Assembly (NCBI GenBank): GCA_965153455.1
Contig: OZ234493.1
Span: forward strand, 16,296,213 to 16,360,212
Reading direction: 5' to 3'
Source of the DNA: Sphagnum compactum
Taxonomy: Eukaryota
DNA: 64,000 nucleotides
Shown here: one piece after another, positions 1 to 64,000 of the stretch
Numbering within the stretch: the stretch's first letter is position 1
Layout: each line of letters opens with the position of its first letter
Program-made: the position numbers and the translations under genes
Notes under the pieces: generated by a model
Seen by the model: only the letters and a program-made list of their open reading frames with translations
Told to the model about the DNA's origin: nothing
Databases searched by the model: none

Positions 1-1479
1 TAATAAGTATAGACTTGTTAAAAGAAAATTCAAATTCAAGATTTTCTTCACATTAAAGAGGTCATTTATCATTAGGCAACACTTGCAAATGTGTAAAAAA
101 ACATGGGAAATTTTTATTTAAAATTTGAATTTGTCAATGCTTATAGCTTTAAAAGTCGTAGCACTTGTGTCATTTTAAAATTTTAAAAATCATTTTTTTT
201 TTCACACATGAGGGATGAAAACCTAGTGATAAAAACCTTGATCCTTCTTTAGAATGTCTTTGGATCAAATCCTCTTGAAAGAAAAATTGGTAGAGAATTG
301 GTGTTTTTTTAATTTTTTTTTGAAAACCAAGCCAATTATCTAAAACTCGAAAAAAGGTTAAAAACCAGAGCCAATTTTTTTAATGTGTTCTTAGAACCAG
401 AATCAACAATTATAAGAAAACAAAACGAGAATCACCAAACACTTAGTAGCACCAAGTATCTAGTACAAGAACATACTTTCTTGTGTAAATACATGATACT
501 TTTAAGAACATAATTTTGCATTTTAAAAAAAGAAATGCACAAGCAATGTGCAAGAACTCTGTCTGTTATACAATTAATTATTATAGCTATTACACATTGA
601 ATTGTTCCTTCACTCAAGAAAACAAAAACTATCAATTTCAGACCATCAAATCCAACATGTGATTGCCCAATTGGCCTTGGGTGAACCTGCATGTACACTG
701 GAACATGTTTTGGGCTTGCTTCTTTATATTAGAAGAATAATTCTGTTCTAAGACAAAATGAGAGTCTCCCGGAGCTCAAAATTATTAATATTTCTTGTAC
801 CAAATTTTCTTTTTGCATTCCTCATTGGATACTTGTATGTGTTACTGCAGTTTCCAATTCAAATACCAACAAGAGAATGCGGGTTTTCTCACACAAAAGT
901 TTGTGGGTCATGACATGACATGTGTGAGGTAAACTTTCTGGTTTCATTCATTACAATGTGGAATATGAATGTTTATTGTTGCATATATTATATTGAAATT
1001 ACAACTTGACATTAAGTTATGGCACTAGAACCGTGTGGTTGGTGAAAAAACTTTGGATTAATCCAATGCTATTTAGTGTCAATTCAAAAAAATTATAATC
1101 ATATATATTTTAAAATATCGAAATGTTATTATTCCACTTGTATTAGCTCTTACTTTCATGATTTATATCTACAATATGTTGGGACCTACTTGGTATCAAT
1201 TTGCAAGTTTGCATAGTCAATCCAATTATCAATATATTCGTTTTATTTTGTAATAATTGTATGGTAAGTATAAAGAGATTGTATGCATGCATTGGTTAAA
1301 ATGGAAGACTTTGACATTCACAATCCCTAATGTCTCAAATCTGAAAATTTCACAAAGAGCTTCGAAGTTATATTAAATTACCAAATGAACATAAAGTTCC
1401 CAATCCCTATAAAGGCCCAAAGAATTCCTATTGTGGGTGATAAAAAATTCTTGTCAATGAACCACTCCTTTTGTCAACC

Positions 1480-2000
1480 ATTATAATACCTTGGGTGCTA
1501 TGACCTCAAACCTCAAAAGTAGACAATACCTCAAGAATACAAATGAACAACCTTTGTTATCTATGTGTGAAAATTTGGTTGATTGAGAACTAAATCAAAA
1601 TGGACACATAGCTCCTTGTGAGAACTTAACCACATGAAGTACCTTGGGTGCTTTGACCTCAAAGCTCAAGAGTCAACAATATTTTAAGTGTACAAGTGAA
1701 TAGCCTCTATTATTTGTGTTTTAAAACTTGGTTTGATTAGGAGCATAACCCAAGTGGGGCATAATTACAACTCACAATTCAACCATGTGTGCCTTAAACA
1801 TTCTAAGTGTTTTAACATAAAACACTCAAAGTACAATATTAGCTCAAGCATACAAACAAACATGTTATGCAATTTAACCTGGATTGATTTGAAAGCCATG
1901 TAAGGTTATAGCTCCAATTCATACCTCAACCCTTATTAAGCACCTTAGGCCTTCTACCTCTTGAAACTTGAAACTTGAAATATTTCAAGCATACAAACAA
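1480..2000. repeat. Degenerate tandem repeat, ~150-bp period, ~4 copies
   Basis: Motif ACCTTGGGTGCT(A/T)TGACCTCAAA(C/G)CTCAA(A/G)AGT..ACAATA at ~1488 and ~1641, with weaker copies near 1800 and 1943. Boundaries approximate. Confidence 0.55.
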
Positions 2001-2310
2001 AGAAGAGACCCATATTTTTTTGTCAACTATTGGGCATGAATGCAAGCAAGTGCAATTCAAAGATTTGAAAAATTAACACTCAGAATTTGATCAAAGACAT
2101 GCAAATTGAACAAGAAAAGAAAACATTTATATTTTAAATAATGAAAAGGAATCCTATCTAACCTACGAAGATTCGTTGTTGCAAACTTTCTTTTTGTGTA
2201 TGATAAGAAGCTTGAATAGGGCCATGCTTGTAATGAGGGCCTAGCACAAGGCAAGAGTCGAACATGCCACCCAAATTCACAAAATTGACTCTTTAGTGGA
2301 GGTAGGCCTG

Positions 2311-2634
2311 AGGGCTCAAAACGCAATCTGAATTTCCAAGGCGCCACGTGGCATCAATTTTTCTAATTTATGGAGCTGAAAATCAAAAGTTCAAAATTCA
2401 GGCTCAAAACGCAACCTAAATTTTCAGGGCGCCACGTGGCATCAATTTTTCCAATTTATGGAACTGAAAATCAAAAGTTCAAAACTCAGGAAAGTTTGAT
2501 TTTCTGTCAGTTGGCCTGGTGGGGGAATGCATTCTATGTGTGTGTTACACAGTTCATAATGGAGGACAATTTATGGAGCTGAAAATCAAAAGTTCAAAAC
2601 TCAGGAAAATTTGATTTTCTGTCAGTTGGCCTGG
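2311..2634. repeat. Local tandem duplications (~89-bp and ~115-bp units) forming the retrotransposon target site
   Basis: GGCTCAAAACGCAA...GCGCCACGTGGCATCAATTTTT...TTATGGA.CTGAAAATCAAAAGTTCAAAA occurs twice, and AATTTATGGA.CTGAAAATCAAAAGTTCAAAA three times. The uninterrupted copy GTCAGTTGGCCTGGTGGGGGAATGCATTCTATGTG (~2506-2540) matches the sequence split by the element at 2634/8084. Confidence 0.85.
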
Positions 2635-2859
2635 TGTCATGGCCTAGGATATTTTTGGATACTTTTGGCAATGTCATGGCCTAGGATATTTTTGGATACT
2701 TTTGGCAATGTCATGGCCTAGGATATTTTGGGACTAGTATGGCTCAGGGTTATAAAAGGAGATAGTCTGGGGAACAACCCTTTAGCAGATCAACACCAGT
2801 TGATGAGTCAATAAAGCTTGTCTTGTAATTCTCCATTTGTTTGTAGTCGGTCCATAACA
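2635..2859 (+). repeat. 5' LTR (151-bp core 2709-2859 preceded by two 37-bp tandem units)
   Basis: Starts TGTCATGG and ends CCATAACA. TATAAAA at 2751-2757, AATAAA at 2810-2815. Units 2635-2671 and 2672-2708 both read TGTCATGGCCTAGGATATTTTTGGATACTTTTGGCAA. Confidence 0.95.
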
Positions 2860-2861
2860 GT

Positions 2862-2871
2862 TTGATCTGCT
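2862..2871 (+). promoter_or_regulatory. Primer-binding site of self-priming type
   Basis: TTGATCTGCT, 2 nt after the LTR end, is the exact reverse complement of AGCAGATCAA (2784-2793) in the LTR, ~33 nt downstream of the TATA box. There is no TGG tRNA-type PBS. Confidence 0.8.
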
Positions 2872-3226
2872 CCTTCTTCTTGTTTGTTTATTTTGTTGTT
2901 TCAGTAAGTAGCTAGAGGTATATTGGAGTGAAACTTGGAAAGGTTATAGAAGACTATAGGACGCTTCTACTCTCAAAGTTTCAAAAGAAAAGGATATGTT
3001 TTGAGAGAGATCCAAGCATCTGAAGTTTCAAGTGCAGATCTGGTTTTTTGGTCATATCTCCTTTGTGTAAGCTTTTTTGGGTCTGTAACTTTGTGATCTT
3101 ATAGATCATATAGGAATATATGTGTGAGAGAAATTTCATGTCATTTGGACTTGTATTGAGAGAGATCCAAGCATCTGAAGTTTCAAGTTTGACGATTGAA
3201 AGCGCAAAAGTGTGAGAACTACCACC

Positions 3227-4201
3227 ATGGACAACTCCGAATCCAACATCGATCTCACTCAAATCCTCGCCGCCCTTCAGCACCTTCAACAAGAAAATGC
3301 CGTGCTTAGAGACTCGGTGACCCGCCTACAGAATCAGTCACCACCTCCTGCCCCAGTACTTCCTACTCTTGCAATGGCCGCCCAAGAGCCCAAGATTAGT
3401 CTGCCAGAAAAGTTTGATGGAACGCGCCTCAAATTTCGAGGCTTTGTCAGCCAGGTACGCCTGATCATGCAACTACACCCCCGTCGTTATTTTGATGACA
3501 CCACTCGTGTAGGATTTGTTGGAACCCTACTCACTGGGACAGCTGTAGCATGGTTTGCTCCCATCCTGGAAACATCATCCCCTCTTCTACAAGATTTCAA
3601 CGCCTTTATGGCGGAATTTGAAGCAGTATTTGGGGATAGTGATAAGGCCAGGACTTCAGCCAATAAGCTGCGTCGCCTCCAGCAAGGGACACGTTCGGCC
3701 ATCGTCTACGCCTCAGAATTCAGGCAGCTTGCCTGTGACGTTAATTGGGGAAAAGCTGCCTTGATTGATCAGTTTCGCTGTGGGCTTCGTGATGATGTTC
3801 AAGATCTTTTGTTGACACTCGCAGACCCTTCTTCCTTCAGTGAAGCCATCACCCAGGCAATTCGGTGCGATAATCGTCTGTTCGAACGTCGCCAGGAAAA
3901 GAAAGTCACCTCCAACGCCCAGCTTTGGAACGGTCGGCCTACTACGCTCCCCTTAGTTCCCCAAACAACACCAGTTGCCCGACCTGCCTCTTTTGGACCT
4001 ACTCCGATGCAGATCGACACAGCTAAGTTTAAATCTTTGACAGAAGCCGAGAAACTTCGCCGAAGGACAAACAATCTATGTCTTTACTGTGGCAACCCAG
4101 GGCATATAGCTTGTCAATGCCCTCAAAAGCTTGTCAAACTTCAGGTACAAGCTGTGGAAACTCCCCAGGAGTTGGAAAACAAAAACATCCAGTCACAGTA
4201 G
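3227..4201 (+). CDS. gag: Retrotransposon Gag (capsid plus CCHC zinc knuckle; PEG10/sushi-like)
   Basis: ORF 3212-4201 with first ATG at 3227 (MDNSES...). Contains PEKFDG..FRGF..Q, LRRLQQG..Y..EF, and CLYCGNPGHIACQC zinc knuckle. Confidence 0.93.
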   Translation: MDNSESNIDLTQILAALQHLQQENAVLRDSVTRLQNQSPPPAPVLPTLAMAAQEPKISLPEKFDGTRLKFRGFVSQVRLIMQLHPRRYFDDTTRVGFVGTLLTGTAVAWFAPILETSSPLLQDFNAFMAEFEAVFGDSDKARTSANKLRRLQQGTRSAIVYASEFRQLACDVNWGKAALIDQFRCGLRDDVQDLLLTLADPSSFSEAITQAIRCDNRLFERRQEKKVTSNAQLWNGRPTTLPLVPQTTPVARPASFGPTPMQIDTAKFKSLTEAEKLRRRTNNLCLYCGNPGHIACQCPQKLVKLQVQAVETPQELENKNIQSQ

Positions 4202-7200
4202 GAGCCGTGCGACTGGATCTCACCCAACACCACCTTTGCAAAGGCTCCTGTTCCGCTGTTGGTCCCAGTCCCAGTTTCACTCAGTATGTGGACATCATTC
4301 GTATTCCAGAAGACATACCACAAGTGTTAGCTTTGGTGGACTCCGGCGCCACCTCTTCTTTCATCGACCAAACATTTGTCGTCCAACACAACATCCCTGT
4401 GGTCAAAAAGTCAACCCCTGTTTCGGTAGAGGTTATTGATGGGAGAACCATTGCTTCTGGTGCAATCACACACGAGACAACCCCTCTAGAACTTTGTATC
4501 GGCAAGCACACGGAGAAGATTGTTCTCAACATCATTTCCACCCCTCACCATCCCATCATCCTTGGTCTGCCTTGGCTAGAAGCACACAACCCTATCATTG
4601 ATTGGCGATCTAGAACCCTCACCTTCAGTGCACAACGATGCACCTCTCAAGAACCCCACGCTCAGAAAAACACTTTGTCCAGTCCTGCCAAGAACCCTGT
4701 GGTCGAGAACCCAAAGAGGGTCGGAACCAATTCCAGTTTTATCAAGTCTGTTATGTCAAATCCTGCAGTCAAGAACCCTCGGTTGGTCAGAACGAAACCT
4801 TGTCCTGTCAAGAATCTTGTCAAGAATCCTGCCCAGAAAACCAATCCTGTCCAGATCTTTGTTGATAGAGCTGTCCCTTTCTATCGGGCTGCTAAGAATC
4901 TTCAAGTTTTCGCCATCCATGTCAACCCAGCCAACACCACAAACCCCCAATCAGAACCAACACCTGTCAAACTTCCCAAGAAGTACAAGGACTTTGTTGA
5001 TGTTTTTGAAAAGATTAATGCTGATCAGCTCCCCGCCCATAGTCCATATGACTGCCCGATTGATCTAGAAGAAGGACACTCACCACCCTTTGGTCCTATC
5101 TATGGCCTATCGGAACCAGAACTCCAAGCCCTGCGTGATTACCTTACTGAAAATCTTGCCAAGGGGTTCATTCAGCATTCCAAGTCTCCAGCCGGCGCCC
5201 CAATTTTGTTTGTCAAGAAGAAGGATGGCTCCCTTCGACTCTGTGTGGATTATCGTGGACTCAACAAGATAACCAAAAAGAATCGATATCCTTTGCCCTT
5301 GATTTCAGGTCTCCTAGATCGACTACGTACCGGGAAGATCTTCACCAAGCTTGACCTCCGTGGAGCCTACAACTTACTCAGGATTCGCGCTGGTGATGAA
5401 TGGAAGACAGCTTTCCGCACACGCTATGGCCACTTCGAATACACGATCATGCCCTTCGGCCTCACCAATGCACCCGCAGTCTTTCAGCATCTGATGAATG
5501 ATATCTTTCGGGATTACATGGACGAATTTGTCGTGGTCTATTTGGATGACATTTTAATCTTTTCCAAGGACCAGGAAACCCACGACAAACATGTACGATT
5601 GGTGCTTGCGACGCTGCGGGAGCATGGCTTATACGCCAAGTTGGAAAAATGTGAATTCGACAAATCTTCAGTGGCGTTCCTCGGCTACGTGATCTCTCCA
5701 GATGGCATTTTCATGGACAAGTCAAAGGTCGAGACCATCCAGTGTTGGGCTACTCCATCCTCGGTCAAGGACGTTCAACGCTTCCTAGGGTTTGCCAACT
5801 TCTATCGTCGGTTTATCAAAGGCTACTCCAAGATCACAACCCCGTTAATAACCCTAACTTGCAAAGACAAGCCCTTCTCGTGGAATCCAACGGCCCAGGC
5901 TGCTTTTGATACTCTCAAGATGGCATTCACCTCTGCACCCATCCTGATACATCCTGATCCTGCCAAGCCATTCATTGTGGAAACGGATGCTTCAGATTTT
6001 GCCTTGGGAGCTATTCTATCTCAATTTGGAATAGATGGGTTGCTGCATCCAGTTGCTTTTTATTCACGGAAGTTAACCAGTGCCGAAATCAACTACCAGG
6101 TCTACGATAAGGAACTTCTCGCAATCAAAACGGCATTCGAGCAGTGGAGACCGTATCTTGCCGGAGCTCAACATCGAGTCCAAGTTCTGACAGATCACAA
6201 GACTCTCCTTTATTTCACAACTACTCGGACCTTAAACCGTCGCCAGGCACGCTGGTCTATCTTCCTAGCTGATTTCGACTTTGAGATTCAGTATCAACTC
6301 GGCACCCAGCAAGGGAAAGCTGACGCGCTATCTCGTCGTTCAGAATATGAACTTCGAGCGGGGGATGAGGCCTACGGCCAGCAGAACCAGACTTTACTCA
6401 ACCCCGAGCAATTTCGAGTTGCAGCAACAATCAGCACTCTCCCAGACTCATACCTTGTCAGGGACATCAAGATGGCAACTGAGGAAGACACCTGGGCTAC
6501 CAACATCAAGAAGGAACTCCAGGAACGACCAAGGAACCCAAATCGTGATGACTTGGATCAATTTGAGCAGCAAGACGGACTTCTCCTTCGAAATAACCTG
6601 ATTTATGTACCCGAAGGACCTATACACCTAAAAATCCTAAGGGAATGCCACGACAACACCCTGGCAGGTCACTTTGGAATGGCACGGACTCACGAACTAG
6701 TGTCAAGGACTTACTGGTGGCCCAAAATGAACAAGATGCTACGGGAGTATGTCAAGTCTTGTGATACATGTGCTCGATCCAAGGCTCCCAGACATCGCCC
6801 GTTTGGACTCCTACAGCCTCTGTCGATTCCTAGCCGACCTTGGGGATCTATTGCAATGGACTTCATCACGGACCTCCCTACTGTCAGAACCAAGAATTCA
6901 ATACTGGTTGTGGTCGATCGACTCACCAAAATGGCCCATTTCACCCCTTGTTCCAAGTCAATCACGGCAGAAGAGACAGCTCAGTTAATTCTGGACGGGA
7001 TCGTCCGACTGCATGGACTCCCTGAGGAAATTGTGTCCGACAGAGGTCCTCAGTTTGCATCCAAGTTCTGGCATCGTCTATTCGAGCTTCTTGGAGTTGA
7101 CATTCGGCTATCTTCAACTTTCCACCCTGAGACAGATGGACAAACCGAACGGACAAACCAGACACTCGAGCAATACCTTCGCTGCACTGTGAACTACCAA

Positions 7201-7932
7201 CAGGACGACTGGCTGGACCTACTATCTCAAGCAGAGTTTGCTTATAATAACACAACACATGCATCGACCGGGCTCAGTCCATTCTTTGCCAATTACGGTT
7301 TTCATCCCAGGTTCAGCCTTGAAATTCCTGGAGACTCCGTAAACCCCTCGGCTGAAGAAAGGGCCACGAGGCTTGGACAGGTTCAACAGAACCTTATGGC
7401 AGAACTCAAGCTAACACAGGAGTGGCAAAAGAAGCAAGTAGACCGCCGACGCAAGGACCATCCAAACTTCAAGGTTGGAGACAAGGTCTGGCTTCTCAGA
7501 AAGAACATTGCTACCACTCGCCCATGTGCCAAGTTGGATTACAAGCGCCTCGGACCTTTCAAAATCGCCAAATTGGTTGGTCTAGTGGCTTGCCAGTTGG
7601 AGCTTCCACCCCAGTTCAAAATCCACAATGTTTTCCATGTCTCCTTGCTTGAGCCCTATCATGAAAACCCAATCCCAGAACGTCATCAAGAACCCCCAGC
7701 TCCAGTCGAAATTGAAGGCCAAGAAGAGTTTGAAGTTCAGGAGGTGTTGGACTCCAAGAAGATTCGTGGAAAGCTCCTGTACTTTGTCTTTTGGCGAGGT
7801 TATCCTTCTTCTGAAGCTACTTGGGAGCATGTTGGAAACCTAGTTCATGCCCAAGACTTAGTTAATCGGTTTCACCAACGATATCCTAACAAACCGGCTC
7901 CATCTAGAAGATGTCGCTTGAGGAGAGGATAA
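4078..7932 (+). CDS. pol: Retrotransposon Pol (protease, RT, RNase H, integrase, chromodomain), in -1 frame relative to gag
   Basis: LVDSGA protease; RLCVDYRGLN, MPFGLTNAPA and YLDD RT; TDASD/DKELLAI/ADALSR RNase H; H..H..CDTC, SDRG and DGQTER integrase; GPF; C-terminal FEVQEVLD..YFVFWRGYP..ATWE chromodomain. Probably translated by frameshift near 4174-4180 rather than from the ATG at 4078. Confidence 0.96.
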   Translation: MSLLWQPRAYSLSMPSKACQTSGTSCGNSPGVGKQKHPVTVGAVRLDLTQHHLCKGSCSAVGPSPSFTQYVDIIRIPEDIPQVLALVDSGATSSFIDQTFVVQHNIPVVKKSTPVSVEVIDGRTIASGAITHETTPLELCIGKHTEKIVLNIISTPHHPIILGLPWLEAHNPIIDWRSRTLTFSAQRCTSQEPHAQKNTLSSPAKNPVVENPKRVGTNSSFIKSVMSNPAVKNPRLVRTKPCPVKNLVKNPAQKTNPVQIFVDRAVPFYRAAKNLQVFAIHVNPANTTNPQSEPTPVKLPKKYKDFVDVFEKINADQLPAHSPYDCPIDLEEGHSPPFGPIYGLSEPELQALRDYLTENLAKGFIQHSKSPAGAPILFVKKKDGSLRLCVDYRGLNKITKKNRYPLPLISGLLDRLRTGKIFTKLDLRGAYNLLRIRAGDEWKTAFRTRYGHFEYTIMPFGLTNAPAVFQHLMNDIFRDYMDEFVVVYLDDILIFSKDQETHDKHVRLVLATLREHGLYAKLEKCEFDKSSVAFLGYVISPDGIFMDKSKVETIQCWATPSSVKDVQRFLGFANFYRRFIKGYSKITTPLITLTCKDKPFSWNPTAQAAFDTLKMAFTSAPILIHPDPAKPFIVETDASDFALGAILSQFGIDGLLHPVAFYSRKLTSAEINYQVYDKELLAIKTAFEQWRPYLAGAQHRVQVLTDHKTLLYFTTTRTLNRRQARWSIFLADFDFEIQYQLGTQQGKADALSRRSEYELRAGDEAYGQQNQTLLNPEQFRVAATISTLPDSYLVRDIKMATEEDTWATNIKKELQERPRNPNRDDLDQFEQQDGLLLRNNLIYVPEGPIHLKILRECHDNTLAGHFGMARTHELVSRTYWWPKMNKMLREYVKSCDTCARSKAPRHRPFGLLQPLSIPSRPWGSIAMDFITDLPTVRTKNSILVVVDRLTKMAHFTPCSKSITAEETAQLILDGIVRLHGLPEEIVSDRGPQFASKFWHRLFELLGVDIRLSSTFHPETDGQTERTNQTLEQYLRCTVNYQQDDWLDLLSQAEFAYNNTTHASTGLSPFFANYGFHPRFSLEIPGDSVNPSAEERATRLGQVQQNLMAELKLTQEWQKKQVDRRRKDHPNFKVGDKVWLLRKNIATTRPCAKLDYKRLGPFKIAKLVGLVACQLELPPQFKIHNVFHVSLLEPYHENPIPERHQEPPAPVEIEGQEEFEVQEVLDSKKIRGKLLYFVFWRGYPSSEATWEHVGNLVHAQDLVNRFHQRYPNKPAPSRRCRLRRG
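4174..4249 (+). promoter_or_regulatory. -1 programmed ribosomal frameshift signal (slippery site plus pseudoknot)
   Basis: G GAA AAC (4174-4180) in gag frame, 6-nt spacer, stem 1 ATCCAGTC(4187-4194)/GACTGGAT(4211-4218), stem 2 AGGAGCC(4200-4206)/GGCTCCT(4243-4249). Confidence 0.75.
7920..7932 (+). other. Polypurine tract
   Basis: GAGGAGAGGATAA directly abuts the 3' LTR and overlaps the last pol codons and TAA stop. Confidence 0.85.
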
Positions 7933-8083
7933 TGTCATGGCCTAGGATATTTTGGGACTAGTATGGCTCAGGGTTATAAAAGGAGATAGTCTGGGGAACA
8001 ACCCTTTAGCAGATCAACACCAGTTGATGGGTCAATAAAGCTTGTCTTGTAATTCTCCACTTGTTTGTAGTCGGTCCATAACA
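7933..8083 (+). repeat. 3' LTR (151 bp)
   Basis: 149/151 identical to 2709-2859; followed by TSD CCTGG. Confidence 0.96.
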
Positions 8084-10927
8084 CCTGGTGGGGGAATGCA
8101 TTCTATGTGGTGTGTTACACAGTTCATAATGGAGAACAATACACTGGGACATCTGCCGATGTTTGTCTTACTTGAGTTTTACATCATCTTGAGAAGCTTA
8201 TTTGTTTTGCTCTCATCTCACAACTTAACCTTTTAGGAGTCTTTTGTCACCCCCCAGTTCCTTGACTATGTTTCCAGAATGACCTTCCCCGATTTCAGTT
8301 CCAAGGGCAGTGTTTATATGGTGTGACTCAGAATCTTCCTCCAAGCTTTCAACCCATCTTCCCTCTTTGTCCCCATGGCATATCTCTCGAACTGATGGAG
8401 CTTATGATCTTTGACACCTATTGGCTTACGAAACTTATGAAAGTATGAATCTTCTTTCCATGGTGCCCTTTTTGGAATATGCTTGATTCAGACCTCTTTG
8501 ATCACAAGTGATTAATTATATGGAGTACTCATATGAATACTCACCTTGTCCCCCGTTATGTGGTTAGTTTCAAGTTGAACCCTAAGATTTCAGATTTGGA
8601 AAACATGTGATTTTGATCAAAGATTTAGCTCTCTGTAAACAGGAGTGTGTGGACCTATGATAGAACTCTATTGGTGTTAACATCAATATCAAACAATTTA
8701 GTTTAAACTTACAATTGGCCCTTTGTATGTAGAATACCTAGGCATGGCAAATAGTTGTTGTGTGTGGAGAGAAACATTATCTTTTTCTGCACCCATCCAT
8801 CCATAAACTCTTTCAGTTGTCCGTAGCTTTCAAATGACTGTTTGCTTTGGAAATCTCGACATTCACAGTTGTCCAAAAGTGTTTCTTGGCCTATGGTAGC
8901 ATACCATTGTTTTTTTGTTGGTGGTACTGATGCTTTGCTTGTTGCAAAGACAGGAAACTGAACTGCAAATTTTGCTATCAAATTTTGGAGTATAGAATCA
9001 AGTCTACTCGAGGAACTTGAAGCCATGATTGCAAAAAGAAAAAATTAGGTTAGTTATTTGTTATGTTTGTCATTCTTTTATACACATTGAAATAGAAGTT
9101 GGAAAGATGGATACTGAAAAGCCATAGGGTGTTTAAATCCCTTCATATTCTTAAATTCACAAAAAGCTTTTTCAGGGTGTTACATCTAGAAATTGTTATA
9201 TGTCTTGTGGTGTTTTGAATCTACTAAAAATATTAGAAGTCGAAAAGGTTTATGAAACTATAATTGAGCACAAGACATATGCTCATTTTTTGAATGTGAC
9301 GCTTGTGATAAAATTCCACTCATTTGTCTTCTTTTCTATCCTCCTCTCTAGATAATTTTTCAAGTGCTTTCCTTTTAGCATGTGATCGTTGTCATTTATC
9401 AAATCTTGTGGGTTTGTGACCCAAGCTGACAACGTTTAGGTTAGTGCTGCAGGAGCAGTACTACTCTATTTGAGAGAGAGACGGACACAATCAATAAAAG
9501 ACGACGTTAGGCCTACCTCCACTCTAGGTCCCATAAGGGACCAACTAGTTTGAGGTCCTTGACCCAAAAAACCATTAGAATTTTTCTTGTAAAATAGACA
9601 ACTATGATGTCGTTTTAGAGGATAGGATGCACCTTGTGTGTGAGGTTCCTCATTTTGGAGGAACACCTTGTTTGTAAAGGTTCTTCAAAATGAGGAAGCT
9701 TATGCAAAAGGTGCCATTTGATGTTGATGTAGAAATTTTACTAAGGGTAATGTGCCCTCCACATACACTAGAAAAATTCTAGTGGTTCTTTACAATTGTA
9801 ATAAGGGACACAAGATGGGAACCCTTTTAGTGTGTTTACCAAATCCTTAGTATTACCTAATTATTCCCCTATCCTCACTCATGAACATGAAAGGGTCGAT
9901 GATACACATTGAGAGACTGCTTCAGCCAATCAAGAAGAATCTTTTTTTCTACCAACCCTTTTGGAGATCACCTTATATTGTGCATATTTACAAGTCCAAA
10001 CTCAGTTTCACAAGTTTCATACGACCACAGTACAATGGCAGCTTCAACACATGTTCCTCAAATTAAAAAATCATGTTTGAAGATTCCATGTTTTAAATGA
10101 AACACTTCAATAGATTCTCTATTTTTGTTCACACAATTTGGTTCTATTAAAAATACATTTTTGGAAAATTTCAACGTTTCTACAAATAATTCAATTAGTG
10201 TCGAGCTGCCAAGGTACTATGGTACTATGGTAAAGTTTTTTTGTGAGTAACTTTGATGCCAATAGTCAAAAGACCTGAGAAAGTCACAAAACCTTCAATA
10301 GAATGACAATGCAAGTCAAAACATTGTGAAGGAATATTTTCAAGAAAACAATTTTATTCTACAACAACTATAGACAAGTTGTAGGTTACATGTTTCATGA
10401 TGCAAACAAAAATCAGACATATAGATCTTGCACATTTGCAGCAGTTGTGAGAATTCCAAACAAACCCTCAAACCAAAAATTGAATGTCTACTAGGTCCAA
10501 TCTGCAACAGTGAAATCTTATGAAATATGAAAGTTATGGACTACAACACAGTGCGCCTCTATCTGCATTCAAGGATCATACTTACCAGCCCCCACACTCT
10601 TTGCGCACTGGAAAGGAAGTACAAAAGCAAAACTATGCCTTTTGGTTAATATTTGATGAATCCACCCACAAAGAAGACTGGTTTATTGCATTCTTGACTT
10701 GGATCAGCTGCATGAACTTCACACCTGAAACTGTAAAACTTGAAGCCTTGACTTTAAAGGAGATCAAAAGCGGGGTGGCAAAACAAGAAGATTCCAGTTT
10801 TGCTTTTATGTTGCTACACAATAAGAGCTTGCTCGTGCTTTGTCGGCACTTTTCCCCCATCGGAATCCATACCCACTGTTTCAAAGTATATGTCTGGATT
10901 AATGAGTAAAACTTCTTTGAATCTGCC

Positions 10928-13900
10928 TCAGCTGATTATGCGTCTCGCGATACTCACTTTAGACCCGACTGACAATAGTCTTCCATACCTTGCGTGTAAC
11001 CATTTGACACAGTCAGTCTCCAGTTCAACTACAGAATTCTGTTCGAAAGATTGATGAGCATCACCTGAGTGGTCTTGTGTCAATAAGGTACCAAATATTA
11101 TCCTTCCCTACAACCATTCCACCACCACCAACCACACACAAGGATTGCAATAGAGTTATATGGAGTCACTCGGTGAAGGAAAACAGACACAGAATACTAT
11201 GCAGAATATAATTGTTTCCTATTCAGGTGATATTGTTGAAGTCAGGATTATTGAGCATGATGGAGATGCACAATCCCCTTTGCAACCCAGTGTCCAGATA
11301 ATATATAAAGATACAGAATTTCCTGCAAAATATATAAGCAAAAAAGAGGAAGGAAAGGGGAAAAAAATTAACCAACTGTCAAGGAGAAAATCTCTACCTT
11401 GATGAGGAGCCAAAGTTGCCAGTGGTTGACTCTGACTGTGACAGAAACCGATGGCTTGGTCTATGTTCACCACTTGACCACCAGTTGCCACCTCCTAGCA
11501 CCTGCCATACAATCAATGAAAATTCAGAGTAGCCTTCCTGTAATGGTGAACCCTTTGGGATTAAGACCACTTGCAAGAGGTGGACAATGGGTCCCTAGAC
11601 CACACCCTTCTACTGGCTTCAATGCTTCCAAGGGAGTAGATACATTCTGATGACAGGCACTTCTTGTTAACAAATGCGGGTTTTGGGGACACACTGTAAA
11701 TTGCTGATTGCAGATGCTGACAGTCTGCCAATTATCTTCATTGTTTGGTAGGCTGCCCGAAAGCACTAGGTTTGGCCTAAACTGCAATGCATCAACTTCA
11801 ACACTCACAGGCGCATGTTCAGTATTGCAGACCCCCTTGATCTGCAAATCTGCAGGAACAAACCATGCACAGTGTGTCAACACCTTTCTAAATAAACTTG
11901 TGCACCTTTCAGACGCTTTAATCCCCAATTGGTTGCAAAATCACAAAACACATCCCAGAAAATGCGAACCAGGCAGTGTCAAAGTTTTTATTCAAAGCTC
12001 CCTTGTCTCTTCAACTAGTTCCCACCCAAAATCAAAATGACTAGAAAAGCACAGAATGGGTGGCAAGTAAAACTGGTTTGAAAAGTCCAAAAGTCTGATT
12101 CTCAACCTTCTTTTTGGTGCTTCAAAAACTGAACTTACTATTCTTTTCACCAAGAGAGTCATGGACATACACTGCCATACGCTGGTTTAGCTCATCAATG
12201 CTGGCTTTTGACACAAGAAAAAGTTGCCCCTCATTCACAAAGCTGATCTCTGAGGCTTCATTACTACCCCCATCATCATCATCATCATCATCTCTTTCAC
12301 CAACACCAAAGGTTCTTCACTGCAATTTTCGGCTCTTGGGTTCTCTCCTCAACAAAGTGCAGGGTATCCCTAGAGCTTCTGCAAACCATTCTGCCACCTC
12401 TGGACCATAGCTGTTGCCTCCAGCTCTAAACAACAACAACAACAACAATTGAGAGTTCAGAGAACTCACAAGTCTCTGAATGCCAAATCTCAAATAAATT
12501 TCTGGACACCAAACCCATACCCAATTCAGATGAGCCACAATACTCATGCATACTCAAGCTGGAATCCAGCATACACTCATGCAAGAAAGTGTGTTCTGAG
12601 ACCAATCAGAAGAAGCAACTGTTGCCACAGAGCATCAAATCACTTGTGACAGAACATTAATCTCCTTGTAATGGAATAGCTAGACAATGATTCATGTTTG
12701 GAGCCCAGACTTGGATCATCCCTATTGAGAGGTTAATGGATGTTTGAATTGAAAACATTGAAGAAAGCTGCACTTGATTCCAAGACATTGAAATACATGA
12801 CTTTCAGTCTCACCCGAAACTCAACTCAATAGACAACATAAGAATATCTCTGTGGGCAGTAAAAATACATCCCAACTTGTGAATTTTTTTTCAGTCTGAA
12901 AACTCTTGATGCACATCCATCTTCAGATCATATATCCCACTCAAAAAAAAGAACCCACATTCCTGAGAACAGTAATACAAGGCCAGAAAGATCTCCGTCA
13001 TTTATAATCTAGCAAAGTGCTTTCAGTGACAGTTCAGTGTTTTTATTTTGGTATGTGGTGTTCAGAGCTTGTGAGACAAAATGTTCACGCACTTTCTTCT
13101 GAGTAAGGGTATCTCCAGAATGACTCTGTCTCAACCACTGTGTAATAAAGAAGCCCTGCACACCATATTTCCATAAAGTTCTGGTGTTCAAATGAGGGGA
13201 AAAAAACATGGGTATAACCATGTTTCAGTAATAAACTTCTACACTCTTGACAATGTTCTAGTCTGTCTCTTGGGCATATTCCAATGGAACATAAAAGCCA
13301 TGGGGAATGGAAGAAGACAGGTCTCATAGAACAGAATTGCTTTTGGTTTGGTATGCTTACCACAATCACTCAGAGGCCACACCTGCACTCTGAATCCAGC
13401 ACAGGACTTAATTGGGTAGACAGTCATTGATTCCAATTGTATTGAAGTTGTTGCGTGGGTGTCATTGTCTACTACTCCACTGTTGATGCTATCATCCATC
13501 ATTAGACCACTACTTGCTGTTGAAGTTTCTGATTAAAAAGTTCAACAACCTGTGCCACTGCTCAGTAGTAGAGACCCAAAAGAGCTCATTTTCTCCTTGT
13601 AGCTTGGACATTGCTTCTGTCTGTACTCCAGGGGAAAAAAAGGTTGTTCTGATACAAGAACATCAAAGTATCAACAGAACAGCATTGCAATAAGTGCTTT
13701 ACCCAAATTACTCAAGCCCTTTGATATCCTATCATTCGACATTTCATCAATCCTCTTGACAGTTCAAAATACATGTGAATGAACCTAATCACAGCCTGCA
13801 AGTTTCACATTACTGGATTCAATTGCCAAAGTGCCCTACCATTTTAACTAAGGCATCAAAAACACAACCAAGACAAAAGATATGAACGACATTGAATTGC

Positions 13901-16900
13901 GGGAAAAAAAAAATGTTTTCTACAAACAGAAAAGAGGTTCTTCAAGTGCAGCTGAGATTGTGGGTGTCTTCTTACCAAACAATCCTCAAATGTAGACATG
14001 TAACCAAGTGAAACCTGTACAGCTCCTGTTGGTTGCCCATTGATCACATCATGATCATCTCAGCACACCTGGCCTGCCTGCAAATAGTTCATGCCAATCC
14101 TCCTAAGGACTATGAAGAGAGCTTAATGCAGCAATCCTTACAGAGCTCGTATGACTCAGGTGAAAGATCAAACTTGGAGACAGAATGCAACTCGATGAGG
14201 AATAATAGCTTGCCAGCTTTCAGCAGGATCCCTGACATCATAATTTGTATGGAGATCCAGTTGCAAGAGTTGCAAATACTTTGCACATGCACCTGGGTTA
14301 CAAAAACAGCCCATCTGTGCAAGAAATCAAAAAGGCAATGTTGTTCAATTCATTGCGAAATGAATTTTGACTTTTAACCCAACAAAAGAATCTTTCCTAA
14401 AAGCGACCTACGACTTTCTTTTGCAAATTGCTTGTTTTGAACTACTGGTAGCATCTTGAAAGCAACTTAAACGGAGCAAAATATTTCTCAGAGCTGCAAG
14501 CTTTTCAACTTCATGGTACCCAACCCAAGACCCATCAGCCTGCTTCAGATTGAATACCACAATTGGGCCTTGGTTACACTGTGGGCCCCAGTAATTCTGC
14601 TGTTGCAAAAAACAAGCATCCAACAGAGACAATGACAAACCACAAGATTTTGTGTGATAAAGATTCAGCACTTGCAGATGAAGATTCCAGATGTGAATGA
14701 AACTGGATCATGACATCAATGCACCACTTACTGCTTGATGATGGTGATCATCATCATTGTTGTGATGGTGGTTCCCATATAGAATGCAAACCAGAGTTCC
14801 ACTCCCATGCTTTAAGCCTGCAAGTTTTGTAGCCATGTAGCCGGTCAAGGACCTGGTGTGCCTGCATCACCAATACCTTGTTCTCAATCAGAAGTGCAAG
14901 ATTTGAGCTACAATGATCAGTCAGTTTGAAGCAGTTAAGCACCAAGTGGTATGGAAATGGTGATGGTGTCAGATACTCTGAGTTTGTGAGCCTGAGGTCC
15001 TCACCTACTGATGTTTTGTGGTTGTAGCTGATTGATAACCAAAAATCCATGGCAGAGTGCAACTATGCTGAGAAATGAAGCAGTGCCATCCTTGAGCCAC
15101 TGTTCTGTTCTATCTCATTTCTGCTATGGAAACTGCCACTGTGCCTGTGTACAGGATGTCCACCAGTTCACAAACATTCAACAATTGTGCGCCTTTGCTG
15201 AAAGGAAATACTACAACTACTTTGTTAGCAAAAATATTTTGATGAGCAAAACAAATAAAAACTCTTGTCTGGAGGAACAAGATTGCACAGAAACTACCTG
15301 ATCACTGCAGATAGAACCAGAAGATGACTGCCCTGGATGTCATGAAGAAAAGCTTTGGCTATGACAACCATAAGAAAAAGGCATAAAAATGACATAACAA
15401 TTCACCTCCTGTGAAGTACTTCTTTCTCAGCAGATGCGCAGCATCTGCCAACATCACCACAACACATGATCATTACACAACCCAAAACATAGATTCTGGC
15501 TATCTTATCCATAACCTCAGGAAACTTAAAGGAGCTACCAGAATGGTTTTCCCCAACAAGAATATGGCAAGCAGTAAAATCAAGGAATGTGAATCTTGTG
15601 CTTACCCATCCCGGACAAGAAGTGCTCCCAGACCTGTTGGGTAGTCAAATAACTGCAGCCAGTGACAAACAGCCAGCAGGTTTCTAAGCTGTGAAAGAAA
15701 TCCATTTTTTTTTTGCTCAAGAAAAATCCTCACTGCCCAATGAATTGAGATGCGTGCAAACAAGACCATAGAGAATAGCACAATGTGAAAATTGTCCGCT
15801 TTCACCAGTCGTCAACATCCATGAGCATGAGATTGGACTGTCTTGTTACCTTGTAAATGAGATGGCCACAAAGTCTGCTTCGAATCTAGACTAGTCTGGG
15901 GTTGTAGTACCACATCCCTTGGCAGCATCCACAAGCACCAGCCACTGACCCCTGCTGGGTCAGACCCAATCCTCATTCTCTCAATTCCAACAACATACTG
16001 ATAGATAGATGCCACCAGCACCCTCTTTATAGTGATTGATTGATCAGAGAATATGGATCCAATTCCAGGAATGTCACTACCGCCTAGAAAATCTAGAAAA
16101 TCTTACTTTTTTGTGTCCCTGAATATAAAGTCCATGGGAAAAATGACTAGGTGCTCTTGATGCCAAATGTGCTTATATTGGCATTGTCAGATCCTATGTG
16201 TAAAACTAGAGAGTCAAGTGATGAGTAGTACCTACAAGTGTTTTTTTCCACAATTTCTGCCCTGTTGAATCTGAGTGATGAGATCCAAGTAGAATTTTGC
16301 TCCTGAGAAATTGCATTCAAGGGGAAATGCAAACAAGTGGTAGAGCTCTTGATCCTCTGGCATCGTCCATAACCACCATATCACAACACCTGTCTGTCCT
16401 GAACTCTTTGAAATCCAACACCAAAACTCTTGGCAACATAAGCCAGAACAACATCAAACAGAAAAAGCAAAAAAACCAACTACCCACAAGTTCAAAATCC
16501 AAACAAAGAGAGCTCAGTATCCCCACCTTCACATTCTCCTGTCGGAACCCAAGATCCCATGGGCCTTCGTAGTGGACTCCTGCATTTTATCTGCACAATG
16601 CCTCTCTCATAGTTTCTAGATTTGGAGCTTGGGGGGGAGACCCATTCCACATCCACAGCAAATTATGGCAGTGGCATCGTGATCAAGATCTTTTTCCATT
16701 GTGTCAAGAATGCAATGATGATCTCATGATGATGATGACACCTACAGAAAGATGAAGCCGAGAAAAGGAGATCACATTTCACAAACTGTACTTACTGAAG
16801 AAGAAGAATTGTCTGAGTAGACAAAACTCAAAGTCAGCAGTTTGAAAAACCTCAGATAAGTGACCAGGTGAAAAAAGGATGCTCTCGAATCCTGAGCACG

Positions 16901-17461
16901 CTGTTGTGATTCTCCATTGTGGAAAGATACTCACTCTTGCTGCTCCATGGAAAAGTTTCTCCAACTAGCTTCATTGCTGACGTAGCTCCTGCTGTGAATA
17001 CACACGTGTATTCTCTAGCAGGTGCATTGAAGAGATCCAAAACCTGTGAGGGAAAAAAGAAAAAAACATCTTGCTGAATGTTATCACCCACAGGCCAGCA
17101 ACAACCAAACCTCACAAAAGAAAGCATAATTTGCATTATTGTCTAGTAGCTTCTTCTGCAACATAGCAGAAGATTTTTACCTGCTGACAAGCATCGGATG
17201 TCTGGATGCTGCTGTGACTTTGACTGTCTGTTTTCTGTCAAGGGTGTTACTCATCATGTTCCATAGCAACCTTTTGGATTTCCCAATTCACAGCTCTTGG
17301 GCTGTTTCAAACCTCTCAGGCAATGAACAATCAGATGAGGAAAAGAAATAAAGGGCTGGATATGGGGATTGCTGTAAAGATTTGCAGATAGATCATCCAG
17401 AGTCCTCTCAGCTGAGAATCTGAATGCAATATTGCTCCTGCATGATCCACATACACAGTTC
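10928..17461 (-). pseudogene. ABA3: Molybdenum cofactor sulfurase (ABA3/LOS5/MCSU-like) pseudogene, multi-exon
   Basis: Exons encode GTVYVDHAGA, VLDLFNAPAREYTCVFTAGATSAMKLVGETFPWS..MENHNSVL, LFAFPLECNFSG, LVDAAKG, FDYPTGLGALLV, KYFTGG, GPIVVFNLKQADGSWVGYHEVEKLA, GCFCNPGAC, PTGAVQVSLGYMSTFED, MOSC-N VYPIKSCAGF, FVNEGQ and FRPNLV. Lesions: frameshift ~17405; in-frame TAG at 15891-15893; 1-nt deletion in the PLP-lysine SFYK motif (~15853); TGA at 14060-14062 replacing Trp; further frameshifts. The 5'-most exon(s) may extend to ~17900. Confidence 0.9.
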
Positions 17462-18334
17462 CTGTTTTGATGGCAGACATCACTACCCCATAATCTCTCT
17501 TACCCAACAACCCCTCTCTCTCTCTCTCTCTCTCTCTAAGAGAAGACATACCACAATTCGCAGATTGATGTAGCCACAGACATATCACAATTCACACAGA
17601 TTGGGTCCTGCTCAAGCTTTTTCCTGCTTCCTCTCCCTTTCCAAAGAAGAAGAACAGTCAATTTTTTTCTGTCTGCAACCGCAATTGCTCCAGGTAACAA
17701 TAATTATGAGGATTTGCAAAGCTTCCCAAGCAGCCAGAGAGAGGAGTCCCGGGGGGGAGTTTGCGGAGCGACACAATTCTCAAACCACAATTTCAATCAA
17801 GTATTCACATCCTGAGGAGAAAAAATTCTCGACACAAACTCCACAAAAATTCCTCCTCCACAATCTTTCTCTCTCTCTCTCTCGATACCCATGCAGATGA
17901 TGAAAATTGAAGGTTCTTCCCAACAGCCTTTTCTTTTTCCTGGTGAAAACTCGCCAAGAGAAGAAACTTTTTAAAAATCCAAAAATCAATCATTTTATTT
18001 TTGAGGGTTGCAATCAATGGCCAGAAGTCAGAAAAAAACAAAGTTTAGGAAAAAATAGTCAGATTTCTACATTTGATTTCAGTAAATAAAAGCTGAAAAT
18101 ATAGTGAAATGATTAAAGATTTGTGCAGCTTCATAGCCAGATTCGCTAAATCTTCTTATGGATGATCACCACTTTTTCTACATCAGCTTCCAGATGGCTA
18201 TGGATGATCAGCACGTAGGCTGCTTAAAAAATGTCCTTAAAAGAAACAAGCTTCCCTCTTGGCAGAACCAACAAATCCTCTCTTTGTCTGATTTGCTTCA
18301 CCCCACTAGTAAGAGAGGTTTAGGACCAAGGCTT

Positions 18335-18478
18335 GGGCTTTGGATTTGGGCAAGTGCATTTTCCTCCCTTTCACTTTTGGGTGGGCTTTGGATTTGGGCA
18401 AGTGCCTTTTTCTCCATTTCACTTTTGGGCGGGCTTTGGATTTGGGTGAGTGCTGTTTTCTCCCTTTCACTTTTGGGT
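18335..18478. repeat. 48-bp tandem repeat x3
   Basis: GGGCTTTGGATTTGGG(CA/TG)AGTGC.TTTT.CTCC.TTTCACTTTTGGG(T/C) starting at 18335, 18383 and 18431. Confidence 0.85.
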
Positions 18479-19187
18479 GTTAATTCGACTTCGGACAAAT
18501 TATTAGCTTTTATAATATTAACTATATTTCACCTTTCCTAATAACTACCTCCATTTTATAATTATCTCACTCCTTTTTCCTATCCAACAACATTGGATAT
18601 AAATAAATAAATTAACATGTGTTTTTTCATGTTCTTGAAATGTATATTAATTAAAATTAAATTTGACATTGACATAAATATATGAAAACAGAAGAAAAAA
18701 TTAAAATAGGTGATTGTCACTGGTAGTGCACAGCAACACGGAGCTCAAATTAAAGAAAACTGCTAGTTCCAGTGACCATGTTTCATGGGAACTGGTTTAT
18801 GTAAGATGGGTATTTTGGTGATGGTCACTGCTACAACTCCAGAGTCTTTCTGGATTATAATGCACTAATGGCATGCACACGTTTGTTCTCAAACTTAATA
18901 GATATTGATGGACCAAATCTGTTGAACATAGATATATTAAAGCCCTGAACTTTTTAGTATTAATAATACAATAGAATATCCTGCATGGCATTCCAGTACA
19001 ATAATATATATATTGTTGCAGCAGCTGCTGCTGCTGCTGCTGATCTCTGATCTGGGCAATCAGCTAATACAAGTTTCCAGAAAATGTTTTAAGGAGCGGG
19101 TGATGATCTAATTCTTCCAAATCATCAAACACCTCAGCGACCTTCATGTACTGAATCACTACAGTACTTGAATTATTGTCAGTACAA

Positions 19188-19800
19188 CTAGCTAGCTAGC
19201 TAGCTAGCTAGCACGCACTCCATGACGTTCCAGCTCCTGTACAAACTAGCAGTTGAGTTGCTGCAACTGAGACAATTTTGGTGGATCAATCCCCTAGCCT
19301 ACTAGTGTTGTAACTGAGAATGAACTCGGATCATTAGCTAGCTAGATCTGCAACAGCTAGCTAGGATCGATCTATGAAATTCAATCAGTTGCACATTAAT
19401 ATGATGATGACCATGAATTGTAGATCTAGTTGATTTGTATACTGATGATGATCAGATTCAGCTTTCTGCACCTCGAGTTATTGCGTTCCATGCTAGCTAG
19501 AGATTGTAATTGGAGTAGTACTGATCTTCTACTTGTTCAAGAAATGCAGCAATTTATCGCGTCATTAAGCTTGATCTAGGTCGTCTTTACAGCTTGATCT
19601 CACGTTGTACTAGCTAGTTTGCAGTATGTTTTCCTCATGATCCTCTGGCATGTCAAATTACTGTAAGACGTTCACCCAATCATACTAGTCGATTAGCTGC
19701 AGCTAGCTAGCTAGCTAGCTAGCTCCCTAAATAAATCAGCTCACTTGCAATGAGTTTTAATCTTCAGGGAGTTATTAATCCGTCAACAATAGCTAGCTGA
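19188..19800. repeat. (AGCT)n microsatellite clusters downstream of expansin 1
   Basis: CTAGCTAGCT... runs at ~19188-19212 and ~19700-19724, plus shorter scattered copies. Confidence 0.7.
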
Positions 19801-19975
19801 TCATGTGCTATAATCCTGTCATGAAGACTTGCGGATAGATTCGGTCTAGTGGGCGCTGCTGCAGGAGCAGTTTTGGAACTTTGGAAGCTTGGCGGGATTC
19901 ATCTAATGATCTAGTCTAGAAATCTTTCTCAAATGCAGGTAGCTCCTCATGATGGATGGTACCATATGTGAATTG

Positions 19976-21202
19976 TTACCACCGGAATTGGCTACCCTCA
20001 AAGGTTTGGCCGAATTGCCAAAAGGTGTCGGCTACATTATAGGAGACAACCGTCTGGCCGTCACTGGTGGTTGTCATGAAGGAGAGCGTCTGTCCATACA
20101 GAACATTGCCTTGGTGCTGCCAATTCTGGCCCCAGTTTTGCTGCATTGGCTCCCAGGACCAGTTTGTTCCTTCTGCCATCACTGACACCTTCTGCACGTC
20201 CCCGGCTCCTCCCACGTTTGTGATCAGCACCAACAGGAACCAAGGGTTGCCATTGATGGTGAAGCGCAATCCTCCTCGTCTCTCACATGGTACCCTGCAC
20301 GCACCACATCGCAACCGCTATAAGATCACAAGCTGGCTTACAAACGGGAACTCGTGTACATAAACCCTTCTAGATCGAACTTTCCTCCCTGTGAGGTTCC
20401 TTGGGAATGTTGCAACACCCCTTGTGTTGCACAATTATTCCCTGCGTTTGTTTGTAGTCTATTCGTGAAGGTAAAGTTAGACAATTCTCCCACAAGGGAA
20501 GGAATCATCCAAGAGCTCTGAGTTGTGGGTGTGAATTTACATTACCTCTTGTAGAAGACGGGAACAATTCCAGCAATGGGCTGGGCGAGCTGGATGAAGG
20601 CAGGGACAGCCAGGTCGAAGTGGTGGAGAGGAGGGTTGCACCACCCGCCGTCGTCGTTGGGTAGCGCCCAATTGGGAGGACAGAAATTAGTGGCTGTCAC
20701 AGTCAGGATAGGTGCGCCAGGCACGCACCATCGAGGCTGGTTGCATATCAGCTTGTAGCAAGCTCCACATCTCAAGCCTCCATCGAAAAGAGCCGTGCTC
20801 AGAGCTGCTGTGTTGGTGCCATAGCCTTGACTGTAAAGGTTGCCATATCCGCACGCACCACCTATGGCAGCAGCAACAGCAGAACACCAGCAGAAGATTT
20901 ATCAGACTTGCACGGGCATTCAAATCCTCAAAACACACGCACGCACGCACACACATTCTGACACACATTGTTCAAGTCTCACCTTGAGTGCCAGCGGCAT
21001 CATCCCCACCATAGAAGGTAGCATGGGCTGGTTTCCAGTAAGTATCACCAGTGTAGCCTCCAGCAGAGACTTCACACAAGCGTGAAGCTCCGATCATTAA
21101 CACAGCAGCTAGCTGCATCACTAGCTGCAATTGCTGCTGCATCCGACCCATGAGTAGTACTGATCTGCTCGACCGAGTCGACTTCATCATACAGGCAGCC
21201 AT
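19976..21202 (-). CDS. EXPA: Alpha-expansin (EXPA family), 3 coding exons
   Basis: Exons 21202-20983, 20861-20546 and 20294-19976 joined by GT-AG introns in frame. Motifs [73 protein letters not shown]. The true start Met is uncertain because several in-frame ATGs precede the signal peptide. Confidence 0.95.
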
Positions 21203-24200
21203 ATGTAAAAAAGCGTGTCTAACGTCTCCTGCTGCACAAACATGTTGTACACTCCAAGTTTAGTCTTCTCATCATTCAACAATTGGCATTCCAATTAGCA
21301 AGTTCCACTACTACACTTCCTACAAAATTCTGTTCTTGGGATTCTGGCATGAACTGAACAATCGTTGGTGACACTGAAGTTGTGATTCATCAGATGCTGG
21401 GTTACTGTCTGAAGACTCAAACAAACAAACAACAGTGCTTGCAGGAGTACGTAATTGACTCCAACCATTGAATCTCTGCCACAGAATGGAGGTCGATCAT
21501 GACTATTGAAGGACTACTAGATAAGTTGATCTGGGGTGATGATGATTAGGATCGGCTTGATGAGAGGACTCTTATGTCATCTATCCATCACTTTCTGGAA
21601 ACAACTGCAAAGGTACATAATTATATGGAGAAATCTATTCAAACTTCATGAAAAAGCAGGATTAATCAACTCAGAGCATTCTGAAAGAACTTGATCTTTC
21701 ATTCACGACAGGTGCAATATATATAGTTTTTCAGGGAAGTCCTACGAAAGAGTGGATCTAGAATGGCAGGCTAGGCAGGCGAGAGAGAGAGAGAGAGAGA
21801 ACTGACGACTAGCTAGTAACTGCTGCAAAATGACGAGTTGCAGCTGCAGGAGTGTCGACAAAGCCTGCTGATGTCTAGAGAGATATTAATACTGGACACT
21901 AAGTGAAGTACTGGGAAGAGCTTGTGCAATCTCGAGCTGATCAAGGACCACTCAATTACAGTTGCAGAGAGAAGAAATGATTACCTAGTCGATCAGGAAA
22001 CACAACAACAAAGTAGTCAGAGGCTCAGAGGCTGGAGCAGCAAGCAGGTGGTCAGTCAGAATTGGCAGATCAAGACTTAGCTGGGAGCAGCTGAATATGA
22101 GGAGAGAGACACACACTGAGAGAGTGAGAGTGACTAGTGTCAGTGGGGGCAGATACAGCAGATGATGAGGAGCACTGGCAAGGGACTGCTGCCTTATGAA
22201 GCCAAACTCTTTGGACACTTGTGATGTGCTGCTGCAGATGATCTCTAAGGGGGGAAGGAAAAGAAATTCCTTCTTTCAAAAGTGGCCCCCGTGCGTGCCT
22301 GCCTGCCTGCCTGCCACAGATTCTGTTCAATTTCTACTGTATCCTTTTCGGTGCCTAACATTTGCACGTGAGTTGAATATTGGAGCCTTATTATTTGTAC
22401 CAAACTTGTCACCAGTCCGTTTTGGAAAACAAAACTTTAGGTCTTGCAAGGTTCAAGATAATGGTTTCCAAGAGGATTCAATTTGGACTTTTTTTTTTTC
22501 TTTTTTTATTTGTGGCCCATTTATCGAACCTAAAAGTTAGGTTTGAGACCAATTTGAATTTGCCACATGTTTTTTTTTGGTTATTTTCCAACATTTTTAA
22601 GTTTTTTTTTCCTTCAATTTTATTTATTTATTTTTACTTTGAGGTTCAGGAGGGGAGAAAAAGGTCGTCCAGGTAGTTGTCTCTTAATAAACAATAGGGC
22701 AAGGCTAATGTGTTTGGAAGCGAACAATTGATGAAGTCAACGCTATTCGTATGTAAATTGAAATGAGGTGAAAAGACTATGTTCTCAATGTGAACACATA
22801 GAATTTTAGGTTTTTTAATTTTGTGTCACTATCAACGTTTTGCACAATGACGACCATGAGCTTTTTATCATTGTTTGTTTTTTTAGACTAATCATCGTTG
22901 TAAGGATTTGAAGAAGGCATGTGTGGGAGTGGATTTGTTTGTTGTTTGTTGTTTGTGTGTAATGTAAAACTTATCTTATGTGGAATGCAAATGGTGGAGG
23001 ATAGAATAGCATTGATGAAACTTCAGAAAGTGGAATCGAAAGTTGGTGTACATGTGAATAAAAGGGGGATGTTGAAATGGAGTTGCAAAACAAAATCAAA
23101 GTTAAGTTATCAACTTATTAGTTTGGGGAGACTTGTAAGTTGTTTGCTACTTATAATGATAGTTGTGTTTTTCTTCCGCTAGACCAATGGCTACCTAGGG
23201 CAATGTGTTATGTATTTATAATGTTGTATGAGGGGTTGGTGTTGAGATATGATGACAATACAAGGTGGTTCGAGCTATAAAAATTTGGGCAAATAATTAA
23301 CTCTACAATCATGCATTTAATTGGAAAAGGTTTGGGTGATTAGTTCAAGCTGCTCCCAGGTAAGTCTTGGGTGATTAGTTCTTTGGAATGGTCAGCATGA
23401 AAAATCCATAAGTATTATCTTTAAGTTGAAGCAAGAAGTGAGTGAAATCTAGGATTTTATCAATATGCAAAACCAATCTCATACCATGAAATCCATGTAA
23501 ACAATCTTGCTTATTCTCAATGCAACAATTTTTGGCAAAAACCTAGTGTTGTCCATTTTTTTAGAAATTATCACACCTTTGAACTACCAATTGGATGGGA
23601 AGAGTGATTGTTGTAGTGGTGATGCAAAAAGAGCATGCTTGAAATGATGCATTGCATAATAAAAGTGGGATCTTAATAGCTCAAGGGATTGAAAGAACAT
23701 TGAAAGATCTAATTTCTACTTAAACTTCCAACAAATTTGAAATGAAAGTTTGATTCAATATCAAAATTTGTAAAATAGAAGTTGGATGGGCATCATTAAG
23801 ATCATGATGTTAATGAATTCACTTGTGTAGTGGGCACCGTTATTGCAACATCACTTTATTTCAAATTTTGTTGAACTTCCATTTAAGCTTAGAACTTGGG
23901 TTTCTATTGTAGGTTTCTATGGTTTAGGACTTTGATTCTATAGAGATAAAATTTTAGGTTTTATTAATGGTTTTCAAATATGTTTTTCTCTTGTTTTATG
24001 TAGCCACTTCTTTTAATTACACATCAACCTACACCCATTCAAAAGCAAAAACAATCAAGGATGTCAAAATTGTTCATTAACAAATAGCACAAGTTTGACA
24101 CCATCTTCATTACCCATGAAAATTAATGTAAAAGTGTGATGAAGTGCTAATGAATGCCTATTCGTCAATCAAGAACCGACTAAGTTTGGAATTGTTCATT

Positions 24201-27200
24201 AACAAATAGTTGGTTGTAAATTGCAATGAGTCTTGGGGTCGATCAAAATGTTAAAACCAATATGTTAAATGCATCTCCAATGCAATATTTGCATTTTAAA
24301 TTTTGACATTCTTGTTAATTGTGCCAATTGTTGTTTGTTAAAAATGCAAATGATTAAGCAATTATCTTTCATAAATTATAATTACATCTACACAATAGCA
24401 AGTTCAATCTTGAGTGCACGTACTACATAAATTTAGGTATGCCCATTAGTTGTGCTCCCTCATGCCTATTGAATACTCACTGTTTTTGTGATTAAACTAC
24501 AAAAGAATCAAAATAAATAAATTGCAACCCCTTGATTTTTTACTTTATGTTGGACCATGTGCTTGTAAAAAAGCACATGCATTTTTTCCATTTTTAATGG
24601 TTTTGTTACAACATTTTCATGATCATACTTTCATAAGTTGATTTATTTTATATTTTTTTCAAGCCTTGCAATGACTAAATGTCAAGCAATAAGGAGTGAG
24701 CTTTCCTTTGTCCCTCATCAACTTCATGTATTAAACACAACCTTTTAAACAAAAAATTGAAATGTTTGGATCATTTTATGACCAATATGTACTACAACGA
24801 GTGGTCAACATTAATTGAATAGTTTTGATATGTCAAGAATAGTGTTGGGTGGTTCTCACCTTTTTTAGAAAACCATTTCTTAAGGGTCAATTTTATAAGG
24901 GTTTAAGAGAAGCGGCCTAGTTCTTAAATTTTTAAAAGTCAAATTTTAATACCCACTCCAATTTTCAAATTAGTCAAAGGTGGAACCATTGATTTTCAAG
25001 GTAAGATGGTTTTCAAGGTTAATGAGATTTGAACCTAAAGGTGCAACAATCCATCAATACTATAAATCACATTTCCATTTATGCATTTATGGATGGTCCT
25101 CAGTAAAGATCATTTTTTTACATGTGTGCACAATTTTTTTCAAAATGATATGAACTTCTTAAAAACCACATCAATAACAATCATGAAAAAGTTCAAAACC
25201 AAAGTTTTACATGTAGATTTGTCATGATATGCTAAAAGGGAAATATCGAACTCTTAATAACTTAATTTTTGTTTTTAAATTTTCTGATGTAACCAAGCTG
25301 ACAATCTTCCGTAAGTCAATTTAGTCAATTTTTGATATTAAAGCAATATAAAAAATATATGTCCTTACTTTTTGGCCACCTACTTGAACCATGTATAAAA
25401 ACCTAGCAATTTTGTTTTAGTTATTTTTAATTTTGATGATTGTTTTTCAAAAAATCATTGAATTTTTGACAAAAGCTTTCAAAAAAATTGCAAAAAAACT
25501 CTATTAAGAACCATTTTAAAATGAAATCACAAAAGGAAAAATCCATATATAATCCCAAAGTTATGATATTAATCATCCATTTATTAGAGCTTCAAATATC
25601 TAATAATTCAGGTCATTAATTTACTATGTGATCACATATACATTTTCATATTTAATTCATAACTTAAAACCAATGTCCATTAGTTAAAATATTAATGTTG
25701 GTACATGCCAAATGGTTTTGAGCAAAACCATCTTGTAAAATACTATGTCGTGACGCCAATATTGGTCCACACATATTTCATGCATTCACATGTATGCACG
25801 CTAGCTACTACCTATGAATTCAACAGCGTTTCTTTCTTCTTTTTTTGGGTGAAATTCACATTTTTCAATGCCAAAAAGTAAAACAGCAATATTCTTACAC
25901 AAATTCCTTCTTTCTCTTAATTTTCCAAATTTTTAGGGAAAACAATTGTGGATAAAATTCCACATTTCAACTGAGTTTTTAGTTTTTTCTTTGTTTTGTG
26001 CCATATGGATTTGTTTCTAAAAACCTAGACTTGCTAATTATGCTACATAAGAAATGTTGTGGAAACATAAAGTTGAAAAACCACTGAAATTTAACTTCCA
26101 AAGGGTTGGGATACTTTGTCCATTTGAAACTTTGATTTGACTATGCACCTTATTCGAATTGCAGTGTTTGTGTTGAAATGTTCTTTAGAAAAATATAGGC
26201 TGTTGAATCTAAGTTGATTTGAGACAAAATATGCTCAAGTACACACAATATGCCAAATTGTTTCATCACAAGATTTTACATGCATTATTTACAATGTATG
26301 CTGAGAACTTTAGAGTGGGTGGGAGGAGCTGGGTAGGACCAGCCACAAAATTGTACTCGGTTGTCCCCATTTACCTTCTTCAAGCACTCTTTTGTCCAGA
26401 CAAATTATGAATGAATTTTTGTTGTTTGTTGAATCATACATACATGAGAGCACGGACACTTTGCATTGTGATTTTTTTTTCTCAAACCTTATATTATGCA
26501 TGTTTGTAAAGTTCACTGACAGCATCTCAAACAAGTGGTGTGTCACACTGTGGCCTTGCCATTTACATCATAAAGTATCTTAAGGCAAAAGAAGAAACTC
26601 AAATATTTCACCATGCAAAAATGTCATCTTCGAAAAATCCTCTAAAAGAAACCAAAATCCTTCAACATACTATAACTCTATAACTAATCTTAAGTTTCAC
26701 CACAAGCCCAAATATCATCTTTCAAAAATCCTCATATCAAAAATAGAACTATTATGTAGGGGCCAAAATCCCTTAAGCTACTCTAATGAATCTAAACACA
26801 TTATAGTTGCCTACCAAGGCAAGGCCAATAAAACGAACCTGCAAAACTTGGAACCTTAGACTATCATTGCCATGACAATCCTCATAGTACAACAGCAATT
26901 TATCAGCCATTGGGAGCAGCAAAATGGACTGTAGATGAAGGAAATATATACTTCAAAGTTCAAATAGTGTGAAAATGGATTTGGAACTGTAAATTTGCAA
27001 CAAGATATAGCAATCTCCACAACACCCAGTAAAATATACAATTTAATGGCCTCTGATTGGCTGTCAGGTTTTGTTTTCAATTTTGTGAGTAGCCAAATTG
27101 GTGAACATCCACAAGAAGGTTTAGCCAAATTTAGGCTGATCCAACTGATTCATTTGAATGTACTCCAAGGGAAAGAAAGTCTTAAAGGGATGGATCAGTC

Positions 27201-30200
27201 AGCTGGTGCATGGATTTGGGAGTCACAGAGTTGATCACTTGGTTGTACAGTACACAAGTTCAATGCTCTCTCATGTTCTGCCATATATTCAACAAATTGT
27301 TCAACAATTGACAAAATATGCTTTCTATGTTTTCTTTTGTGTATGTTGTTATTCTACTTACGCACATGAGCCACCATACTAACATTTTACATGCAGTTGT
27401 TGTGGCATATAACTTCTGACTTGTCCAACTTCCACTCCCTAGATATGACTTAGGAAACACATTCAATGTGGTATTTTGTGAGCGGGTTCTCCATATTGTT
27501 GAAGCTATGTTGCTGAAAAGATTCCCCAAACTTCCAAAATCACAAAATTGAAACTCAAAAAAAAATGGAAAGAAGAATCCCTGCTCTGCTCTGGATGTTA
27601 AAATATGAAAGAAGTAGGTGTGCGCTAGAGAACCAGCAACCAAATTAAATTGATGGTCCTTAACTTTAATTACAAGGATTTGTGGGAGGTGGGAAGCAGT
27701 AGCTAGCCCCTCACTCTTTCTTCAAAATTTTCATCAAGTTTCTCAACTTTGGAAACAGAAAACAATTGACAACAAAATATCAAAATCATGTTATAAATCA
27801 GTTCTCTTTTGCTGAATTGTTTTTCTTAATTAACTTCAAAAATTCATCAACATATGACCGACTGTTTATGAGGTAACTAAACAGAACCAATTTAGTAGGG
27901 AACTAATGTAAATAAAATATCAAAACTTTCAGTCCTTCAAATGCATTTAGAGAACTGGATGTGACTGATCTTTTTGGAACTATGGTAATTTGCCAACACG
28001 GGTTCAAACTTCAAACCATGCAAACTAGGCCAGATGATTATGTCCGTAACTCATCATCCAAGAAACCAATTTCTCTCTACCAATAATCTAACCAATTCTT
28101 CATGAATGAGGTAGACAATGAATCATCAATGAGTCCATGGATGTCTTGCGACCACCCAATCATAAGAAGAACCATCCACCAATTGTGTAATTCAACCAAC
28201 CATCATCACTCACAATATCCATATCCTCAAAGATGTATGTAACCCAATCTAGCATTCTTTCTGTGGGATTCTTTTGTTTTTCCTTTTCAGGAAATAATGA
28301 GGGTGGAAGCCCTCAAGTATTTAAATGATTTGTCAAAAAATGCAACAAATAATAGAATCCATGATGCCTGCATCGGTTGAATGGGGAAAAGGCAATGCAC
28401 TTTTTGAAAAGTTCGGGTTTACAAAAGGCATGGCACAGAAAATCCATGACATAGCTCCATAAATATTCAGACAACCATTTCGCTGATCAAAGCATATTTG
28501 AATTCCAATTATGCATGAAATTTCAATATAGTAGAGTTATCCATAAAGTAACCCTGTCTTCACCCTGTCTTTGGGCCTCCTTTCACCCCCTATACCCTCT
28601 TTCAGTGGTATCTGCAAAGACATTTTAATAAATCTCAGTATGAAATGCTGAACTCAGCATTTAATGCACAATGTTCGAGGCTCATTATAGTAGTTGTACA
28701 GTTAGGAGCAATGGAATATATGCAGCAGCAGTGAAGGCACTCAAGAAAAATGAAAGACAGGATGAAACTCAGTTTACTACCAAAATTGATGGTTTTCTGA
28801 GTTTCACCCCCCTTGAATACTTTTTTGCAAGTTTTTTTCTAATCTCACCCTGTGTATGACCAAACTCAGGGTTCTAGTGCTGTGTTTGTCTTACTTTACG
28901 GATATCCCTAGTATCTCCTGGGTTTTCCTTTTGCAAACTAATAAAAAAGTAATCAAATAATCCCAGAATGTGCGTATATATACATATATATATGTTCAGA
29001 ATTTTCTTTTTGGTAAACTTTTTGGGTATTGTCAATCTCATCAAAAGCAAAATGAATTCCATTCCTCTTTTGGTAAACAAAGTCGTATGTACATTTGGCC
29101 TATTCATCATGGTGAATAATGTTTGGTCGGCTTTCTCCCCGCCATGTCTCTTAGAGAAAAACCTGAAGGACCCAACCACATATCCCACATTCACTACTAA
29201 TTTGCGTTTTTTCTATCTACCACCTTCAAATTTCAACCTAACTTCTCTTAGTTCCTTTCCAAGTGGGACATAGGTTGGAAGCTAAAGTGATACTTCAATT
29301 TTTTTGGTGCAATCCTTTTCTGTAGGAAATAAGCATCCACACCAACCATTGCCATTATACAACCTTCATTGAAGATTTTCTCAATGTAAAATTATCTAGC
29401 TCTAATTCATGAATGGTCAAAGGGAGGAAAAAAGAAAAGCAAGTATATTTTAGATGAAAACCTTAAGTCACCCACCCGAGGTATCTTTAACCAATCACTA
29501 GATACAAATAGATTTTAGCCAAATAGATAAGAAAAATTGTTACCTTATTACCAATTTATGAACCTTTCAAGTTCAGTTTGCCCATCTCCAAAGTAAAACA
29601 ACATGGATGATTATAGAATTGTGCAAAAGGGCAATAATTACATTTTAAACATCAATTTAGCTTGCCTATTATAACCATGTATCGTTCCCTCTTGCACCAT
29701 AATCATGCATAATCATGGGGATTGTTTTTTCAAGTTTGTGCTCTCAAAAAATTTGGTTTTTTTTTCTAAAACATTAGAAACATTAGTAGAATTTACACTA
29801 GAAAAGCACTTTTTTCCAAAACTTTCTGAGTTTATTTGTCAATTAAATAACAAATTTTATCTCCAAAAAAATCACTGATGATAACCCTCAAAATGCAATA
29901 ATTTTCAATCTATTTGGAAGCAAAATTGCCTAGGACCCCATAGAATAGGATAAGAGCCCATCTATGAAACTTAGAGTGTAAAATGACTAGTGATGTTTCA
30001 TACTAGGGTTGGGCAGGTATTTGGGTGGGTCAAATGTCTCTTGTCCATCGAGACAAGAGACCCACATCACCAAATTCCATCGTAGTGTGCGGCCATTTTG
30101 CAACCATCTTACCCCCCAACAACTTGATTGGATTGGTTGCAAATAGGACTCGTGCACCCCCATGCTACTCACCAAATACCACAATGTAGCTTACAAATAT

Positions 30201-30259
30201 ATGCAGCCTCAACAAAAAAGCCAATTTTTGGCACCATGATCGAATCAAAAGAAGTAGGC

Positions 30260-30907
30260 AGTAGTTCTCGCCAATGTATTCAATTAAAGAACGGCTGGTT
30301 TCAGCTTTTTAAATTATTTCTGAATCAAAGAACCGTTGGTCCTGCTTATTTCAAAAACCCTTTAGGAACCAGCGGTTCTCATAAAAGAATTACTGGCAAT
30401 GAACTGGTGATTTATGGCAGGTTCTTTGAATTTTTTCATATATATAGAGAACCATGGGTACATATCAGAATCAAGTATTTGGTTCTTTAGAACGGTCCTG
30501 ATAACCATCATGGGTCTGTTCCCGTTTCTAATAACTGCCCAACATTGTCTCTCACATGTCAAACATGGAACCCACAGGTACGGGTAAAGTATATATATAT
30601 ATACCCTTGATCCACGGTTCACCACAATCAAAGAGCTGGTTTTGACCCTTAGCTGGGGTTCTAAAAAATCAAAGAACCTACCCTAAATTGCTGGTTCTTT
30701 GGTTGTTCATTCATGAGAACTATCAATCCTTTGAAATTTTTGGAAAAGCAAGAACCATGGGTTCTTTTGATTCCGAGACATGAAAACGGAGGTTCTGAGA
30801 TTCTGAAATTTTTCAAAAGAATTGGAACCTGAGCTTCATTGATTTCTCGATTTTTGAAAACGGAGAAGCAGACTTCGTAAAGAATTCAAAGAACCACACA
30901 ACACTGG
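30260..30907. mobile_element. MITE-like non-autonomous repeat rich in AAGAACC/GGTTCTT motifs
   Basis: Many interspersed direct and inverted AAAGAACC/GGTTCTTT motifs; right end AAAGAACCACACAACACTG. Left end and TSD not resolved. Confidence 0.4.
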
Positions 30908-33900
30908 TTCTCTCTTCCTGTCTCTTTCCCTATCCCTGGATATGAATAACTCTTGGTGAAATTTGAATGACAAATTATTAGGCCATCATGTAAATACAGC
31001 CATTGGATTCCCCATAATTGGGTGTTTTCTCTTTGAATTTTCCATGGGGCTTTAGATACTCTTTTCCTTTCACCAAAGTATTTACCTTTTTCTTTCTGTC
31101 ATGAAACCACTTTCTCTCTCAAATGTCTTCATTCCAAGTTAGATCATATTCTGATTCCATATCAAACTCTTCTTCTCAGACATTTTATAGTCCAAAACAT
31201 GCTGTTTTTTTCAAAATCATTGTTGTAGTACATTCACATTATTGTTTCTTGACAAATATTTCTCAAAAAACCATACTTGTTATGTTTTGCAAATTAATGT
31301 CAAAGATCATTTGCATAATGATCAAAACCATAACAGTCTGGTAAATAGCGCCATGTATGGATTAAAATTTGATTTTCACTGCTAGATAGAGCAAGAGAAG
31401 CTCATTTCAAATGTGTCATCCATGGTTTCCATACCCTTAGTTCTTGAGTTTGTCTATCCCGCTAGCAGTATGACTGATTGTTACACCGCGACGTAACAAA
31501 GCATGACAGCTAACAAAAGATTAAATGTTGAGGTCCCAGAGCTTCAGGCAATGGTTATCCTTGAGTCTGACAGCCGGCATGTTGTTGCATTCTTGCAGTC
31601 CCATTAGGAATGACTAAAGTTGTGATACCCATTGCAACAATTGATGGGTATTAGGAGGTTCTTGGGTTGAATGTTCAAAACATCAGCCCTTATGAATAGG
31701 CCCTAATAGACAGCTATTTCAACAAATAATACCTGAAATTTTGTACAAGGAGGGTAATGTTTAGAGCTACAGATTAATATTAGGCAGGTTCATTAATTTT
31801 TCAAAATCCAGTTATTTGATATCTTGTATGACATAGATTTTTCTTTTCAAAAAGACTCCACCTGCTCAGCTAGGTATTGAAAAAAATTAACATCAGGCCA
31901 ACACTGGTATAGACTATAGACATTCCATGTTTGTGCAGTAACTGCAGTCAAATGATCATGGGTCGATTATATTCTTGTAACAAATTGTATACCTGCCTTC
32001 TCAATGTATAAAAAAATGAGAGTACAATTTATATCAATCTTAAGCAAGTTAATGGACCTTGCCATTCATAAAACACTTGGACAAAAGGGAACGAGGATTT
32101 TCAAACATAACACATCCAACAAACCTATAGAACTCATAAGGTTTCCAAAAGATTCAAACTCAATTTCTTAAGGACTTTTCATTCTCGAAAGATTAGATCT
32201 CTAAGTAGGTGTAAGAGGTAGGGCATAAGATGCCAGATTATTCGCACATATATGGTGCCGCCCTCCATATACACTAAGAAATTCCTCCGAGCACTCTCCA
32301 ATTTCTTCCCATTGTGACCTTGTGTTTTTTGAGCTTTAAAATTCTCTCAAGGCATCAAGAAATTGGTCATGACACATATGATCATGACGGGAATTATTCT
32401 TATGGAAATTAGGGACAAGGGGCCCCCTTCCTTTTCCCCATCCTCCCCCACACCCAAACAAAAGATCACCCGTATTCCTAACTACCCATCATAGGAATTT
32501 GAATCAACCATAGCAGAACTACCACAACTGGCAGGAACATGACTACAACAGACGGTCCAAATAAAGGTATAATAATAAGTAGATGGTGATTGTGCCCAAC
32601 TAACTAATTTTACAAGCTCACCAACAAAGAACCTCTTTGAGGTACAATGTCTCACTGGGACAGAAATCTGTTTGTACAGTAATTGGAAAAGAATTGCATG
32701 ATCCAACTCAAAAAAATTAGTATAAGTAATACTTAAAGGGGTCACACAATTTAGATCATCTTTCAAGTTCAAATCAACCCCTAGACCGACACAACATTAA
32801 TATTCTCATCTAATAATTGGTGGCATGGGAAGCCTTGTCCATTTAGTAAGAACCCACCAGATGGATCAAGTAGGTGAAATTAACTGGTCAAAAGTTGAGC
32901 ATTCGAATCACTATGGACGAAAGCAAAAAGTATTGCATTGTGAGAGGGTGTGTAAGTTGTGGTCATGGAAAGAATGCATCATAAGTTTATTATCATTTGA
33001 TGATTCCTTGTGGACCTTTGCCTACGGATTGTGTATATGGAGCTTCTAGTTGAGCATGTGAGCTGACAGGCACTGCATGGACTCAAATGGTAAACTTTGA
33101 GGGTTGGAACTTGTCAGTGCTTACTGGGGTTCCTTTCTATGTCTTGTTCCCATATCAAAGGACAACAATGGTGGGCTTTTGGAATTGGATTGGAAGGCTT
33201 TTCTTGACTGCTTTTACCGATTCGGTCATGGGAGATCCCCACCTAGTTATTTCAGGTGACGTGTTATTTCAACCACTCTATAATATGGCATTTCCTGAAA
33301 GGTACTTTGGACACTTCCCCAAAGGTTTTTTTGGTGGTTACAAGTCATGGCCTCTCATTGAAATAAAGTAAGGAACTTCCCAAGCTAGTGGAGCCATAGT
33401 TTATTTGGTAGGTAAGGGTAAGAATGAGGATGTTATTGAAATACGGCACCCACCCTAGACGGCAACTAAGTACAGGCACCAAATTCTGGTAACGTACTCC
33501 TACCCAACAAGGGCCTTATCACACAGAAAGGCTTGTCAAAATTTTACTTGCACATTTAACGTCAAATAATCAAGAAAATGGGCAAGCCCTTATGAGGTAA
33601 AAGGCAGAATGGAACCCTAATGCGTCTACTTTAGCCATAACTCTAATAAGTTTCATGTGTTGCCAGGTGCTATGAAATTAACCTGGTATGGATTTGATGA
33701 CTACAAGGAGGACCCTTATTATATCTGCATATATTTGTTAAAGCTTTATCTTTGAACACAGAACTGGCCCCCCCCCCTCCCAGTTTCATGGAGTTCCAGT
33801 TCCAGGCCCCAGGAGCTAACAGTGCAACGTTGTGGATTAGAAGAACCAGGGGCTGCTGCTGGGTCTGAAATTTGTCTAGAAGAATTCCAGACTGGAGATC

Positions 33901-36900
33901 TAGTGTAAGTAGGGAGAACAAACAGCTGACAAAAACCCTATTCAAAAGGGTGCATTGTCTGGACAAAGTTAAATTTACCTATTTTGAATGAAGCACACGC
34001 AGTTGGGTACATAACAACGGTCTTCCCCTTTAGAGCAGCTCCCTGGGTGTGGAACCAGGAACTCTAAACCTCAAAAGAATACAAATGCATTAGTTGTTGT
34101 AGTTTTTTCTTCCAAATTTTACTGTGTGAGGAGTTTTCAGGAGGGATACTGTAGTAGCATGTGCAGAGCAGGTTCAGCACTTTGATGCCAAATGTTGAAT
34201 ATATTTTCTCCGCAGATTTTGGCATAATCATTCAGAAATTATTAAGGTGTACATTTTAACTTGTTAGATACACCTTAATAATTTTCAACAGTTCTGAATT
34301 TTTTGTTCTCTTAATTATTTAGTGCTGAACTTGCCAGGTGACTACGGTATATATATTTCAGATACTTCGGCACTAGTTGGAGCTAATGTAATGGAGATCC
34401 TCTTCTGGAAATAGGTGTCACACTCTTTCAGAAGGGGTATTAGCCCAGGCCAAAAATGATGATGAACAGGTTAAGGAACACAAAATAAGAATTACTTCAG
34501 CTTTTTAGGTGTGTTCCATTCTTCTTTGCAGCGTGATACATTCTATGGTTGTTGGTTTCATTTTTGTGACATAGCTGAAGTGGCAACCATCCAAAAGACA
34601 GTTTAGCGAAATCTGGCTACAAATAATAGGATATGAAAGTAAAGTAGTTTCAGCATCCTTCACATTTTTGGCTAGAACCCAATAGAGAAATCTGGTGAAT
34701 TTGTTTTTTTTAAAAGTTTTTTCCCCATAATAGTTCAGCTCATACCAACCACGCAATCACAATGGGTGCAATTGTGAGAGGGAGAGGACTACAGGGACCG
34801 ACCTGTAGATCAATTGGTCTCTCTTAAGAGCATCACTAATCTGCTGGATAAACCGCTGACCTGACACCTTCTGTTACTCTCTGGATTACAAATGAAAGAC
34901 TAACAATCTAGGCCAAAGACCGGGGGCTTGTTTTAGAGTTCTCTGCATCAGGGACAACTCGAAACAGAAACTCTGGCCGTAGCTCCGTGTACTGTAGTAC
35001 CTTGGCATCTTCTGCACAAATTATATTATTTTTTAGAAATGCCAAACTTTTTCAAAATCTTTTTCTCAAAAAGAAAAAGAAAAAGTTGTGAAGGAAGATG
35101 ACACATAGTTGAAATATTTTACAATATATGTTTTTCAAATTGGAATCTTCAAAATTAATTTAATTATTCAGCAGACGTGTGCTGAAGTCGCTATGGTACT
35201 TCAGGAATAAGGAACTTAAACAGAATATACAAGGGATATCACAATTACACATGTATGGAGTCTGGTACCCTTGTTGAGAATCTCCACCGACAGCAGTAAA
35301 ATGGCCTGTAGACGACATTTTGGATGAAGTACACCCTTTATATATGGTAAAACTGAGTTTGGATCTCTACATACGCACATGACACAATAACTCTAAAAGG
35401 GACGGTAAAGGAAATTGATGAATTTTGATTCGCCCAGGTGGTGGTATTTAAGTAGTCTCTCTATGTCTAACTGTATAATGTTTACTTATTATGGGTCGGC
35501 ATAAGAAAACAATTAACACACTATGTTGGATGTGATAACCACAGATAGAGGCCAAAATTACAAGGATGTGGGTGGAGATGCTGTCACACACTCTGCAAGC
35601 AACAACACGAGTGCTGTGTCTGTTGCTTAAATGCAAGTTAGATCAGAGCTGATGGTGGTGGTGACTGGTGATCTGACATTGTTGTCTGTAAGTATGTATG
35701 CAGTCTATAGAGTTTCCTTTCAAGTGCTGCAGTTGGACATCCATGGCAGTCTGAGATGGCTGCCAAGCCGCGGTTCTGATGATTATGCACCAATATTTAG
35801 AATAGCAGCATCTTCTTAAAGAGAACAAGCTTGTCCCGGTCTGTAGTTAGTAGCTCATGTTGCAATTGATGATTGATTATCCAAATACTGAGTCTTTCCA
35901 TGTTCATAAAAGGTGAAAATGTTTCTGGGGTTCCATGAAATGCTCCATTGAATTATGGCTATGATAACATGTTTAGGCAAGTTTGTACCAACCTAAATTC
36001 CAAGAAAGGTTTAGTAGTCCTAGTAATATATGATTTTGAAAGAATCAGTGTCTACAATTAGGGTGGGGGAGAATTCACAAGGTTAAGAAGATGGATTTTT
36101 GGAGCAAGGAAACCCACAGAAAACTAGGACACCAGGACGGGTGTTATTTCAGCTTTCTTATTGCACCGAATTTTCTTTTAAAAAATCCAGTGCAACCAGT
36201 GCAACTGGTACAAATGATTTTTCTCAAAAAAAAGCACCAAAGTTGCCAGATTTCAAAGGGATTTTGAAACCACCATATTTAAGACAATAGGTTCTAGCTA
36301 GTCCCCAAAACATAGCAGGATTCTTTAATTTTTTTACTTTTCTTTACGACCTGTAGCCAAATTTGGCTAATTCCTCTTGTGGATGATTGCCAATGTGGCT
36401 ACATCACAAATTTGAAAAAAGAAACCCTGGTCAGGAGTTTTCTAGGGTCAGCTGGCCCATAACCCAAAACATACCTGATAATAGTTAGCCCCATGGGTGG
36501 TTTGCTCTCTCCTGTTACTAGCTTTAGACTTCACACAAATCAAACAAGAAGTTTGGGTTGTGGAATATCAAAGGAGTTGTGCTGCTGGTGAGTTCCACTA
36601 AGTAGGGAGAACTTCTTGATCTTTGACAGAAAATTTGGAAATGACTCACAAACTAGTTCCTTAACCCTAATGTACAGGGCCAGATAGTTTCCATTTATTT
36701 GTATTTCATGTGTCATTACCTAATGTCAAGTTGTCATTTTAATGTAATCTATGTCACAATAAACATCAGATATTGTACATAGTCATTGATGAAACTACAA
36801 AGTTTACCTCACACATGAGTCATGAGCCCTAGCTTTTTTGTGTCAGAAAACCACATTCTCTTGTACTGACACACTTTGTGGACCCAATTTTGTAAGAGAT

Positions 36901-39396
36901 ATATCTCTCACTTAAGGTTACATCAAAGAACATTTACTTCCATGTCCATTTGGTGGACATGAATCACATTGTACAATGCTGTAAATGCAATCAATGGTAT
37001 CTTAGAGATGTGGTTTCAATAACAAGTGAAAATGTTTCTACATAATCAATTCCTTTGATTTTGGAAAACCACATGTAACCAATTGAACTTTAATCAAACT
37101 TTGGTATCATTACATTGATACTTCCTTTTCAAGATTTAAGTTTACAAGAAAAAAAAATAGTTTTGTGAAGATTTTGCTATTTGAAAGTAAGTCAAATTAC
37201 TATCAAAAAATGAAACATAAACTTTTGTTTGGATATACTTAACACAAAATCTTTAATGAAATAGGTATATGTTAGATTGGGATATGACAATCATTGTATA
37301 CATCAAATAGATTTTCTACTTTTATTTGTTAGATCATACTAAACATATAATTTACAAAAGGTTTCACTACAAAAATTAAATTCCAAAACTATTTGCATTT
37401 GGGTGCATTCGCAACTTGGATACACAAAAAGATTATGTCATTTCAAAGTCATCTTAATTTTCAACTTTAATTGATTATTATGCCTTGTATAATGTACAAA
37501 TTATGGGATTTTTATTATTTCAACATACATAAATGTACATTATGATCATATGGTTTTTTTAAATCTTGAATTTTGATGATTAAAACATGTTTTTAAGTGT
37601 TTTGGAACATGGTTCAAGAACCATGTCGAACCATGTCCCATTACAATATTTTATAAAAAAAAATGAACAAGAATAAAAATATTTGTTCAAATTGCTTCAT
37701 ATTTTAACTATAAATAAAATAAATAGGTTCTCCATGATGGCATAAAATTTTAATATTATAAAACATCAAATTTTGTGAAATTGATGATAGAATTTTGAAT
37801 TTTTTCATTAGAAAAAGTTGCATCAATAAGGACAATTATGTGATTTTTTTAAATAATTAGGTTTCATTTCAAAATTTTAGAAAGAAATATGAGAGATTTG
37901 AACACAAAAAATAGCACATTACTTGATGTTTTTAATAAAACTTTGATACTCTAAATGAAAGACTACCATTTTGAAAATGTTTTATTATCTTTCAATTTTT
38001 TATTGGTTTACTTTTTAATAAATTTTTAATTTATTTTTTTAATTTATCAATCATTTTTGCACTTATTTGTTGAAGGATTAAACATACATATCCACTTTTC
38101 ATTGTCTATCATCTCAAAACATTCATTTCACCTCATAATATAGAGGACAAGATAGGACTAAATCATGGTTGTGATAGACCAACTATGAAATTTGCATCAT
38201 TTCAAAAAGCAAGATTTTAAAAACTTATGAAACAGGGAATGGTCATCATGAACAAGGGTGGTTGGCCAATATTTGAATCAATGCACATTAATGAAAAAAT
38301 GTTTTACCTCTGATCATCCAATTAATTAAACCATTCAATGTCAAACAATTTTATGATGGGTTTTGTTGTTACTTTACATCCAACCCTAACAAAATAATTT
38401 CGATGCTTAATTTATTGTGTTTCCATCCCATTCTATATTTATAAAACTTGATAAAATAACTAAAATGTAATCACCATGCCATTTTTGTTATCATGCATTT
38501 GATTTTCAACAAGAGCTTCATAAGCATGCAACATATCAAACACATCACACTTTCTCTCAAGGAAATAGACTATCAAGTGAATTATGAATAATCATCTATG
38601 AACGTTGCAAAACTTAGTCATATCCACATATAGTTTTGTTTGCCTAAGACCACAAATGTTTTGAGATATGAATTCCAACACAACTTTCACTCAAGAATAA
38701 CTTCCATTCGAAATAGAATTTGATGCAACAACTCAACCTTCACAAAGTGGAAAGATTTGGAATAGTTGTTGGAAATCATTATTAATCCTAATTATCATGT
38801 TTTTTTGTTTTTTTTGGTGCATACTACAAATGTTCAAAGTGACCTAGCAGGGACGTCACTTGATGTTGTTTGCAATAGCATTATTGCTAATAGTTATGTT
38901 GACATGCATTGGGGAGACAAAGACCTCACTTGATTACATTACAAGGTTATTCTTTAACTCTTGTTGTTGTCTTCATCGTGTAGTCATCATGGAAAAAAAT
39001 CTATCATGTTGCCCCATCTCATTGCCTTGCATATTCAAAAAAAGTAAAATGTTGAATTGTAGAATATTATTACTTTCATTGCCAGGCATAAATACTCTCG
39101 AGGCCATTATTCTCATAAAGCCTGCCCCCCAGACCTTTACAAAGCATAAAAATCACATGCACTTTCTTCTTTTTTCATTTCCATGATACCCAGTGGGTAC
39201 CTGCTGAATATCAAAAAGAAAACCAGTCGCGAGCTTTTCAAATACAGAATGCATTTTAACGCAGACAATTACATTTTCATAAAGCCCACCAGCTTTCCAC
39301 CAGCTTTCTACCAGCTTTTTATGCCAGGTAGGGCACTCTCCAGGTACACTACAAAAAACCAGCACAAGTTTTTATGATCTACTTAATTGAACATAT

Positions 39397-39511
39397 GAGC
39401 AAAGAACGACGCAGAGCTGCCAGAGTTTTCAATGATAGATTGGACACTTTCTGCTGAGCAAAGAATGAGGCAGAGCTGCTAGTGTTTTCAAAGATAAATT
39501 GGACACTTTCT
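39397..39511. repeat. 59-bp direct duplication
   Basis: GAGCAAAGAA.GA.GCAGAGCTGC.AG.GTTTTCAA.GATA.ATTGGACACTTTCT at 39397 and 39456. Confidence 0.8.
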
Positions 39512-40357
39512 CAGTTCCTGTGAAGGTGTTTTCTCCTTTGTGGTCCATTGCTTCATTCATACCAATACACATTCCTTTGATTTACATCGCACCCAGAAAT
39601 AACACAACTTAACTCAGTGTCAATGTTCTTATCATTCATACACAATTTTGGAACCAGAGAACACATCCTTACAAGGCAGATTGTGCCCCAGGAGCATGTT
39701 CCCCTGCCATAAAGGATCACAGGTAGGTATGAAATAACAGTAGAGGTAGGTATGAAATGAGAGAATTGGCCATGGCATACATAGGAAACAATTGAATCAG
39801 CCACCACTAACAATTCTGGCACCTACAACACCTGTAAACCCCACATAACAGCTACCTATGAACCTTTGTATGCACAGAAACTGAATCAGCTCAAAAGTAT
39901 CCATTCCTAAGCTATACATTCTCAGAAGTTCAAGACCATCACTATAACTTCAAGCAAATCATTTCTATATTGAGTCCCTTGTTTGGAAGATGATATGAAT
40001 CACCTTTGATTCGCACAATTCTAACCCCCAACAGAGCAAGCACTAGAATACAATCTGGACACACAAAATTGACAGAATTTTTCATTGTATTCTAAAGCTT
40101 GTTGTTGCCAAGGACAGCAGCAAGACCCCCAATTGTAGCTGCAAATTACCATCCTGGTACTTCGTGCTTTGAGTATGGCAACAAAAAAAATATCATCCTT
40201 CAAAAGACTGAAAAACAAGGACTTCTTACTCCAAACACAAGTGTGTTTATCAATACTAATGACTCTGCATGCTCTTTGGGAAGGAAAGCTGTGAGAAGGG
40301 TAAAATTAATCCCCATAATGCATTAGGAATAAATATCAACAAGAATCACAAAGTGGA

Positions 40358-43531
<3,174 letters not shown>

Positions 43532-43549
43532 AGCCGTCACTCCTCTCCT

Positions 43550-44130
43550 CCACCAGCAAAGAAGCGCAACAAGAACAGCCACAAAATCGCGCACATCCCA
43601 AAAGCCCTTGAAGTCTGGGAATGGCAGATTATGACAGCTTTCTTCGCCACATTATAAGACATAATCTTCTGACAATGGTCATACCTGTCTCCTCCTCCAG
43701 CAAATGTCTGGGATGGCAGATTATGTCATTTTTCTTCACAACATTATATGATATAATCTTCTGATCATCATCATATAGGTCTCCTCTGCCAGCAAAGGAT
43801 GCAACAAAAACAGCCACAAAGATCCCACACAACCTAAAAGCCCATAATGTCTGGGATGGCAGATTATGTCATTTTTCTTCACCGCATTACATAATGGGCC
43901 AGGGGCTTGGCCATTCCATGGTACATTTTGGTCACTATTATGAACAAGTGTATGATCATCACCAGAAGGTTATGTCATATAATGTGGTCACGAAAATGAC
44001 ATAATCTGTGGAATGATCAAGCCCCCTGCACATTATGTTGGGTAATGTGCCAGAGAAGCCAATTATGTTCCCTTACACAACATAATGGGCAGGGACTTGG
44101 CTAATGGGCATGGGCTTGACCATTCCACGT
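43550..44130. repeat. Reiterated motif block in the SerRS upstream region
   Basis: GTCTGGGA(A)TGGCAGATTATG(T/A)CA at ~43613, ~43706 and ~43849; inverted AAAATGACATAATCTG at ~43993; GGGCTTG(G/A)CCATTCCA at ~43903 and ~44112; CCAGCAAA..GCAACAA.AACAGCCACAAA duplicated at ~43553 and ~43789. Confidence 0.7.
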
Positions 44131-47100
44131 TACATAAAACCCTCCTGAAAACAGAAGACATCCCTAAATGTTAACAGCTGCACATTCTGGCTCAGAATGC
44201 TTTGTGAATATTATTATGTAAGCCTCTTGTCACCAACTTGTGATAGCATTTTTCATTTCATTTGTTTTCTTCTTTTTTGTTGAACTTCAATTACTTTTCT
44301 TTTTTTCTTTTCTTTTCTTTTTCATTTCATTTAATTGTTATTTTCCTTTTTTGCATTCCATTTAGTTTCTATTTTCTCTTTTTTCAATTTCAATAAGTTT
44401 TTGTTATGTCTTTTTTCATTTCTTTTTTTTTCTTTTTTTGATTCCATTTATTTGTCATTTTCTGTGTTCTTTATTTTCTATGTTTCATTATGAACTATGT
44501 AATGGAGATGGAAATATTTTAGACAAAGTCCAAAGGAAATACAAGTCCATTGATACTGCTTCAACAAAATGCAAGATGAAGTTGCATTCCTAGTCATGGG
44601 GCTTTTCATTTTAATTATGAATTAAGTGCATGCTTCAAAACTTGCTATCCCATTCAATGAAATTAACTTTTTGTTAATGTTTTATATTTTGGCAATCTTT
44701 CATCAAATATTGGCCTTAAATAAGTTATTTATCTTTCTACAAAGGAAATGATGCCGGAAAGAACTAAGGTGAAATTTATGTAAGACACCTTGTGACTTGT
44801 GAATAGTGATCAATGTTTTCTTTTTCAATTCTTTGGTTTTGCAAAAGTGATGAATTTTTGACAAGTTAGGGAAATTTTTGCATCATGTCTTGAGGACATG
44901 ATTTAAGCTTTAAACCAATTTCAAAGAATCAAATCTAAGAAAATTGGTGTGGAGAAAAAAAAAATTCGATTTGTCACCTAGATTTGGTTGGGTTGGTAGT
45001 ATCTCAACTTTTTTTTCATACATTTTTAATAGAATTTAGGGGCAAAACATTTTTTTATCTCAATCATGTTTTAAGGACATGGGACATGATTGAAGCTTTA
45101 AAACTATCTCCAAGAATTAAACCCAAAAACTTGAAGAGATTGGTGACCAAGAAAACAAAACTCTTTCAATTGGCAATGTAGGTTATGGGTTATGACCTCT
45201 TCGTGAAAGTTATCACATTCTACCCACCATCATTACATGGGAGATTGAATCAACATATGCATGCTTGGTGCCACACATATTTATGTACATCTTGAGAATG
45301 TATTCCAAAATGATTATTTTGTCATTTTTAAGCTAGTATCAAACATAATTCCCAACGAAAAAACCCTTGCTATAGAAAATAATATTCAATTATTACAATG
45401 CAATAATGCTTTACAAAATTGTTCTAAAGTGTGATAATGCAATTGGATTTTCATGTTTTTATGGTTCATGGGGAGATTTCATTATGCAAGTTGACTAAAT
45501 GAAAAAAAAAAATGAACTTAGCATAAGTACATTGTTGAGGTTGGAACCCACATTGGAGTCAAATTGGAGCCTTGTTTCACAAAGAACAAAACAATAAAGC
45601 TAAGAACAAAAGATGTATTTTGGACTTGAAATGTTTTGTAAGACACCATTTAATGGTGTGTATGGCACATTTTGCTACGAGTTTGGATTTTGAACCATAT
45701 ACATAACACAATGTGCTAATATTTGTAGGTATTTAACAATGTTCTAATGTATCTAAGAAATAGTTTTTCTTTAAAATCATAGAGTAGCTTTACCCTGGTT
45801 TGACTCCTTTACATTGGAACCTTTAGAATCAAATTGTCCAAGTGAGTCAAAACCAGTGTTGGCCAATTTCAGCTTTTGATTATAACCTTTGGTTCCAATT
45901 AGTTCCAGTTAGGGAATATTCTTTGTGTAAGGAGCACCTTCGGTTCCGGTTTTAAAGTTTATTTTCAAAAAATGAAACCATAAATCCTAGTTTTCAAATT
46001 TTTTAAAAATCATGATGGTTTTAGTTCGCGGTTTTGTAATAGATAGAAACCTACAATTCCAGGTCAAGATCATGCGTGAATATTGTAACTCTTGAATCAA
46101 TCCTTTGTGCAATCTAATTCATGATTATTTTCCAATATGGTTTTACAAAACACAAACAACAAGTTCCAATTTTTCTTAATTTTTTGAAACCACCTCATAT
46201 TGCATAGCTCAAAAAGATGGGAAGAAAATATTATATTGTTTCCCTATGGATATGAATTTCTTTTTCAACAAACTTGTTGCAATGCATGCTTGAAGCTAAT
46301 TTTCCAAAGCCACCCAAATGAAAAAGATGAAAATAAAAATTGGAATCTATTTAAAAAATAGTCTATTGCTGTTGTTTAGGAGCTTAAAAGTAAATTTTCC
46401 AAGTAGTTGTCATGTACCACTCTTGTAAGCCTGATATGTGCATTCCAAGGAAGAGAGAGATTCCTTGCTTGAATTCACCTTTAACACAAAGCAGCTAGAA
46501 ACCTGAACCTGCCAAATTTCATTACACACAAATCACAATAATTTCATTACACAAAGTAGTCGGCAATTTAAATAAGTGGTGGAAAGGAAGGACACATTCA
46601 AATATGTGTTGATAATAAAAAAAAATCTTAGAATTAGCCAATAGTCGAAGACCATTAAAATAATCTTAGAACAAGCCAACAAACAAAAGATGCATGCAGC
46701 AAGGCAAGCCAACAAAAAACTCATCACCAATTCTTTATTTTTAGAGCATCTTCACAACAAACCAACTATGACCTTCACAATAACAAAGATTGAACATACA
46801 TAAGGGTTACCTTGTAAAATTGATTGAGATTAACCTTAAACATCATCATCAAAGAATCCTTCTTCTTCGATCATGGAGATGTTGTCCAAAAAAGATATGG
46901 GCTGGCCAACATTTGTTGAAGCCATAAAAACTAAAAACACTAACAGCATGAATGTAAATTAGATATATACATTTTGTGAAAAAAAAATAAAAATTAAAGA
47001 CTTGTTGGATGGTAGATTGAAAGTCTTATTGTTTGATAATCTCCTTTCAATTAAGGTGAACAAGAGATAGCAGAATCTTTGCTCTAAGAAATGGGATTAT

Positions 47101-48255
47101 AGGAGGTCATTCTTTGCACAACATTCAAATGACAAAAATTACACAACCCACTAGTCTAGTTATAATCAATATTGCATTCCTCACATTTGATTTTTTGGTC
47201 CCAACTTAAACAAAGGATCACAAGCAAATGAATGTGCAATGACACCCACCAAATTACTTGCTTATTCAAGTTCCTGCAATCCTAGGATTTTTAATAGGTA
47301 TATCAAAATAGAACAACCTTTTTCTTCAAGAATATATCCAGATAAAGTTACAAGTCCAAAAGTTTATCTCACAAAGAGTGCGCGTGAAAAAGAGAGTAGC
47401 AGTGCGTGCAATTTGTTGATCATCTTTCTATATTTTTGGCTACACACTGAAAACCAAATATAAAAATCTGAACATTTTTACTATTTTTCTCACTTCTGGC
47501 AATCAAAAACCTCAAAAACACTTCATTTTTTAAGATCGTTTGATCAGGGTAAGTTGTCCTCATAACCTGGTTGTTCATATTGACATCTTAAAATAGGTAG
47601 GTCAGTTGATTAAAACAGAATATATAAGCACCTAGCAACTAGGACAATGTATGGTATTCCTCACCTTTTGCCTGACCAAAAGACCTTAAATAAGCTATGG
47701 GTCCTCATTAAAGTACTCCCTGTTTCTTTTTTTTCCTTGTCTGCCCATGAGCTGGTTCATCTTTTTCTGAAAAGAGATGAATAATGCCCAGACACACTTT
47801 GGACCCATGTTATACATGATTTGGGCTTGCAATGGACACTCCATTACATTGCCTTCAACAATGGACCCTTAGCTTTTTTAACATCTTCCTTGCCCAACTA
47901 CAGGCTGTAGCAGGCCATCTACTAGCCTTAGCACAGAGATATAGAGCCACCTGCACATGATTTAGATACAACCCCATTCCAGGGGGAACCAACAAAACCC
48001 CTCCCTAATTGATGTATGAATGGGAAGGATGATGATAATCATCAACGATATTCTTTCTCCCTTTGTCGGGAAAGAAATGAAAACTCCCCTTCATCTCATC
48101 AGCAAGGACAAAAGGAATCAATTTATTAAAACCCTGCAAAAAAACTTTAATTATAAACACACCGCAGATTTGAAAAATGTATACAAAGGTATAGGAAAAA
48201 AAAAGGTATCAATTTGGATTAGGGTCATTTTCTTCATCTGAAGCAAAGACCCTTT

Positions 48256-49569
48256 GGCCACAGTGAACCAGCAGCCCCCAGCACACCATGAAGGATGAAT
48301 GGTAAGAGGTCAGGAAACAGTTTTCTGTTGGATTCCAGTTCCCTAGCTAACCATGGTGGTTACCTCAGTTGCTCTTTTTTTTTTTTCAAACCTATCTACT
48401 AACAACCCACAAACAGGTTGTTAGTAGCTAGCTAGTATAAACAGCCTTTACCTTGCATAAACCATCTACTTACCTAGTAGGTATCTATTTTGTTACCTAT
48501 CTACCTATATATGATACCTATCTCCTACAGAATTGGTTACCAAAGTGAAGCCAAATATTAACTTGGTTGAGGTTCATCCGCAATTGAGTAATAACAAGCA
48601 TCCAGTGTATGGTGCGCTGGTGGGTGCTGATGTCCGAGATGGTCTATCCAAGTTAGTCACCAGCTGCTCTTTTCAGAATTCCCCTTGATAGTGTGGCCCC
48701 TTGTCTCGGCATGAGGGTTGTACACTCTAGTGTAGTTGTAAACCTTCCAAACTTTATTGGCCCACGCCGTTTGGTAAGGACTAAGGAAGGAAGGACTAGG
48801 GTCCTCCTTTTGGATCTACAACACTTTAATACTAAGGAAGTGGTTTGGAGTTTGGACCTTTTTGTGACAAATAGGTCATCTTCAACAACACCTATGAAAA
48901 GTAATTAATAATTTAGAACTAGCTTAAAAGGCTAGAGATCAAAAGCTCTAGAAGTAGGTAAGAGAAGGCAAACGATTTGATACTTCATTTATTTCAAAGA
49001 TCTATTCTCATCAATTACTTAGGTATGATATCTCATTCTATTTCCTTTTGTACCTTCTTTTGATTTAGTTGCAACTTTAGTGTTTTTGTTAATTTATTAT
49101 GGACTCTAGCTCTATATAAGACTTGAGTCATATATACATACATATATATATATGGCAAATAATGTAATCTGGATTCTGGAGTGTAATCATAAACAAAAAT
49201 GAAATAAAATAAAATAATATGGTGACATTGCTCTCGTGTGTTTTACACCTTTATTTTTGCAATAAGACAAGAAGGAGGAAATTTGATAGGAAAAAAAGAA
49301 AGGACATGTCCTATCAAAATTCAGCCTAGTTAGATACTAAAGCCCTAGTTCGACCACCAAAGACCAATAACAGACTTATTTGTGGATGAACTACAACTCA
49401 ATTACCAAGGTTCCACCTTGGTGACCTACACCAACAAACCCTTCTACATATGTTTGGCACACATATAGCTAACTACTCTGGTTAGCTAGTGGACAGGAAT
49501 ACAACGAGAAAATGTTTCCTGTCCACACAACATCCATCCAGGATAGGTCGCTGGTATTTCACTCTGGCC
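48256..49569. mobile_element. Older degenerate non-autonomous TIR element (MULE-like)
   Basis: Left end GGCCACAGTGAACCAGC...AGGAAACAGTTTTCTGTTGGATTCC..CTAGCTAACCA is an imperfect ~110-bp inverse of the right end TGGTTAGCTAG..GGAATACAACGAGAAAATGTTTCCTG...TTCACTCTGGCC. TSD not clearly retained. Confidence 0.55.
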
Positions 49570-49959
49570 GTCCCAGTGTATAAGCCCGGGGCTGGAGTGA
49601 ACCAACAGCCACCAATGCACCAGTTGAGGATGAGCCCGTTCAACCCGTTTTGCAGATGAACATCCTCCCTGCCCGTTGAGATTTTTTTTTTCACCTCCTC
49701 TCTGCCTCGAAATTCTCTACCTCCCCCCTCCTACCTCCACCCTCCTACCTACCACCTACCAACCCCACCCCCCCTCACTCCATTGCCATAGCTCCAGAGA
49801 CCTCGAGCGGCTGTGGAGCGGGAGCTGGAGCTGGAGCTAGACCGGCTGGAGTTGGAACGGGACCCACGCGCCCACGAAAAGGTAAGATGCTTACGTTTTT
49901 TTTTGTTTTTTTTGTTTTTTTTGTTTGAAGAAGGTTTGAAAAGTCTTCTTCTTTTTTTG

Positions 49960-50481
49960 CAACAGAAGAAAAAGAAGGCGACGGTAGCGTTGCTGTCGTC
50001 GCCTTCTTCTTCTTCCTCTTTCTTTGCTGCACTACAGCTTAGCTGTAGCGCAGCAAAGAAGAAGGCCTTCTTCTTCTTTTGTTTTGCAGCAGAAGAAGAA
50101 GGCCTTCTTCTTTTTCTTTTTTGCAGCAAAGATGAAGGCCTTCTTCTTCTTCTTTTTTGCAGCAGAAGAAGAAAACCTTCTTCTTCTTCTTTTTTGCAGC
50201 AAAGAAGAAGGCCTTCTTCTTCTTCTTTTTTGCAGCAAATGAAGAAGGCCTTCTTCTTCTTCTTTTTTGCAACATAGGAAGAAGGCCTTCTTCTTCTTTC
50301 TCTTTCTTTGCTGCATTACAGCTCAGCTGCAACGCAAAAAGAAGAAAGCCTTTTTCTTCTTCTTTTTTGCAGCAGAAGAAGAAGGCCTTCTTCTTCTTTC
50401 TCTTTCTTTGCAAGCTGCAGTGCAACAAAGAAGAAGGCCTTCTTCTTCTTCTTTTTTGCAGCAGAAGAAAAAGAAGAAGAA
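49960..50481. repeat. Palindromic GAA/TTC low-complexity array
   Basis: Repeated AAGAAGAAGGCCTTCTTCTT palindromes separated by TTTTTTGCAGCA(A/G)A spacers, ~10 units. Confidence 0.85.
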
Positions 50482-51125
50482 CCCTAAACTCTAAAACCCA
50501 AGGTTGTTTTTTTTTTGTATTTCATCCAAGGTGTGTTATGGTTTAATTTGGTGATTTTTGGGTGTTTATAGGGTTCAGGACCAAACAAAGGCCCAGTTTG
50601 TTGCAAATGCAGTTCAGGTTGAAATGCAACGCCGCCATTTTTACACTACTCATCATGCAGCAGCTGCATACCGAGCTAAACACGGGATTATAGATACTGA
50701 TATGGGTTAGGGTTTCATTTTATAAAATTAGTAAGGTTTTGTAGCCCTTTTATTTATTGGACTACCCAATTTTGAACTTTGATCCTTTTATATGTTATAG
50801 AGATCCAATGTTTTTTTTTCATTAGGTTCTCTAGTAATTTTCCATGCACCCATTTTTGTACATCTTTTATCAATATAATAGTATCTTCTACTTACACTTG
50901 TTTGATGTGTATCTGGTTAATCATATATGTCTTCTTTGTCATAATTTTGTTAGTACTTGAGATGTAAGAATCAAACCAAAGATCAAAATGAACATTATAC
51001 AATACTTACATCTAAGTTAATAGGACTCACATCACCTGAAGACTTTTAAAATAATCCACACATTTTAAACATATAATACCCACATCATTTTCTATTATGA
51101 ACTCCATAAGACCATTTTCTAATAT

Positions 51126-51380
51126 GCAATACCTGCATATAAGTCCAAAAATAGCCACAGGCATTTTGCATTAATTGCAATACCCGCATATAAGTCCCAT
51201 AACAAGCGCTGGCCTTTTACATTCCTTGCAATACCCGCATATGAGTCCCATAATAGCCGTTGGCATTTTGCATTCCTTGCAATACCCGCATATAGTCTCC
51301 ATAATAGCCGCTGGTTTTTTTGGCATCTCTTGCAATACCCGCATATAGGTCCCATAATAGTTGCTGGTTTTTACATTCAT
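51126..51380. repeat. ~51-bp tandem repeat x5
   Basis: Unit GCAATACCCGCATATAAGTCCCATAATAGCCGCTGGCATTTTGCATTCCTT with variants. Confidence 0.9.
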
Positions 51381-51509
51381 TGTAAAACTACATTTTGTCA
51401 TAAGGTTAATTTAGAATAATATTTAATTTAGGTATATAAAAAGACATAATTTTGGTACCCTGACCACTTTTGAAATGACATTACATGCGAGTATGACATT
51501 ACCTAGGCT

Positions 51510-52897
51510 TTTTCCACTCTTTTTGAAGAAGATATAGAATGCAATTGTATTACTTCACATATGTGTAAACCCTAAAATTTTCCCCCCAAATTTAGCCTAT
51601 TTTAGATTAATTACTATACATTTGTGAAAAACTTATTAATTAATTTATGTGTCTCAACCCTAAACCTAATGGTTAAGTTAGTAGGGTATGTAATTAATAG
51701 AGTAGCTAGGTTAGTAGGGTAGGTGGTTAGTACAATAGTTAGGTCAGTAGGATAACTAGTTATTAGGGTAGCTTTGTCAGTAGGGGATAATAAATAAGGT
51801 ACCAAGGTTGGTGCAATACTTATGAGGGTAGGAAAGTGAGCAGGGTAACTATTCAAAGTGACCCCAAATGCAGGTATTGCATTTAGGGTGGGATCTCCAT
51901 ATAAAGAACCCTAAACCCCACATGTGTACTTTCAGAGTGACCCTAAATGCAGGTATTGCATTTAGGGTAAGATTTTCATATAAAGAAAGCTTAAACCCTA
52001 CATGCGTCCTTTCAGAATGACCCAGAGTGCAGGTATTGCATTTAGGGTTGGGTTATTTCGAAGTGACTTTGCATATGCATATTGTGTTTAGGGCTAGGTC
52101 TTCACTTAAGGGTATCCATACCATTTAGATGGGTTTTTTTGAAACGTGGGTATTACATTTAGGTTTGTTTTTTCATTTCAACTTGAAATACCCAAACTTA
52201 TACTTACCTTTACCAACTAGAATTTTGGGGTTTCGTTGCAATACCTACACCCATACTTACTTTTACCAACTGGAATTTTGGGGCATAATTTCAATACTTG
52301 CACTTGTACTTACTTTTACCAAACCCTAACAAAAAAAAGTCTTAGTGATATATGCCCTAAACCTAAAAAATTATACAAGCTATACAATCATATAATGCAA
52401 AATAAAAAAATTTGAAAGAACATAGGAAAAAATTAAAAACCAAAATTCAAAGGTTTTAAACTATAAATATTTATTAACTGAAAGAAAATACGTTAATCTT
52501 TAAAAATAATCAAATAAATTTCATATAAAACCAAAAGTGAAGATATGTCTTTTATCTTTGTGTGATCTTTCCAACCTAATTTTTCCACTATTTTTTAAGA
52601 AGATATAAAATGCAATTGTATTACTTCACATATGTGTAAACCCTAAAATTTTCCCCCCAAATTTAGCCTATTTTAAATTAATTACTATACATTTGTGAAA
52701 AACTTATTAATTAATTTGTGTCTCAACCCTAAACATAATGGTTAAGTTAGTAGGGTATGTAATTAATAGAATAGCTAGGTTAGTAGGGTAGGTGGTTAGT
52801 ACAATAGCTAAGTCAGTAGGACAACTAGTTATTAGGGTAGCTATGTTAGTAGTTGGTGCAATACTTATGAGGGTAGGAAAATGAGCAGGGTAGCTAT
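51510..52897. repeat. ~330-bp internal direct duplication flanking ~80-bp hairpin-bearing repeats
   Basis: 51510-51852 matches 52581-52897. Between them lie 3 copies of GACCC.AAATGCAGGTATTGCATTTAGGGT (~51860, ~51940, ~52019). Confidence 0.85.
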
Positions 52898-53585
52898 GTG
52901 TGAGGTCAGGTCCAGGAAAAACGGCCAAGAACAAAAAAAGAAAAAAGAAAAAAAAAGTACAGTGGTCTGCAGCAAAAAGAAATCGACTGTGATGAGCCCC
53001 ATCCGGCGCCGAATGAAAAAACGCAACGCATCCAATGGACAGAACGGCCAACTGGTGCATTGGTGGCTGTTAATTCACTCTGGCCTAAGCCCGGTACCAG
53101 GGATTCCGTCCCGTCCTACTGCGACTATTGCTGCCGCAGAAAAAGCCGTTCCGTCCTACCCTCACTCTCACGATAACATGCTTCCAGTTCTACTGCGCCT
53201 CTGCATTCGCAGGAGCCTTCTCTCCTGTCAGTTCAGTAAGCTTTTCCGTGAAGCGGTCGCATTTGCAAGCAGTGGGATGCAACATTTGCGTCTTAATTAG
53301 ATCATTGCCTCCGTACCTGCCTCTAGTCGGTCTTGATCTTCTCAGGGTCTTGGGATTGAGCTGTAGCTGATCAGCATTGTTGTAGCTTATCGTCGATGTT
53401 ACTCCAACTCTGTTTCAACATTTTGGTAATGATTACGACTTGGTAGCTGCATTTCGGACAAAGTGGTTTCATCAGCTTTGTAAGTTACTTCAACGTCGAG
53501 TTTTTTACTTCTTTTTGTAGTCCGTTGTCCCTTCCGACAAGCTGAGAATTTGTTCTCTCTCACATATTTTATCGTATCGCAGACA

Positions 53586-55323
53586 ATGGTCGGATACGCG
53601 ATGGGCACTCTGGCCATGCAGGTGGCTATGCTACTGACAGTGCAGCAGGTGCATGGATGGAGCACCGCACATGCAACTTTCTACGGAGGCGGCGACGCCT
53701 CAGGCACCCAGGGTCAGGCTCAAATCATCCCCGCTGCTACTACCTGTTTCTTCAAATGCCGTTTAATCGCGGCCGTGCTTGAGCATAGAAGAGGCCATAT
53801 TCTCTTGAGAATGCAATTATGGTTTCGTAGAAAGGGCGATTCAGACCAGGAATTACTCGAGTTCTGAAGAGCTCTGGGGACATTCTGTACCGTTAATTGC
53901 AGAGAAAGAAAGGAGGATTCGGAAGCTTTTGTGTTTTTTGTGGGGTTTTTCCCCTCCCCGGAATGCGCGGATTTCTAACCAGGGAGCTGGAACGATCACC
54001 TGGGTTTGCAACAGGAGGTGCTTGTGGGTACGGGAACCTGTACACTTCTGGGTACGGGACCAACACGGTGGCCCTGAGCTCGGCCCTGTTCAATCAAGGG
54101 CTCTCGTGCGGCGCCTGCTACGAGGTAGCGTGTGCGGGTAGTGAATGGTGCTTGCCGGGCAAGTCCATTACGGTGACAGCAACCAATTTCTGTCCCCCCA
54201 ATCCCAGTCTCCCAAACGACAATGGCGGGTGGTGCAACTTGCCGCTCCAGCACTTCGACATGGCCATGCCCGCATACCAACAAATTGCGGTGTTCCAGGC
54301 TGGGATCGTGCCTGTGACTTACCAAAGGCATTGATCTCTCTCCCTTCATCTCCATATTCTTTGTTGTATAAGCTGGATACAAGGACGCCACCCTATTAGG
54401 GTCTCTTTCCATTAGGATGCTGTGATCATAGTAGTAGCCTAATTGAAGGCCACTGACATAGGGCCCTATTTCTTGCTACAGGGACACAATGTGCTGTGAT
54501 CACATGAGTAGCTTAATGGAAAGCCACTGCAATAGGGCCTTATTTCTTGCTACAGGGACAGTTGCTTTCCATTCGAGAGCTGCAAATGTGTTGAAAATGT
54601 GTAGATGTTAGCCACTCTGGGAACACATGTTCTCACATGCGAAAAAGGATAAATGTCATTTTATGATCAGTCACAGTTTGACTTCCAGTTCTCACACAAC
54701 TCCTGCAATCGGTCAATGCTTGACTGGTAGAATTGTGAGATGACTGTTAGCACAGCTAGCTAGAAAAGTAAAATGGAAAAGTTTCTGCGATCCAAGAATC
54801 TGTGATCTCAGCAGCCTAATGGAAAGATGTCCTTCCTATGTGGTAATGCCAAATTGCAAACTGCACTACACTTTGTCAAAGGTCCTTACGACTAGAATGC
54901 TTTCCACTCGGTTGCAGCTGAGTCCTCTGAAATATTGAATCAAGAACTTCTCAAAGATCTCCAGGGGCTTGTTCTGCCACAAGCATTAACATCTACTAAT
55001 GATTTTATTGTTGCAGGGTTTCATGCATCAAGTCTGGGGGCATTCACTTCACCATCAATGGACATGCCTACTTCAACTTAGTGCTCATCACAAATGTAGG
55101 AGGAGCTGGAGATGTGCAAACTGTGTCCATCAAGGGCTCCAACACAGGATGGCAAGCCATGACAAGGAACTGGGGTCAGAACTGGCAGAACAATGCCAAC
55201 TTGGATGCTCAGAGCTTGTCCTTCACGGTCACCACTGGTAATGGCCAAACTCTCACATCGATGAATGTGGCACCTGCCTACTGGTCCTTTGGACAAACAT
55301 ATGAGGGCTCTCAGTTTTCATGA
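53586..55323 (+). CDS. EXPA: Alpha-expansin (EXPA family), 3 coding exons
   Basis: Exons 53586-53712, 54015-54327 and 55017-55323. Signal peptide, then [76 protein letters not shown]. Intron 2 needs a GC donor. A probable 5'UTR intron acceptor TCGCAG lies 3 nt before the ATG. Confidence 0.94.
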
Positions 55324-56099
55324 CCAAATCCATCCTTGCCGAACAAAGCTTGAAATCTCTACATGGCACTAGAGTAGAATTGCAACTGGTGCAGAGGTCA
55401 ACTTCATAATGCATTCAGTGCAGCAGGGTAAGAGATTTCACCTGCTGATTTGAACAATTTATTATAACAGATTTGGACAGCCCATTTGATCTTATGTATA
55501 AAGATTGGAGGAGAAGATTCAAAGGAACTGTGAGCCGCTGGAGTAATTTTTTCAGCTTGAGAATGAGCAGCCAGAAACTAGTACTGAAATTACTGTGCAG
55601 CAGATGTTGGGAAAATCAGATTGAAAGAGAGGACTGGGGGGAAACTGGGATTTGATGTAATTTTGATGCTGGATTTGTTGTTTCACCATGGCTGCTGAGC
55701 TGTTGGCATTTGTTCACCCACAGCTAACAAGGTAGACTTGGGGAGCTGTTTAGGTGGAGCTCCAATGCAGGAGAATGCCTCATTTTCAGTTGCTTCTGGT
55801 ATGGACAGGGTATTGTGTTGAGAGACAGCAACATGGCTAATCTTGTTCACAATTAAAAGTGCATACTACACACACATTGTAAAGTGCAAATACCTTTTTT
55901 GCAAAGCACATCATATTAAGTTCTAGCAAACACAAGCATTTGTGGGGGGAATTGAACCCCTGGAACTGGCCATTCCAACACAAGTGACCTACAAACTCAC
56001 AAGTTAGTACTCAATTACAACAAGTAGAAAGATAAACCTATGGCATTACACTGTGAGAAGAGGGTAGAAATTGTCAACACCATGGAAAGAAAGTTATGT

Positions 56100-58440
56100 G
56101 TCTCATAAAACAACCATTCAATTTTGCAACAATATAAATCTACCTTTGTAGAAACTAGCCCAGCAAATTCAGAAGGCAATTGCCTAACCATCATAACAAT
56201 ATCAATGGCAAGCTCCTTGCCATTATTCAATACACTTGCATATGGGAAATTTTGCAAAGTACATTGTGCAAACATGCACACAACAAGTGGTAGGTGGGTA
56301 GTGAGCCTATCCCAAAGCTTTGACTCCATAAAAGCCAAAGTAAAAAAACATTTCTCATTCTCCACGCTACTAACTATTTGCACCATGGTCAATTTAGCCA
56401 ATTTCACATACTCTAGGAAATTAAAGGAGAATATTTGCAATGTTGTTACCAGGCACCACATTTTGGTTAAAGGATTCAAGTCAAAAGGAGGTGCCATACA
56501 CGCTGTTGCATTTTATTTCATTGTGAGCTTGAACATGCCTTGTTGGCAATAAAGGTCATTAACATTGAGTAATTCACCCACCATCATATTTTGGTCATCC
56601 ACTTTGTGGGTTTTGCCCAAGCGGAAAGCTGATTTAATAATTTGAAGGTGTTTGAGAAATGTTGCATCACATTTCGGATCCATCCAAAACTAGGGATACA
56701 CAATCCTAAGAACATCCATGACACCATGGGCTAGTAACCTAATTTCAAGCTCTCAAATCAAAGCTTCTCTAGCCCCCTATCAAAACAAATTGAACCACGG
56801 ACTTACTACCTACATGAAGGTGAAAAAAACAAATCAAAGAATCGGGGGAAAAAATTGGGGGCAAAGGGCTAAAAGGTAGAAAGTTGCAAGGCTTACCCTT
56901 GCATTGGTTCTTCACCAATGATTCAACAACACCACAGTCATCTTTTGTTACCATAGAAAACACCATGGTCTCCAAGTCCCAATGAATTGCCCAAATGTGC
57001 TAACCATTCAATTCAAAGGCCAAATGTGGAATTTCATATTTCACATCAACTATCCAACACATGTGGATATTTTCATGCTCCAACTCCAATAATAATTTGA
57101 AAGTCCAAAAATTATCATAAGTGAACTTGGAAGTCTGATCACAATACATGCTATAAACATGACCTTGACAAACATATTAAGTTGCAACCAAATCACACAC
57201 AAACACATCTCTGGATTGTGCAAATTTAATTAGAACATGCATTAATTCCAATAAGGACAAATGCAAGCAAGTCCAAGCAAAATATGGAGGTCACAAAGAT
57301 GTTCATAATTCAACATAACTTGCTGGTTTGTAGGGTTGTTCAAGGTCATCTTCACAAATAGAGTTCTATATTTGGCCATAACTTTCTTGGCAGGGCTTAA
57401 CATCAAAACTCACCTTGTTTTCACATTTTGGAAAATTTTGTTCCCCTTTGTTGCCATGACTTTCAAAATCTTGATGAACTCCAAATGTTTTTTAGGTGAA
57501 TGGGCAAAATAAAAGTACAAACATTGTAGCAAACTCTCAATCCACACCACCAAAGGCAATTTCGACAATGTTTGGATAGCCAAATTAGTGCGATGGGCCA
57601 TATAATGGACCTTAATATAATAAGGGGCATAGGTGTCATGAATTTGTTTTGTAACAACATTTTTTGTGCTTTGAAAGACATTAACACCATCTACCCCAAA
57701 GCAAATGAGCTTTTGGGCAATCTAATCTCTTAACAACCCCCCACCAATTGTCAACGCCTCCATAATGACCTTAGTTAGGTATCACTACTTGAACCTTTAA
57801 ACACTTTATCCAAAGCTATGAAAATTAAAATCCTTGCCCAATTTTGCACCACATAACAATGAACAGATAACCAAGATTGGTTGTCAACTATAGACACTTC
57901 ATCACAACTCAAAACAACACATTGAACATCCCCCATTGTTGCCCTAGTTGCCTGCATCACATCTTGATGCATGAATTTTGCCATTGTCCAACCAGAATTG
58001 TCACTGCTTGAGTGTTTTTTGCTATTTTTTGGTGCTACCAAGAATTCATATAATGGCCTAATTGTTTCATATTTTTGCATGGGACAACCTTGTTGTAGCA
58101 AATGTAGGACTATGACGAATTTGACAACCTTTTTTCGATTTTTTCTTACCATTCCATTTGCAAGTTGGGTAATAACACTTCCATGGTTACAAGAAGCAAA
58201 CAATTTATGAATTTTAGCATGCTTGCAATCGTTAGAATGATACCAATCCCCCTTCTTCACATTAGTTCCAATGTTCCTATTAACTTTCCTTCGACATGTG
58301 TGCTTACATAATGAATCCCACTTAGCAACAAGTACAAGTTATCCTTCCCTCCATTGACAATGTGCAAGTTGCCATTTGAGCCTAAACAAAACTCTACCTA
58401 TGGTAGTTTTATAGCCCAAGAATCTTGAAATCTTTAAATT
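56100..58440 (-). pseudogene. Decayed hAT-superfamily (ZNF862-like) transposase
   Basis: Fragments FQDSWAIKLP, LHLLQQGCPM..YE, LSCDEVSIVDNQSWLSVHCYVV, HRTNLAIQTLS, YFAHSPKKHLEF, NVKTR, and a C-terminal dimerisation-like EYVKLAKLTMVQIVSSVENEKCFFTLAFMESKL..RLTTHL. Many stops and frameshifts. Confidence 0.7.
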
Positions 58441-58739
58441 CATCATAGTTTTTTTAATGGATTATAAGCTTAGATGGGACAATGGGTAGATCTATTTCAA
58501 GATGGAGGTCAATTCATCCAAAGATATAACACCATCATCATGATCTACATTTGAAAGATCATAATTGCATGGCAAAAATAGACGAGGGGATGACCTTTGA
58601 AGACCATGAGAAAAAGAAGCACCATAAGGATAAAAAATTAGAAAAAGCCCACCCATAACAAGGTTCCAACTAAAGAAGAAATACTTGAATTTAAATGATT
58701 GTGGAAGTTCTAGAGGCATTGCGGAAACCCAACAAACTT

Positions 58740-59720
58740 TGGAATTTCATACTCAAGTGGCAAATAGATTGTTAGAAACACAGTAGATGGGAAAATCCAA
58801 TTTGTAAACCCTAAACTTTAAATGGAAACCTGACAAACTCTGGATTGTCAGATTCAAATGGCAAATGCATTCTTGGAAAGAAAATGATATGAGAACTCTT
58901 GAATTGGCAAACCCTAAACTTGGAATGGAAATAAGATGATACTCTCGAAAACAAGATATATCTACAAACACCAAATTGCAACCCCTAAGTATCAAAGCTT
59001 CCCATTTGAGAGCCTTGTAGACTATGGAATGAAAAATTCAAGTGGTATATAGATTGTTGGGAACAAGATAAATATGAAAGCTCCAATTTGCAAGCCTTAA
59101 ACCTAGAATGGAAATCTAACAACTTTGGAATGGTAAACTCAAACTAGAAATGTGTTGTTGGAAAAAAAACTAATATGACACTTTAATTTATAAACCTTAA
59201 AACAATGTTGGAAACCTTTTAGACTTTGGAATGACACACTCAAGTTGCAAATATATAGCTACAACAAGACATATATGAAACTCCAAGACTGAAAACCCTA
59301 AATTTCCAATGGAGCTTGCAAATTATGGGATGGTAAATTGAAGTTGTAGATGGACTGCTAGAAACAAAATAGACATAAAACTCCAATTTACAAACCCTAA
59401 ATTTGGAATGGAAACGACAACTGTGGAATCGCAAACTCAAGATGGAAATGCATTTTTGGAAACAAGGCAAATATGATATTTGAATTTGTGGACCCTAAAA
59501 TAATGTTGGAAACCTTCCAGACTTTGGAATGATAGGCTCAACTTGCAAATGCATAACTAAAATAACATAGATTTGAAACTCTAAGATTGCAAACCTTAAA
59601 TTCCAATGGGAACCTTGTAAACTATGGGATAACAGACTAAAATTATAGATGAACTACCAAAAAAAAAACAAACATGAAACTCTAATTTGTAAACCATGAC
59701 TCTTTAATGGGAACCTGAAC
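58740..59720. repeat. Degenerate ~100-bp satellite-like array
   Basis: Recurrent CTCAAGT.GCAAAT...AAACTCCAATTTG.AAACCCTAAA..T.GAATGGAAAC motifs, ~9-10 diverged units upstream of the hAT remnant. Confidence 0.6.
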
Positions 59721-60163
59721 CAAAATGACATCATTGAACAAACTTCATGGGTCACAATTTGGTAATAATAATCATGCGAAATCTACTTTTCATAGGTTCA
59801 TATTGAATGGACACCAATGTCATTCATCTATTTGTATTGTTTGAACATTGATGTCATGTGCATTGTTTCAACATGAATGCCATATGCCTATTCATATTGT
59901 TTACACACTAATGTTGTATGACTATTCATGTTGTTTACACATGAAAGTTGTGCACACGACTTCCATGTTTAAATAATGCACAACATTCATGTTTAAACAA
60001 TATGAACCCCTGAAATAATAGATTTCACATGGATTTGGAACGAACCCATGAAGCCTATAAATTTGTGATGATAGTTAACTGAGTTGCAACTGCACTTGTG
60101 GAAACAAAAGAAATTTGGAACATCTTTCAAACAAAAACCCAAGAAACTTACAACAAGGAAAAA

Positions 60164-60983
60164 TGTCGCAACCCCACTTTGTCCAAGTGTGGGGGTGAAG
60201 CCCAACACTTGGAAAAGTTGGAGGTTTGGAGTCCTCTGGGACTCCCGAATGTTCAGAGCTCGACAGCAAGGGGCAAAACACCTCGCATTGGGGTGTTCTT
60301 GGTGTCATTGGAAAGGTCTTGAAACGTAGATATCGAAAATGGCCTCGCATTGGCCATTTGGACATCTGCAGCCCAAGTTATGGGCAAAAGAAGGGCCGGG
60401 AGTCAAACTGGCAGTTTGACTCCCGACCACTAAAAGTCGGGAATCGACCCTTTCCCGACGTCGTCTCAGGGAGTGCGACATGGCGTTGGAAAGATCTCGA
60501 CGAGGGCTACAACTTTGGTTTAGACCTCGTCGCGATCGGACTTTGGAATCGGGAGTTATGACCGTTCAAAGTCCCGAGAGTCCCGCCGGGACAGTTTCGG
60601 GACTCCATTTCGGGAGTCCCAACAAAATGTGCCATTTGGATGTAGCCTCCGTGGTGAGCTGCAGAGATAACTATAAGGGGGAAGGTGGTGGCTTCCCCCA
60701 AGTCCGGGCCGTGGTGAGTCAAGTAGTCCAAAGTGCCCGTGGCTTGTCCCAACACCCAAGGGTGTTTCCGAATGTGAGCTAACCCATTTGTGGTTGGTTT
60801 TGGATGCAGATTCGTGCTTGATCTACTAGTCCATCTTCCTAGTCTAATCCCGGGGCTTCCAACTCGACCCTCTACCCCTTTCTAGAATTGGAAGTCGGGA
60901 GCGTGCCCTTCGGTCCCCACTTTCCGCAACTTCACATTGGTGAACCCTCAAGTGGGTTCACCTCGGGACCAAGGAGCGCGTCA
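60164..60983 (+). mobile_element. Solo-LTR-like insertion (820 bp, TG...CA)
   Basis: GC-rich block starting TGTCGCAACCCCACTTTG and ending GGAGCGCGTCA in AT-rich flanks. Internal GGGAGTCAAAC..GTTTGACTCCC and CGGGACTCC..GGGAGTCCC hairpins. GGAAAAA is repeated at both junctions. Confidence 0.75.
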
Positions 60984-63900
60984 CGGAAAAATGTTAAGAT
61001 GGGATACAAAAATTTAACCCTTTGAGTAGAAGTACCCCTTGAACAAATCCTCCTTTAGCTCCCCTATGGTGGTTGTCTTGCAATGTGCTTCAGCAATTGT
61101 GAATCTCATGAACCCTTAATGAGCTAATCCAAAATCGAACATATGGTGTTATGGATGCCCTTAGGATTTTGTCCACACAACCTCCAAAAACATTCTTAAG
61201 CTTTAATTGATTAAACACAATCAAACCCATTGTTTGATAAACCGCTACAACATTTGTACAATCCTTAATTAATAATAACTAAAATAGTTGCACACAAAAA
61301 TCTTTTAAAAAATTACATTGCAAGCTATTAAAGCGAAGGAACTAAATATTTCCCTTTTGCTTGTAGGAGGTTTGTTAGTTAGAACTTGAATGTGAACATC
61401 GTTTCTTGACTCACAAGCACAATGATCCAATGCCCATTGTTGAAGCACAAATTCCCAAACACAAAGATTTGATGCTTAGTGTTGAAGCATGCCCAATGCA
61501 TAGTGCACACCCTCAAGTAACATTGAAAAGAAATGTTTGTGACTATAAATGGCTCTCTACAACTATGGCGATGGTTTGTCACAAGATAGAATCAACTAGC
61601 AATGGTGTATCACGATAGTTATTGACTAGCAAAAAAAGCAAACAGAATAGAACAAAAGTTTTAGCAAACAAATGCAAATGTTACACAAAACTTTGGCAAC
61701 AACAATTTAGGGTTTGGAACATATTGATTATGTTGATTGTTGACATGTCATTGTTTGGCAACAGGGTAGATGTAAGTTATGGTGATTCACTTTTATGACG
61801 AAACGGTGTTTTTTCCCTAGGTGCCTATATTCAAATGCATATGGTGATTAATATATCCTTAAATCTAATAATTGGGATTCGGATCTAAACTAATAACTTC
61901 ATTATGAATCATTATGAAGAGAACTGAGTGGTTATTTATTAATAAAAAAATTATTTGTTAGTAATAATAGACTTTTGAAAAAAAATATGGATCGATCTTC
62001 TGATTGGAACATCACAAAATAATTTATTTAATATTGAATCACATTTCAAATTTGTTATTGGGACTCAATATATAATGTAATACAAGATGATAAATTCATA
62101 TGAAGAATTTGTTTTTTGAAAACCTTAACCATTTAATAGTTAGGGACTTTTGAATGGTTAAAACTTGACCATATTTTCATAAATCCATATGAGTTTCAAT
62201 TTTTGTTTGTTTTTCAATTTCATTGTCCCAAAGGGTGTGATCACAATCAAACAAGCCAACATGATTACTTTGCAAAAGGATTGTGACCCTTTTTCTAATC
62301 CTCATGACTTTTGCATATTAAAGAATTTTTAAATGAAATCTTTTATAACTTCTTACTAAAAATACTTATAGTTTACATATTTTATGTTAATCTTTTTCAA
62401 ATAACTATGATTTTGTTAAAAGTCTAAAACTTTTGCTAGATTCTACACTTTTTTTAAAAAAATTATCATAATTTCAATTATTTCCAAAATATGTTAAAGT
62501 CTTTGGGTTTTAGTTTTTTTTATCATAAGTTATAACTTTGTTTTGTATGTCATGTGTATTACACACCATTTGCATGTTGTAAAGGACCCTTGAATTTTTA
62601 AAATTATAAAAACATACATTGAATTTTAGAAAAATTCAAATTCCATAAATTATTAATTATGAGTGCTTTTTGAGTGTGGGTAATATTTTATTATCATGTA
62701 AATTTTTTACTATGAAAAATTATTTATTAAGAAAGTCCTTGGCATAATCTTTTGTAAAATGTATTGCTTTTGATTCAAGTTCAAAATTCTTTTTATTAAA
62801 TTGAAACCCAAAAATAAACTAAATGAATTTTTCATTTGAATTCCTAAACATTCATATTACTCATTTAGCACAACTTCCTATGTTTAACATGACATTAAAG
62901 TGACACCACATAAATATTTATAATAATTTATTTTTTTCTGTTGCCTAATGTGTTTTTTGCATCGTTTGACTATGATTGCACCCCAATAACATATTTTTTG
63001 AAAGTTCTAGATGGGGGGCATTATTCCTTTGGACTTTGTGGGCTCTCCTTTTAAGACTTCCAAATCAAAAAAATGACATTAGCTACATTAAATACAAGTT
63101 TTCACATAGATTTGGAAAGGTTTGTAAATGATTGAACATGTATTATTCAAAGATTAAAATAATATTTTTTTAAAAATAACAACCATGTTCATTTGAATCA
63201 TTTTAAAGAATCTTGTATGGACTTGTAAGGAGTATTTTTTTACCGTTATTGAACCATTGTATCATGCATTCACTTGACATCAACAGCTTCCCTTCTTGTA
63301 GTTTGATGACACCTTAAAAAGATTTAAAGTTTTAAAGGGCAAATCTAGGTTGATGGTCTGTTGAAATATAACCGTTCCTAATCATTACTTTACGTTTTTA
63401 GGCAATTTTAATTGGAAACCGTTTTCTTTTCCTTTGCAATTGTAGCCAAGGTTTGTTAAAGGTAAAAATTTGGTGATTTTTTACTAGAATTTTTTTTTTG
63501 ATTATACCAAAAACATAGTTGGGGCACATGTTATGGGAGATCTTAACATGACAAAATTAAACAAAAAAAAATTTTACATTCTTGTAAGATTGGATATTAT
63601 TTTATGATAAATTTTTATATATTGCACAATATTGGTTTGAACTTTAATCTACATTGGCATGCCCATTTGTGTCTTCTTGTACATCTAATGTGTTGCGTTT
63701 TGAAAATACCACCACCCCTAGATTCTAAATGTTTATTTATTTTATTAGAATTTGGTTGATTATTTTATCCTCCATGGTTGTTGTCATATAAATGGCTTTT
63801 GTGGATTCTAATTGCCATGGTGTTTTGAAACTTTCATTTTTTTGGTTTCCCCATATCAAATTTAATCATCTAACTTTTAGATCTTATGGTTGAAATGAGT

Positions 63901-64000
63901 GTACGGTTTAATGAAACACGAAATAACTAAAATTGGGTTTTTATTTTTTCAATTAGGAAACAATTTTTTCAAAAAACATCATAAACTTACTAGGCTTCAT

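Follow-up and report, generated by a model that had tools for sequence, protein, structure and literature searches.

The chromovirus found in the window (the whole 64,000-nucleotide stretch of Sphagnum compactum DNA analysed here) is very probably a Tf1/sushi-type, plant Tcn1-like element that primes its own minus strand, with the transcription start and the cleavage placed by analogy with Tf1. Its primer-binding site (PBS) was complementary to the predicted 5' end of its own RNA beyond chance, the pairing covaried and recurred in related loci, and the reverse transcriptase (RT) grouped with fungal and vertebrate sequences; self-priming is therefore likely. The complementarity had a fixed geometry (LTR CA plus 2 nt, and TATA plus 31-38), was conserved among copies and showed compensatory changes.

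Structure of the element

The element (5.45 kb, 2635-8083; all features on the + strand) was flanked by CCTGG target site duplications (TSD, 2630-2634 and 8084-8088) and had inserted into a 115-bp host tandem repeat. All the characteristics of a Ty3/gypsy chromovirus were present (TG...CA LTRs, TSD, polypurine tract and the gag-PR-RT-RH-IN-chromodomain order), and the chromovirus identity given in the original prediction was borne out by the Pfam domains, LTRs, TSD and polypurine tract. The 5' LTR (TG...CA, 225 nt, 2635-2859) comprised two added 37-nt U3 units (2635-2708) and a 151-nt core common to the 3' LTR (151 nt, 7933-8083), which lacked the two added units; because of these repeats, the 5' LTR starts at 2635 and not at approximately 2709. 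The cores differed at two sites, and the insertion is therefore young. The surplus of two 37-nt units in the 5' LTR existed despite this near identity of the cores (2/151 differences), and the number of units varied among copies. The element lay within a tandem array of the host, built of 88-bp and 115-bp units (window 2313-2636 and 8084 onward).

A putative TATA box (TATAAAA, 2751-2757) was followed by the predicted self-primer (AGCAGATCAA, 2784-2793), corresponding to nucleotides 1-10 of the RNA if transcription starts where predicted, by a candidate R arm of an R-U5 helper helix (2799-2809), by a candidate poly(A) signal (AATAAA, 2810-2815) and, at the end of U5, by the candidate partner of the R arm (2849-2858). 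Position A2806 of this arm was mismatched in the 5' LTR and was G in the 3' LTR. R-U5 was very short (76 nt). A 2-nt spacer (GT, 2860-2861), which integrase would be expected to trim, separated the LTR CA from the PBS (TTGATCTGCT, 2862-2871).

The leader included a 155-nt tandem repeat (2992-3188) of approximately 1.2 units in the window copy and several in other copies, reaching at least nine units (examples are L042, L171 and L176). The gag gene (324 aa, 3227-4201) matched Retrotrans_gag/Ty3_capsid (Pfam), and a CCHC knuckle was read from its sequence. The pol gene (1299 aa from stop to stop, 4033-7932) overlapped gag in the -1 frame and encoded PR, RT, RNase H, integrase, SH3_Tf2-1 and a chromodomain (Pfam). 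This chromodomain (7729-7881, PF00385, aa 1233-1283) was of the CHD group I type, with the aromatic residues F, W and Y at the three cage positions, assigned by eye in EEFEV...FWRGY after the positions given in PMC3350952. The polypurine tract (GAGGAGAGGA, 7920-7929) immediately preceded the 3' LTR.

At least 150 gag matches, 91-100% identical, were present in the genome (150 scored of 369 candidates). Two family copies (L187 and L188, G000:C1:16948621-16957629) lay face to face within a few kb of one another and had the same gag score, an arrangement which suggests an inverted duplication. Elsewhere in the window, an open frame (43010-43651, - strand) with a weak Seryl_tRNA_N match (E 1.2e-6) is probably exon 1 of a gene for seryl-tRNA synthetase.

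Complementarity between the PBS and the predicted RNA 5' end

The PBS (TTGATCTGCT, as above) was the reverse complement of the predicted primer at all ten positions when both were compared by script, and the primer began 33 nt after the start of TATAAAA at 2751; the perfect complementarity and the spacing of about 33 nt proposed from the sequence alone were thus reproduced. The lack of TGG at this site, another part of the original prediction, extended to the whole 20 nt following the end of the window 5' LTR. The position of the PBS did not depend on the complementarity: the alignment of the 5' and 3' LTRs matched up to ...CCATAACA (2859/8083) and diverged beyond, so the LTR end was fixed independently by the LTR pair and the PBS starts 2 nt (GT) downstream. 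A published definition of self-priming asks for a PBS complement of at least 10 nt to the 5' LTR, starting 0-5 nt after the LTR (PMC6317226), and the window element had a 10-nt complement at offset 2.

When the 225-nt LTR was shuffled 20,000 times with its dinucleotides preserved, a complement of at least 10 nt at offsets 0-5 arose 21 times (p of approximately 0.001, TATA spacing not required), and the flank of the 3' LTR of the same element, used as a control, gave a complement of 6 nt only. Complementarity arising by chance in a single copy would be compatible with such a frequency (about 1 in 1000) when many elements are scanned, and also with the ordinary global folding energy (z from -1.12 to +0.01 in four folds). 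All four folded stretches nevertheless contained the primer-PBS helix in their MFE as well as their centroid structure, and the compensatory changes and the recurrence in related loci described below largely refute chance, which is left as an extremely improbable explanation.

A local hairpin (ATCAAC-ACCA-GTTGAT, 2789-2804) overlapped the 3' half of the primer and could compete with the primer-PBS pairing. The stretch following the primer, AACACCAGTT, was kept in L067 and L070 too.

The RNA runs that matched best were labelled moss or plant metagenome (shares of at most 0.24), as would fit a moss host, and the four examined carried LTR and gag pieces. The 24 RNA runs listed all consisted of assembled contigs, which cannot show a start site; in the four runs examined, the contigs had no shared ends and none crossed the primer-PBS junction with enough flank.

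Pairing among copies of the family

Copies for the junction tally were picked by gag alone, disregarding the PBS: 70 loci, 58 of them with readable junctions, the remaining 12 being truncated, rearranged or with the leader beyond the stretch examined. Primer and PBS paired perfectly in 39 of the 58 junctions, with one G-U pair in 8, one mismatch in 7 and two mismatches in 3, and one junction was rearranged. The deviations were chiefly C-to-T and G-to-A, as is typical of post-insertion decay. When copies picked by LTR similarity were included, pairing was perfect in 61 of 81, and the GT spacer was present in 78 of these 81 copies; offset 2 also predominated across families. Two inherited variants were common among 71 copies of equal length: the base directly before the primer, and +24. 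The latter was A or G, retaining an A-U or G-U pair in the candidate R-U5 helix.

Compensatory changes in subfamily B and in related families

A sister subfamily, B, had a different primer (AGCAGACCAA; L140-L148 and L153 in the same genome, L063 and L064 in metagenome contigs). Its PBS, where present (as in L140-L143 and L063), was TTGGTCTGCT or a decayed form of it, and both sides were altered with respect to the A-type, a U-A pair having become C-G. In L067, a homologous family with an alignable LTR, three pairs were changed. In an alignment of six sequences, 59 of the 60 cells paired and 3 of the 10 pairs were changed on both sides, position 7 being U-A, C-G or A-U. The covariation score of these six sequences was reached by none of 500 shuffles, a result not to be read as a probability because the rows are related (one inherited subfamily B change counts three times), and slid registers paired at 25-50%. 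The covariation anticipated between the PBS and the 5' end of R was thus found.

The same geometry recurred outside the family. The RT matched 79 loci in metagenome contigs, of which 39 were scanned blind for ACA, followed by 2 nt and then by a complement of 9 nt or more to a site lying 30-38 nt beyond a TATA-like word. Twenty of the 39 related loci matched, once each and at offset 2, versus 0/39 on the antisense strand, with a TATA word list that had been broadened after part of the data had been seen; the other 19 gave no match. The matches, several of which came from one family, lay 1.8-2.9 kb upstream of the RT (the distance in the window element is 2.3 kb), and across families the primer was 31-38 nt after the TATA word. 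Primers varied widely (AGGATTCG, AGTCTGAAAT, AGCGGTCAG and others) and were mostly unlike that of the window. When each LTR was crossed with foreign PBSs, at least 9 nt paired in 10 of 380 combinations, all among L075, L091, L092, L114 and L117, the primers of which are identical or nearly so.

For loci with LTR ends set from an LTR pair, at least 9 nt paired in 5 of 12 (window, L083, L092, L098 and L102), compared with 1 of 12 in the 3'-flank control (the AT-rich L079). Among the other seven, the pairing had decayed in L063 and L114, L088 and L093 were cut near the contig start, and L079, L128 and L129 had no match in the span searched.

Comparison of the PBS with host tRNAs

Priming by a host tRNA, whole or as a fragment, or by another small RNA, the match to the LTR being secondary, was also considered. 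Some observations would favor it: the PBS of subfamily B contained TGG at offset 3, and tRNA-Met is given as the primer for 5% of plant Tcn1 elements (PMC6317226). Against it, the dominant subfamily lacked TGG (106 exact A-type junctions vs. 4 B-type). Of 63 scored tRNA loci, 40 were examined; ARAGORN called 39 of them, and the set covered 10 amino-acid types without Met. None was complementary to the PBS region over more than 7 nt, and this longest match was away from the LTR junction, beginning 5-7 nt downstream of the LTR. The proposal that no host tRNA would match the PBS better than the LTR does therefore stood within this partial set. A tRNA ending in AGCAGA-CCA was tried as a primer and rejected: a genome-wide pattern of T-loop plus AGCAGA 3' end gave 13 matches, and none of the 10 examined was a tRNA. 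Furthermore, the PBS differed between families, each tracking its own LTR, a pattern not expected from a fixed tRNA pool. A tRNA or another small RNA is accordingly a very unlikely primer for this element.

Helper helices and proposed mechanism

Tf1 requires three helices, primer-PBS, R-U5 and U5-leader, which together make up the "pretzel" (bioRxiv 2022.12.06.519325). Sister copies could form a singly bulged 10-bp helix between R and U5 (-7.7 to -12.2 kcal/mol, with borderline shuffle p values of 0.04-0.44); the search did not recover it in the window 5' LTR (p 0.995), where 2806 is mismatched. No U5-leader helix stood out in the window element's family (p 0.17-1.0), and one was present in several distant families (p of at most 0.01 in 7 of the 17 loci outside the family). 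It is plausible, judging from these foldings, that one of the two helper helices of Tf1, R-U5, is visible in the family of the window element.

These incomplete helper helices would fit a different role for the inverted repeat, which might be kept for packaging, dimerisation, translation control or DNA end structure while priming proceeds by another route; covariation, moreover, demonstrates pairing and not priming. However, the 3' arm was located exactly at the site of minus-strand priming (LTR CA plus 2 nt) in one family after another, the 5' arm was at TATA plus 31-38, no other primer site was present, and the mechanism has been demonstrated for Tf1 (PMC7175516). Such an alternative function is unlikely, if somewhat less so than a tRNA primer.

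Under self-priming, and following the example of Tf1, transcription would start at or near A2784, nucleotides +1 to +10 would fold onto the PBS with the aid of the R-U5 helix, and the RNase H of the element, the domain of which was present, would cut after approximately +10. From the 3' OH released in this way, RT would copy GT and then U5 and R, the resulting strong-stop DNA would jump to the 3' R, and plus-strand synthesis from the polypurine tract would copy the primer into the new PBS, so that primer and PBS would stay matched.

Rearranged copies and possible footprints of reverse transcription

Several copies departed from the common organization. A G-to-A change at position 2869 of the PBS was present in 9 of 60 copies (L032, L038, L055, L168, L170, L178, L181, L183 and L191), whereas the rate over 23 other CWG sites, one inherited polymorphic site being excluded, was 3.3% (uncorrected Poisson p 2e-4). 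A single inherited lineage was rejected as its origin: the carriers were distributed across the main haplotype groups and were no more diverged than other copies (p 0.84). The simplest reading of G2869A is a methylation hot spot. L163 (G000:C8, approximately 5333052) combined an A-type LTR and leader with a B-type PBS, a G-U pair being kept, and may have arisen by a single substitution or because subfamily B primed it in trans. In L167 (525-812; G000:C2:20801588-20803388), the PBS ran into 69 nt of the inverted U3 of the same copy and then back to the leader, a junction which may be a fold-back at the primer/PBS helix, as expected from plus-strand strong-stop DNA.

Other rearranged copies (L033, L043, L050, L055, L153, L164 and L198) had breakpoints either at the PBS or within or shortly beyond the predicted primer, at approximately +4 to +18: L050 had lost the loop that joins primer and PBS, a gag piece replaced R-U5 in L055, and the breaks of L033, L164, L153 and L043 were at +8 to +18. 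The idea that mis-jumped strong-stop DNA would leave numerous junctions at +6 to +11, marking the cleavage, was also discarded; a pattern designed to catch approximately 40% of them found none, and only single rearranged copies were seen.

Whether genomic copies keep footprints of self-priming in a plant, with the RNA primer copied into the next PBS, is a tentative and rather doubtful proposal drawn from these sequences. The recurrence of G2869A would follow from the copying of a primer whose U at +3 had paired by wobble. The odd copies may equally be the outcome of ordinary repair at an inverted repeat together with a methylation hot spot.

RT lineage

A quick IQ-TREE with midpoint root was built from 69 RT-RNase H rows, including 39 of the 79 metagenome loci, 29 of the 120 listed proteins and 3 seed-plant rows. 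The window RT fell in a group of 61 rows (SH-aLRT 99) together with fungal, fish, amphibian, Planoprotostelium and metagenome rows; the opposite side of the tree (8 rows, SH-aLRT 99) contained Asteraceae, Chara, Closterium and Nannochloris. The nearest named protein among the matches listed was from Cunninghamella (67% identical, at a weak node of 81). Identity over RT-RNase H was 52-67% for named fungal proteins, 56-60% for vertebrate and 45-49% for Asteraceae, with 47% for the fungal Berkeleyomyces. The nearest solved relative in the PDB was Ty3. The original prediction of a fungal-related lineage distinct from that of seed plants was upheld as far as the fungal/vertebrate side of the tree is concerned; none of the named Tf1, Tcn1, PpatensLTR and SM-Tcn1 references was among the 120 + 120 matches listed, and Tcn1 membership therefore rests on features and not on branching.

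One related pol protein (P0072) carried Pfam PF00692, presumably a dUTPase. A dUTPase has been reported in some fungal chromoviruses (PMC2864245).

Significance

Self-priming in plant Tcn1 elements is not new, as it was already predicted (PMC6317226). That prediction rests on a complementarity search and was used as an argument for a fungal origin; no bench proof of self-priming in a plant was seen in the literature searched. The self-priming signature of the window element is real and well supported, and the element probably represents a new family of a kind already predicted to self-prime. The additions of this work are the evidence from covariation and the odd copies (the fold-back and the recurrent PBS change). 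The compensatory changes strengthen the published prediction and reveal no new mechanism. The footprints, if true, would be sequence-level evidence in a plant of a primer copied into the PBS. Since the family is young, abundant and has an R-U5 of only 76 nt, its start site and cleavage should be easy to seek in moss RNA.

Comparison with known systems

A tRNA PBS is missing from most plant Tcn1 elements, and self-priming was predicted for 83% of 1500 (Neumann 2019, PMC6317226). The window element resembled this clade (REXdb; PpatensLTR and SM-Tcn1), described from mosses and Selaginella (Novikova 2010, PMC2864245), in the 5-bp TSD, the gag/pol overlap, the aromatic-cage chromodomain, the absence of a tRNA PBS and the predicted self-primer. 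Its gag (324 aa) and T-rich leader were also similar to those of SM-Tcn1 (323 aa and T-rich, PMC2864245). It differed in length (5.45 kb, whereas plant Tcn1 elements average 6357 and range from 5466 to 9444, PMC6317226), in its LTR (a core of 151 nt vs. 440 in SM-Tcn1), in its U3 and leader tandem repeats, and in its self-priming signal, none having been found for SM-Tcn1 (PMC2864245).

As the original prediction stated, Tf1 of Schizosaccharomyces pombe primes from the 5' end of its own mRNA: the PBS anneals to the initial 11 bases of the transcript, which RNase H cleaves between bases 11 and 12 (PMC7175516). The window element shared with Tf1/Tf2 (and with Tj1, Tosmo1-3 and Tcry1) a PBS complementary to the predicted RNA 5' end and adjoining the LTR CA, the chromodomain and the SH3_Tf2-1 domain. 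The predicted primer was 10 nt long vs. 11 in Tf1, the third helix of the "pretzel" was not evident, and the window element had a CCHC in gag and pol in the -1 frame, whereas the fission-yeast elements are described as lacking CCHC and as having one ORF or a stop codon (bioRxiv 2022.12.06.519325).

The -1 gag-pol overlap is typical of the group containing Cryptococcus Tcn1 and the fungal and vertebrate Tf1/sushi elements (bioRxiv 2022.12.06.519325), and Cryptococcus Tcn1 was proposed to self-prime (PMC7175516); the window element differed in its plant host. The chromoviruses of seed plants (Tekay, Reina, CRM and Galadriel) shared the domain order of the window element; the three Asteraceae proteins lay on the other side of the tree, and the seed-plant chromoviruses are mostly primed by tRNA-Met (48-90%, PMC6317226).
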